NCBI GenBank assembly: GCA_051546255.1
Contig: CP128815.1
Span: forward strand, 744,001 to 808,000
Origin: Meyerozyma guilliermondii
Taxonomy: Eukaryota
Length of the DNA: 64,000 bases
Reading direction: 5' to 3'
Shown: positions 1-64,000 of the stretch, piece after piece
Numbering within the stretch: the first letter of the stretch is position 1
Layout of the letters: every line of letters begins with the position of its first letter
Program-made: the position numbers and the translations under genes
The notes under the pieces: model-generated
Told to the model about the DNA's origin: nothing
The model's input: the letters and a program-made list of their open reading frames with translations, nothing else
The model's database searches: none

Positions 1-1176
1 GTCTGGCAGGTCTGTAGCAAATGCAAGGTCAGCTAGAATGTTTTTTTCGTGGATCTCTGAAAAGTTCCAAAAAACAACGATTCCATAGCTGAAAATGAAC
101 ATCTCTCCATGATGTTTAGAGAGCTCAATCTGAGCGTTGATTCGACTGTCCGTCCCGCTGGGTTGATCGGACATGCTTTTATTTGGGGCTGGAATGCTGC
201 CACCACTATCAGTATCACTCGTAGTTTCGTCTACTGGTGGTGCAAAGAATTGAGGCTCAGATGGATCGAAGGGAGTATTGTCGAAATTTTCCGTTTCTGG
301 ATCCATTGAGTAGTTTTGAACATCCTCGGGGGTCTCTACTCCAGAGTAGTACTCGTATAAATGATCCGCCTGTTCATTCTTGTTGATCATTTTCTCCATG
401 AATTGGTTCTTGCGTTCAAGTTTTGCAGAATTGTTCGATTTAACCCTGAAGCCATCGTTTCCCGGCAACAACGGCAACAGGTACGGCACGAAAAGAGACT
501 CGTCGTAGAGTCGGGGCTTCACCTCGTGATTTTGCGCCAAAAATTTGGACACGGCCTCAATGTTAAACTGTTCGCATATATAGTACGCCGTCATTCGATT
601 GAATTCGTGTTGCCGATCCTCCTTGGACATCAATTCTGCTCGCGATCTTTGGATCTGGGTCTGGAGTTCGGGTGATATTTGGGACAGAAGTGCCATGGGT
701 GGTGGAGGTGAAGTGTAACGCTGTTGCTCAGGAATGAGTACAAGTTTTTGGGAAGTCTTGGAAGTTCTGGAAGGAAGTGACTGGGAAAGTTTGGGAATGC
801 TACGGATGGGATTTCGACTGTAGCCTTCTACAGGAGGAGACATTGGTCTATGTTGAGGAGATGAAGGATGACTCGCTAGCTGAGGTGGTAGTCTGCTCTG
901 CCCTGATGGTATATCACTAGAATTGCTAAGAAGCTTATCGACGGAAATATCGGTGTATTTGTTAACACGGTTCACTAGTCGTTTGTGTAGCGGGCCTGAA
1001 CTCAAAGGTTGACCTTGTTGTTGGAGTTGTTTCTTATAATTATGCCCGGCAAACGGAGCTCTCGTTCCCTTTATGCCATTTGTTCTGGAGTCTGTGACCA
1101 AGATAGAAGGCGACCTTTTGGCGGTGGGCCTTCGGATCTCGCGGTTTCCCGAGGTATAGGGCGAGTTTGTACTCAT
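1..1176 (-). CDS. RMD8: Rmd8-family (DUF155) sporulation protein, 3'-truncated by window edge
   Basis: Not in ORF track. Manually read from ATG at 1176: MSTNSPY..KRSPSILVTDSR..LPSRTSKTSQKLVLIPE..RMTAYYICEQFNIEAVSKFLAQNHEVKPRLYDESLFVPY(S)LPLLPGNDGFRVKSN, matching recalled Rmd8 motifs. No minus-strand stop is reported for this frame, consistent with it running off the edge. Confidence 0.85.
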   Translation of the reverse strand, partial: MSTNSPYTSGNREIRRPTAKRSPSILVTDSRTNGIKGTRAPFAGHNYKKQLQQQGQPLSSGPLHKRLVNRVNKYTDISVDKLLSNSSDIPSGQSRLPPQLASHPSSPQHRPMSPPVEGYSRNPIRSIPKLSQSLPSRTSKTSQKLVLIPEQQRYTSPPPPMALLSQISPELQTQIQRSRAELMSKEDRQHEFNRMTAYYICEQFNIEAVSKFLAQNHEVKPRLYDESLFVPYLLPLLPGNDGFRVKSNNSAKLERKNQFMEKMINKNEQADHLYEYYSGVETPEDVQNYSMDPETENFDNTPFDPSEPQFFAPPVDETTSDTDSGGSIPAPNKSMSDQPSGTDSRINAQIELSKHHGEMFIFSYGIVVFWNFSEIHEKNILADLAFATDLPD

Positions 1177-1415
1177 GCCAGATAAGGGCAGAAATAAGTT
1201 GTTGGTTGCTTGATGGGTTCCTGCTGTGGTTTGTGCAGGAATCAACAGAGACGGACAATCTCAAAGAATACGGAAATAAAAATGAAATAGAAAAGTGGAA
1301 AAAGGTGGTTTTCTTGTTGATTTGAGCACGTAGCACCTCAGAGATAACATTAGAGCTCCATCGTCACTTAACCACCCTTAGTTTCTGTGAATACACATCC
1401 AATTCTCCGCTCTGT

Positions 1416-1441
1416 GTCACGTGACGATGACTGAAAAATTT
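1416..1441. promoter_or_regulatory. Cbf1-type E-box palindrome GTCACGTGAC plus RRPE-like TGAAAAATTT in the RMD8/GUS1 divergent promoter
   Basis: GTCACGTGAC at 1416-1425 and TGAAAAATTT at 1432-1441, 35-60 bp upstream of the GUS1 ATG. Confidence 0.55.
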
Positions 1442-1475
1442 CAATGTCTCAAAAATACTCAGTGATTCATCCTTT

Positions 1476-3644
1476 ATGAAATTAGTTGTAGCAGCAAAGG
1501 CAGCCACTTTGGGCTATCCTGTGTTGATTGCAGTGAATCTCATTAACAACTCCAACAACTCCGAATCTATTGAAGTCGAATATGTGGACGATAAAGCCGC
1601 AAGCGACAAGGATGCTCCAATCAACTTGATCACTGAAAGTGGTTCAGAAATCGTTAGACAAGAATTGGCTCTTGCCCACTTGGGAATCAAGTTCCCAGAC
1701 ATCATCAAAAATGCAGAAGAATCTGAATCGTGGTTTGAATTCGCCATCACCAAATTGTACGTCAAAAACTTTAAGCAATTGACTGGTGATCTCGAAAAGC
1801 TCGATGCGCATTTGAATTTGAGAAGTACTATAGTTGGCTATTCCGTGTCTGCTGCTGATATTGCTGTATGGGGTGTATTGAGAGCCAACGCATTGATGGG
1901 TTCAGTCATCAAGAACGAGGTTTATCAGAATGTTTCTCGTTGGTACAACTTCATTGCCTCTAACAAGGCATTTGAAGGTGCAGTGGAAACCATGACCAAG
2001 TCAGTCAATGAGATCAGAAAGCTGGCCAAGGCCACCAAGAATGGTGGAAAGAAGGAGGCTCACAAAGCCAGCTTTGATATTGATCTTCCAAATGCTCAGG
2101 TTGGTAAGGTAGTTACTCGTTTCCCTCCTGAACCTTCGGGGTACTTGCACATTGGACATGCCAAAGCTGCTATTTTGAACGAATACTTTGCTCATGCTTA
2201 CAAGGGTAAGTTAATCATTCGGTTCGACGACACCAACCCAACCAAAGAAAAAGTTGAGTTTCAAGACTCTATCATTGAAGATTTGGCACTTTTGGGTATC
2301 AAAGGTGACGTTGTCTCGTACTCGTCTGACTATTTTCAACAGATGTACGACTTGGCTCTCCAACTCATCAAAGACGGCAATGCTTATTGCGATAACACAC
2401 CTTTGGAAGAAATGAGAGAGCAAAGAATGGTCGGAGAACCTTCTGCCAAGAGAGACACCAGTGTCGACGAAAACTTGAGAATTTTCACTGAGGAAATGAC
2501 CAAAGGTACAGAAGAAGGGTTAAAATACTGTCTTAGAGCCAAGATCGATTACAAGGCACCTAACAAGGCCTTGAGAGACCCCGTCATGTACAGATGTAAT
2601 TTGACTCCTCATCACAGAACTGGAACCCAATGGAAAGTTTATCCTACATACGACTTCTGTGCTCCAGTGGTCGATTCCATCGAGGGTGTCACCCATGCTT
2701 TGAGAACCAACGAATACAGAGACAGAAATCCGCAGTACGAATGGGTGTTGAAGGCTTTGAATTTGCGTCATGTCGACATTTGGGATTTTGCCAGAACAAA
2801 CTTTGTCAGAACCTTATTATCCAAGAGAAAGTTACAGTGGTTCGTCGACAAGAAGTATGTTGGTAACTGGGATGACCCACGTTTTCCTACAGTTCGTGGT
2901 GTGAGAAGAAGAGGAATGACTGTGGAAGGATTGAGAAACTTTGTCATTTCCCAAGGTCCTTCAAGAAATATCATCAACTTGGACTGGTCGGTGATTTGGG
3001 CAATGAACAAGAAAATCATTGATCCTGTTGCACCTAGATTCACTGCTGTCGAAGCCAAGAATGCCGTTCCGGTTGAAATTGAAGGAGCTCCTTCCACGCC
3101 TCAAAAGGAACAAAAACCCAAGCACAAGAAGAACCCCGAGGTCGGAACCAAAGACGTCATTTTGTATAACAAGGTACTTATCGACCAGGCCGATGCAGCT
3201 TTAATCGAAGACAAAGAGGAGGTTACTTTCATGGATTGGGGTAATGTCATTATCACCGAAATTACCAAAGAAGACGGTATTGTTAAGTCTTTGAAGGGTC
3301 AATTGCACTTGGAGGGTGATTTCCGTAAAACTTCCAAAAAACTTACTTGGTTGGCCAACACAGATGATAAGGTTCCTGTGGATTTGGTTGACTTTGATCA
3401 CTTGATCACCAAAGACAAACTCGAAGATGGAGACAACTTTGAGGATTTCTTGACCCCACAAACCGAATTCCACACTGAAGCTTTGGCTGACCTTAACATC
3501 AGAAACTTGAAGGAGGGAGATATTATCCAGTTCGAGAGAAAGGGCTACTATAGATTGGACAAACCATATTCCGAGGGTAGTCCAGCTGTCTTTTATACCA
3601 TTCCCGATGGTAAGACTGTGTCCAAGTACGGATCTAAGAAATAG
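1476..3644 (+). CDS. GUS1: Cytoplasmic glutamyl-tRNA synthetase
   Basis: N-terminal GST-like domain, class I motif TRFPPEPSGYLHIGH, LLSKRKL (KMSKS-like), C-terminal IQFERKGYY. Confidence 0.97.
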   Translation: MKLVVAAKAATLGYPVLIAVNLINNSNNSESIEVEYVDDKAASDKDAPINLITESGSEIVRQELALAHLGIKFPDIIKNAEESESWFEFAITKLYVKNFKQLTGDLEKLDAHLNLRSTIVGYSVSAADIAVWGVLRANALMGSVIKNEVYQNVSRWYNFIASNKAFEGAVETMTKSVNEIRKLAKATKNGGKKEAHKASFDIDLPNAQVGKVVTRFPPEPSGYLHIGHAKAAILNEYFAHAYKGKLIIRFDDTNPTKEKVEFQDSIIEDLALLGIKGDVVSYSSDYFQQMYDLALQLIKDGNAYCDNTPLEEMREQRMVGEPSAKRDTSVDENLRIFTEEMTKGTEEGLKYCLRAKIDYKAPNKALRDPVMYRCNLTPHHRTGTQWKVYPTYDFCAPVVDSIEGVTHALRTNEYRDRNPQYEWVLKALNLRHVDIWDFARTNFVRTLLSKRKLQWFVDKKYVGNWDDPRFPTVRGVRRRGMTVEGLRNFVISQGPSRNIINLDWSVIWAMNKKIIDPVAPRFTAVEAKNAVPVEIEGAPSTPQKEQKPKHKKNPEVGTKDVILYNKVLIDQADAALIEDKEEVTFMDWGNVIITEITKEDGIVKSLKGQLHLEGDFRKTSKKLTWLANTDDKVPVDLVDFDHLITKDKLEDGDNFEDFLTPQTEFHTEALADLNIRNLKEGDIIQFERKGYYRLDKPYSEGSPAVFYTIPDGKTVSKYGSKK

Positions 3645-3745
3645 TTGTATACATAAATATAATACTCGACACTACTCATGAAGCCTTTACGACTTAACGA
3701 CACTACTTGTCAATTGTTTCTTTGATGGTATTGAGTGCAAAAAAA

Positions 3746-3817
3746 TTCCGATACCGGGAGTCGAACCCGGGTCTGCTCGGTGAAAGCGAACCGTGCTAGC
3801 CGTTACACTATATCGGA
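3746..3817 (-). tRNA. tRNA-Glu (anticodon UUC), intronless
   Basis: Reverse complement TCCGATATAGTGTAACGGCTAGCACGGTTCGCTTTCACCGAGCAGACCCGGGTTCGACTCCCGGTATCGGAA (72 nt): acceptor stem TCCGATA/TATCGGA, anticodon loop CTTTCAC, T-loop GTTCGAC, followed by a T7 Pol III terminator at 3739-3745. Confidence 0.97.
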
Positions 3818-3987
3818 TATTTCTGTACAGTTCTAGCTGCGATATCCACAAGTGGTGTATGAAGTTTCAAAGTTTAAATTATAGTGGCAATACAGACTAT
3901 TTTTATTATATACTAAAAATTAATAATTTTGACATTTACTTGGTTTCTTGCAAGCACTCTATCTGTCTATGGTGTATATTATCATTC

Positions 3988-5721
3988 TCAGTGTTTTTCC
4001 GACTCTGGTGAATAAGCATACCTTGAAAACTTTCTAATTCGGGCACCGAATTTGTAGAACAAGAACGGAATGAAGCAACATGCCAAAGCAATAAATCCCA
4101 TTAATGATGATGCCCACTGGTTTCCCAACCTATTGTACATCTGAATGGTGAATAAGGGGACACAAGCACCCCAGATAGATCTCACCAAAGTTTTCGCAGC
4201 CAATGCACTTGCAGCGTAGTGTTGGTAAGAGTCCACGATGTAATTATTGGCTGGATTATACAGAGCACAGAAGCCAAACCCTGCTGCGAGTCCACTGAAG
4301 CAAGGACCTGCCCATGAGATTCTCGTATATGAGGACCATGCAAAGCAAAACAAACCAATGGGAATAAACCAGCATACAACCATCATAGGAATCAATCTTA
4401 ACTCAGCTGGCGGTAACTCACCTCTATCACGATACACTTGTGCTCTTCTATTGTAGTCTCTGTTGACATAAGGTGCAATTAAGGTGGCGAGGATCACTCC
4501 CACTCCAATGGGAATGAACATAATTCCTGTTTTGGAAGCAGACCAACCTTTGTCCTTCATGTAGACAATTGGATAGGCAAAGAAAAACATGTACAACAAT
4601 CCATAAATGACAGCCATAAAAATGGTGATTAGAAACACAATAAGCTCACTCAATAATAAGAAAGGTCTCAATAAAGAGTCCAGGGCAACTTGGCTAAAAG
4701 TTCTCACTTTTAATTCTCCAATGGTCTTGTAACGTTGATCACCAGTTTCTTTCCTTAACTTTATTGCTCTGCGTTTAAGAAGAGTACTGGCTTGAGTTTC
4801 AGGAACAAATATAGTAAGAACAGCGTAAAAGAAACCTGCCACGATCAAAAAGGTCCAATAAATCCATCTCCAAGTTGGTGCATAGTCGCCCAAAAGACCT
4901 CCAAAAATCGGACCCATGACAGGTCCAAGGTATGGAGCTGCAGAGAAAATAGCCATGGCTTGTCCTCTCTCACTGCTGTGCCAAATATCTGACAAAGATC
5001 CACCGATTAAAGTCATTGGAGCGGAAAATGCAATTCCATCTATAAGACGACAAATTAAAAGTGTTTCAATATTCTTGGCCAAAGCACAAGGAATGATAAA
5101 TATGAGTCCCAATGCCAACGTTACCGTGTACACCGGTTTCCTGCCCACTTCTTCTGACATTGGAGCAAATATACATGGTCCAAATCCAAAACCAAGCACA
5201 AAGGTGGTAACAGAAGCCACAATAATCACCTCTTCTGAAACACCCAATTCATTTCGAGGCCCCTCGAGATCACCAGTCACAATTGCAGAACCGAGAGCCA
5301 CAACAAAACAAATGGAACCTAAAATTAATGTAAGGAGCCACTTTCTTCCATAGCCCATGTTTTTAGGATCTTCCTTGTCACCCTCTACAAACTCCACAAT
5401 ACGAAGTTCGGTTTGTTGGTCTATTGGGTACTTCCATGGATCGTTTTCGTTGTAGTCAGAAGAGGGGTCTGCTCTAGAGTGAAATTTTTTCAAGTCGTAC
5501 GGCTGTTCCAACTCACCCAAGGCTCCACCTTTTTCTTCGAGACCAGAAACGACCTTTTGGATACTTCTGGATTCACTTATGGTTCGCTCTATATTCTTGG
5601 CCAGGTACGCTTCCGCATCAACTTTTTCATCGGAATCAAAAGCATCATTTTTGTGATAAGATTTGGGCACTTTATCAGACCCTCTGATAGAGCTGAGCGT
5701 ACTACTCTCCGTAGACACCAT
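3988..5721 (-). CDS. MFS drug:H+ antiporter, DHA1 family (Tpo/Nag-like)
   Basis: 577 aa, about 12 hydrophobic segments, [22 protein letters not shown] and PPAELRL motifs typical of DHA1. Confidence 0.9.
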
Positions 5722-6682
5722 CTCAATTTCTAGGCAAATATTTCAGTGTGAATGAAAAGAAAAACACGATTGGTACAGCCTCCAAGTGACAAAAAAGCTA
5801 AAATTTTACCTCCATGAAATATTTATAATCGGCTGCAAAATAAGTCGGCTCACCGCGGCCGGTCCCGATGGTCGCAGAATACAAAACTGTGCCAATTTCA
5901 GCGTTTGAGGCTTGAAAGTCGTATATGCATCACCATAAGGCATGTGAAGCAATATCACACCGACTTAGAGGTGCCAATTGAGCGCCATTGTTACCCCTAC
6001 TGTTAACTTCAAGCCGACCAGATATCGGCACGGCTATAAAGCATGTGCTTTAAAAGTGAGGCACGCGGTATATGCAGTCGCCAACACATGCTTGGCGACT
6101 ATTCTCGGAGCGTATCCCAAATAGTCAATTGAATCCATATGGACCCAAAAACGAACATCAGACAGACTGTGGCAAATTATGGCGCAATTGGCAATTTTTC
6201 TCGAATTTTCCATCTTCATGGATGATTAGGCACCATTACGTACTATATGTACGGCGTCTCTACCTATGACGTAAGCACCACATTTGGCCCCAGTGTCGAT
6301 TTTCGCTCTCGTACGACTGAACGATTCGATTGTTTGCTGCACGAATAGGCTTTGGTCACACGGGATTACACGGGTTATGTGCCGGATCAAAATCTGGGGA
6401 AGCACAAAACAAAATTAGCCTTCCGAAGCCCCAGAACGTCACAAAGACCGTCACATATACGTAGTATCCTGACAGTTTTAACGCCTTCAATTTATATCTG
6501 ACTCTGGAGTCAATTGAGTGCCGCAATTGCTTGAGCTGGTTTTTGCTATTCTCGGGTTACGTAATGTATGCACCTATTACGTAGCCGTTGGTTGCGGAGT
6601 TGCGACCGCCGCAATCGTCAGCACTATATAAGGAGGAGGGGAATGTCTTTCAAGATTCAATTGACATTTAAACAAGATTGAA

Positions 6683-7027
6683 ATGGCCGCACCACACAAA
6701 TTATTTTACAAGGGATCGAATGTCGATGATTTCGTGATTTTTGTTGACGACGTTAATTTGCGTGAAAAGTATCTCAAAGGTGACACCACCATACCCTTGA
6801 TTGACATTGTTTCCATCTATAAAGTGTTTGTTAATAGACAAGGTGGTCTGGAGGGTGTGTTGGATGAAGCCTCCAAGAACGAATTGTCCAATGAATTTGG
6901 AACAACTGATGTCGATGCCATTATTAAGAAGATCTTGAAAGAGGGTAGTGACAAGCAAGGTAGCTCCATACAAAGAGGAGGTAATTCTCATAACGACTCG
7001 ATGGGTGCAGGAAACACTGGTAACTAG
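6683..7027 (+). CDS. RTC3: SBDS-N-terminal-like stress protein Rtc3
   Basis: KLFYKG..DFVIFVDD..IPLIDIVSIYKVF..LDEASKNELSNEFGT..IIKKILKEG; TATATAA and AGGGG (STRE-like) about 40-60 bp upstream. Confidence 0.85.
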   Translation: MAAPHKLFYKGSNVDDFVIFVDDVNLREKYLKGDTTIPLIDIVSIYKVFVNRQGGLEGVLDEASKNELSNEFGTTDVDAIIKKILKEGSDKQGSSIQRGGNSHNDSMGAGNTGN

Positions 7028-7123
7028 ATAGCATAAAAGCCAATAAAACGACTTCGGTAGTCAGTGTAGTGCCTCTGTGATTTCAAATCAGCAAAGTACA
7101 ATATCAACTCGGTACATTATCAA

Positions 7124-8566
7124 CTAGCTTTGATGGTTCTTTGTCCTTGAGTTGCTTTTTTCCACCTTTCGTATAAAATAGTCAACGTCTTTCGTGGGTA
7201 GAAGCAGAAACCAATATTGGACATCGGTTTCGACATTTTTTCGATTTTTGCAATTATCCACAATTATGAGTTCATTGAAATAGCAATTGGTTCGATCCTC
7301 TTCAGCCAACAGCTTAGTGGTCACATCTACTGGTGTAATCTGTGGCGGTACTTTGAACATAGAAGAGGAGCCATCCTCATGGTCCTGGGTGGTAAAATGC
7401 TGACACCAAGTCGCATGTTCCCAGCAATTTGCAGCCACGAACAAGATCTCATACCGGCGTTCTTTATCTGTGAAATCTAGTTTGCTGGAAAATTCATACT
7501 TGCTGAAGATGCCTCCACTCGTATCCACCGGGCTAGGATAAAATTTTGATCCTTTCAAAGGAATCACAAATCGCACTTTCATCTTTCTGGACCACATATG
7601 TCCAACTTCACTTAAAACAAGATGATGTTTATAAAGAAAGACCCCATAAACTCGGTTGATAAACTTCTTTTGGGACTTCCATATTACTTGTGAGCTATCG
7701 GCAAACAAGCATGTGCCGAAAAATTGCAGACATACTTTTATGGAACGGGAAATGGACAGGAAATCACAGATATTGTTGAGCATTCTTGCCTTGCTATACT
7801 CCTCACTTGATATGGAGATTTCATTGACAATTTGTAGTAATTTCAAACATCGTTCGTAAGCTCGCTTCAAGTCTTCCCTCTTTTTTGTTGTGTTGCATAT
7901 AAATGCCTCGATGTATAGTTTGTACCGAGCAATGCGTGCCAACGGTTTTTGCATGACAGACATGAAAGATAGATCTGATCGTTTGTGTTGTATCAAACGA
8001 AGATACGACTCCCAGCTTCTGAACCACAATGGGTTTGCCTCGAGTAAGTCACGAATATAGTGAAACAATTCAATATACTTACTATACCAGGCTGTCTCAA
8101 TTCCATATGAACAAACCATATGCGACATCTTGACAAGCCTTTCTTCTCCATTACCAGAGGTGCTGGAGAAACAATTCCTTAAATGTTTTGCAAGCATGCT
8201 GTGTGAGTCAATGAGTGATTTAACTGTTGCCTGTAGTTCTACAATTGGGTAAGGACGACATAGCTGCCTGATTTTAAATGTATCCAAATAGTAGTTTCCA
8301 AGAACTTTCAAGTTTGTAACATAGTTTTCCTCGGAAACGACAAGCTCCTCCATGAGATAATGTAGCTGCTGTCTTTCCGTCTTGAGTGTCTTATCATAGG
8401 GAGAAAATGACAAATTTGGCACCGGCGACGTATAATCAGTAGTCAGTTCTGTGCCAGGCAGAACCACCCAACTATTGAAAGCAGGGGAATTGAGTACCGA
8501 AAGTTCATCCGACACATTTTCAGGAAAGAGATTGAGATGGAATGAGGGAGAGTCCACCACGCTCAT
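7124..8566 (-). CDS. Dbl-homology (RhoGEF) domain protein with probable PH domain
   Basis: MEELVVSEENYVTNLKVL (DH CR1) and LSFMSVMQKPLARIARYKL (DH CR3). First ATG is at 8566; the track start at 8659 is a GTG. Confidence 0.75.
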   Translation of the reverse strand: MSVVDSPSFHLNLFPENVSDELSVLNSPAFNSWVVLPGTELTTDYTSPVPNLSFSPYDKTLKTERQQLHYLMEELVVSEENYVTNLKVLGNYYLDTFKIRQLCRPYPIVELQATVKSLIDSHSMLAKHLRNCFSSTSGNGEERLVKMSHMVCSYGIETAWYSKYIELFHYIRDLLEANPLWFRSWESYLRLIQHKRSDLSFMSVMQKPLARIARYKLYIEAFICNTTKKREDLKRAYERCLKLLQIVNEISISSEEYSKARMLNNICDFLSISRSIKVCLQFFGTCLFADSSQVIWKSQKKFINRVYGVFLYKHHLVLSEVGHMWSRKMKVRFVIPLKGSKFYPSPVDTSGGIFSKYEFSSKLDFTDKERRYEILFVAANCWEHATWCQHFTTQDHEDGSSSMFKVPPQITPVDVTTKLLAEEDRTNCYFNELIIVDNCKNRKNVETDVQYWFLLLPTKDVDYFIRKVEKSNSRTKNHQS

Positions 8567-8701
8567 TTTTGTAGGCGGGTTGTGAATTTTATCTTTGTAC
8601 GCACAAGAAAAGTTGCAGCCATTCTTTTTGTCGCAACCAAAAAAGGGCACCCAACACACCCATCATAGAAGTAAAGATTTGTGACTAACACAAGAAGAAT
8701 C

Positions 8702-10651
8702 ATGAGTTCCAGAGCACTCCGGCGTCTTCAAAAACAGAAAGAAGAGACCGAGCTTGATGTTCTGAGTCTGGATACCGAAGAACAACCGAAAAAGGCTTTT
8801 AATGCATTTTCAGTACTAGGTGGAGACGACCTGGGTTCAGACACCGAAAACGAACAAATTGAAATTGATGAACCGCCAGTAGAGAAGAAACCCGTAAAGA
8901 CGAACAAGAAGAGCAAGAAGAAGAAGAAAAAGGGAAAAAAGAAGGAAGAAGTTAAGGAAGAAGTTACAGAGCCTGAAGATTTTAACGGTGTCTCTGATGA
9001 CCATCTTAGTGATGCATTTGAAGATATTATAGAACCTGAGCAATACGACGACGGTGACCCTGATAATGAGTTTGGAGACGACGAGACCTTGCGTGACGAT
9101 GATGCCAACTTTCTAAATTTGACTACAAAAAAATTAAAAGCGTCGCTACCATTGCTTTCTGTCAAGACCTCAAAAGCATTAGATCCTGATCACGAGTTGA
9201 AAAATTTGTTCGGAAATTTGTCACAAGAGACAATTGATGACGCAAACAGTACCTCTTCTCTTGCAATTTCTCCTGAAGTGTTGGCACAGTTCAAGAAGTT
9301 GGCAAGTCTTACTCGTGGATGGGGAGGAAAGGACCGTCGAAGTGTACCAGGAACGACTAGAAAACTTTTGATGACAAAGATTAGAGATGACTGGCTACCC
9401 ACACACCGCAAATCGATGACGATGAAGGAGTCAGAAGAAGATGAAATCATCGAGTTTTCACTTTATAAAGATGACATCGGCATAGCACCACAAGACTTCA
9501 AGAAAAAAGTCGATAGAGAGAGAAAAATGGGTATCAAGTACTTCAAGTTTGAAAAAGCTACTACATCGCAAGACAAGGCTGCAGATAGCCAGTTCATTGC
9601 ATCTGTCAAGGTCATGTCGGACCACGATGCATTGATACAACAATTGCAAAGACACCCATATCACGTCGAGACCTTGTTACAAGTAGCTATGATTCTCCTT
9701 AGACAAGGAGGTGACAAAGCTACGAGCAATGCGCTTGTTGAAAGGTGTTTATTTATCTTTGACCGAGCCTTACATCCCAAATTGCATCAACTACTTTTGG
9801 ATGGTAAATCGGAATTGATAAGGCTTCCTTACGAGCGCTATGCTAACCGTCAATTTTACCTATGTTTGTTCAGATACATCGTGGCGTTGGGAGAGAGAAA
9901 CTTGTTTCTGACAGCATTGAATTATTGCAAGCTTTTATTGGGGTTTAGTCCTGGAGAAGATCCGGTTGGTGTTAGGTACTACATCGACTTCTACGCCATT
10001 TTGAGTGAAGAATACGAGTTTTTGATTGACTTTGCAGACTCGTATCTAGTTACGTGCTATGACAATTGGAACACTCCCGGTATTGCATTTTCAACAGCAT
10101 TAGCCCACTTGCGACTTGGGAACCTTGAGAAAGCCAGGAGCCAACTAAAGGCTGCCTTTATGCGCCATAGGTATACGGCTTTCAGGCTAGCAGAGCAAGT
10201 GCAGGTGAGTGACGTTGGAGTCAAAGAATCCGAAGTAGAAGCGAACGGACGAGATATTTTGGAAGCTGAGACATACATGATACGAAGCAAAATGATGTGG
10301 AACGATACAAAGAGCATTGATTTCTTGCGAAACGAATTGACAGCATTGTGGACTCAACATAAACCTGAATCTAGAGGCTTTTTCTCGTCATGGATGCGAC
10401 CCTCAGCATCTGAAGCTCGTCCCATATCTACAAATCTTCTTAGATTTTCAATTCTCTCTGGAGAGGGTTCCTTAATGTCTAAAATTCCCTCAGAGGTATG
10501 GGAAGGAGAGACGTTCGAATACGATTTGTTTCCTCCTCAAGCGCCCGAAAGCTCAAAAGTGGTAGATTATTTGGAGGACTACGTGCACAATCTTTCAGAG
10601 CAATTGTTGGCGCAATTGAACATAGAAGATGCGCTTAGCGACATAGACTAG
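8702..10651 (+). CDS. RQC1: Ribosome quality control complex subunit 1 (TCF25 family)
   Basis: MSSRALRRL start, polybasic Lys tract, LQRHPYHVETLLQ, NRQFYLCLFRYI, EDPVGVRYYIDFYA. Confidence 0.92.
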   Translation: MSSRALRRLQKQKEETELDVLSLDTEEQPKKAFNAFSVLGGDDLGSDTENEQIEIDEPPVEKKPVKTNKKSKKKKKKGKKKEEVKEEVTEPEDFNGVSDDHLSDAFEDIIEPEQYDDGDPDNEFGDDETLRDDDANFLNLTTKKLKASLPLLSVKTSKALDPDHELKNLFGNLSQETIDDANSTSSLAISPEVLAQFKKLASLTRGWGGKDRRSVPGTTRKLLMTKIRDDWLPTHRKSMTMKESEEDEIIEFSLYKDDIGIAPQDFKKKVDRERKMGIKYFKFEKATTSQDKAADSQFIASVKVMSDHDALIQQLQRHPYHVETLLQVAMILLRQGGDKATSNALVERCLFIFDRALHPKLHQLLLDGKSELIRLPYERYANRQFYLCLFRYIVALGERNLFLTALNYCKLLLGFSPGEDPVGVRYYIDFYAILSEEYEFLIDFADSYLVTCYDNWNTPGIAFSTALAHLRLGNLEKARSQLKAAFMRHRYTAFRLAEQVQVSDVGVKESEVEANGRDILEAETYMIRSKMMWNDTKSIDFLRNELTALWTQHKPESRGFFSSWMRPSASEARPISTNLLRFSILSGEGSLMSKIPSEVWEGETFEYDLFPPQAPESSKVVDYLEDYVHNLSEQLLAQLNIEDALSDID

Positions 10652-10825
10652 CCTACGAATCATTCTATACGTTTAGAATAATATTAGTTCATAATTGATC
10701 ATATAGGCTTAACTTACTTATAGGCTCTACTTTGCTCCGATACTCTACTCAATTTGAGTTGTATGCGAAATGTCCGCTCCGCACTTCGTGCAGTCTTACT
10801 CTCAACAACCCAATACCCAACCTTA

Positions 10826-12670
10826 ATGATAGCCATTGAGTTTGAAGACTGGCAATGGCACTACCACATTTCCACCACCTTCTTCATATGTGTGATAGTG
10901 CCAACGCTTTACTATGTTTATGCGAGATATATTTCGAAAAGCCCCAACCGATACAATAAAATTGAGGCACCATTGAAGATTCAAATGCCGATTCCCGATG
11001 AAGCCAAGCCACATTGGAAGGGAAAGAGGTTATATTCTGGGAAGAAAACATTGAGGGTGCCCAGCGAACCCAATAAAATACAAAGTTTTTGCCCTGCAAC
11101 GGGCCAATCGTTGGGTACTTTTGACACCACTTCAAGACAAGATTTAGATGAGAAAATAGCGCTTGCAAGTAAGGCACAACAAAGCTGGAGCAAGTCGGCA
11201 TTTACCACAAGAAGAAGAGTGCTCCGGACTTTAAGTCGCTATATCATTGACCACCAGGAAGACATAGCCCGAGTAGCATGTCGAGACAGTGGAAAGACAA
11301 AGTTGGATGCGCTGATGGGAGAAATCATGGTTACCCTCGAAAAACTCAGCTGGATAATATCCAATGGAGAGAAGGCGTTGAGACCTTCTCAGAGACCGGG
11401 TCCCTCGAATCTTTTGATTGGGTTGTTGAAAAATGGTGAAGTAAGATACGAACCACTTGGAGTAGTTTCGGCCATAGTGTCTTGGAACTACCCATTCCAC
11501 AACCTTATGGGTCCATTGATTGCATCTATTTTTACTGGCAATGCTATCATCATCAAATGCAGCGAGCAAGTAGTATGGTCGTCAACTTGGTTCGTTCAGT
11601 TGGTCCGCAAGGTGCTCACTGAGCTTGACATCGATGAAAATTTGGTACAATTGTGCTGCTGCTTTCCCGAAGATGCCGACTATTTCACTTCACATCCAGG
11701 AATTTCGCATATAACATTCATTGGCTCAAAGCCTGTGGCTCACAAAGTATTGGAGAGTGCATCGAAGCAGATTACACCTTGCGTCATAGAACTTGGAGGA
11801 AAAGATTCCGTCATTGTTTTGGATGACGTTAAGGACTTTGACGCATTATCGTCCGTCATTATGAGAGGTACATTTCAGAGCGCTGGCCAAAATTGCATTG
11901 GTATCGAGCGAGTAATTGCATTGCCCAAGGCTTACAACAGCCTTGTGGAGATATTGAGCTCCAGAGTCAAAAGTTTGAGAGTTGGGTCTGACATCGACCA
12001 ATTAGATGAGATTGACATGGGCGCTATGATATCAGACAACCGGTTTGAAGAATTGAAGGAACTTATAGCCGACGCAATTAATAAAGGTGCTAAATTGGTA
12101 GCTGGCGGATCTCAATACCAGCACCCCAATTATCCACAAGGAAGCTACTTTGAGCCCACACTCTTGGTGGACGTTACTGAGGATATGAGGATCTTTAAGG
12201 AAGAAGTCTTTGGCCCCATCCTCACTATCATAAGAGCAGACAATGCCGATGATGCGGTGCGACTTTCCAACTCCAGTGAATATGGACTTGGAAATTCGGT
12301 ATTCGGAAAACTTTATAGTGAGTGCAATGCAATTGCAAACAGATTGCAGAGCGGAAATGTTGCTATTAACGACTTTGCTACGTTTTACGTGGCCCAACTA
12401 CCATTTGGAGGAATTAAGAAATCAGGCTTTGGAAAATTTGGTGGAGAAGAAGGCTTAACTGGTTTGTGTGTAGCCAAGTCTGTCGTCATGGATAAGCCAA
12501 TATGGCGTTATTTGGGTGTTGCTACTGCCATTCCTCCTCCAATTGACTACCCTATAAAGGATGACAAAAAAGCATGGAACTTCGTCAAGAATCTTAATGG
12601 AGCAGGCTATGACAACCGGTTGTGGAAGGTGGTCAATGCCTTCAAAGAACTAGCTAAAAGTAGCAAATAA
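10826..12670 (+). CDS. MSC7: ER-type aldehyde dehydrogenase-like protein Msc7
   Basis: N-terminal TM anchor, SWNYPFHN, ELGGKD, catalytic GQNCIG, EEVFGP, LPFGGIK; likely start MIAIEFEDWQW. Confidence 0.9.
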   Translation: MIAIEFEDWQWHYHISTTFFICVIVPTLYYVYARYISKSPNRYNKIEAPLKIQMPIPDEAKPHWKGKRLYSGKKTLRVPSEPNKIQSFCPATGQSLGTFDTTSRQDLDEKIALASKAQQSWSKSAFTTRRRVLRTLSRYIIDHQEDIARVACRDSGKTKLDALMGEIMVTLEKLSWIISNGEKALRPSQRPGPSNLLIGLLKNGEVRYEPLGVVSAIVSWNYPFHNLMGPLIASIFTGNAIIIKCSEQVVWSSTWFVQLVRKVLTELDIDENLVQLCCCFPEDADYFTSHPGISHITFIGSKPVAHKVLESASKQITPCVIELGGKDSVIVLDDVKDFDALSSVIMRGTFQSAGQNCIGIERVIALPKAYNSLVEILSSRVKSLRVGSDIDQLDEIDMGAMISDNRFEELKELIADAINKGAKLVAGGSQYQHPNYPQGSYFEPTLLVDVTEDMRIFKEEVFGPILTIIRADNADDAVRLSNSSEYGLGNSVFGKLYSECNAIANRLQSGNVAINDFATFYVAQLPFGGIKKSGFGKFGGEEGLTGLCVAKSVVMDKPIWRYLGVATAIPPPIDYPIKDDKKAWNFVKNLNGAGYDNRLWKVVNAFKELAKSSK

Positions 12671-12733
12671 GATTTAGAACACTTAAGGACTCTATTGACT
12701 AAACATTAGAAGATATCTAACTTTGAATTGAAT

Positions 12734-13075
12734 TTACTTGGAAGCATTAGCATGCAATTCAAGCGTGGGATTGTTCACCGCATCGATAAGAAGCTTCACA
12801 ACGGAATCCTTCTTTTCCTTGAATTGTTTTCTTATGGCTTCAAGTTCCTCCTGGACCTGGGCGTCGGCGTCTTTCTCGAGCGACTCGTTTAATCCTGCGT
12901 GTTTGGATTCGTATTGCTTCAACTCCTCCTCTTTCTGTTTCTTGTACTCATCAATTTCCTTTTGGGCATCAGTTCTGGCGGACTTCAAACGGTTAGTTCT
13001 ATACTTGCGAGCCTCGTTAACGATCTCGGCTGCATCCTTCTCTGTTTTAAGCAATGCTTGGATTCCGGAGGACAT
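12734..13075 (-). CDS. VMA10: V-ATPase subunit G
   Basis: GIQALLKTEKDAAEIVNEARKYRTNRLKSA, 113 aa coiled coil. Confidence 0.95.
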   Translation of the reverse strand: MSSGIQALLKTEKDAAEIVNEARKYRTNRLKSARTDAQKEIDEYKKQKEEELKQYESKHAGLNESLEKDADAQVQEELEAIRKQFKEKKDSVVKLLIDAVNNPTLELHANASK

Positions 13076-13186
13076 CTTTGCGGTTATCTCCCGTTGGTGA
13101 AGTGGAGTTGAGAATAGGCGACGGGTGTCGTGGTGTTCTGTCTGCAGTGATAAGGCTTATATACAGTATACACAGTGGACATAGAT

Positions 13187-16100
13187 TCAGTCGTAGTACC
13201 CATCAGCTATGAACCGTAGCATATACTCGTCAATATGCCCAATTCCTTCGTCAAAGTCTTCGTCCTCGGTTCTTCGAGTATTCTGGCCCGTGCCGATATC
13301 GTTCATAGTAGACGAAAGTTTGTCTCTCACAGGTCCGTTTGTAGTACCGTTATTCTTTTCTTCATCAAAATCTTCGTCATCAATAGCAACTTCTCTCATG
13401 GCGGCATTAGCCGCTACTCTATCTGCTTCATCTTCGGCTTGAGCTAGTAACTTTTCCATGTTACCATTGCCTTGGTCAATTGGTTTGTCCGGCACCTCGA
13501 CTGCAATCGAGGTATCAGCAACCAAATCACGAACAGAAAATTTGCCAAAGTAGTCAGTGGTGAATTCTCCTTCTTGAATGACAACGTTATCAAGATGTCT
13601 CTTCTGGTTTGCCTTCTTCAAAATGTTAGACTCGATGGTGTACTCTGACACAAATCGGTAAATGTGCACATCTCTGCTTTGACCAATTCTATGACATCTG
13701 TCTTGACACTGCTTATCCATGGCAGGATTCCAGTCAGAATCGTAAAAGATCACAGTGTCAGCACCTGTCAAATTGATACCCAAGCCACCACTTCTTGTGG
13801 AAAGAATGAAAACCGGAATTTTGGGGTCTCGATTAAAAGTCTCTGTCAAAACCTGTCTCTCTTCAATTTTTGTAGCTCCATCAAGACGCATGTAACGATA
13901 GCCATGAATGTTCAAGAACTGCTCCAAAATATCCAAAACCTTAGTCATTTGAGTAAAGATTAATGCCCTATGACCTTCAGAAGTCAATTTCTGCAACAAT
14001 TGAGCCAACTTTTGTAATTTACCGCAATCGAATTGTAATAACGATTTGTCTGGAAAAGCAATGGAAAGCTTAACCTGAGATTGGTGGAACGGATTATCAA
14101 CAGTCCCATCTAAAGCTGCCAGCTGCACGTATGTTCTTGTCGAAACAGGAATCATTTGTTCTTTCATATCAACGGCGACAACTTTTGGAGTGATAACCGA
14201 ATACTTGTCGATGACTTCCCCCATTTCCTCAGAGCGTCTGTCAACGCTGAAAACTATATCATCGTAGGCATCACTTTTCAATACTTTGTAGTTGGTAATG
14301 CCCCGCAACTTGGCCAATAAATTGCGTCCATATAGAGGGTACTTGCTACACCTGAACTCATTCAAATACTGGGCTTGTTTTAAGCGTTCAAGTACCTCCA
14401 ACTGTTCGCTCACCTTGATATACTTGTAATATTCCAAGTAGTTATCAAGATTGGCCTTCTTGTACTGTTCTGCACTTTCAATCAATGCTTCAATCTTTTT
14501 GATTTGCTCGTCAATGATGTTCCTTGAACGAAGTCTATTTGCTGTTTGGGATGCCACAAGGTCAAGGTCGTCCATTTGAGTGATGTTCAAATTTAAGACA
14601 TCGAGAGATACTCTACCTTTAAACGAGTCGTCCTTCAAACAGCGTCGCACACTTTCCTCTTCATTCAGGCACAACGTCATTACGGATTTGGGCTGAGCAA
14701 ATGAAGTAACAATAGGACGAACCTCAAACAAATCAGGGTGATTACACACCTTTCTCAATTGCATCAAACAGTTGATGATAGACAAAAAATTACCTGATGC
14801 TAATGTTTCTTTTGTCTTTGCTCGAGACATAAAGTCATCATACAAGTAACGTTGACGATTAGACAATCGACAATAAATGATGTGTTCGTACTTCCCCGGC
14901 ATTTGCTTTTCAACGTCCTTCTTCAACCGCCGAAGCAAATACGGACGCAAGACCTGATGTAAACGTGCAACAGTATTTCTTGTCTCACTATCCATTTTCA
15001 GGGTAACATTTTCGTCCATTATGTCCCCACCACTAGCCGGAGCAGTCTGCTCCATAATCTTATCAACCGGCTTTCCAAACCAGGTTTGGAAATCTTCCAA
15101 ATTGGCAAAACCATCTGGCATCGCTTGATCGACTTTTGAAGACGGCATAAGAAAGTATAATAAAGACCATAATTCAATCAAGTTGTTTTGAAGCGGAGTA
15201 CCTGTAAGCAACAAACGATTCTCTGTGTTGAAGTTAAGGAGTGCCTTCCAACGAGTTGATCTGAAATTCTTAATATTGTGAGCTTCATCAAGAATCATAT
15301 ATCTCCATCTTCTTCGCTTAAACGACAGGTGATCATGAACGACCAATTGGTACGAAGTGATACAAACATGGAAAGTATCAGGCTTATTCCAACCTTTTCT
15401 TTTCCGAGCTCGCTCTTGTGGTGTACCATAATAAGTTAACACTTTGAACCCAGGAGCAAATTTTTTGAACTCCATCTCCCAATTGAGCATGACAGAAGTA
15501 GGAACAACGATCAAGTGAGGGCCCCAAATATGATGTTCACAGGCCAAATATGCTAGTAATGATATCGTTTGGATGGTTTTTCCAAGTCCCATCTCATCTG
15601 CCAAGATACCATTGGTGTTATTGTTGTACAAACTCGCAAGCCAATTCAAGCCCTGCTTTTGGTATGGTCTCAAGTTTCCTCTCAACAATGATGGCACGGG
15701 AACATCTCGCACCTTGGAACCATTGACTTCTTCAACAGCTCCTTCATCTTTTTTTATCTCTTTGAGTTTTTCCTGTTGCTCGTCTTTCGTCTCTTTGGAA
15801 GCTTGACCATTTTCCTCTTCGTCCGACATTTCCACATCACTATCACTTGCTATATCTGATTCAACAACACTGCCGTCTTCTGATACATCCTCTGTATTAC
15901 CGAATAATGCTGCTAGTCCAGGATTGGAGCCGTTCACGTTTCCATTCTCTTCAGAATCGGAAGCATCAGTTTCCAGATCAGACAGGTCAGAAATGGAATC
16001 AGAATCCGATGTTTCGTCAGATTCCAACGCCGGATCAACAGATTCAGTTTTCATCTTCTCGATAAGGTCTTTTTGTTCCTGAGAGTACTCGAGTTCTTGT

Positions 16101-17914
16101 TTAACATCATCTTGCCTCACCTCTCCATCATACAACGCAGCCAATCCTTGGCTGGAATTAAATTGTTTATCATCGTCCTCATCGTCAGAATCGACTTGGG
16201 GCAGCTTATCAATCGAAGGACTCATTGACAGTTCAATTCTGGCGTATTTTTCTTTCAACTGTTCCACAGTAAGGTCCATATCAAGTTGGTCTTCATCTCC
16301 CAGAACACCTTCTGAGTCAGAGCTAGAACTCATTCGATGATCCATATCAGAAGAATGCGAGCTAGAGTCAGAATCCCCCGATGGTTGCTCATTAGCACTT
16401 TCCAGTGTCCTGTTCAATTGCGCTTCAAGCAATTGTGTAGAATGTTCTAACATTTCACTCAAATGTTGGCGTCCTTGAATCTTTTTCAATTCCTCTTCCT
16501 TTTCCTCTTGGAGATAACGATATACCTTATGTGCTTGAGTCCATCTCTTTTTGACCGCCTGGATGGCTATACGGCTCATTTTCTTCAAGTTTTGTTCTTG
16601 TTCTCGTTGCAAACGTTCCTTTTCACCACTCTTCTTTTTGAAGTGCTGCTCTATTAGTTGTGCTACTCTTCTGGCTCTATTCTGGCGCTGTTTCCTAACA
16701 TGCTGATGGAGTCTGGAGTATGCCATTCCTTGGCTAACCAAGTAGTCAAGGTAGGTGGCATTGTTTTCTAGGCCCTGTACTTTGGGTGCGACTACACCGT
16801 GGGCCCTAAAAGGATCCATGGTTTTAGTTGTCGATTGCTTGAACACGGTTTTTCTAGGCTCGATTTTGTCGCCATTCAATTCGAGTCGCTTTTCATCATA
16901 TATTTTGTGACGCAATTTCGCCATGAGCTCTTTCTGTTCATCCAAAGTTGCTGCATACTCTTCTGGAGTATAGCTGTAGTCCGGTGTTGTATTCTCATCG
17001 ATAATAGCTGCTTTAAACTTTGAGGTCATAAATGTGCGGAGCTTTTCTTCCACCAGTGGCGCAATATACTTGTCCTCAGCCGTTGAAATTACTTGTATGG
17101 GTTCAGGGGAATAGCTTTCGACTGTATGTTCTTTTTGCTCCGAAAGTTCATTTTGAGACACTACTGGTCTCCATTTGGGTATATGGGAAGGGTGGGTGAT
17201 TAGTGGTGGTGGAATGGTGCATTTCACTTTGCTGACTTGGTAATGGGTGTCGTACTCTGTATCACTGGGCATGCTTAGGTCGTCTAAATCCGATGTGAAA
17301 GGAGACATAGCTGGAGAAGCAGAGGCAGAAACTGAACTTTCTCGCATGATCTGCTTCTTTTTAGGTTTTGGTTTCAGTTCAGGAATGGGTTTTTTATCTT
17401 GTGTATGATCCTCTATGAGATTCAAATATTCCGTCTCTATTTCCTTGCTCCGTTGCTCCACTTTCTCCTTGAAGGGAAACTTTTCGTACAATTTTTGTTC
17501 GTATTCCGCCATCGCTCGTTTCTGCTGTCGTAAAGGAATGCTGTCCAAATCAGGAGGAGTCATGTTGCTAGGCCATTTGAGCTGGTATTCGGGGTTCTTG
17601 ACAAAGTCATCGTAGAGTTGTGGGGTGACCGCATTGCTAGTATGGGAGAAATCCGCTGGATTCCAGTACGCGATGGATGTGTATTCTTTCAACTGGAACA
17701 ATTCGTTGACGGCGAGGCTAATTTCCGCACTTATTTCGGCTAAGCGTTCTTCTTTAGAATCCTGCCATGCTATACGCCGTCTCTTGTGGCCATTAGTCTT
17801 CAGCAGAGATGAGGATTTTGAAGTTTCACTCGAATTCGATATTAGTCGAGCAGCATTACGAGACGCTGAACGGCTCTGAGCACCACTGGAGCGCTTTGAC
17901 GTCGAAGATACCAT
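13187..17914 (-). CDS. SWR1: SWR1 chromatin remodelling ATPase (H2A.Z deposition)
   Basis: HSA-like region, GILADEMGLGKT, ILDEAH, split SNF2 helicase with insertion, DKQCQDRCHRIGQ. Confidence 0.96.
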   Translation of the reverse strand: MVSSTSKRSSGAQSRSASRNAARLISNSSETSKSSSLLKTNGHKRRRIAWQDSKEERLAEISAEISLAVNELFQLKEYTSIAYWNPADFSHTSNAVTPQLYDDFVKNPEYQLKWPSNMTPPDLDSIPLRQQKRAMAEYEQKLYEKFPFKEKVEQRSKEIETEYLNLIEDHTQDKKPIPELKPKPKKKQIMRESSVSASASPAMSPFTSDLDDLSMPSDTEYDTHYQVSKVKCTIPPPLITHPSHIPKWRPVVSQNELSEQKEHTVESYSPEPIQVISTAEDKYIAPLVEEKLRTFMTSKFKAAIIDENTTPDYSYTPEEYAATLDEQKELMAKLRHKIYDEKRLELNGDKIEPRKTVFKQSTTKTMDPFRAHGVVAPKVQGLENNATYLDYLVSQGMAYSRLHQHVRKQRQNRARRVAQLIEQHFKKKSGEKERLQREQEQNLKKMSRIAIQAVKKRWTQAHKVYRYLQEEKEEELKKIQGRQHLSEMLEHSTQLLEAQLNRTLESANEQPSGDSDSSSHSSDMDHRMSSSSDSEGVLGDEDQLDMDLTVEQLKEKYARIELSMSPSIDKLPQVDSDDEDDDKQFNSSQGLAALYDGEVRQDDVKQELEYSQEQKDLIEKMKTESVDPALESDETSDSDSISDLSDLETDASDSEENGNVNGSNPGLAALFGNTEDVSEDGSVVESDIASDSDVEMSDEEENGQASKETKDEQQEKLKEIKKDEGAVEEVNGSKVRDVPVPSLLRGNLRPYQKQGLNWLASLYNNNTNGILADEMGLGKTIQTISLLAYLACEHHIWGPHLIVVPTSVMLNWEMEFKKFAPGFKVLTYYGTPQERARKRKGWNKPDTFHVCITSYQLVVHDHLSFKRRRWRYMILDEAHNIKNFRSTRWKALLNFNTENRLLLTGTPLQNNLIELWSLLYFLMPSSKVDQAMPDGFANLEDFQTWFGKPVDKIMEQTAPASGGDIMDENVTLKMDSETRNTVARLHQVLRPYLLRRLKKDVEKQMPGKYEHIIYCRLSNRQRYLYDDFMSRAKTKETLASGNFLSIINCLMQLRKVCNHPDLFEVRPIVTSFAQPKSVMTLCLNEEESVRRCLKDDSFKGRVSLDVLNLNITQMDDLDLVASQTANRLRSRNIIDEQIKKIEALIESAEQYKKANLDNYLEYYKYIKVSEQLEVLERLKQAQYLNEFRCSKYPLYGRNLLAKLRGITNYKVLKSDAYDDIVFSVDRRSEEMGEVIDKYSVITPKVVAVDMKEQMIPVSTRTYVQLAALDGTVDNPFHQSQVKLSIAFPDKSLLQFDCGKLQKLAQLLQKLTSEGHRALIFTQMTKVLDILEQFLNIHGYRYMRLDGATKIEERQVLTETFNRDPKIPVFILSTRSGGLGINLTGADTVIFYDSDWNPAMDKQCQDRCHRIGQSRDVHIYRFVSEYTIESNILKKANQKRHLDNVVIQEGEFTTDYFGKFSVRDLVADTSIAVEVPDKPIDQGNGNMEKLLAQAEDEADRVAANAAMREVAIDDEDFDEEKNNGTTNGPVRDKLSSTMNDIGTGQNTRRTEDEDFDEGIGHIDEYMLRFIADGYYD

Positions 17915-17949
17915 CAGAATATGATGTTTGTGAGACGGGTAGACTCAAA

Positions 17950-17978
17950 GGTGGCCAAATTGAGAAAAAGTGGCAAAA
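17950..17978. promoter_or_regulatory. Two Rpn4/PACE-like elements upstream of SWR1
   Basis: GGTGGCCAAA at 17950-17959 and AGTGGCAAAA at 17969-17978; GGTGGCCAAA also occurs at 45369 upstream of CCT5. Confidence 0.35.
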
Positions 17979-18096
17979 TCGACGAATGTATCTGTTGTAT
18001 GGAACTTTGTGTGAAACCAAAAGTTACAACAGAACTGGTGGGTGGATGTAAAATAATACTACAATGAATGTAACTAAATGTGTATACTGGACTAGT

Positions 18097-18690
18097 CTAT
18101 GCTGAGATAAAGTCGGAGTTTTCCTTGATGTATGCATCCTTTTGCTCAGCAATGGTGTTATCCGCTTGCAAAAATCCCAACTCTTGTTCGGCACTGGTGT
18201 CTGGTTTCACTCTGTAGAAGCCCTCATCATCCTCGCTGCCAGCACCCAATGTTTTCGCCAATCCACCATAAGGGTATGAGCGGGGCATGGCGGGCTTGGC
18301 CGGGTTCAACTCAAAGTACCATATGGCGGCGCCGAATCCGAATACAAGTGAAAAAAAAATGGCATTGTGTTTCAATGCGGTGGAGTCACTGGTGTGATTG
18401 AAAACATCGGGAGACCACATATCGTACAAGTCATCGTCGATGTTTACGGGATCATTGAGGTTTCTCCTGTTCTGCTGGTCATCGTATTTGGCATATGGGT
18501 CTTTAAACTGAGCAAATTCAGGTTTTGGATTAGGGTAGTCTGCGATTTCAGGGCGCTCAGGATCGGTCAACGTGATGATTCTTCCGGTCGTGTGATCTGT
18601 TATCGTTCTGTTAGTGGTCAAGGACCGGGAGAGTCGAGGCACGGCGCCACGAAGCGACAATCCGGCGGATTTCCTCAAAGCTGGCAACAT
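18097..18690 (-). CDS. Mitochondrial complex I accessory subunit NDUFB8/ASHI (NIAM)
   Basis: Mitochondrial presequence, DYPNP..QFKDPYAKYDDQQNRRN..DLYDMWSPD, single TM, KPAMPRSYPYGGLAKTLG. Confidence 0.85.
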   Translation of the reverse strand: MLPALRKSAGLSLRGAVPRLSRSLTTNRTITDHTTGRIITLTDPERPEIADYPNPKPEFAQFKDPYAKYDDQQNRRNLNDPVNIDDDLYDMWSPDVFNHTSDSTALKHNAIFFSLVFGFGAAIWYFELNPAKPAMPRSYPYGGLAKTLGAGSEDDEGFYRVKPDTSAEQELGFLQADNTIAEQKDAYIKENSDFISA

Positions 18691-19060
18691 GTTTGGAGGA
18701 TGATTGGTTGGCCAATGAAGTGCGGAAATTTGTCACGGGTGTGTGCAGGAGCGGAGGTGGGAGAAGACGAGCTGAAGGACGGAGTTAGAGAAATGGTAGA
18801 GAAATAGCGTAGTTAGGAGCTGTAGGAGAGGATACCGAGCAATTGCACCAAACTCTCCTTCTACTTACTCATTTTGGTTTCTAACGTTTATTGCATTTCA
18901 TGCTATACATCAATGCCATGCATCTTATTCTATGCCTCAATATATTGAGTCTCCAGAATGCACACAGTGCAAACTAGCAACATACACTTTGTCACACTGC
19001 TCACAATTGACCACACCTCGATTATCTTCATTTTGATCAAAACCTCTCCAAACTCACTTC

Positions 19061-19333
19061 TTATTTTGTTTGTGGCTGGCCGAATTCCAATCCTTTCACA
19101 TACTCGGCATTGGCCGCAGCCTTTATTCCCTCTGGTCCACTCAAACCTTGGCCGCTTCCCTGGGCAATGTAGCCCACGGCAACATAAACGGGAACAAATG
19201 CTAAAAGAACAGCGCTGTTTCTAATGTTCCAGTATTCATGTACAGGAGGAGGGTTTGTGTTGAAATTGTAGGTATTCTTGAACGACCCGGTGGACTGGAA
19301 CCGTCTGGCAGCTACACGAACGTTTCTGATCAT
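19061..19333 (-). CDS. Small (90 aa) putative mitochondrial single-TM protein of unknown function
   Basis: ATG at 19333 in good context; presequence MIRNVRVAARRFQS and hydrophobic SAVLLAFVPVYVAVGYIA. Confidence 0.75.
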   Translation of the reverse strand: MIRNVRVAARRFQSTGSFKNTYNFNTNPPPVHEYWNIRNSAVLLAFVPVYVAVGYIAQGSGQGLSGPEGIKAAANAEYVKGLEFGQPQTK

Positions 19334-19474
19334 GGCAAATCTACTCGTGTGGGTGTGAGGTAAGAAAGAAAAGCTCGCTGTGATTGGACTCGCGAACGTC
19401 CTCACCTGAGCAATCTGCAGGAATCCCATCGATCAGTAAACGCTACAACTGTCTAAGCACTCCCTCTGTATATA

Positions 19475-20827
19475 ATGTCATATGCCCCACGAGGTCGTGG
19501 AAATCGCTCTGGAGGCTACCAAAGACAGCTGTACCAGAATAGGCCAGTAAACAACAATTCAGCTTACCTGCGACGGCCATACGAACGCAGAGGTCCACAA
19601 CAGAATTACAACCAAAACTACTCAAGCCAAAATTACCCCAATTATTCCAGCCAGAATCACCAGCCAGGCCATAATCAGTATCAGAAACAGTATCTGGACG
19701 TACAAAAGCCGAGAAATGAGAATCAGGTATGGATGGGAGACTTGGATCCTCGCTGGAATGAGCAAGCGATTGCCGATATATGGTCTCAAATAGGTGAAAG
19801 TCCGGTTTCCATTAAAATTATGAAGGACGGAAGAGAACCTGGGGGTGGTTACTGCTTTGTTTCCTTTGCCAATGCCAATGCCGTACAAACTGCGCTTACT
19901 TATAACGGCTCACCGATTCCTAATTCTTCAAAGCATTTCAAGCTCAACATAGCATCACGAGGCAAGAATACTGCAACAGATATTCAGCGAAATTCCAAGC
20001 CCGCTAATGATTTCTCGATATTCGTTGGGGACCTTGCCATGGATGTGTCTGAACCTATTCTTTACGAAGCTTTCAATTCGTTATTTCCTGACCAAGTAAA
20101 GCAGGTAAAAATCATGATGGACAATTCAACGAGAGCATCTAAAGGGTTTGGTTTTGTTCGTTTCTTCGATGCAAACACACAAGCAAAAGCATTAACTGAG
20201 GCTAATGGAATGGTCGTAGGTAGTCGTGCCATCAGAGTTGGCATGGCTGCTGGATCCAATAAACCTCAACCAGTCACTAACATAGTCCATTCAGACCGAT
20301 TAGCATCGCCTGCCATCGAAGAAGAAGTCAAGCTTCCGAAACATGCCAGGTTCTCCGATCCTACGAATAATACTATTGTCGTTCATGGATTGTCTGGTAA
20401 AGTCACCGAAGAAGAACTCGCATTGCATTTGTCCTCGTTTGGGGAAATCTTATATTGTACATTATCGTCAGATTTCGATTCTGGCTACGTCAAATTTTAC
20501 AATCGGCAGGATGCTGAAACTGCAATTTTTTTCATGTATGGTCAAATCATCAACGATTGTCGCATTCAAGTATCATGGGGTCATGGCGATGTTCCTTCTT
20601 CCGAAACTTCAAAGTTGACCATGGCTCCTGCCACCTCCAAATACAACCCGCCACAACCTTTACCCGAAAAGTATGGAGTTTTCCAACAACCTCATTTAAT
20701 ATATGAAAAGTCGGACGAGCTACCATTGATCGAGGAGAGCGAGCCTCAAACCGTGAGTGCTATAAACGAGCACTACCTTTCTCGAAAAAGGGGATATCAG
20801 AAAATACTCAAAGAAGCTCAATTGTGA
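19475..20827 (+). CDS. NAM8: Triple-RRM RNA-binding protein, Nam8/Ngr1 family
   Basis: VWMGDLDP..GYCFVSF, FSIFVGDLA..SKGFGFVRF and DPTNNTIVVHGL RRMs; N/Q/Y-rich N-terminus. The NAM8 versus NGR1 assignment is uncertain. Confidence 0.7.
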   Translation: MSYAPRGRGNRSGGYQRQLYQNRPVNNNSAYLRRPYERRGPQQNYNQNYSSQNYPNYSSQNHQPGHNQYQKQYLDVQKPRNENQVWMGDLDPRWNEQAIADIWSQIGESPVSIKIMKDGREPGGGYCFVSFANANAVQTALTYNGSPIPNSSKHFKLNIASRGKNTATDIQRNSKPANDFSIFVGDLAMDVSEPILYEAFNSLFPDQVKQVKIMMDNSTRASKGFGFVRFFDANTQAKALTEANGMVVGSRAIRVGMAAGSNKPQPVTNIVHSDRLASPAIEEEVKLPKHARFSDPTNNTIVVHGLSGKVTEEELALHLSSFGEILYCTLSSDFDSGYVKFYNRQDAETAIFFMYGQIINDCRIQVSWGHGDVPSSETSKLTMAPATSKYNPPQPLPEKYGVFQQPHLIYEKSDELPLIEESEPQTVSAINEHYLSRKRGYQKILKEAQL

Positions 20828-20828
20828 T

Positions 20829-21569
20829 TCAAGTATGGTCCTCTTCGTAAGGACCAGGACAGTCCGAAGAAATCTCGCAACCGCAGAAATAGCAGTAGTT
20901 GAAATGTGATCGTAGATAGTCAACCAATTCAACAATCTGTGATTCCAACTCCTTTTCTGGTTCTCTTTCCGATACTCTTTCAGACACTAGAATTTCACTG
21001 TATTCTCTCCAGAGCGGATGAACACTCTCAATTTCAAGGTTACCGCCGTGGAAATCATCAGCATCACCACTGAGATTGAATGCAACTTTTTGAAGATTTT
21101 CTAGTAACGATCTTTGATGTCTCGCTTTGTATTTGGCACTATTAGAAGCTGTGTACCCAGTATAGTCCGGGATTGGCTCACTAAAACTGCTTTGGTTGGT
21201 TTTTGCACCAATACCTCTTTTGTCCAACTTGACTGTAACATCTAGAGGCTCGGCAAGACCATTATCTCGTTTTCCCAAAGTACTTCCCGTGGAATACCCC
21301 ATCTTGTACATCATTTTTAGACCAATTGAATCTTTATTAGTAGCGAATAGACTCTGTTGTAAGCCACTTCCACCATCTTCGTGTACTTCCAGTTCTCCAT
21401 CATTTGCATCCACTGAGAAATCCATATAATCCTCTTCATCATCAGATTTTTTACTATTTTCCAGTACGAGTCCTCGCAATTTAGCAGATTGAGTTCTGTT
21501 CTTTATCGGTTTTTCGTTCTCATTATCACTTTCCTCACTGTCTTCGTTCTCAAACACATTGCGCTTCAT
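20829..21569 (-). CDS. CMG1: G-patch protein (Cmg1/GPATCH11 family)
   Basis: G-patch SIGLKMMYKMGYSTGSTLGK..GIG; C-terminal YLRSHFNYCYFCG..CPGP..EDH. Confidence 0.82.
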   Translation of the reverse strand: MKRNVFENEDSEESDNENEKPIKNRTQSAKLRGLVLENSKKSDDEEDYMDFSVDANDGELEVHEDGGSGLQQSLFATNKDSIGLKMMYKMGYSTGSTLGKRDNGLAEPLDVTVKLDKRGIGAKTNQSSFSEPIPDYTGYTASNSAKYKARHQRSLLENLQKVAFNLSGDADDFHGGNLEIESVHPLWREYSEILVSERVSEREPEKELESQIVELVDYLRSHFNYCYFCGCEISSDCPGPYEEDHT

Positions 21570-21614
21570 TTGAGAATTGAAAAATAATTCGAGTACTATA
21601 AATTGTATACAAAT

Positions 21615-22481
21615 ATGCTTCCACGAAAAAAAAACGATGGCTTCTTATCGGTTCCCATATCCAGAGTCTCCTCCACACAACGACTAAACCAGCTAAATAC
21701 CGTTTCAAGACCAAATTCGCCGTCTTATATCTCATCGCTGCTCAACCCAAGCCGAAACGTCCCCATCACTCCAACCAACCATGACGCTAAAAATGATATT
21801 CCCAACTTCGAAAACGTCCCTATAGTGGCCACATTGACGGAATTTGAGAACCAGCTAGACGCGTTCACCGCCAGCATTTCATCTTTCAAAGGTGATCAGT
21901 TGGCCGACTCCATGCTGCAACTTGTACAATTAAACGACACACTAAAACAAGAGCTCGAGAGCTTAAAGACCCACCAGGAACTAGGAAAGAGAATAGGTCA
22001 ATTGAAGCAACAGAATCTCGAATTAGACACAAAAGCGAAACAAATGCTCCGAGAATTGATTTCTTGTCGAGCAGAACTTCGTAAAATGCCACGCTTGTCT
22101 CTGAAAGGAGATGATAAGGAGTCTCAAAACAAGGAGATAGACGTGAAAGAAGCACTAAAATATGCCATGAAGCTTGCCAAATTTACTCGTGCTCCACCTA
22201 TGGTCGGAAATGCTCAGTTTCAAATTCACCCCAACAACTTTATCTGGCCTGCTGAAGATTCTCTCAGGAGAGGAATGCTTGCTCTCAGCTCGCTCAAGCC
22301 AGAAGAACTCATAAAACAGGAATTGGGCACAGCAGAAAACTCGGAGGCAGAACAAACGATGGCAGAGGAACACAATGAGCCAGAAGAGGATATCATTCAG
22401 AGCTTTGACAATAACGAAAGTAAGGGAAATGCTGCTCCATTGAGTCTTGACTTGTTTGATTCAGAAGAGGATTCTGACTAG
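21615..22481 (+). CDS. MED4: Mediator subunit 4
   Basis: LKYAMKLAKFT..FIWPAEDSLRRGMLA, C-terminal LDLFD; first ATG at 21615. Confidence 0.9.
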   Translation: MLPRKKNDGFLSVPISRVSSTQRLNQLNTVSRPNSPSYISSLLNPSRNVPITPTNHDAKNDIPNFENVPIVATLTEFENQLDAFTASISSFKGDQLADSMLQLVQLNDTLKQELESLKTHQELGKRIGQLKQQNLELDTKAKQMLRELISCRAELRKMPRLSLKGDDKESQNKEIDVKEALKYAMKLAKFTRAPPMVGNAQFQIHPNNFIWPAEDSLRRGMLALSSLKPEELIKQELGTAENSEAEQTMAEEHNEPEEDIIQSFDNNESKGNAAPLSLDLFDSEEDSD

Positions 22482-22507
22482 ACTACTATATACATAGTTT
22501 CAACTTT

Positions 22508-23743
<1,236 letters not shown>

Positions 23744-25552
23744 TTATACACTCTTTTTCAGTTCGGAACCAGAACCCTTTTTTTCCTCTCTCTTGGAACT
23801 GAAAATCTCATTGATCTCTGATGTGAAGTTATTATAGGCATCTCTCAAGCCTTCGAAATCATCTTCCGTAACTGACCCTCTCCGCGACCGGAAAGACTTC
23901 CAAGCTTGACCGAGTTCCTTCAATTCTTCGTCGATTTCGTGTCTATCGACATCCTGTAACACTTCAATGGAAGGAAGACCCAAACTTGGCGCTTCAGCTA
24001 GGTCAGTCTCGTTCTTCTCAAGCAATGCCCCCACAGCTGTAGAGACTCGCTCACTTTCCTCTTTGGTAAGTTTATGCTTTGGTTTAACGTCCTTAGGTTT
24101 ACTATGGTACTGCTGGCACCACGCTGTCACGGATTTAGCATATGGTCCTTTGAAAACAAACAATGTTACCGCCATACCGATGGGCACAAAGAAGTACACT
24201 GTACTCCAACAGTATAATGAGTTTTTTAAATCAAGAATCATGAATGGTTGACAGATAAACCCAAACGTGAGTTGTGTGACAAAGAAGCACACTACATCAT
24301 AAAGCCACTTCGCTCCTCTTGGAGTCTTCCCGTCCAGCTCAACAAACATGGGTCTGAAGTTTCGACGATAAATTTTGCCCACAGTTTGCGAGAAAGCACC
24401 CATAATGAAAGTCAAGTAGTAGCCTGGCCGAGTTCCGTGCCAAAATGCACTCGTAACGAACGTGAATACCGTACTCTTAAACCCTGGTTTCTTTCCTGGA
24501 CGGGCAACTCGAGCATAAACATAGTTCTTGAGCCACTTGTTGGTGTTCATGTTCCAAGACTCCAAGCACACATGAACATTCTGCCCCGTTTCAAAAGCTA
24601 CAGGGTCAATGTTTTGAACACGATTCCACTTGAACGAGTCTGTGGCACTATCGTAACCATTGTACCCAATTCCACACAAAATACATGCTGCTTCTGCAAT
24701 CAGCCATATTGTGTAATACTTGAGACGATACGAAAACCCAAGTATCCAGAGATATACCAGTCGGTAAACGAACCCATGTTCTTTTACAAGGTCCCCGGAC
24801 AAGAGATATTCCACAGTGACAAACTTGGGAGAGATGATGAAAAGGTACGCCCACATAAATCCTTGCAGCGCCTTAAAAAGAGCAGGGATTCCACTGCGAG
24901 GGATTCTTCGCTTCACTCTTCTACCAGGACGTTTTGATTCCGGAACATCATCAAACAAGATGGATTTGATGAACCTATCGTAGTCATTATAATGGAAAGA
25001 AGGACCAGTAAGTAGCGAAGCATAGAAAAAAACAAATCCAAGGTAGGAGAGCAAATCTGGATGTTGCCTCACAGCTTGTAAACGACCAAATTCAGACAAC
25101 GTTGATTTTGGGGCTTTCCCGTCATAAACGTTCCAGCCAAAAGCCGAGAGTTTCATCACAAGAACCATTTGGGCTCCTAAAATGTCAATTTTGGTTGGAT
25201 CATAAGTAGCGAAAAACTGAGCTTGAAGGTGGTTATAAGCTAAATGTCCCATCAAGAATACGAAATTGACCCATGGCATACTAGAGGTACGCAAGTATCG
25301 AGTAATGAAGTAGCATCCCATAGAAGATATCAACAATGTTCGGAGACCAGAATAAAGCTCGAGAATTCCAAAAATATAAAAACATGATACTCCAATGATA
25401 TAAACATTCTTGAGGGTATACTGATCATCAGGCAAACGTTTGAAGATCACGCTGAAAGGGAATGATAGCAAGGAACATAGAAGCACTTTGAAATTGGCCT
25501 CCTCAATTCCCACCTTTTCCAGCGCTAGGTGTAATAATAATTGGAGACCCAT
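23744..25552 (-). CDS. ALE1: MBOAT lysophospholipid acyltransferase
   Basis: GAQMVLVMKLS, WNMNTNKWLKNYVY, SAFWHGTRPGYY; an alternative upstream ATG exists at 25624. Confidence 0.92.
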   Translation of the reverse strand: MGLQLLLHLALEKVGIEEANFKVLLCSLLSFPFSVIFKRLPDDQYTLKNVYIIGVSCFYIFGILELYSGLRTLLISSMGCYFITRYLRTSSMPWVNFVFLMGHLAYNHLQAQFFATYDPTKIDILGAQMVLVMKLSAFGWNVYDGKAPKSTLSEFGRLQAVRQHPDLLSYLGFVFFYASLLTGPSFHYNDYDRFIKSILFDDVPESKRPGRRVKRRIPRSGIPALFKALQGFMWAYLFIISPKFVTVEYLLSGDLVKEHGFVYRLVYLWILGFSYRLKYYTIWLIAEAACILCGIGYNGYDSATDSFKWNRVQNIDPVAFETGQNVHVCLESWNMNTNKWLKNYVYARVARPGKKPGFKSTVFTFVTSAFWHGTRPGYYLTFIMGAFSQTVGKIYRRNFRPMFVELDGKTPRGAKWLYDVVCFFVTQLTFGFICQPFMILDLKNSLYCWSTVYFFVPIGMAVTLFVFKGPYAKSVTAWCQQYHSKPKDVKPKHKLTKEESERVSTAVGALLEKNETDLAEAPSLGLPSIEVLQDVDRHEIDEELKELGQAWKSFRSRRGSVTEDDFEGLRDAYNNFTSEINEIFSSKREEKKGSGSELKKSV

Positions 25553-27129
25553 ATTGCGATCTGTCAAAAATAAATTAATTTCTCCACGATTTAATTGTAG
25601 CCGCGCACTGGAATGAGGTGCCATTTCTAAAGTATGTTGCTAATATAGCCGCGCTACTACCCTATGAGCACCTAACCGCAGAATTGCCTACTACTCACCG
25701 AGGCTCAGAGATATCTGTGTCGGTTGTTCGCTTTGATAAGGCTTCCAAAAATGGATCATCTCAAATGCTATACTAGGACCTTGTGTATGGAGTTATTACC
25801 ATTGCCATAAAACACATAGATGATCTTCATGTGTTTCATTTGTTGTGGCGGTTCCCAGACCAGAAGCTGCCATGTTCCCCAAACGACACACAAGTATTTC
25901 AAGTATAGCATGCCAACTTGCCATTGAAAGGCTATGAAAGAAGTCGATCGCCAAGATAATAGAGAGCGCTATGTCGTGGACCTAGAAAAACTTGGTATAA
26001 ATCGTCACCAACTTGGTATCTGGTCGTTGATTATGGTAGTTTAAAGAGGTTGAACCCGCTTGATTCTTTCTTGTTACGGTGACATTGGTACTATTGTCAG
26101 CAGTTACTAGTGGAATTGAAGATATGGGTTCGTTACTGTTACCTATGTGTTATACCTATGATGGCCCCCTCAAAAAAGACTCCACAGGGACTTCCAAATA
26201 TTTTGGTTTTTGGTGATTCATGTTTGTATTAATGTTTCGGAAATTTGTCAAAGTGACTGCTTAGCAGTTTGAGTTGGACATTTCATTTGCTTTCTTGCTT
26301 GCGGTAGCCCCAGGACCCGCTTCGCTGCTTAAGATTTGCCAGATGCACTGATTACTTGCTTGAAGGTGTCGCATTTGCAGCCGATATACTAGAGACGTAG
26401 AACTACTACGAAGGAAGAACAAGAGAATCTCTAGGACTTAAGACAGATTTTAACAATTATCACAAACCGAAAGTATTTCCGGATATGATATGTTAGACTT
26501 CGACGTCATGTTGCGAATTTATTAACGATGATAATAATATGGTAGTCTTTCTGTGAGAAGATCGAGAATGCGAAACATGCCCCAAGGTGCCATTTGACTC
26601 TAGCGACTACCTAGCACTCAACCAATCTCAATAAGCAGAAGCACTATGAACAGCTTTTATTGAAAAATGATCACAAATCCTGGATAAAGTAAATTGACCT
26701 TGATTGAACTGGTTGGGATTAATCTAGTAATAGCCTGAAGTCATAATACTAACATTAACCGATATTCATTATCAAGTCCTGAAAGGTGGATCTTAACTCA
26801 TGGTTTCGACCGCAGATTGAAAATTTACTACCACTAACTACAGTGAGCAATGGTTTGCAACATACGAGTTGCAGATACACGAGGAACCACTACAATCCAC
26901 AAAGCTCCAAAAGAGTACACTGGAAAAAAACTCATTTGGCAGCCTGGTAATACACCAGTCAGAAGATTTTCATCCTTTATTGTTATCTTGACCTTATCTA
27001 CTATTTCTTCGGTCTTACCCTTTTGAGAGCTTACTAATCGGCAGCCAGTTTTAAATTTGCAGCCGTCCACTGAACGATTACTCTGACAGAACTCCGGGCT
27101 CACTCCAGCACATTGCACCAGGAATCAAC

Positions 27130-28224
27130 ATGAAAGCAGCAATTCTTACTGGAAATCCCGAAAACAACTGGACGGAAATTAAGGATATTCCCAAACCTAA
27201 AATAAGAGACGATCAAATCTTGATCAAGCCAATTGCGTATGCTGCAAATCCAACCGATTGGAAGCATAATTCGCCTGAATTTGCTGGCAATGTTTGTGGT
27301 TCCGATGCCAGTGGATATGTTGAAGAGGTAGGATCGAAAGTGACTGGATTCGAAGTGGGAGACATTGTTTCTGTCACTATGCATGGAGGTTACAACAAGG
27401 ACAATTCTGCCTTTGCAGAATATGTAGCAGCCGTTCCTGGATTCACCATCAAGTACGACAAAAATATTGTGAAGGATGCAAAATTGAAGGTTGGGGATTA
27501 CGAAGGTGGAATAATCACCAATTTCGAACAGGCAGCTTCGGTCACATTGGGTTTGACGACTGTAATTTTGTCGTTTGTTGGTTTGATGAACATCAGCAAA
27601 GATGTTCTGACCAACAAAGGTAAGTCAATTCTTATCTGGGGAGGTGCCACGGCCACGGGGATTTTGGCGATTCAAATGGCCAAGATTGCTTTTGGTCTTA
27701 AAGTCATTACCACAGCTTCCAAGAAGAACCATGACTATTTAAAGGGCCTTGGAGCAGACGTTGTTTTTGATTACAACGATTCCAATGTAATCGAGGCTAT
27801 TAAGGCTGAGGCTGGCGACTCCATTGCTTATGCCTTAGACACAGTTTCCAGCACACATACTTTCCAACAAACTTACGATGCAACTGCCAACTCGAAACAT
27901 GTTGAACTCGATAACTTGCTCTCGCTCGATAAGAGCAAAATCAAGACAGATTCTTCCAGATCGGTTTCCTTTCACGCAACCAGCATGTACGGTGCCACAG
28001 GAGACGCCTATAGCATTTGGGGCATGGACTTCCCAACCAACCCTGTCTCCACAAAGAAATATCTTGACTATTGGTTCAACGAACTTCCTCAATACATTCC
28101 CAAGATCAATTCTGCAAACTTGAAGGTCATCAAGCCTGGATTGGAAAGCGTTAACGAGGCTTTGCAGTTGTTGTATGATAACAAGGTGAGTGGCCAGAAA
28201 ATCGTTTTCAGGTCCCAAATTTAA
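27130..28224 (+). CDS. Zinc-independent MDR oxidoreductase, enoyl-reductase-like (YNL134C/YLR460C family)
   Basis: AANPTDWKH, GSDASGYVEEVG, ILIWGGATATG, LGADVVFDY, KVSGQKIV. Confidence 0.9.
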   Translation: MKAAILTGNPENNWTEIKDIPKPKIRDDQILIKPIAYAANPTDWKHNSPEFAGNVCGSDASGYVEEVGSKVTGFEVGDIVSVTMHGGYNKDNSAFAEYVAAVPGFTIKYDKNIVKDAKLKVGDYEGGIITNFEQAASVTLGLTTVILSFVGLMNISKDVLTNKGKSILIWGGATATGILAIQMAKIAFGLKVITTASKKNHDYLKGLGADVVFDYNDSNVIEAIKAEAGDSIAYALDTVSSTHTFQQTYDATANSKHVELDNLLSLDKSKIKTDSSRSVSFHATSMYGATGDAYSIWGMDFPTNPVSTKKYLDYWFNELPQYIPKINSANLKVIKPGLESVNEALQLLYDNKVSGQKIVFRSQI

Positions 28225-28266
28225 AAAGTATGTGACTATGAACCAATAATATACATCTATGAAGCT

Positions 28267-31200
28267 CTACTGCCTTGCCAGAACAATTTTGTAGCCTCCA
28301 TCGAGTGCTTGAGTAATGGCTTCACTCTTGTACGGAATTGTTGCAAGAACAAACGCAACGTCGTTCCACTGTTGTTCATCCAGGCACTTTGTTAACCGTA
28401 CTAGTAACTTTTCAGCAAGTTGTTTCTGTTGTCTCTCCTTCTCAATGAACCCAACGAGGAACTTGACAACTCTCTTCATCGAGTCCTTTGACAATGTCTC
28501 GTCGTTCAGAAGCCCGCTGAAAATATCTATGAAACCATTGTAAATGGCGTTATCCTTTGTTGCAAGCTCACTAAAGAACAAACGACACATATCGCTGATT
28601 CCTTGGTCAGGGTTCTCCAAGCACTTTGCCATTGAAGACAACTGGCCTTTCACCTTCACCTGGCCAGCCAAAATCAAGAAAGTGACTGTCATGAGACATG
28701 TTCTTTGAACCATGATACTCTTATCGTTGAGTCTTCGATACAAGAAGTCTGTGTTTTCGTCAACAAGATTATTAAAGCAAACTGCCATATCTCCTAAGCC
28801 CAAAACGCAATTGCATCGAATGATAGGATCGGGCGACTTCTCCATAATCGTTATCAACAAGGGTAAGTTTTGTTCGCAATAGCGTGATGAAATGCACATG
28901 AGTTTGACGAGACATAAAGTGGCAGATCTTTGTAAGCCTTGATGCTGGTAGTTTTTGCTCTTTGAACATATCTCACGTACCAAGTTGCCAAACTTTGCAA
29001 GGAGTGAATTTTCACCATAAAGTAGTTCCTTTTCTTTAATGTAAAGAACAGCATCGGCGAAATCATCTTCAGAAGTACCACCGATCATCTCAAGTTCGTT
29101 ATCTTCACCACCGTCTTTCTCGGCTGCTTCCTTAGTGGCTCCTGACTCCACAGCTTGCTTTCTCTTTTTGAACTGACCCTCCAAATTTTCTAAATAAACG
29201 ATAGTTTTGATGGAAACATGCCCCACCATGAACAAAAGTTGGGACAATGAATTGATCTGATTTGAAGAGTCATCACCGAAGACGTGAGCTGTCTTCTCCT
29301 TTAAAATGGTTGAGCAAATCTCGTCTGGTTTGTCAGAAATCGTAAAGAGTGCACCAATAGCTTGCTCGGCAACACTAAACCACTCGCCATCTTCGTTGAA
29401 TTCAAGAAGCACAGAACTTAGTTTCTCAACGATCTCGTCTTCCCGCTTGATACGAACTGTTCGTGGTTCCTTGTCATTAGGCTCCACTAAGCGCTGAAGT
29501 GCTATACAGGTGTACCGAGCAAGCGACATGTCCTTCTTTCCGAGTTCACCTAGTCCAATGGTCAACAACGAGTCCAAACCATCAGCAGCGATCTGACTGT
29601 TGCCCAACGCAAACATGCCTAGTACAATAACTGCACCTCGTCTCTGTTTCTGCGAAAATTCGGTCGATTCGCCTTTAAAGTTGTAAATCTGCCATAAGAC
29701 TTGAAGTACATCGGGATGAACTAATTTGTTCTCATACATGAGACACAAAAGTTTTTCCAACGATGCCAAATCTGCAATGGAGGCTGCGTGAGTTAAACTC
29801 ACCAAGTTCTTGGCGATGTAAGCTGCTTGTTCGGCTCTGCTAGAATCTTCTCGAGGAGATAAAAATAGTTGCTGATAACAATCTATCAAATGTGCCGAGA
29901 TCGATTTACCTTCGTCCGATGATCCCTTCATCCATACCAAGTGTAACATCTTTCTAATTCCCTCGGAAGCATTTTGAATGTCATAAGCGTCAGCAAGTAC
30001 CAAGAAGTCCATCGATTCAAGGACTTCGTTTCGATTCTTCGAGTAAAGTAGTCTCGAAATAATATCCACGCCGGCATGGATGGCTTCAATGAATGCAATT
30101 GCATCTTCATAGTACTTGAGAGTGAGCCTTGCTTTAATCAACGCATTCGAATCTTGCAAGATGGGATTGCTACCACTGTGATCGTTCTCTGAGTCCACAC
30201 GTGGGCTGTTAGCTTCTCCATCGGCATCGGAGCCATCTTCACTTTCCTGATCCTCTTCATCGTCAGGATTATCTTCTTCCATGGAAACATCGCCGTCGTC
30301 TTCATCGTGCTCAGAGTTGACATCTTCATTTATGGGAGCCAAATGCCCCTCCCTTTCTAATAAGTCTTTCAAATATGCTTTGGCACTTTCATAACGAGAT
30401 AACCAGAACTTGTAGGAAAGTTGGGTTCCATGAAGAGCAGCAAAAGGATGAGTCAAGACCAACTTCGACATGAGCTTTATAGCGTTCCTTCTCACCAAAG
30501 TACTTCGATCATCAAGTGAACGTACCAGAAGCTCCATGATTTTTTGACGCCTTTCATTGAATTGCGATGGCATGTTGAAGATTTTGACAAAGGCTTGAAT
30601 GGCCTTTGTTCTAACATATGGGTTTTGGTCTAGGAAACGTTCTTGAAGGAGGTCAACAAGGCCATCAATATGGACATCAGTGTTCCTGCCACTTTCGTCG
30701 TCATTTTGGCGGCCCTTCTTCGCAACATCCACGACAATATTTCCACAAGTCTCTACCACGGAACAACGGAGAGTGTAGTTGGAGTTATCCAAAAGCTGAG
30801 CGATACAAGACATCTGTTTTAGGATGAGTCTTGGACTCGACTCAGAGAGTTTAATCAAAAACTCTGAGATTGACTTGGGTCCGTTGTTATCATTTGAGTT
30901 GAATTCGATTTGTGAGATCTCACGAAGAACCTCTTCTGTTAATCCGTTGTGATCATACAGTTCATCTAGAACGTGTAAAAACTCTGCCATGTACTGTGGA
31001 AGATGTATGTAGTAGGTGAGACATTGGATGATAGCACTTTGGACGTTAAGAGATTGGCCATGAAATTTGACTGCCACTGCAAGGTCTCGGAACATTAATA
31101 GTTTAAGTGGAGTGATTTTCATCCTTTCTGCTACTTCCATTAAGCGAAAGATGGGCCTCGTAAACAATTCAATGAACCGATCGCGTTCCGGAGTTGTTAT

Positions 31201-31710
31201 GAATATTCTTGTGAGATCGATTTTCAAGACATTATGAATACATTCCAACAATTCTTCAACAAGGGCACAATTGGCTTTCCACAATCGATGAGCTTCAGAA
31301 TTTCCATGTTTCAGTTTGCTGGCAAAAGCTCGGCTGTGGTCTTCTTTGCCCAAATAGACAAGTAAAACATAAATGAGATAACCGTATTTTTCAAGGCTAG
31401 CTTTGAAGTTATCAGCAGCGTCCACAAAATCGCCATTTTGAACAGCACCAGCTATTTGATGGGAAATCGTGTTTGAAGATGATGCAATTAAGTACACTAC
31501 TTGTTTCTGATGCTTTTCATTCAACGTTTTGTATCCGTGTACAAGTTCCATAAGCTCATCAAGTAGTTCCGAATTGAAGTTGATATTGTCAGGGTTGGCA
31601 GCTAACACCTCTGTTACTGATTCAAGCTTAGAGTCCACATCTGGAAAATCCACCGAATACGACTTGTCGACTTCAAAATTATTGAAGTTACTACTTAGAC
31701 TGAACTCCAT
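28267..31710 (-). CDS. YCS4: Condensin HEAT subunit Ycs4/Cnd1
   Basis: RFLDQNPYVRTKAIQ, ELEMIGGTSEDDF, TFLILAGQVKVKGQL; first plausible start MEFSL at 31710. Confidence 0.95.
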   Translation of the reverse strand: MEFSLSSNFNNFEVDKSYSVDFPDVDSKLESVTEVLAANPDNINFNSELLDELMELVHGYKTLNEKHQKQVVYLIASSSNTISHQIAGAVQNGDFVDAADNFKASLEKYGYLIYVLLVYLGKEDHSRAFASKLKHGNSEAHRLWKANCALVEELLECIHNVLKIDLTRIFITTPERDRFIELFTRPIFRLMEVAERMKITPLKLLMFRDLAVAVKFHGQSLNVQSAIIQCLTYYIHLPQYMAEFLHVLDELYDHNGLTEEVLREISQIEFNSNDNNGPKSISEFLIKLSESSPRLILKQMSCIAQLLDNSNYTLRCSVVETCGNIVVDVAKKGRQNDDESGRNTDVHIDGLVDLLQERFLDQNPYVRTKAIQAFVKIFNMPSQFNERRQKIMELLVRSLDDRSTLVRRNAIKLMSKLVLTHPFAALHGTQLSYKFWLSRYESAKAYLKDLLEREGHLAPINEDVNSEHDEDDGDVSMEEDNPDDEEDQESEDGSDADGEANSPRVDSENDHSGSNPILQDSNALIKARLTLKYYEDAIAFIEAIHAGVDIISRLLYSKNRNEVLESMDFLVLADAYDIQNASEGIRKMLHLVWMKGSSDEGKSISAHLIDCYQQLFLSPREDSSRAEQAAYIAKNLVSLTHAASIADLASLEKLLCLMYENKLVHPDVLQVLWQIYNFKGESTEFSQKQRRGAVIVLGMFALGNSQIAADGLDSLLTIGLGELGKKDMSLARYTCIALQRLVEPNDKEPRTVRIKREDEIVEKLSSVLLEFNEDGEWFSVAEQAIGALFTISDKPDEICSTILKEKTAHVFGDDSSNQINSLSQLLFMVGHVSIKTIVYLENLEGQFKKRKQAVESGATKEAAEKDGGEDNELEMIGGTSEDDFADAVLYIKEKELLYGENSLLAKFGNLVREICSKSKNYQHQGLQRSATLCLVKLMCISSRYCEQNLPLLITIMEKSPDPIIRCNCVLGLGDMAVCFNNLVDENTDFLYRRLNDKSIMVQRTCLMTVTFLILAGQVKVKGQLSSMAKCLENPDQGISDMCRLFFSELATKDNAIYNGFIDIFSGLLNDETLSKDSMKRVVKFLVGFIEKERQQKQLAEKLLVRLTKCLDEQQWNDVAFVLATIPYKSEAITQALDGGYKIVLARQ

Positions 31711-31809
31711 ATTGATGTGTGTTTGTTTTTGATCTGCGCGATTACGCATCGAATTGTGTACCGTGTTTTGTGCAGGAACACGCCGATGAGCTATCCTAGT
31801 ATACAATTA

Positions 31810-33177
31810 TTAATCCTTAAGACGAGCATAGCCCTTCATAATGGCTTTGTTGACTCCCATCCTCTCGTCTTCTAATGCAGCAAGTAAATCTTTCATCGTG
31901 ACTGAATCTCCCGTTCGAATGTCACGGAACCTAAGACCATTGTCTCCACGAAGTGCCAACAAGTGACTCTGCTTATCTTTTTCTCTTTCCATAGCTTTGC
32001 TGTCATCTCCATTTCCTGCTCCTGAGCTCATCCACAGGTACTTTTTCTTGTTTGACGTCATCATTGCCGCAGTTTCATTAGCGGCTCTATGTAAGGTTTC
32101 CTCTGCGCCCACTTTATTACTCTCCAGATTGGCGTCCTTGTTTTCAAGTCCAAGTAGAATACGCCTGCTGACTCTCTGTTCCTCAAGCTCCTTTTGCTTG
32201 AGAGCCAAATTGCGTAGTTCCTTAGATACTTCAGATCGAGGAATTTGATTTGCAGCAAGCTTCTTGTTTTTGAGAGCTGGGATTCCTCGACGACGATGGC
32301 GTGATAATAACACGGTCTTGGTGGCTATATGACTAATCCACTGCTCGCACGACGCCGACATTAGTTCGAGAAGTTCGTTATCACTCATGAAACTTTGCAA
32401 GACTCCATTTTCACGGGCTACCCTTTGCATAAAAGTGCCCAAATGATACGAGTTGAGAAACGGCGTTCGCTGAATCTGCCGTGCTGGACGCAGCTGGAGG
32501 TAAGATGGTTGTTGGACGTTTATTCTTGGAGCCCGGTTGTATTGCTGCTGTTGAAGCAATTCTTCTTCCCTACCAATATCCACTCCAGCGGCAGCCAAAG
32601 CATCGTTCAACTTTGAAGGATCGTTGGTATGGAAACGATCCTGGTTGTTTCCGCCAGCTTGGCCCGTAGAATGGCCCGTGGAAAAGTTGGGCGCTGTTCT
32701 GTTGTCAATGCTTGAGGTGTTGAGTCCGTGAATACTGTTGGCCTGCTGAACTAACGGATTCATTCTGTTTACCGGAGCCGATGATGATGGAACCACAGGT
32801 GCCGAGGGCATGGCGGGACGTATTATAGGGCGAGAAATTTGCAGCGATTGAGGTACATTTATCATGCTTTCAGATTTGATGGGTTGCGGAGTTTGTGAGC
32901 CCGAAGTTGAACGTCCTACCAGATTTCTATCCGCTTGTATATCGTCCTTCTGCAACAATTCAGCAGGGAGATTATCGAAATCGATGTCCATAATGTCTTG
33001 TTGGTTAGCATTACCCGAAGCTGCTTCCAATTCAGATATGCCGTTGGCTCCCAAAATAGCATTAAGTTCCTCATCAACGTCCACAGGCGATTTTGAGCTT
33101 CCTCTCTGGCGCTTAGAGTCCGAATCAGCCGCGTCCGGGGTCTCAGAGGGCCTCTTAGAACCGTCGGAGTCCAGCAT
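31810..33177 (-). CDS. TAF4: TFIID subunit 4
   Basis: LNDALAAAGVDIGREEELL, histone fold, HRAANETAAMM..KKY(S)WM, VTMKDLLAALE. Confidence 0.92.
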   Translation of the reverse strand: MLDSDGSKRPSETPDAADSDSKRQRGSSKSPVDVDEELNAILGANGISELEAASGNANQQDIMDIDFDNLPAELLQKDDIQADRNLVGRSTSGSQTPQPIKSESMINVPQSLQISRPIIRPAMPSAPVVPSSSAPVNRMNPLVQQANSIHGLNTSSIDNRTAPNFSTGHSTGQAGGNNQDRFHTNDPSKLNDALAAAGVDIGREEELLQQQQYNRAPRINVQQPSYLQLRPARQIQRTPFLNSYHLGTFMQRVARENGVLQSFMSDNELLELMSASCEQWISHIATKTVLLSRHRRRGIPALKNKKLAANQIPRSEVSKELRNLALKQKELEEQRVSRRILLGLENKDANLESNKVGAEETLHRAANETAAMMTSNKKKYLWMSSGAGNGDDSKAMEREKDKQSHLLALRGDNGLRFRDIRTGDSVTMKDLLAALEDERMGVNKAIMKGYARLKD

Positions 33178-33276
33178 TATCAGTACCCTGTTGTGCTCAA
33201 CTCGCGAAGTCTCCGGTCAATTTAGACCTGGGCGCGGGTGCAGGAACATGATTTTGTGTGCACACCATGTATCATA

Positions 33277-33294
33277 CAAAAATTGTGCGATGAG
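33277..33294 (+). promoter_or_regulatory. RRPE-like and PAC (GCGATGAG) ribosome-biogenesis elements
   Basis: AAAAATT followed by GCGATGAG (33287-33294) just upstream of RCL1. Confidence 0.65.
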
Positions 33295-33310
33295 GTAGAA
33301 AGCTGCAAAG

Positions 33311-34432
33311 ATGTCTACGGCGGTAAAGGCGAAAATAGTGACGCTTGAAGGCCATCGAAATTTCCGATTACGACTCGTGCTCTCTACATTGTCGGGAAAA
33401 CCAATAAAAATTGTCAGAATTAGATCCGATGACATGAATCCTGGTCTTCGTGACCATGAAGTATCGTTCCTTCGACTCTTGGAATCAGTAACTAACGGCA
33501 CTCATATCGAAATATCATACACTGGTACTACTGTCATATACAAGCCTGGCATCATAATTGGCGGTCAAATCACTCATAATTGTCCTAATACTAAACCTAT
33601 AGGATACTTTGTAGAACCCATGTTGTACTTGGCTCCATTTTCCAAAAAGAAGTTTTCCATTGTTTTCCGCGGACTCACTGCATTGAACGACACAGATGAT
33701 GCTGGAATCGACGCCTTGAAGTGGGGAATACTCCCCGTCATGGAAAAGTTCGGCGTCCGTGAAGCTGCATTACATATCAATAAGAGAGGATCTCCTCCTT
33801 TGGGTGGAGGTGAAGTCCATTTTGTTTGTGACTCCTTGATTGCCCAGCCATTGACGATCCATGCTCTTGAGGTTCCCAAGATCTCAGCAATAAGAGGTGT
33901 CGCATACTGTACTAGAGTTTCACCCAGCGTAGTTAACCGGATAGTTGATGCGGCTCGTAAAGTGTTGAAGCCTACCGGGGTGGAAGTGAATATTACAGCC
34001 GATGCTTGGCGTGGAGAACAATCGGGAAAGTCTCCAGGTTTTGGAGTTACTTTAGTCGCTGAGCTGAAAAAAGGATGGAGAATCTTTTCGGAGGGAGTAG
34101 GAGCTGCGCAGCTGCTCCCAGAGGAACTTGGTGAAAAAGTAGCATACCAGTTACTCGAGGAATTAAGTCTAAGTGGAACTCTAGGAAGAAGTCAATTAAA
34201 ACTCGCATTGACCTACATGGCCATCGGAAAGGAAGACATTGGTCGTATAAAGCTCCATAAAAGCCAAATCGATTCCAACTTAATATGGGTTTTGCGAGAC
34301 ATAAATTCAATAGTTGGCACAGAAGCTTTCTTCAAAGATGGCCTGGATGATATCGACCCTGAAGAAGCAGACTTTATGACTTGCGCTATGAAAGGAATTG
34401 GGTTTACGAGTGTTTCCAAAAAGATTGCTTAA
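33311..34432 (+). CDS. RCL1: RNA 3'-phosphate cyclase-like rRNA processing protein
   Basis: FRLRLVLSTLSGKPIKI, NPGLRDHEVSFLRLLE, KRGSPPLGGGEV, GKSPGFG. Confidence 0.96.
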   Translation: MSTAVKAKIVTLEGHRNFRLRLVLSTLSGKPIKIVRIRSDDMNPGLRDHEVSFLRLLESVTNGTHIEISYTGTTVIYKPGIIIGGQITHNCPNTKPIGYFVEPMLYLAPFSKKKFSIVFRGLTALNDTDDAGIDALKWGILPVMEKFGVREAALHINKRGSPPLGGGEVHFVCDSLIAQPLTIHALEVPKISAIRGVAYCTRVSPSVVNRIVDAARKVLKPTGVEVNITADAWRGEQSGKSPGFGVTLVAELKKGWRIFSEGVGAAQLLPEELGEKVAYQLLEELSLSGTLGRSQLKLALTYMAIGKEDIGRIKLHKSQIDSNLIWVLRDINSIVGTEAFFKDGLDDIDPEEADFMTCAMKGIGFTSVSKKIA

Positions 34433-34465
34433 AGTGATCAAATGCATATTTTATACAGTAATAAT

Positions 34466-37400
34466 CTACCAGAACGAACACCATCCAATGTAGTGCTGGC
34501 ACAAGTTTTCGACGCTAGTTGCTTGTTGTATAAGCTTGTCGACTTGAGTAGGTACATCCAAACCATGGAGCCTTTTGATATCATTTCCGGTAAGCTTATC
34601 AGTAATTCTCTTTAATACCAACGCTGCTCGAGCGTTACGAATTTCAACATCGTTCTGCTTCGTGAGTTTAACAGCCTCAGCTTCATCAATCTGTCCACGA
34701 CGAAGAAGTTCTGCCACATTGACTTGTGGAACCTCAATACCTGTTGCTTCAGCCATGGCTTTTGTAGGGAAGTCAAAACCCCAATTGATCAACGGATCAT
34801 AAGCAAAAGCTTCCAAAATGGCCATCAAGGACTCTTTGTTATCTCTCAACACACGCATTACATGCTCACATGTGATTCTGAATGAGCCCTCTATACCGCT
34901 CACTTCCATAGCATAATTGAGCATCCTTGTGAGCCTAAATGGCACTTTTTCGGGATACTTTTCACGTAGTATAGCCGCTTCGAAACAGTCACCAAAATCA
35001 ATATGAATCACTTTACCGGTTATACGGTCAAGCATCAAGTTGGAAGGATGTCTGTCTCCCAAACCAAGGATATAACCCACCATAGACATGACTGCCAAGG
35101 AGCGGGTATATGTAGTACGACGGTCCAACCAAGTTTCCGAAGACTTGGACTTCAACCACAACACCTTATACAAATCTTGACCTCTGGTATTATCGAGAGC
35201 ACCCATGAAGACTTCAACCTTTTGCAACAAAGTTAAACTGTCATAGTCAGGAGCCATCTGCAACATGATTCGATGTTCAATGTTCAAGGTGATCTTTCTC
35301 GATTCACGATACTCTTTGATAAGAACATGGAAAGTATCACTGTGTGGGAACCAGCCAAAGAGACCAACCTTTGGAGCAAGGGGAATAGCTGGAGACCTCT
35401 CGATATCGAGATGTCGTTTAAAACATTCCGGATCGTTAACCAATAAGGTATTGACTAGACCAAATAATTGCATAACAAGGTTATCCTGTCTGATATCTTC
35501 ATGTCCTTTCAAGGCAAACGAATAATCTTTACCATCGCTTCCTCTGCAAGTAAGTTTTCTGGGTCTCTGTTTCGAAGATATAACCGTCAAGGAAGGATCG
35601 AATTTGGCAATGCGTACCACTGGTTTACCAGGTTCGTAGGTACCTGGAACGGCTAATTCAAGATCCGTTGCCTCTTCTAATTTTGGTGAAACGTATTGAA
35701 GTTCCAATGTTTGGAGTTGTGGGAGTTGCCTGCTAATACGACGGAACACATTGTAGTAGACATCCCAAGCTTGATTTAAGTTGGTGATATCCTTGGTACG
35801 ACGGAAGTTCAACACCCATTCATAGGCATCTGCCAACTCCCTCCCGAACGCATTTGCAAACGAAGATTCCCTCAAAGTTTCGGGCCCCTTTTGAAGCATT
35901 TGATGTAGAGGCTCCAAAACTTCGAACATCTTATCAGTATTGTGTTCACCAAAGAACAACCTCGATGCATCTTCTAGTCCTTCATACCATTGTTCGTGCC
36001 ATAAAACAGCAACACGAATTAGTTCATGACTGACAAGTTCTGATTGATCGACTAAGACAGGAGAGTGTAAACGCATTTGGTCTATAATCGACAACGCTGC
36101 ACGCTGCCTGTTAACAGACTCAGAAGTCACTGCAACTGCAAGTGGATATACAAGCGCCTGTGGATGAGCTTTGCCTAGATCTGTGAGAAGACCAAATAAG
36201 GACCTACTCACAACCTCGTTAGGCTGATGAATTCTCGAGATCAATTGTGGTATCACTTCCAACCATTTATCGATCTTGACCATATTGAAACCATCAGTCA
36301 TAGCCTTCGCAGCTTCACTGATTCCACCAAATTTGAACCATAAGGTTAACAAACGCAAAGTATCTTGTAACGAGCTAGCGGTGGATAAAGCAATGGAATG
36401 AAAGAAACCTTTGATTGAAGGAACCACATGCCTTTGCACAATTTCCATTGGGATAATATTGGACTGTGGTGCGGAAGGACCAGCTGCCTTATTTTGACCC
36501 TTACCAGCTTCATCTTCAGCACCAAGAGTTCCGTTTTGAGGCATGATGTCATCTTGAACGCTAGTATCCTTTGTGGAATTTGTACGCTGGGTGGTGTACA
36601 GCGAGATGACTTCAAAATTTGCTAGCGCCCAGTTGTGCCAAGCCTTGTACCACTTGGTATCGAAATGAGTAGCCAAAAGGTACGCTCCCAAAATGATTTC
36701 GGAAGTATCGTTTCTCCAGTTGCTATTTAAAGCAATCTGCCATTCCCCTTGCTTCAAGAAACACCTGGCAAGGAGTCTTGTGTACTCCTCCACATGCTTT
36801 GGAATACCTGGCGCTTCAGAAGGTAGAGGTTGGGTGATCAAATCGTTTGGATTCAAACCCAAGTCTTGCGACATACGAGCTGTGAAATCAACCAAATGGC
36901 GGAGTGCTTCTCGTTGTTGTCCCTTAGCCCACATGTACTTTATCTGAGCATAAACCACTTGTGGTGGAGCCTTAGAAGGATTTTCAGGGAACCCCTCCTC
37001 CAACAAATAGTTGAGAGATTTCTCAGCCAAATTAAGACGGCCCGACTTTCGACATAAATTGGCAAATTTGATCCACATATCCATATCCTGCTTGGGCTTG
37101 ATCACTAAGGCCCTCACTTTAAGCATACGTTGCCAGATATCGACATTACGTTGACATCCTAGCAACCTGGTGTTCCATGTCTTTCTCATAATTGCACGCT
37201 TTTCAGAACCTCGAGGCAAGCATTTATACTTGATAATCTCCTCTAACTCGGCAAGCATTTGAACTCTGACAACGACTCCATATGCTCTATTGTAACTTTC
37301 GCTGACAAGCGCTGTTATTTCAGTAACCAACAAGTCTCTTGCAACCAATATATGATTCGATGCATCTTCAAAGTTGTTTCTGTGCAAACTAAGAATGGCA

Positions 37401-40400
37401 TTGAAAAATGCTTTATCAGGAGATTCGGATTTCATGACTTGGATACAGGTATCCATTCGGTCCCATTGACCCAAACCCCATGCAGCAGCTGCTGCTAACG
37501 GTGCAACCATTCTCTTGGTGTCACTGGACGAGTTATTCCATTTGCTCTGCGCCAATTCAGATAACTGTTCCCATTCTCCAAGAGCATGCAAACATCTCAT
37601 TTTACCCATGACGACATCCATATTATCAGGCTCTGATATCTGTCGTTCATTATAAGCTCTTAAAGCGTCGTCCCAACGCTGTAGCTTTTCATACCATGTT
37701 TCCTTAAGTTGGAGATCATGGTGCAATTGTGCATGCTTTAATATACCAACTGCGGCATCAGATTGCTGTAATTGATTATTGATACTAATCAAGGACTCAA
37801 TAGTTGGTGTAGACGGTTCCTCATAGAATTCAAGCTCCTTGTAATGCAACGCTTTGGCATAAGCATGACATCGTTGAGCGTATTGGCCCAAAACAGTGAT
37901 TGCTATAGGTAATGACTTGTCGTCATGTTCCATAAACTCTGCCAAATTCAACAAAATTTGATGAATTTCAGGAGGATTATTTGGTGACGACAATGCGATA
38001 CAAAACGATTCCACAAGCTCTTCCTGATGTTGTGAATAAAGCTCACTCCAACAACTTGCAAAACTGGCATTGAATAAATCCTTTGCTAATGGGTAATAAT
38101 CGGAAGCTAATCCAGCACATGCTCTGATTGCATGCGAAGGACTTTGTTTCAAAAGTTCCTTACTCAAACGGCTTATCCAATCTTGCCAATCTTCCTTGGT
38201 TCTTCTTTGTGACGAGTCCCAAGCAGCCTTTAAAGCAGACTGATTGACAGGAAGTTTCTTGGAAGGCATGTCGACATCGGTTGGATCAAAATTCAGATGG
38301 ATATCATAGTCTTTGTAGATGTTGAGATGTGTGGGTAATGGATCTCCACTCAAGAGTTTTGTAACCAACTGTTCAAAAGTATTGGAGTGAATCTTTTGCT
38401 GGACTAAAACCTTCTTGATGACTGGAATAAACACACTAAACTCTGTGCCAAGCTGCAATAGTAAATAACTCAAGGTGTTCATCGCCGTGACTTTTAGCTC
38501 ATCACTTCCTTGTTGCAAGACTCGCAATATTGGATGGATTATTCTTGAAGCCATATCGTTTAACAGAACTGTTTTCGAAAGTCTACCGATAGTTTCAATC
38601 GCGGCTTTACGCAACACTATAGGACCAACTTCGAACAACTTGACGATATTTGGAACCATGATATGTATATATTCCTCAGTGTTGCTTCCGAATACAACTA
38701 AGCTTCGCAACACATGTAAGGAAGGCTCACGCTTGGCGGTCTCATCTTCTTCAAGAACATTCAAAAGTAACGTCAAAACTTCTGGCATGTGCATTTTGAA
38801 CTCCCCTTCCAATGCACGCGAGATGGACTCGATGAGGGAGATGATTATGATTTGGATATTAGGATTGTGAATCAGGGTGAAAAATTCCTTGATGATGGCA
38901 AAGATTTCTGGTAAAAATGGACGAATATGCTGCCTCACGATTAGAATGAGGGCACTAAGTTGCTGAAAGTAGAATTTCAACATCGATGTCTGGCAAGTAT
39001 GCATAACGTTGATGATTCCTGGTATAATTAGTGGCAAGAATGAAACACATCTGAGTCCGAGTGTTTGAAAGATATACATTATTGCTTGAATCACCTTGTT
39101 GTGGTGCATGCTCAAAGAGGGATCTTTCAAAATTTTGGTCAAATTGTTTATGGCAACCGTTGGGTAGTACTCTTCATTTGAAGGAGACATTCCCTGCATC
39201 AAGAAAGCCACATCTACTGGGGCAGCATTTTGGTCAGAAGAAATGCTCTTTGAATTTTGTTCGACCTCACGGTGCTTGTATGGATCCAAGGCACCTAAAA
39301 TACCCAATAATCGAACGGTTTCTCGACGAATATGTGGGGAGGTCTCCAGTTTAAGAATGCCAACCAACATTCCCAAAAGCTGAGGAAAGTCCAAGAGAGG
39401 CTGTATAACATAACCCGAAGAGCTTGCTAATTGACCGAGTGTCTTCAATGCTGCATCTCTTTTGAATGAAGAGCTCTGGTCTTGGAAAGTGTCTAAAATC
39501 AAAGGCATTAATTCCTTGATAAATGGCTTCATATCCTCGCCTGCAACAACAGACATCTCTCCCAAGCAGCTAATAGCACTCGCTGCAACAGAAGAGCTTG
39601 GATCTTTGGCTTTGGGTAACAACGCTTCCACGATGGGTTTTGCATATGGCCTTGTAAGCTCCTTGGATTCCGCAATCAAAACTGCAAGAAGAGTTGCACT
39701 TTCTTCCTTCCTTCGCGCCAGCGTCGAGTACTCTAAACGAGAAAGTAATTGGATAAGAGTACGCCTTAAGGATGGAACAATATAAGCAGGATTAATGGAG
39801 GAAAGCTTTCCGAGAATTTGAACAGCAATCTTTCTTATGGCGAAAAGTTCATCGTTCAATGCAATAAATAATAGCTTGACATTCTCAGCTTGCGAGAGCT
39901 GAGGGCCAAAACTTTCGGCTTTTGAAAGGCATTTGAGAACCTCTAATCGAATTTCGGGAACAGGGTCGGTAATGGCGACAGAAGTCAACTTGTCTAAAAC
40001 TTCATTGACGGCATTAAGTGCATTCACACTTGTTTGTTGGCATATGGGGTCTCTTATGAATATCTCACAAGAAGTCACCGTTGCAATTTTACGAACTCTG
40101 GGGTTACTATGTTCCACGTACTTGATAGTACAAAACCTCACGAGTTCATTCAACTGAAAGTTTTCAAATTGGAAAAAATTGAGCATTTTTAATGCTTGTA
40201 TTAGAATCTCACTGTCGAATGTGTCATAGGAATCGTGATTACTGAGAATTTGATTGATGCTCATGCCGGTGTCTCTAGAGATCATGATAAGTCGGTAGTT
40301 GCGAGCTAATGCAGCATTGGTCTTGATTGAACCATAAGGTGAGCCTGGAGGTTGATAGGTTTTTCCTGACAAAACCAAACTCAACAAATTAAGAAGCTTG

Positions 40401-42001
40401 ATGTTGATGGAGTTTGTCAAGCTAGGAACATTTGAGATCAAAGTCTGCAACACATTTTGCATGTGTGTAGATAGCGAGCAATTGCTAAACATCATATCCA
40501 AAATATCACGCTGCAAGTGTTTAGTTAATGCCGGTCCCACAGCGATAGACAATTTACCAATACAGTCAAAAATCGCTGGTTCTGTATCTTTTCTGCTCAA
40601 TGCATATTTGGACGAGCCGGATACCGAGTATGGTAAGGATGTAAGGCCAGATGCAGAATGCTGACCAGAGCCGGAAGAATTAGAAGATCCGGAAATTGAA
40701 CCCTCTACACTGGTGGCATTGAGTAGTAACAGTTGCACGCTAGAGTTTGCTGGATATGCTAAACCTTCCCGTATGTTGTCGAGGATGGCATCGAGATATG
40801 TCGCCATGTGGTTACCCACTTCCAACGAGATTAATCCAATACTCATGAAAATAGCACTTTTGTCATGGTTAGCGGTTTCGTTATGCTGGTTTCTATTTTT
40901 TTTCAATTGCGACAAGTAGTAATGCAATGTCTTGTGGAGGTACTTTTCGACATAGACCTCTGAATTAACTCGACACAACAATGGAAAAATATTGGTGAGC
41001 TCTTGTCTTATCACTGCAAACCGATGATTGCGATATGCCATTGAACTTTCGCAGATAAGTTCGAATTTTTGCTGGATGTAAGAATCATAATGATAGCGAA
41101 CAAGCTCCCGATATACAAGTAATGATCCGTGAATGTACTCACTTGGCTGGGAAGACGAGGATGCTAAAAAGTTAAGAGCCGCGGAAGCAGCGTTGTTCAC
41201 TGAATTTGAGGTTCCATTGGCCGACGAGATGACAGACACATTTCCGTTTTCAGTATGGGTGTCCAGATTATCGTTGTTATCGCCCAAGATTCTGGAAGCC
41301 GTATCGATAAAGCTTTTTATCCAAAATTTACGAGAATTGGCGTCTCTGTCATACAAGATTGCCATGCACTTTTGTAACGTCACCGCAGCATCTGTCCTTA
41401 TCACGAGTTTGGTATCCCTCAATGGAATCCAAAGATGCTCCAAGATTTGATTAATGAAGTTGTAGAGTAATGTAGGAGCATTATCAGCTAAAGCACTGAT
41501 GATTAATATAGCTGAGTGTCTCCTGTTTTCGTGCTGTTTGTTATCTGCCTGAAGCCATTCAATAGCTCGATTGGCTTCGAAATCAACAAAATCACCAGTT
41601 AATGTGCCTCCAGGTGTTGCTAGCTTTCCCAAAGTTCTGGTAGCTTGCTTCATAATGGTTATGTCACTGGATAATATCAATGAACCAAGGTAGTTTGAGA
41701 ACCTAGCCGTCTTTGTAGCATTCTCCTCGCCGACTCCAGAGTCGAAATCTATCAAGGAATTGAGCGCAGCTATACCACCGAGCTTCTCGGAAGTCTCCTT
41801 ACTGTGTAAAAGCTCGAATATAGTCTTATTTATGTCGTTATTAATTCGATTGAACTGCTCTGAGGTGACATCCCGGGCTACCGATGCTAGATGTTCTCTT
41901 AATTCATGGGCACATCTATTGCGTTCTTCCTCCTTCGGTGATCGGAGCCCGTTGAAGATCTGGTGTAAGGCGACATCAACGATCTGTACCTGTGAGGACA
42001 T
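34466..42001 (-). CDS. TOR1: Target of rapamycin PIKK kinase
   Basis: 2511 aa; HEAT repeats, FAT, FRB ([17 protein letters not shown]), kinase [17 protein letters not shown] and [22 protein letters not shown]. Confidence 0.98.
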
Positions 42002-42173
42002 TTCGTGATTATTTCTCCAGGTCGAATCTCAATGGGCGCTGGGATATTTTGGGACGGCATATAAATGATAAGGCCGGGAAGCAAGGCATTACGAAGTAGT
42101 CAGCTCATGGAGTAAAATGAAGAATTTGAGGAAAAAGAGTGATCAGCCAAGCTAATGGACCTTAAACTACAGT

Positions 42174-42198
42174 AATTCTAGTCAATTCTAGTCAATTC
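42174..42198. repeat. Short tandem repeat (AATTCTAGTC) x2.5 between ARP3 stop and TOR1 promoter
   Basis: aattctagtc aattctagtc aattc read directly. Confidence 0.6.
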
Positions 42199-42208
42199 GT
42201 CATATTCT

Positions 42209-43477
42209 CTATGGCACGGAAAACAAGGAAAAGTTTCTAACGATACTTGGCCCATATTCATCGTAGTCTTGTTTCGTGTAGCAGTAGCTCTTAAATTCAG
42301 CAGTTTGTGCCAATAAGGATCCTCCAAACCAAACAGCGTTTCTTTGACGTTTGTGTGATATAACCTGGACGTCGACACCACTACTCTTCACACCACTCAA
42401 ACGCTCACTCGTTTCAATTCTTTCGTTCACAATCGTTTTCATATCTCTTTGTAACCTTCTGCCAAAGTCTTTAAACATTGTTGATCCTCCAGACAACACA
42501 ATGTTCTTGTACAATTTTTTGCGCACATCAATTGGAGTTGATTGAATCACCAAATCCACCACCTCTGGTAATGGAGTCAAGTAATCAGAGGAACAAATTT
42601 CAGGATTGAAAAAGATTTCCGGAGCCAAAAACTGTTCGTATCCAACATCCACAATGTTCTTTCTGTTTTTATCGGCGTATTCAACCACATACTGGGCAAA
42701 CTTTTCTTGTGGATATTGATCGAATTTCTTGAACTCTTTAACGATATCAGGACACACATAACAGAATTGCTGCTTGATCTTTTCCGCCGTCTGCAAGGAT
42801 GTGTCAGGCTCACCTCTGTCTCTCAACAAAGACTGGATGAACGATGTTATATCACGACCAGCCAATGGAATATTCTTGATCGAGGTGCCGATGACATAGC
42901 CTTCAGCAACGGGAATAACATGAGTAACACCATCACCCGAATCAATGACCGTACCGGTGAGCGACCGATCCTTGACCTTGGAAGATGTCCACGAAGCAGC
43001 CAACGCCAATACGGCTTGCACAGCAATGTAAAGACCAGCACAGTTGAAAGATTCAAACATGATTTCAGCAGTGCTCTCTCTATTTTCAGGTGGATTCAAC
43101 GGAGGTTCCGTCAACAAGAAGTAGTGATCTTCGGGCTCACATCGTAAGTATTTGAAAATGGAATTCTCCCAAAACCGTTCCATATGATCCCAATTCTCAA
43201 TTTGTCCATGTCTGACTGGATACGATAAGTTATAGTTTGGGCCATTGGCAGCACTCAATGCTTCGTCACCGATGAAAAAGTTCAAGTCCTCTAATCCTCG
43301 TTTCGAAGATAAAAACGAACCGGTGCTGCTGCCTCCACGGGCGCCTCCACCAGACGTGGACGCTGTAGCAATGGCCGTTGGAAAGACAAAACTGGGTGAA
43401 TCGTTTCCGGCAAAACCAAGTTTGGTCAACCCGGTACCATTGTCCATGACCACTGCGGGCGTACCGATGCTTGCCAT
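42209..43477 (-). CDS. ARP3: Actin-related protein 3
   Basis: [45 protein letters not shown]; start MASIG at 43477. Confidence 0.97.
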
Positions 43478-43639
43478 GATGTATTTATGTTTTTGTGTGG
43501 TAGCTCGGTGAACGGTAAGGAGTAGTGAGATTGGAGGTTCGAAGAATATACATGGACTGCAGACAAGACACATATAGGGTATACCTACTACTTGTATTAG
43601 CAAAATCTAAGGTATACTTACTTTGTGTATTACTCGTTA

Positions 43640-45295
43640 TTAATACTCATCCTTGCCGGAGATAATGACATCGTTGATCTTGAGGATCATTCTTGTCAAT
43701 TGCGTGGCCAATAAAAGTTGCTGTTTCTTGCCGATCAATGGATCTATGACGAACAACTCTTTCATGTCATTTGTTCCATTACCCAAGCAGTCCACTCCTA
43801 AACGAGACGAACCCTCGTTCACTTGCTTTGACTTGAGCGTAGACAAGGTTTCGATAGGATCGAGACCGGAGTTTTCCGCTAATGTCATTGGAATTACGTC
43901 CAAGGCTGCTGCAAAAGCACGGAATGCATATTGATCGATACCAGTTTGCTCATCAGCAGACGCAGAAACTGCAATTGAGCATGTAAGTTCGGCAGCACCT
44001 CCTCCGTAAACCACTCTATTATCTCTGATTAAATTTCTCACCACACAAAGCGAATCGTGCAAAGCTCTGGACCCTTCAGCTACAATCATCTCGTTTGAAC
44101 CACGAATGAAACATGTCACTGCCTTTGTATTGGAACAATCTTCAATGACAAGCATTCTGTCACGAGTGGTTCCAAACTCCAACTCCTTGATGGTTCCGCA
44201 ATGACCAAGCTTTTCCGGTGTCAAATCCTCAAACCGAGGAACTATACGTCCATTGGTAGCAATGGCCAAAAGCTCCAACTCTGAACCTCCAACCCATCTG
44301 ATGGCAGTCAAGTCGTTAGCTAACAACAAGTGGTTTGCTTCGTCGTCAAATCCCCACTGACAAGCCACAACATTGGCGCCAGACTCTTTGACGTAGTCTA
44401 TCATTTCTTGAAACTTTTTCTGTTCGTACTCTTGAAGAGCTTTGAATTCTTCCACTGTGGATATATCCAACTTGTGTTTGGTCTTTGGCTTTGGAGGCTC
44501 GAAAGGACAGGTTAATATAGCAATCTTACAGTCTTCCACCTTCTTAGGCATTTGAGGGTGAGAGAACTCCTTATCGAGCAAAACGCCCTTGATTAACGAT
44601 GAGTCTTCAATAGCACCACCCACTTTAGTTTCCATCTTTATGAGTTCGAAATCAACATCTTTACGTTCGAAATCGGCAACTGACAACACAGCATCCACTG
44701 CCATTTGTGCAAAGTGATCGTGGGCCTTGGACACAATTTTACTGCCCAATGATGTCTTGGCGGCTCTTAACAAGTTGCCGTCGGTAGTATCTCTCGAGAA
44801 ATGAATCTCGTCAGCAACTTTATCGAGCTGGTCGCATGCAAGTTTACAAGCCTCATCAAACCCGTTTGCGACTTTGAGCGGGTGGATTCCCTTTTCGATC
44901 AATCCCAAAGCTTGGTCCAACAACGCTCCAGCAAGTACAACCACACCTGTAGTTCCATCACCGATTTCGTCATCTTGTGATCTCGACAATTCAACCAATA
45001 ACTTTGCAATCTCATTGTCAATGTCCATTTGCGACAAAATAGTGGCACCATCATTGGTAATGGTGATCTCGCCATCCTGACTGATCAATATCTTGTCTAA
45101 TCCACGAGGTCCTAATGATGTACGAACAATCGAAGCCACCGAACGGGCGGCCAAAATGTGCGATTTAGTAGCCTCAATACCGCGTTTTCTCTGCTTCTTT
45201 CCTTGATCCCTAACTATGATGAATGGTCTCCCCATCTCATCTTGTGCCACTATGGCATTAGACATGTCGGGCAACGCCTGTTGGGGTGCAGCCAT
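43640..45295 (-). CDS. CCT5: Chaperonin CCT epsilon subunit
   Basis: [40 protein letters not shown]. Confidence 0.97.
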
Positions 45296-45745
45296 GGTTG
45301 TAGTAGAGGTGGGAGTTGAAGTTTAAAATGATTTTTCAATGCCGTGGTGCAGGATTGGTTTACCTGCAGGTGGCCAAAGTTGCAAGAACTACGAAAAGAA
45401 TGGGAGGAGAGAGCAGGTATCAAAATGAAGCGTCAAACAAAGGTAGATACAGCTGAATACTGGCGACAAGACTGACAAGTTGGGAGAAAGCTAGAACAGA
45501 ATGAATTGAAAGAAGCGAGAAACGTCACTTTTCATTTTTTACGATTGTGGTTAAAGAGTCACTATCCACCTTAAATCTGGTTTGAAATAGATTCTCTCAA
45601 TGAACAGGTATTTACATTGAATACCAGGAATTCCACCTTCGCTTCACCGCGTTAATGAATCTTCTGCCGCTGCAGCCTCGCGATATATGCAGGACTCGGT
45701 CTTCTGCAAAAAAAAGAATTCTTTTCACAACTGCAAATTTTACTT

Positions 45746-46696
45746 ATGAGCGACTTGAACGAAAGCGAAGCGAGTTTGGAACAGCTCCGCGATGTACTCC
45801 TCAATACTAGTGGCCAGGAGAAACTCGCCAACAGATTCAGGGCATTATTCAGCTTGAAATCGATAGGTGCCGAATCGGAGAATGAAGAAGAGGTTCACAA
45901 AGCGATCAAATATATTGCACAAGCTTTCCAAGATAAGTCTGAACTTCTCAAGCACGAGGTGGCCTACGTATTGGGACAGACTTCCAACTTGTTTGCTGCT
46001 CCTTTTTTGAGAGATGTGCTTACCAGTAATGACCAACAAATTATGGTGAGGCATGAAGCAGCAGAGGCTTTGGGTGCTCTTGGTGACAAGGAGTCATTGG
46101 AGTTATTGCAAAAGTACTACAAGGAAGACCCCTCGTTGGAAATACGGCAAACTTGTGAGTTGGCTATAGGAAGAATTGAATGGGAAAATTCCGCCAAGGC
46201 GAAACTGGAAGTTCTCGAAAAATCCGCTTACACCTCTATAGACCCTGCTCCACCTATGGCATTAGACAAGGAGGCAAAGATTGAAAAGTTACAAAAAATA
46301 TTGAATGACCAAGACGAATCTTTGTTCGAGAGGTATAGAGCCATGTTCAGGTTGCGTGACTTGGGAACTGATGAGGCATGTCTTGCGTTAGCATCTGGTT
46401 TTGACGACCCTTCAGCTTTGTTCAAGCACGAAATTGCTTATGTTTTTGGTCAATTGTGCAACCCAGTCACTGTTCCATCTTTGATTAAAGTGCTTAAAGA
46501 TGAGTCCGAAGCTGGTATGGTTAGACACGAAGCCGCCGAGGCGTTGGGATCTATTGCCACCGACGAATGTTTGCCTGTATTGCAGTCTTTCATGAACGAT
46601 AAGGAGGATGTGGTTAGAGATTCGGCCGTCGTAGCCTTGGATATGTATGAGTACGAAAACTCCAACGAGATGGAATACGCTACCATCAAAACATGA
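45746..46696 (+). CDS. LIA1: Deoxyhypusine hydroxylase
   Basis: Four HE motifs ([34 protein letters not shown]) in HEAT repeats. Confidence 0.96.
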
Positions 46697-46747
46697 AAAA
46701 AGTTCTGTTATATATATTATTAATGCTATGTGACCATCGTTATTCGT

Positions 46748-47119
46748 CTAATTGTTCGTTCTAAACCTGTATCCACACCCTGTACAAGTGTAGAATACTG
46801 TTGCACCCTCATCGGCAGATCTTAATTGAAGTGTATGGTACTGCATTTCTTCGTTGCCACACTTGGGGCATTTTTCCTTGATGGTAGCACCTTCGTCCAT
46901 CTCGTCTTTGTTCAAGGATGTCTTCACAACAGACCGTTTTAATTTTAACTGAGATGGAAAAGCATCTTCGGCCGACTGAGTAACCACCTTCAAATTGGCA
47001 AACCCTGATGCCGGATATGAAGCGGTACAAACTTTACATTCTATCTGTGTATTTGAGCCAGCAGCGTCGAGCAAGTTACCGCAACTCGTACAAAAAATCA
47101 AAGATCCCACCACCGACAT
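46748..47119 (-). CDS. RPA12: RNA polymerase I subunit A12.2
   Basis: MSVVGSLIFCTSCGNLL, C-terminal Zn ribbon QLRSADEGATVFY. Confidence 0.97.
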   Translation of the reverse strand: MSVVGSLIFCTSCGNLLDAAGSNTQIECKVCTASYPASGFANLKVVTQSAEDAFPSQLKLKRSVVKTSLNKDEMDEGATIKEKCPKCGNEEMQYHTLQLRSADEGATVFYTCTGCGYRFRTNN

Positions 47120-47125
47120 TGTGAC

Positions 47126-47169
47126 GCGATGAGCTCAGTCCTCGATGCTCTTCGCACGGTGAAAAATTC
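47126..47169. promoter_or_regulatory. PAC and RRPE elements upstream of RPA12
   Basis: GCGATGAG at 47126-47133 and TGAAAAATTC at 47160-47169. Confidence 0.65.
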
Positions 47170-47334
47170 TGGTTGCCTGCAGATAATCCAGTACCCCAGA
47201 CTTTGCAATCAGTGGACAATGAAATTAGAATTCAAAGTCGTTACACGAAATGTTCAAGTAGAGTAAAACTAGTTTACTTAGCTCATGTTCGTATATTTCT
47301 CATAAAATGAAGTTCACTTGCACTTTCAGTGATC

Positions 47335-49614
47335 TCACTGGGAGTGCTCGCTGTGAGACTTCACAACAAGAATATCGTCATACAGCACTTGCTGGCCAAG
47401 ACGAGACATCCTCAACACTTCGGCACATTCTGCAAAATCATAAGGTAAAACAAACATGCGTTGCGCAGTATCCAATTCCTTTCTCGAGGAAGTTGAAATA
47501 AGATCATTAAAATCCTTAAAATAGGACACTGTGAGGTCGACGTTTGGTCCACTGGACTTGAGTTGACCGTCAAATTGATGCTCAAATTCTTTAGTTGTAC
47601 CTGTTGAAGAAGACACGTGAACGTGAATCGAGGGATAAGTCTTTGCCAACAGACTGACAATGTTTAAACAAAGTAAGTCACTTGAACTTAAAAAGTTGTT
47701 GTGGTTCAAAACGCAATGCACCGTCTTTTTTTGGTCCCAAGTGCCAACTTGGCTAGTGATTAATACTCCGACATTGGCCCAACACCGTGAGAATAGTTGC
47801 TTGTATTGGTTTTCGATTATCTCTATGCCTTCTGGCGAGTGAGTTAAACTTGAAGCCGGGATCGACGATAATAGAAGGTCGGATTTGCTGCCAATCTGTT
47901 CAATTGCAGTAACCGCATAGCTGTCCACAGGCGTCAAAATTGACTTGATCGATGATTTCATGTTAAGAATAGAACTAAAGGCGGTGAAAATTGCCATAAT
48001 AGAAGTGAATTTACCTTGATCATGATCATTCGTTCCAAAATTCGCTTCGTCTTTGGATGAAGCTTCAAGCAAATGAGAAGTTCTCGTAGTTAATTCACGT
48101 AAATGGATCGCATTGATTTGATAGTTTTCTTTGGACGTTTGCAAATTCTTCAAAAGAAGCATGAGCTGTGGGATGGTATCAATATTGTTCAACAATAAAA
48201 CCACTGCTGAGAATCTGACATCTTGAAAATTCTCGACAGATATCTCTTCTTGTGTGCGCAACAATGCAGTTTCATCAGAATTCTCTTTGCTCTTATGGTT
48301 TCTCTCTCTGTAGGATTGTGGGTACACCCATAAAGCCAATGGGGTAGTTAAGAAAGTGGTGATCAAAGTCATAACAATGAACATGGAATATACTCTTTCA
48401 GAGATGATTTCTGCATTCAACCCAACATTAAGCACCACAATTTCCACAATACCTTTACATGACATGAGTACACCAACTGCTAAAGACTCTCTCCAGTAAA
48501 GCCCGTTCATTTTGGCAGCAATTAGTCCACCTGCAACTTTTCCAACCATGGCCAAAGCTATTATTCCAATAGTGTAAGCCCAATCGATTCCATGATTTAA
48601 GTCGCCCAAGTTGACACCCAATCCTGCAATAACAAAGTAGACCGGGATCATGACAATGTGGACTATATCTTCAAGTTTTTCGGTGACACGAATCACGTAA
48701 CCATTGTCCCTTGGGACCAAAACTCCCACCATGAACGCACCAAAAATAGGATGAACTCCAATGATATCGGTATAGAATGCAGAAGTGAAAACGAGCCCGA
48801 TCAAGAGGACCATCAGCATGTGGGAGGGTTCGCCAGTAACCATCTCGTTGGTGAATCTTTTGTAGTAATACTTCAAAGCGTACCTGACTGGGTAAGCCAA
48901 GAAGAAAAACCATGCCACTGTTAATAAAAGAATATAGACGGTGTTCACGCCGCTTCCAGAGTTCGCTAACGACACCACGAGTGCCAACAATATCCACCCG
49001 GTCAAATCGTTGATAATTCCAGCAGACAACACGATCGTACCAATCTTGTCGCCAATTAAATTGAGCTCAACAAGAATACGTGCCAACACGGGGAAAGCAG
49101 TGACACACATGGCAACGGCTATAAACACCATATACGTCGTGAATTCTATGGGAGGCATATCTTCGTTGCCCTGTCTGTACTGCAGGTACAAGCCCTTGGC
49201 AATACCACATCCCAAGGCAAACGGAATCGCCATGTTAATGAGCCCCACGGACAACGCCGACCGGTAATTTTTGCGGACAAACTTGAGATCGACTTCCATG
49301 CCGATGATGAACAAAAACAAAATTATGCCCACATTTGCCACAAGCGAGAGTCCTGGTTTCGAGACGGGAGGAAAACATGTCGCTGTGAACTTGGGTATAC
49401 GCCCCATGACTGAAGGACCGAGAATTATGCCCGATAACACTTCAGCGATCACCCGCGGCTGGCGGAGCTTTTTTAATGGATAGTGGAGAATTTGGCACAT
49501 GGCGGTGATTAAAATCACTTGAAACAAGAAGAGAGTCCATGGCGCACTAGCTTCATATTCTAGCGGGTTTCTGCCCGAAACTATGCCGGCGACAGAACTA
49601 GTAGTAACGGCCAT
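47335..49614 (-). CDS. KHA1: K+/H+ antiporter, CPA2 family
   Basis: LRQPRVIAEVLSGIILGPS, TAFPVLARIL, NDLTGWILLA, LMSCKGIVEIVVL. Confidence 0.9.
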   Translation of the reverse strand: MAVTTSSVAGIVSGRNPLEYEASAPWTLFLFQVILITAMCQILHYPLKKLRQPRVIAEVLSGIILGPSVMGRIPKFTATCFPPVSKPGLSLVANVGIILFLFIIGMEVDLKFVRKNYRSALSVGLINMAIPFALGCGIAKGLYLQYRQGNEDMPPIEFTTYMVFIAVAMCVTAFPVLARILVELNLIGDKIGTIVLSAGIINDLTGWILLALVVSLANSGSGVNTVYILLLTVAWFFFLAYPVRYALKYYYKRFTNEMVTGEPSHMLMVLLIGLVFTSAFYTDIIGVHPIFGAFMVGVLVPRDNGYVIRVTEKLEDIVHIVMIPVYFVIAGLGVNLGDLNHGIDWAYTIGIIALAMVGKVAGGLIAAKMNGLYWRESLAVGVLMSCKGIVEIVVLNVGLNAEIISERVYSMFIVMTLITTFLTTPLALWVYPQSYRERNHKSKENSDETALLRTQEEISVENFQDVRFSAVVLLLNNIDTIPQLMLLLKNLQTSKENYQINAIHLRELTTRTSHLLEASSKDEANFGTNDHDQGKFTSIMAIFTAFSSILNMKSSIKSILTPVDSYAVTAIEQIGSKSDLLLSSIPASSLTHSPEGIEIIENQYKQLFSRCWANVGVLITSQVGTWDQKKTVHCVLNHNNFLSSSDLLCLNIVSLLAKTYPSIHVHVSSSTGTTKEFEHQFDGQLKSSGPNVDLTVSYFKDFNDLISTSSRKELDTAQRMFVLPYDFAECAEVLRMSRLGQQVLYDDILVVKSHSEHSQ

Positions 49615-49915
49615 GATAACGCGGATCGAATTTAGATTGACGAGATCTGCGCGGCGGAAAATTGTGTGGGGTGCAAGAACAATCGCACAGCCGCTTCAAA
49701 TGGCTGCGAAAAGTAAAAAGACTTTAGTTTATAGGGAAGTTATAGGCAAGTTGACCGTTTATCAATGAAAACGCTCAGCAAGAGATCCAAGAAATTGATT
49801 GAAAGACTGAGTAAAATTGTGTAAAATCTTTATTAGCTGCGGCAATTGAATTATTAGCTGTAGGGAAATGAACTTGCAATGGTTAAGAACTCTATCCATT
49901 CCACTTTTTCCCAGT

Positions 49916-50653
49916 TCATTTGTACGATGGCCTTGGAAGCTGGTAGCCCTCGGTGGTGCGGCCATATGTGATTCCTCCCAACCTCGACACTGGCTTCAAC
50001 TTGGAAATGTCCAAGATCTTCTTTTCTTCATCGACTACATCTTCACGAGCATGAAAGTTGATTCCCTCTACGAGACATGTGACTCCACTGGTGAGCTCTG
50101 GATTTGATTTAGACTTCCACTCGTGGTGACTCACTAGTTTGGCCTCGATAGAGAACGCAGACTCGGCGACGTGTGGAGGTTTAACCTTTTGCGACTCGAC
50201 TGGAGTCAATCCAGAAAGTTCCCATTCGTCAATTTCAGAAGGAGCATTTATAGCACAGAAATTAGCAGCCTCGAGAAACCACTCTGAGATGATACTGATG
50301 GTGAGCTCGCCAGTTTGCAAAATGTTGGCACAGGTATCTTTGTACTTTCCTGTCATAGCGGAAAACCCCAATGAGAAAATTGGCGGATCATGGTTCATGA
50401 CTGTAAAGTAGGAAAACGGAGCCAAATTCTTCATACCATTAGTACTCACCGTGGAAACAAACCCAATAGGCCGAGGAACAACGGCGGATATCAACATTTT
50501 GTAATTGTCGACTGGCTCACGGTTGGAGTCGTATGGATCAATTGCAATTTTTTTGTACTTTTTCCACTCATCATTTGACGCTCCTGACCCTGGAGTCCAC
50601 TCGGGATTGGGCAGCGTTGTGTACTTCCAGGTTGTTTCTGAAAACGGCTCCAT
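49916..50653 (-). CDS. Flavin reductase-like FMN-binding split-barrel protein
   Basis: YKMLISAVVPRPIGFVST..NLAPFSYF..KDTCANI..PVSRLGGITYGR; alternative ATG at 50698. Confidence 0.85.
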   Translation of the reverse strand: MEPFSETTWKYTTLPNPEWTPGSGASNDEWKKYKKIAIDPYDSNREPVDNYKMLISAVVPRPIGFVSTVSTNGMKNLAPFSYFTVMNHDPPIFSLGFSAMTGKYKDTCANILQTGELTISIISEWFLEAANFCAINAPSEIDEWELSGLTPVESQKVKPPHVAESAFSIEAKLVSHHEWKSKSNPELTSGVTCLVEGINFHAREDVVDEEKKILDISKLKPVSRLGGITYGRTTEGYQLPRPSYK

Positions 50654-50847
50654 GATTGTAGAGGGTAATTTTAATTTAGTCCTCAAAATTCGCACCATGG
50701 TGCGTGGCGTGCAACTCTTAACTATGAGATCAATTTAGTTTTTCGCGACTAGTAAATGATTACAAAATGAGCTGCCGCGATAATGTTCGGGTGCATTGGC
50801 CTACAATATTTGCCCAGTAGAGTCTTGTGAGCACAGCAAGTTGCAAT

Positions 50848-51288
50848 ATGGTCAAGAAAGTGTTGCTAATTAATGGTCCCAATCTCAACCTTTTGGGTAC
50901 CAGAGAGCCCGAGAAATACGGCACCACATCCTTGAAAGATATAGAACAGGCCGGAAGAGACCAGGCAGATCTGAAGAAAGATGGCAGTGAACTCCAAGTT
51001 TTTCAAAGTAATACTGAAGGATTTATTGTTGATAGGATACATAAGGCAAAACAGGATGGTGTGGGATTCATTGTTATAAATGCTGGGGCATATACTCATA
51101 CTTCTGTGGCCATTCGAGATGCCTTGCTTGGAACTGCTATTCCGTTCATTGAAGTTCACATCACCAACGTCCACCAACGAGAACCTTTCAGGCACCAGTC
51201 TTACTTGAGTGACAAGGCAGTAGCGGTAGTTTGTGGTTTGGGGGTGTACGGGTACACCGCATCCATAGAGTATGCACTCAACTACTAG
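50848..51288 (+). CDS. DQD1: Type II (catabolic) 3-dehydroquinate dehydratase
   Basis: [52 protein letters not shown]. Confidence 0.95.
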
Positions 51289-51354
51289 ATAGAGTACTTA
51301 ACTGCGGATTAAATGAACCACTTTGGAGTTGGTACAAATGACTTTTGACTCTTT

Positions 51355-52107
51355 TTAACCATACAATCCCTCCTCCATGGCAGTTGGAACCTCACGGTCT
51401 CCATAGACTCCTGACCAACTGACTGGCCGTTTCCAGGATTCGATTTTCCACTCGCATATTTCGGCCACTTTATCACTCAATTTTTCCGCCTCGTTGAAAT
51501 TGTCTCCTTCGTAAATATATGTGACAATAGTACCTAGTTCGAAGTTTCGAGCTCCAGGAGAAATCAACTTCGCCACTAGCTTGCAGGCATAGAGCGAATG
51601 ACACACATTGGTGGGATCAGGTAATTTGTTACCGCCACCAATATTTAAGCTCTCGAGCGAAACTCGAAGCATTTCCAGATTCGAGAACACTTTCATGGTT
51701 CCTGATGGCAAACCTTCACTCATACCAGCATCCACAGAATCAAGAATCCAAACATTTCTGAACTTGTGCTGACTTAAAAATGGTGCAATTGTCTCGTTAA
51801 CGTAGTGCTCTGTGAACCCGGGTAATATAGGTGATCTCTGCTGTATGGCCGTTACTTGTAATTCTTTCAGATAATATATCTCAACAGCTGATGAAATTCC
51901 AAGTTTTGGATTTTCTTCTGGCATTCTATCGAATGGAGCACTGAATGGATATAAGTATTTGTCGTCCAAGGAACCCACTTTTTCAAGTTTGAGTGTATGG
52001 ATGAGGAGATCTACGGCCAATTGAGGCACATTGGCCATAGAAATGGAAGGTACTATTATTGTGGACCCATCGAAGTTGGCCATGGTAGTGAAGTTCACGA
52101 TTGCCAT
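51355..52107 (-). CDS. ADD66: Proteasome assembly chaperone 2 (Pba2/PAC2)
   Basis: IVPSISMANVPQLAVDLLIH, QQRSPI, YEGDN, WKRPVSWSGVYG..EEGLYG; start may be 52083. Confidence 0.85.
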   Translation of the reverse strand: MAIVNFTTMANFDGSTIIVPSISMANVPQLAVDLLIHTLKLEKVGSLDDKYLYPFSAPFDRMPEENPKLGISSAVEIYYLKELQVTAIQQRSPILPGFTEHYVNETIAPFLSQHKFRNVWILDSVDAGMSEGLPSGTMKVFSNLEMLRVSLESLNIGGGNKLPDPTNVCHSLYACKLVAKLISPGARNFELGTIVTYIYEGDNFNEAEKLSDKVAEICEWKIESWKRPVSWSGVYGDREVPTAMEEGLYG

Positions 52108-52311
52108 TGAGAATTAGTGCGACACTTGAGCTTACGTTATAGCAGAGATAGATGTATTGCAAAATTTACCAGGTAGCAAGGTGTAGCAAACATGATTGAA
52201 GTTACTGTTGGAGTAGTTAAAGTTTCATGGTTCTGGGTTAAGAAGTTTGTATGGTTTGGGGTTAAAGCAGTTTTAATGGTTTTGGCATTTTGGGTGTATC
52301 CTTTATTGTTC

Positions 52312-53610
52312 CTACCACCCATCAGAAATATTTGCAAGTCCGTGATGTTGATGGCTTGAATGGGCAAAGCTTGCAAGAGGATCACGATACATTAACTGGG
52401 ACGTGGAAGGATTATTATGGATGACATTATTGCTCGGGGATGACAAGCCAGGAATTGAAAGAGCAGACTGATTGTTCATAACATTTGAGGTTTGAGGAAA
52501 CGACGATGCAAATGTATCGGTGGAGACATTTGCGGCGGGTGAGGTGCTAGGTCCGTTGAGCTTGAACTCATTTAGCCCAAAAATGACATTGGAGCTGGAC
52601 TTCGTTGTGTTGTGCAAATGAGAAGGATTGAGTGTTGTAGATGAGCCATTGCCATTGTAGCTCCCCAATGTTGGACTGAAGGGTAGCTGATTTTGAATGG
52701 AATTGAAAGAAGGAAGTTGTTGGGCTTGGTTTTGGATCAGCAGCAGAAGCTGAATCGTATTAGAATTGAGATTCAAGTTGAGTCCTGGTAGATGAGTAAA
52801 GCTTTCGAGAGCAGCTTGAGGGTGTGTGTTTGCCGTTGCCGACTCGGTATCTGTATAATCCTGGTCAGATTCGTTCAATAATGGCGTAAGAGGAATAAGG
52901 TTGGCACTTGGATTGGGGTTAAGGGTAGTATGGCTAGTGTTAGGAGTTGACAACCAGCTATTCAAGCCAGACGGTTTAGATGGAGGTGACATGACATTCT
53001 TGTAATCATTAAGGAACTGGCTCGAAAAACCACGAAGTATGCTGCTTTTATCATTATCACTGAGTGCTCTATTATCCAACACAGTTTCTTTGATTAGTGA
53101 ATTAACCTCGTTTGTGAGAAGATTGAGAATGTAATTCAGCAGTTTGCTTTCAGGATCTGATGTCAAAGAATTGAATACCTTAAAGTGGGAATCCTTTTGT
53201 CTGGCCTTGGGAGTGGAAGTGCGTGAAGAAAGAATTGCTTCTTTCTTAGGTTCTGACCCTTCGAAGATTTCCATGGATGGAGAAAGCACAGGAACAAGCC
53301 CATGTGGTTCTAATTCGTGATCGTGCCATTCGTTAATAACAACCAAAGACCAGCTTCGATTACGACTAGAATAGTTGGCACGAACCCTAAATGGACATGT
53401 GCTTTGTCTTACTGCTTTGCCCTCCAGATCACGCTTGGAAACAGGCTTACAGCGAAAGATGATTTTGTTGGAATCTGACCTTTCAATCACGATATTTATA
53501 CCCTTGCGGGCTTGGAGTATTTTTTGAAGCCATGGTTTGATTTTGTCTTTTGTAGCAAACTTGCGATTTCGAAGACACAACTCAGAAAGGGAGCTCTGAT
53601 GAAGTGGCAT
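52312..53610 (-). CDS. AFT2: AFT-family (WRKY-GCM1 fold) transcription factor
   Basis: KDKIKPWLQK..GINIVIERSD..KIIFRCK..CPFRVRANYS..WSLVVINEWHDH, then a low-complexity S/N/P tail. Confidence 0.8.
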   Translation of the reverse strand: MPLHQSSLSELCLRNRKFATKDKIKPWLQKILQARKGINIVIERSDSNKIIFRCKPVSKRDLEGKAVRQSTCPFRVRANYSSRNRSWSLVVINEWHDHELEPHGLVPVLSPSMEIFEGSEPKKEAILSSRTSTPKARQKDSHFKVFNSLTSDPESKLLNYILNLLTNEVNSLIKETVLDNRALSDNDKSSILRGFSSQFLNDYKNVMSPPSKPSGLNSWLSTPNTSHTTLNPNPSANLIPLTPLLNESDQDYTDTESATANTHPQAALESFTHLPGLNLNLNSNTIQLLLLIQNQAQQLPSFNSIQNQLPFSPTLGSYNGNGSSTTLNPSHLHNTTKSSSNVIFGLNEFKLNGPSTSPAANVSTDTFASSFPQTSNVMNNQSALSIPGLSSPSNNVIHNNPSTSQLMYRDPLASFAHSSHQHHGLANISDGW

Positions 53611-53850
53611 GGAGGCTATGACTGGGGAGCTATTGTACTAGCATGGAAAAACAAGAAATGCTGTTAATAAAGTTATTTTTATAAATAGAAGGGTTATTTC
53701 TTGTGCGCGAAAATGATGAAAGTGCAACTAGCTGCAAATTAGTCGCACCAAGTTATTTGTGTCAGAATTATATATAGTATTTCGTGTAATAATTTCTTCT
53801 GGTTTTTTGTGACTTGTTCTAAACTACTTTGTTCTTTGTAATTGTTTAGT

Positions 53851-54189
53851 ATGACTTCCCCAAAAATGGAAACAAACCGACTACAAAAGGCAGTTAACAA
53901 TCTTGTGTCTCAAGCAGTTGGAAGTGACGAAACATATTTGCTTGGAGCTCTCGAGTCCATATCTGGAATATTGCAAGTTGTTGGTGAGGAGAGTCAAACC
54001 GTTGCTGAAAGCAACAACGAGCCCATACCATCAATCGCACAATTGGTGTCTTCGATTAATGAGCTACTAGATACTGAAGATAGCACAACTCACAAGCACA
54101 AATCGATAGACCTGAGTGCTAAGAAACTGAACGACTTTGACGAATTGAACGAATTGAACGAATTGGAAGACGAATTTGAAGATGTTTAA
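53851..54189 (+). CDS. Small acidic hypothetical protein (112 aa)
   Basis: ATG 53851 (or 53866), TATATATA upstream, amphipathic helical composition; contains (GAATTGAAC) x2.7 at 54142-54165. No family recognised. Confidence 0.55.
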   Translation: MTSPKMETNRLQKAVNNLVSQAVGSDETYLLGALESISGILQVVGEESQTVAESNNEPIPSIAQLVSSINELLDTEDSTTHKHKSIDLSAKKLNDFDELNELNELEDEFEDV

Positions 54190-54236
54190 TCCTACGTTTT
54201 CCAAAGCTATCGTAGATGCAATATTTACAAGTTAAT

Positions 54237-54767
54237 CTACTCCAAAACCACCTTTGCTCCCAATGCCTCCAACGTACTCTTGATCTTTTCGGCATCTTCC
54301 TTGGCAACATTGTCCTTCAACACCTTTGGAGCAGCCTCAACAAATTTCTTGGACTCCACCAATGACAAGCCCAACATACTCTTAACCTCCTTGATAACCT
54401 TTGGTTTGGATTTAGGGTCAAATGACTCCAATTTGATGGCAAAGATGGTCTTTTCTTCAACCTCTTCCTTCACCTCTTCCTCAGCTGGAGCTGCTGCTGC
54501 TGCAGGAGCGGCGGCCCCGGCGGCTGGAAGTGCAATGTCGGAGATGTTGAGTCTCGTCTTCAACTCACTGACCAATGAAGACGTTTCTAACAATGTCAAG
54601 GTGGAAATCTGATCGACTATGGAGGAGATCTTTGGGTCAACCTGTGCCTGGGAAGCTGGCTCTGCGGCTGCGGTTGAGTTATGACGAACAGCAAGCACAG
54701 AACTCCTGAAAACGCCCCTTTTCACGCAAGGAACAACGGCACGACGCATCATGGTGACGGACTTCAT
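54237..54767 (-). CDS. MNP1: Mitochondrial ribosomal protein bL12m (L7/L12)
   Basis: Presequence, IVDQISTLTLLETSSLV, Ala-rich hinge, KVIKEVK..LGLSLVESKKFVEAAP; start may be a downstream Met. Confidence 0.93.
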   Translation of the reverse strand: MKSVTMMRRAVVPCVKRGVFRSSVLAVRHNSTAAAEPASQAQVDPKISSIVDQISTLTLLETSSLVSELKTRLNISDIALPAAGAAAPAAAAAPAEEEVKEEVEEKTIFAIKLESFDPKSKPKVIKEVKSMLGLSLVESKKFVEAAPKVLKDNVAKEDAEKIKSTLEALGAKVVLE

Positions 54768-54903
54768 GGTAGTATCAACTGTTTCCGTCGACTGAAAATT
54801 TGAGAATCCTCGCGAAAAGTTGGTAGGGGCACGCCGACCCTATATTCAATCTCAACTTCAACATCTTTACGGTGCTTGGATTGAAGACGGGACACTACAA
54901 AAC

Positions 54904-55242
54904 ATGGCGTCTTTTCGATTCTGCGCCGAGTGCAACAATATGTTGTATCCAAGAGAAGATAAAGAGAATTCACGGCTCTTGTACTCTTGCCGAAATTGTG
55001 ATTATACTGAGTTGGCTGAGAATCCCAAAGTTTATCGTCACGAATTAATGACAAATATTGGAGAAACTGCGGGTGTTGTTCAAGATATAGGAAACGATCC
55101 AACGTTGCCAAGGTCAGATAAAGAGTGTCCGCGTTGTAGCAATAAGGATTGTGTGTTTTTCCAGTCACAGCAGCGGCGTAAAGACACAAGTATGATTTTG
55201 TTTTATGTGTGCTTGGAGTGTAAAAAAGTATTTAGAGCTTGA
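54904..55242 (+). CDS. RPB9: RNA polymerase II subunit 9
   Basis: [41 protein letters not shown]. Confidence 0.97.
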
Positions 55243-55295
55243 ATTATAAATACATGTATTATAGGTCAGTATAGTATACTGTGTCTCATAAAACG

Positions 55296-56516
55296 TTAGA
55301 ACTCGGTAAAGTACAGAGCGTAAGGATCTTCGCCTACCGAGCCGTAGTCCAACTGTTCTTCTGGGTAGTGGTCGAATAACGATGAGTCTCCCACACCGGC
55401 AGTAATAGGAGGCTCATACGGCGTTTCGATGTCTTTGGCGAGCAATTTCTCCCACACAACTTCCTGGAACCATGGATGGTTTCTGATATCGGCGGGTCCA
55501 TTACGCAAGTTTCCTAGCCTTCGGGTCAAATCAGCAGTGATGAGTTTGGTCAACAAGTCAATAACATCAGGATGAAAGTAGCTAGGGAAATGAATCTTAC
55601 CGGACAAAATCTTTTCATAAGTTTTCATGGGGGTGGTGTCGTAGAATGGAGTGTAACCAGCCAACATTTCAAAGATCAACACTCCCAACGACCACCAGTC
55701 CACCGACTTGTTGTAGGGCTTGGTAGTGATAACCTCTGGGGCGATATAGTCAGGGGTTCCACACAAAGTCCAGGTAACAGTGCTGACTTCTTTGGCAAAC
55801 CCAAAATCGGTGATTTTGACATGTCCATTTCTGTCCAATAATATGTTTTCAGGTTTCAAATCACGGTAAATGATGTCGTGGGTGTGCAAGTATTCCAATG
55901 CCAATATCACTTCAGCAGCGTAAAACTTGGCTACTGGGTTGGGGAACCGTTGAGATTTCCGTAACAAGCTAAAGAGCTCACCACCTTCAATATAGTCCAT
56001 CACCATGAATAAGTTTTTAGAGTCCTGGAACGTTCCCCACATCCGAATCAAAAAAGGATGTTCAACCAATTTAAGCATTCTTCTTTCATCGTTTGTGTGT
56101 TCCACCTGCTTCATTCTAACCACTTGATGCTTTTTCAACACTTTTATAGCGTAATATCTGCCATTGTGCACAGACCGGACCAAATGGACTCGTCCAAACG
56201 ATCCTGTTCCCAATGTTCTCATTATGTGGAAATCTGTCAATGAATACTTGCCCTTACTTACGGTCGATCTTTGAGGAAGAAGCGACCTCTCGATAGCTTC
56301 TTGAGCTCTCTGCTGTTGTAGCTCGTGTTCAGCCTGAGCCTGGGCTTGTGCCTGGGCCTGGGCCTGCGATTGAGCCAACATCTGGTCTTGGGGTGTCACA
56401 ATTGGCTGGTGCTGTTGCGAGATGTTCTCCATGGTTTCAATGTTGTGGAGAGAGTTAACTGTCACGTTTTGGTTGGCCTTGGTCAAGTGAAGTTTTTGAA
56501 GTAGATTGGGCGACAT
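55296..56516 (-). CDS. TPK2: cAMP-dependent protein kinase catalytic subunit
   Basis: [46 protein letters not shown]-rich N-terminus. Confidence 0.92.
56331..56376 (-). repeat. Coding (Gln-Ala)n repeat in the TPK2 N-terminus
   Basis: [15 protein letters not shown] encoded by degenerate CARGCN hexamers. Confidence 0.8.
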
Positions 56517-56799
56517 ATAGTACTCAATCTTTTTAGATTAAGGTGTTAGATGTAACCTAGGTTGTTGCGGCCAGCAATGATTTCTCCACAAAAAGGAATC
56601 AATGGCACAGCAAAATGCAAAATGCAAAGGAATTGGGCACCGGTGATGGCAATTAACAATTATTCAACACCAATGGCTCGTATACGTAAGTTGATAAAGC
56701 TTCGTCCTGAGGCGTTGGATTTAACAATCGGGAAAATGCTCCTTGCAAGCGACACGACCTTGAGGTGTATGGATGTGTGTATTATACTAAGGTTTATCG

Positions 56800-58407
56800 C
56801 TAACTGCCGGCCACACCATTTTTGGCCATGTCAACAATCGCGTAGATATTCAATGCCAGCACAAAGAGCCAGATGGCAAAGACAATGATGGATGTGAGCC
56901 AATTGTTGTGTAGATATTTGTATTTTACTTCGTCTTCATCATCTGACTGCATCTCCTTGGGTAATGGCACTTTCATGATGGACTTTTTGCATGTAAAGTA
57001 GATAAGAGGAGCCGTTAATGGGGGAAGAAGAATGGAAATCACAACCTGTGAAACGTTCAAGGCGAGTCCCAAACCGGACCGTCCAATACCAACAGAAATG
57101 GCCAAACAAGGTATAATTGAGATGGCTCTTGTCACTAGTCTTCTCACCCATGGTTTAAGCTTCCAATTGATATGGCCCTCACTTACCATTTGTCCAGCAA
57201 TAGTACAGACGATACCAGCACTTTGACCACTGAAAAGCAACGCAAGCATGAAAACTGTGCCTACAACAGGTGCCAAATTTTTGGAGAGCAATGCATGAAT
57301 AGTGTACAAGTCGGCATCGATGGCTTCTGGGGTATCGTTGAGGGTAACTCCAGCCACCACCAAGATAGCCGAGTTGACGAAAAGTGCAAATGTGAAAAGC
57401 GTAACCACAAGTTCAATAATTGAGTATTTCAACGAGTATTGAATTGATTGGTACGATGGTTTGTAACTCTTGTAAAAGAAGAGAGCTTCTTTGTCGATAC
57501 GAGTAGTTTTAACTCTGGTAGACGATTTTTCTGAGACGGTATCTGCTGTAGTTTCGTCCTCAGAACATACCAGATCAAGATCCACAAGACCGTGGGTTAC
57601 ATCGTACTCTCTCAATCTAGGCTGAACGAGACCAGAACCCAAAAATAATGAGTGTACCATAACTGTGGATCCAATGATACCAGTAGCAATGGTCAAGCCA
57701 CTTCCCTGGACCATTTCTTTCGAAGGAGCATAACCTCTGAAGATCTCACGAACCATTTCTGAAGTGACTGGTAAATGGGCAATTTCCACTGCGAAGCAAA
57801 CCACCACGGCCACCACAAGACAAGCAACTGCATACTCAAACATCTTGACAAACTTGGTAGAGGAAGTGTCGTTGCGATACGCCATTAGCACAAATAAAAC
57901 GTCCACTATTGTAATTACCACGCCTGCTGGAAGTGGAATTTTAAGAAGAATATTAAGGGCAATAGCTGAACCTATAACTTCAGCCACATCAGTTGCAATG
58001 ATTGCACTTTCCGCAAGGATCCAGAGAATGATATTGAGCCACTTGGGAAGGTATTCTCGACAACAACGGGCAAGATCGTAGCCGGTTACTGAGCCCAACT
58101 TGATGCATAAACTTTGAAGAAAAATGGCAATGATATTGGAAATTAGAACGATGAATAAAAGGGAGAATCTGTTGGAGGCACCAGCTGTTATACCTGTGGC
58201 ATAGTTACCTGGGTCCATATATGCCACTGAAACCATGATACCAGGTCCTATAAACGACCCATACTTTCTAAGTATTGTGAATGATTTTTGTCTGAGATTC
58301 TTCCATTTTGAGTTTTGAGTTACGGAATGGAAACTATCTATTTCCGATCCATAGAGTGAGCCACTAGCAGTCCTTCTTCTGTGTAGCTCGCCAGAAGCGT
58401 CAGACAT
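56800..58407 (-). CDS. NRAMP divalent metal transporter (Smf1-like)
   Basis: VAYMDPGNY, AIIATDVAEVIG, SGQSAGIVCTIAGQMVSEG; the SMF paralog could not be resolved. Confidence 0.92.
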   Translation of the reverse strand: MSDASGELHRRRTASGSLYGSEIDSFHSVTQNSKWKNLRQKSFTILRKYGSFIGPGIMVSVAYMDPGNYATGITAGASNRFSLLFIVLISNIIAIFLQSLCIKLGSVTGYDLARCCREYLPKWLNIILWILAESAIIATDVAEVIGSAIALNILLKIPLPAGVVITIVDVLFVLMAYRNDTSSTKFVKMFEYAVACLVVAVVVCFAVEIAHLPVTSEMVREIFRGYAPSKEMVQGSGLTIATGIIGSTVMVHSLFLGSGLVQPRLREYDVTHGLVDLDLVCSEDETTADTVSEKSSTRVKTTRIDKEALFFYKSYKPSYQSIQYSLKYSIIELVVTLFTFALFVNSAILVVAGVTLNDTPEAIDADLYTIHALLSKNLAPVVGTVFMLALLFSGQSAGIVCTIAGQMVSEGHINWKLKPWVRRLVTRAISIIPCLAISVGIGRSGLGLALNVSQVVISILLPPLTAPLIYFTCKKSIMKVPLPKEMQSDDEDEVKYKYLHNNWLTSIIVFAIWLFVLALNIYAIVDMAKNGVAGS

Positions 58408-58745
58408 GGTGAAGATAAAAATGGAGGACTTGGCAACTTATATAACCTCTGAAGTTATCTGGGCGCGGTTTTAAGTTACGAGAAGGACTGCAGGGAAGGA
58501 ATAGGGCCGGGAGGAAGGAAGAGGAGATACTAGTCAATGCACCTGCTAACATGCAAAATGAGTTCCACTTGCTGTTTCTACTTTAGGCTGTTGCCGGCTG
58601 CTAGGCTAAATATAGCTTAATCCTACAAAGTATCGTACGATACCTTTATGGTTTGAAACCTCTATTGGCTATTTTTCATCTACAAGCCGCATGTCGGGCG
58701 AATACGGAGTATGCAAGATTACATCTTGAGCCTCCTATATCTAGT

Positions 58746-59483
58746 CTAGTTCTCGATGTAGTCCTTGATATTGGCGCCACCTGCATTGACAATGGCTTTT
58801 GTCTTGGCAAAAATATCGGCAAAACTGTTGAACTCGGTGTATGGTATGCCTTCCCTGATACAATATTTGATCAAATCTTTTCCATGTTTGGCAAATAAAA
58901 GGTCGGTTTCCTTTGCTGCTGACAAGTCACTGACTCCGTCTCCGCAATAGAACATCAATGGCAATTTGGAAGAATCAGTGTATCCATTCTTGGCCAAATA
59001 CTCTCTAATAGACTTGGATTTATCATGACCAAAATCCGATTCTGGATCTTTGTAAATGATTTCCCAGCCACCAGGAGCACTAGGATGGTTCTCTACAACA
59101 TCATTGGACATGATTTCAATGTTTTTGATTGCCTCTTCTCCAACAAGATTTTCCAACAAGGCATAAATGATGGGCTTCATTCCTGAACTCACAACAATCA
59201 CAGGAATTCCCTCGGCAGCACACCATTGGTAAAATTCCTTGAACCCCGGGTCCAACTTGATGTGTTTGAGCAAGTATTCAATACACTCTGGAAACGGAGT
59301 GGTAATCGAATCCAACATCTTTCTAAATCCATCACGAAATGAAATCTTTCCATCTAAAATGTCATCATTAATCTCTAATCTCTTGGGCCTGCCAAATCCA
59401 ATGTTCTCCGTGAGGTAGTCATTGGAGTCCTGTAATGTCACGGTACCGTCCCAGTCGGTGAACACAATTGCGGGTGGAGTCAT
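58746..59483 (-). CDS. PYP1: HAD-family phosphatase, polyol-phosphate phosphatase (YNL010W-like)
   Basis: FTDWDGTVTLQDSND, VSSGM, FGHDKS, YCGDGVSDLSAAKETDLLFAK. Confidence 0.88.
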   Translation of the reverse strand: MTPPAIVFTDWDGTVTLQDSNDYLTENIGFGRPKRLEINDDILDGKISFRDGFRKMLDSITTPFPECIEYLLKHIKLDPGFKEFYQWCAAEGIPVIVVSSGMKPIIYALLENLVGEEAIKNIEIMSNDVVENHPSAPGGWEIIYKDPESDFGHDKSKSIREYLAKNGYTDSSKLPLMFYCGDGVSDLSAAKETDLLFAKHGKDLIKYCIREGIPYTEFNSFADIFAKTKAIVNAGGANIKDYIEN

Positions 59484-60054
59484 TGTAGGTTTGAGCGTAG
59501 ATTCCCCGAATATTTCGGCGACCCTACATGATAGTTACGTAAGCGCGCCGTATATCAACGCGCTCGGTATTCCGGAGCATGTGGACGGCACCCGTGCACC
59601 AAAACCATCAAAAACAACCATACAAGTAAAGGAAATGTAGGTGTACTTGCGTCATGTGCTTTCAAGCTTAGCGTAGGCTCAAGCCTTCTCCCTAAAATAT
59701 TGCGCGTCCGGTTTGTCAGCATGTGTTTCCGTCGATTGCCGACACCCAGACACCCGCGGCCACAACAGCAATTGAAAATGTCGCGAGCTAAAGGCATCGT
59801 TAATAAAGGATTTGATCCAGATATTGACGAAGTTGTTTGATTATTGTCAAGTTCTGGACTTTCCACTTCGTTAGATTTTTGTTCCGTTGACTGCTTCCTC
59901 GCCATCCTATAGTCTTGGTTATACTACTGTGATAAGCATTGTCTGTTTGGTATAGTTGCTTTTTGTCTCAGATTTATAAGATCGGAATCCGAGGTTAAAA
60001 TCTATCGTTAACTAATTTTCACGGTGATAACCACATTACTCAGCGCTAAGAACC

Positions 60055-61698
60055 ATGTTTGAAAACCTTAAGGCGTTTATTAGACATGGCAAACAGGCCA
60101 ATGAGTTGAAGAGAAAAGAAGATCCCACCTTTTCAACCAAATTTGATGGCGATGGTCTTGTGGACATATCCAATCTTCCCTCGCTGGCTGTGGATGCGGA
60201 TGGAGTTCAGATTCGTGATGTTAGAATGAGAACCGTGAGTGAAGCTGACTTGACCTCGGCTACTGCTACTTTGACCGATACCAATCCCAAAGAAACCAAG
60301 GATTATTCTCAGGTTGCTTCGCAGATCGTGGAACAGGAGAACCTTCAGAAGGAGCAGCGCAAGAACGAAAAGTATCCTGGTCTCGAGAGATATGAAATCT
60401 TGGATCAAATGGGTGAAGGTGCGTTCTCTGTGGTTCATAAGGCTAAACAACTTGATACTGGTAATTACGTTGCAGTCAAGATCTTGAGAAAATTCCAGAT
60501 GGACCAGGCTCAGAAACAGGCTGTTTTGAAGGAAGTGACCATCTTGAGACAATTGGATCACCCCAATATTGTCCTGTTTGTTGAGTTTATCGATTCTGAG
60601 CCATACTATTATATTGTCCAGGAGTTGGCTGCTGGTGGTGAGATCTTCACTGCTATCGTCAACTACACCTATTTTTCAGAAGACTTGTCCCGTCATGTTA
60701 TCACCCAAGTTGGTAAAGCACTAAAGTATTTGCATGAGGAAGTTGGCATTGTACATCGAGACATAAAGCCAGAAAATTTGCTCTACACACCTATTGAATT
60801 CCGTCCCAGTATGAACCCTATCTCGAAGTTACGCAAATCCGATGACCCAGCTACTAAGCGAGACGAAGGAGAATTTGTACAAGGCGTTGGAGGCGGCACC
60901 ATTGGTTTAGTTCAATTGGCAGATTTCGGGTTATCCAAACAGATTTGGGAACATAATACGAAAACGCCGTGTGGAACTGTTGGATATACCGCACCAGAAA
61001 TCGTTAGAGACGAAAAGTATTCGCGTGAGGTAGATATGTGGGCTCTTGGGTGTGTATTGTACACTTTACTTTGTGGATTTCCTCCATTTTACGATGAGAG
61101 AATCGAGACTTTGACTGAAAAAGTGGCCAAGGGAGAGTATACGTTTTTGGCTCCATGGTGGGACGAAATCTCGACCGAGGCCAAATACTGTGTTTCAAGG
61201 CTATTAACAGTTGACCCTAACCAACGTTACTCCATTTCTGAGTTTTTGAACGATCCATGGATATTGAAGGGTACTACCAAAGAGACCATGCCCCCACCCA
61301 AGAAGTTACATACCAGTGAAAAGAAGGCAACGCATCCGGTGCAAGCTATCAACAGTCGTTATTCTAAGAAGTTCATGAAGAACGACGTCTATTCGCCAGC
61401 AGCGGTAGCAATGAGAGATGCTTTTGACATTTCTACCGCAGTCCATAGAATGGGAGAGGAAAAGAATTTCTCATCACGAATGAATGCCTCGGTTATAGGT
61501 GATCTCGTTGAAGAAGAGGAGGAAGATAATGAGGAGCTTGTGGATAGACTGGGCCGGGTTGTACGCGATGCAGAACAAATGCCTCGTCATCAGCATAAGC
61601 ATGCTCCAAAGCAAGCAAATAATTTGTTTGATTTAGACTTGGGTGGTGCGTCGATATTAGAGAGGAGAAAACAGAAGCAGGTCCCTGTAAAGATCTAA
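60055..61698 (+). CDS. RCK2: MAPK-activated CaMK-like kinase Rck2
   Basis: MFENLKAFIRHGK, GEGAFS, HRDIKPENLL, insertion ending DEGEFVQGVGGGTIG, TKTPCGTVGYTAPE. Confidence 0.93.
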   Translation: MFENLKAFIRHGKQANELKRKEDPTFSTKFDGDGLVDISNLPSLAVDADGVQIRDVRMRTVSEADLTSATATLTDTNPKETKDYSQVASQIVEQENLQKEQRKNEKYPGLERYEILDQMGEGAFSVVHKAKQLDTGNYVAVKILRKFQMDQAQKQAVLKEVTILRQLDHPNIVLFVEFIDSEPYYYIVQELAAGGEIFTAIVNYTYFSEDLSRHVITQVGKALKYLHEEVGIVHRDIKPENLLYTPIEFRPSMNPISKLRKSDDPATKRDEGEFVQGVGGGTIGLVQLADFGLSKQIWEHNTKTPCGTVGYTAPEIVRDEKYSREVDMWALGCVLYTLLCGFPPFYDERIETLTEKVAKGEYTFLAPWWDEISTEAKYCVSRLLTVDPNQRYSISEFLNDPWILKGTTKETMPPPKKLHTSEKKATHPVQAINSRYSKKFMKNDVYSPAAVAMRDAFDISTAVHRMGEEKNFSSRMNASVIGDLVEEEEEDNEELVDRLGRVVRDAEQMPRHQHKHAPKQANNLFDLDLGGASILERRKQKQVPVKI

Positions 61699-61764
61699 GT
61701 TTTTTATAGCGTAATAGTTATGTGGTACGATTACTATATTCGATTCTTGGCTTTTAGTCTTGGA

Positions 61765-61816
61765 TTTCGCAGCTTTAATTTTCAACTTTCGCAGCTTTAT
61801 TTCGCAGCTGCGAAAT
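61765..61816. repeat. Three direct TTTCGCAGCT copies, the last inside an 18-bp perfect palindrome
   Basis: Copies at 61765, 61787 and 61800; ATTTCGCAGCTGCGAAAT at 61799-61816. Confidence 0.85.
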
Positions 61817-61852
61817 TTCTTATCTCGTGGATCCATTCAGCTTGTCGTAGCT

Positions 61853-64000
61853 ATGAGTAGCTTAGGAGATAAGGGGGTTGAACAGTATACGGTGCACCCA
61901 CAGATTATACATTTCCATTCCGATCATCTTGGAAAATTTTCCTCTCTTCAAAATCAAGTGGTCGTCTCTGAAAAACCGAAGGCAACCAAAAAGCGAAGGC
62001 TTAGAAATGACCTTATTATAGAAGATAGACATTATCAAGGGCTAGAGAACTACTATTCACCAGACGAAACCTCGAAAGAAGAAGAACCAGAATATGAAAG
62101 TGACCGATGGATATCTTTATCTCATCGAAGTATACTGGTACTTGCCGACTCACCCATCGATTTATCTCAGTATACTGAGTTCAACCCTAACAACTTTTCA
62201 ACCTTAGAGCAAGACATTTATGAGCTCAAAACGAACCATATCAAACTAAGCGCGGATAAGACGGGAGAGTTGCTTTATCTCAATTCTACAACACTTCCTT
62301 CACTTCGATCCGATACCCTTTTGTCATTAAATTTCACACACAAAGACCTAATTCCTATCAAAGCAGAACTTGATATTTTGTGTCTTCCTGCCTCCCGTTT
62401 AAAGTATCCTCATATAGACGTCAAAGGACCTCACTTTCAATTGACTTTCAATGTCCCTGACAACAAAATCACTATAAACTTCGATTATCATATCAGCATT
62501 AGGGAGTCAATAACGTCATTCTTTCCCCCTGAAATTCTGAACAAATTTTCACCATTGATACTGCTAGTATCCACTACTAGACCAACTCAATTTGAAGCTT
62601 CTCATCAATATGAGCAACTAGCTGACGAGCCGATCAACCCAGAATTGTTTTATAAAACGGTTGCTACTCACGCATCGAGGTTACCGCCGGTTACGCAGGA
62701 CTTTGATATTCCAGAGCTTGAAACCAACTTACTCCCATTTCAGAAGAAAACGGTGGGGTGGCTCTTACAACGAGAAAATGTTGTGTATGACTGGGAGACG
62801 AACCGATGTATTCCGGTGAAACTTATTTCTGATTCCTTTTATGCCAGTTTAGAGGCAGTGTTGAAGGATGGAAGTACTACAGGCGAAGAAATTGATAACC
62901 AAACCTCGGAATTTTTAAACAAAATATGTTTCGGGTGGATTCGAATAACTTTTCATGAAGAAACTTTCTGGTTTAATAGCTTCACGGGCAATTTGTGCTC
63001 GTCCAAAAGAATGTGTCAACATTTAGTGACAACATACCAGTACCTCGAACTGAAAAGGCAACAATATTCACCAGCGAAAGGTTTATTGGCGGAAGAGATG
63101 GGATTAGGGAAGACCGTAGAGGTCGCTGCCTTGAGTCTATTGCATAGACGTTCCCTAGAAGATCTCAACGAACCAATAGAGATTAGATTACGTTCATATG
63201 GTGATCTCAAGACTGTCATTAAGGCCAAAACCACTTTGGTGGTTGCTCCTGATTCTATATTAAAGCAGTGGGTCGAGGAAGTAATGCGCTTAGCTCCTTC
63301 GTTGGCTGTCACAGTTTATCAAGGAGTTGACAAGTACCCCCGGTTGAGAGGAAATGCAGGTATGATTGCGGAATATCTTCGTCGATTCGATATTGTGTTC
63401 ACGACTTACACCATGATTTCAAAAGAGCTCGACTATGCTTTATACTCTGCTCGTAACAAACCTACACGAACAGCATCCAAACGAAAATCCATGGTGAATG
63501 AGGCGGTTGACTCTAAGCTGTCTGTGGATCCAGGAAGAGAGGAACTTCTTCAAAAATACACTGCCATGTTTCAACTTACTATTAGAACCGAGAAACCAAA
63601 AGTTGCAAATCTAAAGTCGGGTGATGACGCAGAGACAGATTACGAAAAGGCATTGCAAGATGAGCTAGAACTTTCTATCGAGCATAACAACATACCTGAC
63701 ATTTACAGAAACCAAGAATACCAGTCTCCGTTGATGTTATCTCAATTTTGGAGAGTTGTATTAGATGAGGTTCAAATGGTGTCTTCGAAGTTTTCCCGGG
63801 CGTTTCAAAGTGCTGCCCTAATTCCACGATTTCATGCCTGGGGTGTATCAGGAACTCCCATTAAAAAAGATTTCAATGATTTGCATTCCATTCTCAAGTT
63901 TTTGAAGCTCGATCCTTTTGTGGGTGAGTTAGCGAAAAACTCGTGGGCTAGAATAACTTCGAAATATGAGCCAAACGCTAACGAATCTTTCGTGTCGCTC
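61853..64000 (+). CDS. IRC20: SNF2-family helicase / probable RING E3 ligase Irc20 (SHPRH-like), 3'-truncated by window edge
   Basis: Not in ORF track. ATG 61853 (MSSLGDKG) is in frame with LLPFQKKTVGWLLQRE, GLLAEEMGLGKT (about 63080-63115), FWRVVLDEVQMV and AWGVSGTPI. The RING would lie beyond the window. Confidence 0.85.
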   Translation, partial: MSSLGDKGVEQYTVHPQIIHFHSDHLGKFSSLQNQVVVSEKPKATKKRRLRNDLIIEDRHYQGLENYYSPDETSKEEEPEYESDRWISLSHRSILVLADSPIDLSQYTEFNPNNFSTLEQDIYELKTNHIKLSADKTGELLYLNSTTLPSLRSDTLLSLNFTHKDLIPIKAELDILCLPASRLKYPHIDVKGPHFQLTFNVPDNKITINFDYHISIRESITSFFPPEILNKFSPLILLVSTTRPTQFEASHQYEQLADEPINPELFYKTVATHASRLPPVTQDFDIPELETNLLPFQKKTVGWLLQRENVVYDWETNRCIPVKLISDSFYASLEAVLKDGSTTGEEIDNQTSEFLNKICFGWIRITFHEETFWFNSFTGNLCSSKRMCQHLVTTYQYLELKRQQYSPAKGLLAEEMGLGKTVEVAALSLLHRRSLEDLNEPIEIRLRSYGDLKTVIKAKTTLVVAPDSILKQWVEEVMRLAPSLAVTVYQGVDKYPRLRGNAGMIAEYLRRFDIVFTTYTMISKELDYALYSARNKPTRTASKRKSMVNEAVDSKLSVDPGREELLQKYTAMFQLTIRTEKPKVANLKSGDDAETDYEKALQDELELSIEHNNIPDIYRNQEYQSPLMLSQFWRVVLDEVQMVSSKFSRAFQSAALIPRFHAWGVSGTPIKKDFNDLHSILKFLKLDPFVGELAKNSWARITSKYEPNANESFVSL

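Follow-up and report, generated by a model that had tools for sequence, protein, structure and literature searches.

An intact TOR kinase gene in Meyerozyma guilliermondii with an atypical ATP pocket, probably rebuilt in steps

Three residues in the ATP pocket of the Meyerozyma guilliermondii TOR kinase, Ser2203, Phe2215 and Phe2218, are lineage-specific and essentially unseen elsewhere in the sequences surveyed. TOR is the central growth regulator of eukaryotes, and a large drug class, together with caffeine and other natural compounds, acts at its ATP pocket. By sequence comparison, this pocket is close to invariant. We think it probable that the locus is an undamaged, functioning TOR gene from a M. 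guilliermondii-type CTG-clade yeast, in which the adenine and inner (affinity) pocket was rebuilt stepwise. From residue identities, the three unusual residues may alter the binding of ATP-site inhibitors. The gene lies on contig CP128815.1 of assembly GCA_051546255.1; all positions below refer to the window, the whole stretch of 64,000 nt that was analysed (744,001–808,000, forward strand).

A complete TOR gene

The gene and its main domains are placed in the window as follows.

34466..42001, minus strand: complete TOR kinase gene of 2511 codons and a stop, readable without an intron (open reading frame list, translation, Pfam scan)
35732..36025, minus strand: FRB (FKBP12-rapamycin binding) domain, residues 1993–2090 (PF08771, E = 2.5e-42)
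34781..35524, minus strand: PI3/PI4-kinase catalytic domain, residues 2160–2407 (PF00454, E = 3.8e-76)
34469..34561, minus strand: FATC domain, residues 2481–2511 (PF02260, E = 3.1e-17)

The frame is open throughout its length and translates into 2511 amino acids. The protein has the domain order of the TOR family, HEAT repeats, FAT, FRB, PI3/PI4-kinase and FATC, and the Pfam domains follow one another in order (FAT, E = 7.7e-136; mTOR_dom, 5.1e-69; FRB, 2.5e-42; PI3_PI4_kinase, 3.8e-76; FATC, 3.1e-17). When the kinase region was compared with solved chains using HMMER, it matched 5fvm (E = 1.6e-240), 6emk (E = 1.3e-234) and mTOR (E = 1e-179). This architecture and these matches bear out the original prediction, made from the window sequence, that the gene encodes TOR.

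Alignment likewise upheld the prediction of an intact catalytic lysine, DRH and DFG motifs, and FRB serine. Lys2165, the DRH loop and the DFG motif are the same as in TOR2 and mTOR, and K2165, N2321 and D2335 are unchanged in 118/118 budding-yeast TORs, M. guilliermondii included. Ser2013 of the FRB domain (codon 35963–35965) aligns with mTOR Ser2035 in comparisons with mTOR and FRB structures, the position being hand-counted. Apart from the residues described below, the pocket of M. guilliermondii TOR is canonical in the alignments.

Residues of the ATP pocket

The HMMER alignment to the solved mTOR chains is ungapped in this region (5h64_A 2097–2549 against query 1–437), so that the mTOR number is obtained by adding 22 to the TOR residue number. 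The two kinase-domain stretches on which the prediction was built were found at residue 2159 (15 residues) and residue 2197 (26 residues). Sequence and alignment, or translation for the segment, give the following features.

35513..35515, minus strand: Ala2163, codon GCC, at mTOR Leu2185
35483..35485, minus strand: Asp2173, codon GAT, at mTOR Asp2195, canonical in the window
35393..35395, minus strand: Ser2203, codon TCT, at mTOR Tyr2225 (inner-pocket tyrosine)
35357..35359, minus strand: Phe2215, codon TTT, gatekeeper, at mTOR Ile2237
35348..35350, minus strand: Phe2218, codon TTC, hinge residue, at mTOR Val2240
35336..35413, minus strand: strand-hinge segment, residues 2197–2222 (26 residues)

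The gene holds eight CTG codons, none at the four pocket sites. Thus the four predicted codons (GCC, TCT, TTT and TTC, none CTG) are present at their expected positions, and the proposed equivalences, L2185 to Ala, Y2225 to Ser, I2237 to Phe and V2240 to Phe, follow from the ungapped alignment. By hand count, Phe2215 aligns with Leu2178 of Saccharomyces cerevisiae Tor2. At the four sites S. cerevisiae TOR2 (6emk) has V, Y, L and V, while the TOR chain of 5fvm has L, Y, L and V. These canonical fungal TORs share with M. guilliermondii TOR the family, the architecture, the catalytic motifs and the FRB serine, but differ in the pocket: their Tyr, Leu gatekeeper and Val hinge are Ser, Phe and Phe in M. 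guilliermondii, accompanied by E2201, A2209 and H2220 within the strand-hinge segment. All four residues fall at ATP-site ligand contact positions, as placed by alignment onto published contact lists. The available portions of PMC11677242 and of a base-editing preprint (bioRxiv 10.64898/2026.09.08.748517) include L2185, Y2225, I2237, V2240 and D2195 among the ATP or inhibitor contacts of mTOR.

Rarity of the pocket across TORs

The frequency of each state was determined in three sets, which may overlap: 118 budding-yeast TORs, 114 of them outside the Meyerozyma clade; 150 TORs; and 80 fungal TOR loci from a metagenome scan, none from the Meyerozyma clade (best protein identity, 91%). Outside the clade, neither Ser nor Thr was found at the Tyr2225 site (0/114, 0/150 and 0/80). 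The site was Tyr or Phe in 114/114 budding-yeast TORs; it was Tyr in 117, Phe in 29, Met in three and Gln in one of the 150, and Tyr in 57 and Phe in 23 of the 80. A Phe gatekeeper occurred outside the clade in 0/114, 0/150 and 2/80, the usual residues being Leu (111) and Ile (3) in the first set, Ile (100), Leu (27), Val (20), Ser (2) and Cys (1) in the second, and Leu (77) and Ile (1) in the third. A Phe hinge was found in 0/114, 0/150 and 1/80; this site was Val in all 114, in 128 of the 150 (L13, M3, Y3, I2, A1) and in 79 of the 80. Asp at the mTOR Asp2195 site was constant (150/150, 118/118 and 80/80).

No surveyed TOR outside this yeast clade combined a non-large residue at the Tyr2225 site with a Phe gatekeeper or hinge. 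A typical TOR pocket has an aromatic residue at mTOR 2225, an aliphatic gatekeeper and a Val-type hinge; M. guilliermondii has S, F and F, and this atypical pocket leaves its membership of the TOR family unaffected. Within the strand-hinge segment, six residues each occur in fewer than 5% of budding-yeast TORs: E2201, S2203, A2209, F2215, F2218 and H2220. Only 3/118 sequences, all Meyerozyma, have six rare residues in residues 2197–2222, while 68/118 have none. A word-based search of a 5.8-billion-cluster protein collection with residues 2190–2232 returned 54 candidates, among which only the protein's own cluster and P0006 reached at least 95% identity over these residues; the next best had 86%.

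The original prediction had counted four unusual substitutions, and held that it would be refuted if the same residues were common across unrelated fungal TORs. The survey sustains it for Ser2203, Phe2215 and Phe2218, which are near-absent outside the clade, and not for Ala2163, which is common in budding yeasts. At the L2185-equivalent site the 118 budding-yeast TORs have Val (42), Leu (38), Ala (34), Cys (2), Met (1) or Ile (1); only outside budding yeasts does nearly every TOR have Leu (142/150). Both the JA9-type sister and cluster member P0005 have Val at residue 2163. The claim that L2185 changed to Ala in this lineage is contradicted by the presence of Ala in 34/118 budding-yeast TORs, and no derived substitution is recognizable at a site divided in this way among Ala, Val and Leu. 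By this census, Ala2163 is ordinary budding-yeast variation, outside the lineage-specific remodelling. In human mTOR the laboratory mutation L2185A reportedly gives resistance to ATP-competitive mTOR inhibitors (Wu and colleagues, Cell Rep, 2015). The likeness to M. guilliermondii is the Ala at the aligned position; the difference is that natural budding-yeast TORs commonly have Ala there. A hot-spot residue of mTOR thus varies in nature among Ala, Val and Leu in budding yeasts.

Order of the changes

In a FastTree phylogeny of 118 full-length TORs, M. guilliermondii and the JA9 type group with P0006, a species-level relative that is 91% identical (support 1.0 and 0.999). The states at residues 2203, 2215 and 2218 are S/F/F in M. 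guilliermondii, T/L/F in the JA9 type, S/L/F in P0006 and Y-or-F/L/V in the outgroups. Thus the Tyr-to-Ser and Val-to-Phe changes are common to M. guilliermondii and P0006, and the Phe hinge is also found in the JA9 type. The Leu-to-Phe gatekeeper change is specific to M. guilliermondii, its JA9-type sister (Meyerozyma sp.) having Thr and Leu. The direction of single-site changes is read from outgroup states only.

These states suggest two steps. In the first, in an ancestor shared by Meyerozyma and P0006, the Tyr at the Tyr2225 site would have become Ser and the hinge Val2240 would have become Phe, accompanied by Q2201E and N2220H. In the second, after the split of the two Meyerozyma lineages, the gatekeeper would have changed from Leu to Phe in M. 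guilliermondii, while in the sister lineage Ser would have become Thr and the next hinge residue would have changed from Pro to Ser. Four sites differ within this very young clade: 2163 (A/V), 2203 (S/T), 2215 (F/L) and 2219 (P/S). The alignment that had been proposed for checking the numbering and dating the changes thus confirmed the numbering and arranged the changes stepwise. The order does not fit the suggestion that Tyr-to-Ser and gatekeeper-to-Phe were a compensatory swap, because P0006 and the JA9 type keep a Leu gatekeeper; the tyrosine was lost first, together with the Val-to-Phe change at the hinge. A Phe gatekeeper alongside Tyr was found in 2/80 metagenomic fungal TORs.

Herein, we describe how the pocket may have been remodelled. 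Loss of the Tyr ring would open a cavity and remove the Tyr hydroxyl, and the later changes would partly refill the space. Approximate standard residue volumes differ by about −105 cubic angstroms for Tyr to Ser, +50 for Val to Phe, +23 for Leu to Phe and +27 for Ser to Thr. Leu to Phe and Ser to Thr, the different second steps of the two lineages, would thus add a similar volume. The outcome would be a catalytically competent kinase with a reshaped back pocket, a bulkier gate and no Tyr hydroxyl, and its affinity would be expected to shift for ATP-site ligands that reach into the back pocket. Contacts, clashes and compensation in volume are deduced from which residues are present and from published ATP-contact lists; the change in inhibitor profile is a prediction. 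Three other fungal TORs (L028, L072 and L077) have either a Phe gatekeeper or a Phe hinge while retaining Tyr, and in the set of 150 the gatekeeper stays aliphatic and the hinge stays Val in the TORs with Met or Gln at the Tyr2225 site. Therefore, coupling between these sites is not obligatory.

Further changes, A2163V, I2170V and D2173V, are present in two near-identical public proteins. Residue 2173 is Val in public proteins P0005 and P0127.

Concentration and rate of change

Among 986 columns at least 90% conserved in the 114 other budding-yeast TORs, M. guilliermondii deviates at 21, and five of these deviations fall in residues 2201–2220 (permutation p = 0.001, 20,000 permutations). The two Meyerozyma lineages differ at 46 positions, of which seven lie within the 111 amino acids of the N-lobe and hinge (p = 0.0035), and three of them are among 18 pocket sites (p = 0.004); the windows and site sets of some of these clustering statistics were picked post hoc. 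Identity between the two lineages is 93.7% in the N-lobe and hinge, 98.2% overall and 99.4% in the C-lobe. The changes A2163V, I2170V and D2173V make up 3/8 variant sites and lie within 11 residues (post hoc p = 3.5e-6). In relative-rate tests, the excess in the N-lobe and hinge depended on the outgroup: 14 versus 2 with P0011 (p = 0.004), and 10 versus 4 with P0009 and 11 versus 5 with P0007, neither significant. Acceleration of the whole TOR gene was rejected, the root-to-tip distance being 0.61 versus a mean of 0.67.

Alternative explanations

The pocket changes could have been fixed by selection from a natural ATP-competitive inhibitor of TOR or related kinases (PIKKs), such as a caffeine-like purine or a fungal metabolite, leaving the yeast intrinsically tolerant, as the original prediction suggested. 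We regard this as unlikely. The changes lie at mTOR ATP and inhibitor contacts in the lists cited above (PMC11677242; bioRxiv 10.64898/2026.09.08.748517, in the portions available). A few sites (2163, 2203, 2215 and 2219) were altered repeatedly in a very young clade, concentrated beyond chance, and the A2163V, I2170V and D2173V changes of the two near-identical public proteins lie in the same stretch. But relaxed constraint following the loss of the tyrosine would be just as likely to produce such recurrence, and Ala at the L2185 site, the sole residue with a reported resistance effect, is ordinary yeast variation. Our literature search found no report of unusual tolerance of M. guilliermondii to caffeine or TOR kinase inhibitors and no phenotype data on wortmannin- or Torin-type compounds, and the literature searched yielded no inhibitor or ATP-affinity data for its TOR.

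Habitat offers a weak lead. In the available portions of PMC8620865 and PMC12346622, M. guilliermondii and M. caribbica are among coffee-fermentation yeasts, and one review lists M. guilliermondii among the yeasts reported to metabolise caffeine. The coffee lists, in the same portions, also name yeasts with a canonical pocket, Debaryomyces hansenii and S. cerevisiae; since these share the habitat, coffee explains the pocket only weakly. The broader idea, that a natural ATP-site ligand has repeatedly driven positive selection on the TOR ATP pocket within the Meyerozyma clade, is one we hold to be tentative and improbable. If true, the clade would display naturally evolved steps of target-site tolerance in a PI3K-like kinase: the tyrosine lost and the hinge changed to Phe, then either a Phe gatekeeper or Thr at residue 2203, and further A2163V, I2170V and D2173V in the near-identical public proteins. 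Such a series would include a viable bulky gatekeeper, which was reportedly hard to obtain in laboratory work on mTOR.

If a neutral or slightly deleterious loss of the tyrosine was instead fixed by chance, the later changes could be neutral or nearly neutral noise under relaxed constraint, and binding of ATP and inhibitors would not be meaningfully changed. Each Phe alone is tolerated in other fungal TORs, Met or Gln stands at the Tyr site in 4/150, every change is one nucleotide away from common codons (judged from the window sequence), and the relative-rate signal varies with the outgroup. These columns, however, are among the most conserved in the protein (hinge Val and Tyr-site Tyr or Phe, 114/114; Asp2195, 150/150), and the clustering (p = 0.001) together with the sister-lineage recurrence at the same sites is hard to obtain under uniform drift. 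Side chains so unequal in size would also seem unlikely to leave binding in the adenine pocket untouched. We consider drift unlikely.

Faulty sequencing or assembly, misreading of the genetic code, a pseudogene or a divergent additional paralogue would be a very improbable source of these residues, since an identical protein is recorded from NCBI, ENA and Logan assemblies (table-1 translation on six contigs), the four codons are all non-CTG, the frame runs uninterrupted through 2511 codons and encodes all the TOR domains and catalytic motifs, and two of the three changes are common to the separate species-level relative P0006. The same hinge segment is present in 11 of the 15 members listed for a 25-member protein cluster, and this agreement among independent assemblies argues against base-calling error. 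CTG-clade yeasts are not known to have more than one TOR, and no second Meyerozyma-like TOR cluster was found among the best 120 homologues.

Comparison with known kinase alleles

The reading that we prefer, an intact TOR gene with a stepwise rebuilt pocket, can be set beside engineered gatekeeper alleles of TOR. Leu2178 of S. cerevisiae TOR2 is reported to be the site of an analogue-sensitive allele (Kliegman and colleagues, 2013), and the Ile2237 gatekeeper of mTOR was reportedly found intolerant of mutation (Wu and colleagues, 2015). The residue is the same, F2215 corresponding to Tor2 L2178 and mTOR I2237 by hand count. The engineered alleles shrink the gatekeeper and so admit bulky inhibitors, whereas in M. 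guilliermondii it was enlarged to Phe, by the inferred order after the pocket tyrosine was lost. In conventional protein kinases, a bulky gatekeeper restricts the pocket behind the adenine site and gives target-site resistance. The likeness is the larger gatekeeper side chain; the differences are that such resistance arises under therapy, while M. guilliermondii TOR is a PI3K-like kinase and its change is species-fixed.

A viable natural enzyme and sister lineages with intermediate or alternative states form a ready-made series. This series could show how a PI3K-like kinase tolerates changes of the gatekeeper and affinity pocket, and how inhibitor selectivity shifts with them. M. guilliermondii has roles in industry and food, and at times it infects humans. 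If its inhibitor profile proves different, this would bear on TOR-directed antifungal ideas.

Rapamycin acts through the FRB domain, and its binding should stay unaffected by the pocket changes. The expectation that rapamycin sensitivity is kept agrees with the presence of the FRB serine and with the available portion of PMC2631134, in which 20 nM rapamycin aggregates cells of C. guilliermondii ATCC 6260.

The TOR gene and its ATP pocket

The TOR kinase of the window is encoded by one unbroken reading frame, established from the ORF list and its translation, and its neighbors are ordinary housekeeping genes.

TOR gene and flanking genes
28267-31806, minus strand: condensin Cnd1-like protein
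31810-33177, minus strand: TAF4
33311-34432, plus strand: RNA 3'-terminal phosphate cyclase-like protein
34466-42001, minus strand: TOR kinase, 2511 codons
42209-43603, minus strand: actin-family protein
43640-45295, minus strand: TCP-1/CCT chaperonin subunit

The Pfam order (HEAT repeats, mTOR_dom, FAT, FRB, PI3/PI4-kinase, FATC) is that of the full TOR architecture. For the last 437 residues, E values were 1.6e-240 against the solved TOR chain of 5fvm, 1.3e-234 against that of S. cerevisiae TOR2 (6emk) and ~1e-179 against human mTOR. The 90% cluster of the protein includes entries from Meyerozyma guilliermondii ATCC 6260 and Meyerozyma sp. JA9. An NCBI record translated with the CTG=Ser code is identical to the window protein. 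The source is therefore a CTG-clade yeast of the M. guilliermondii type. The gene has only eight CTG codons (residues 246, 424, 761, 885, 1043, 1146, 1236 and 1801), all in variable or gapped alignment columns; since the identical NCBI protein has Ser at each, they fit the CTG=Ser code of the clade.

The original prediction described four substitutions in the ATP pocket. Both peptides on which it relied were found in the translation, and the codons GCC (35513-35515), TCT (35393-35395), TTT (35357-35359) and TTC (35348-35350) were confirmed, with CTG at none of the four sites. The mTOR and S. cerevisiae strings used for comparison match PDB chain sequences in the HMMER alignment, which has no gaps here, so that the mTOR number equals the residue number plus 22. 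Thus, the observation itself is confirmed: A2163, S2203, F2215 and F2218 correspond to mTOR L2185, Y2225, I2237 (the gatekeeper; Tor2 L2178 by hand count) and V2240 (the hinge), and K2165 corresponds to mTOR K2187. The interpretation was partly supported: only three of the four pocket changes are specific to the lineage, the order of events is not that of the proposed swap, and resistance stays a hypothesis.

The change that fell away is L2185 to Ala. Residue 2163 is V in 42, L in 38, A in 34, C in 2, M in 1 and I in 1 of 118 budding-yeast TORs; eukaryote-wide, 142 of 150 TORs have Leu at the mTOR L2185 site. Ala2163 is therefore ordinary budding-yeast variation (34/118), and the four substitutions shrink to three. 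Wu et al. (2015) reportedly described mTOR L2185A as a resistance mutation, as well as intolerance at the gatekeeper; L2185A is also mentioned in a review. Across budding yeasts, V, L and A are roughly equally frequent at this laboratory-resistance site.

Rarity of the pocket residues

Rarity was assessed in three possibly overlapping surveys: (a) 118 full-length budding-yeast TORs (120 candidates less the homologues P0013 and P0092, removed for length), 4 of which belong to the Meyerozyma/P0006 clade, hence 114 outside it; (b) the best 150 representatives, spread across eukaryotes, of a search through 1.84 billion proteins in 50%-identity clusters; and (c) 80 fungal TOR loci on metagenome contigs. 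P0006 is a 91%-identical relative.

Residues outside the clade
Tyr site (mTOR 2225): (a) Y or F 114/114; (b) Y117 F29 M3 Q1; (c) Y57 F23
Gatekeeper (mTOR 2237): (a) L111 I3; (b) I100 L27 V20 S2 C1; (c) L77 F2 I1
Hinge (mTOR 2240): (a) V 114/114; (b) V128 L13 M3 Y3 I2 A1; (c) V79 F1

Neither Ser nor Thr occurred at the Tyr site outside the clade in these 114, 150 and 80 TORs, and the residue combination of the window protein was unique among the TORs surveyed. A word-based search of a 5.8-billion-cluster collection, restricted to residues 2190-2232, gave 54 candidates, among which only the query's own cluster and P0006 reached at least 95% identity over that stretch (next best, 86%). Three more rare residues, E2201, A2209 and H2220, share a 26-residue segment with S2203, F2215 and F2218. 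Of 986 columns conserved to at least 90%, the query differs at 21, five of them within 2201-2220 (permutation p = 0.001); this concentration is not due to chance. Outside the kinase pocket, T673, G699, F933 and Q1975, the last immediately preceding the FRB domain, are also unseen in the 114 other budding-yeast TORs at columns at least 90% conserved.

Survey (a) left out P0003-P0005, namely two chytrid models and the query's cluster representative. The chytrid entries, named tor1 (4007 and 2829 aa), outscore true relatives in bits at 65% identity, and are therefore probably fused or duplicated gene models.

Order of the changes

In a FastTree phylogeny (LG+gamma, 118 TORs), the window protein grouped with proteins of the sister JA9 type (P0124, P0126, P0134; support 0.999). 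These were joined by P0006 (support 1.0, stem length 0.123), and then by Priceomyces carsonii and Debaryomyces.

Residues at 2163, 2203, 2215, 2218 and 2219
Window (M. guilliermondii): A, S, F, F, P
JA9 type: V, T, L, F, S (CTG)
P0006: A, S, L, F, P
Outgroups: A/V/L, Y/F, L, V, P

The direction of change rests on outgroup states. By this comparison, Tyr to Ser and Val to Phe came first, alongside Q2201E and N2220H. The Phe gatekeeper followed in M. guilliermondii only, and the sister lineage instead acquired S to T and P to S. A simple swap of Tyr to Ser against gatekeeper to Phe, as originally proposed, is contradicted, since two lineages combine Ser or Thr with a Leu gatekeeper. If the loss of Tyr has a coupled partner at all, that partner is the hinge Phe. 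By standard residue volumes, Y to S frees about 105 cubic angstroms, while V to F takes up about 50; the alternative second steps (gatekeeper L to F, or S to T) each add about 23-27. These values hint at refilling of a cavity. Against obligatory coupling, two metagenomic loci (L028, 3238-3483; L072, 1550-1807) have a Phe gatekeeper and keep Tyr, and a third (L077, 220-477) keeps both Tyr and a Leu gatekeeper beside a Phe hinge; each change is thus tolerated alone in nature. Likewise, where a TOR of survey (b) has Met or Gln in place of Tyr, Ile is retained at the gatekeeper and Val at the hinge.

Possible local acceleration

Overall, the gene does not evolve fast (root-to-tip 0.61 versus a mean of 0.67). 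The window and JA9-type proteins differ at 46 of 2511 residues. The N-lobe plus hinge, 111 residues long, holds 7 of these differences (p = 0.0035), and a set of 18 pocket sites defined from the literature holds 3 (p = 0.004). Over the N-lobe plus hinge the two are 93.7% identical, compared with 98.2% for the whole protein and 99.4% for the C-lobe; when other species are paired, the N-lobe plus hinge is better conserved than the full protein. A Tajima-type count for this region, made against Priceomyces, gave 14 versus 2 unique changes when Debaryomyces served as outgroup (p = 0.004), but 10 versus 4 and 11 versus 5 with two other outgroups, which was not significant. Because the result varies with the outgroup, stem-branch acceleration is suggestive and not established.

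Function and possible causes

Kinase motifs are canonical in the alignment and the 118-sequence survey, as predicted, as are all the other pocket residues, namely I2141, P2147, K2165, D2173, G2216, W2217, T2223, S2320, N2321, M2323, I2334 and D2335. The FRB domain aligned intact, including its serine (Ser2013, mTOR 2035). C. guilliermondii ATCC 6260 aggregates under 20 nM rapamycin, according to PMC2631134. It is almost certain that the enzyme is active and sensitive to rapamycin.

The structure of mTOR was reportedly described by Yang et al. (2013). A docking paper (PMC11677242) counts the mTOR positions in question among the contacts of ATP or ligands, and a base-editing preprint (bioRxiv 10.64898/2026.09.08.748517) names them as ATP-binding residues whose mutation is linked to inhibitor resistance. 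Loss of Tyr to Ser would take a ring and a hydroxyl out of the inner pocket, and Phe at gatekeeper and hinge would make its entrance narrower. We favor, with some reserve, a compensated, stepwise reshaping that kept ATP use and altered the fit of back-pocket compounds. The natural variant is new; the kinase itself is very well known.

That an inhibitor drove the changes is unlikely. An analogue-sensitive allele at Tor2 L2178 and caffeine-resistant TOR1 alleles are known; a literature search found nothing on the caffeine-resistant W2176R allele. In the literature searched, no report connected the TOR of M. guilliermondii with ATP-site inhibitors or an unusual pocket, though one of the searches cannot establish absence. 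Coffee-related reviews (PMC8620865, PMC12346622) name M. guilliermondii and M. caribbica as fermentation yeasts, and one of them lists M. guilliermondii among caffeine-metabolizing yeasts; this habitat is also home to yeasts with canonical TOR pockets. Drift after relaxed constraint is unlikely to a similar degree. An artefact is very unlikely.

Variants in near-identical proteins

Among the 15 of 25 cluster members listed, the P0005 record carries I996M, A2163V and D2173V, and P0127, found on four contigs, carries I2170V and D2173V. These changes may be natural, laboratory-derived or assembly errors. Apart from I996M, these proteins differ from the window TOR almost solely within 2163-2173 (window 35483-35515), a strand-helix stretch adjoining the catalytic lysine. 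Three of the eight variant sites of the species-level group fall within these 11 residues (post hoc p = 3.5e-6, for the 15 of 25 members listed). D2173 (mTOR D2195) is Asp in all other TORs surveyed (150/150, 118/118 and 80/80).
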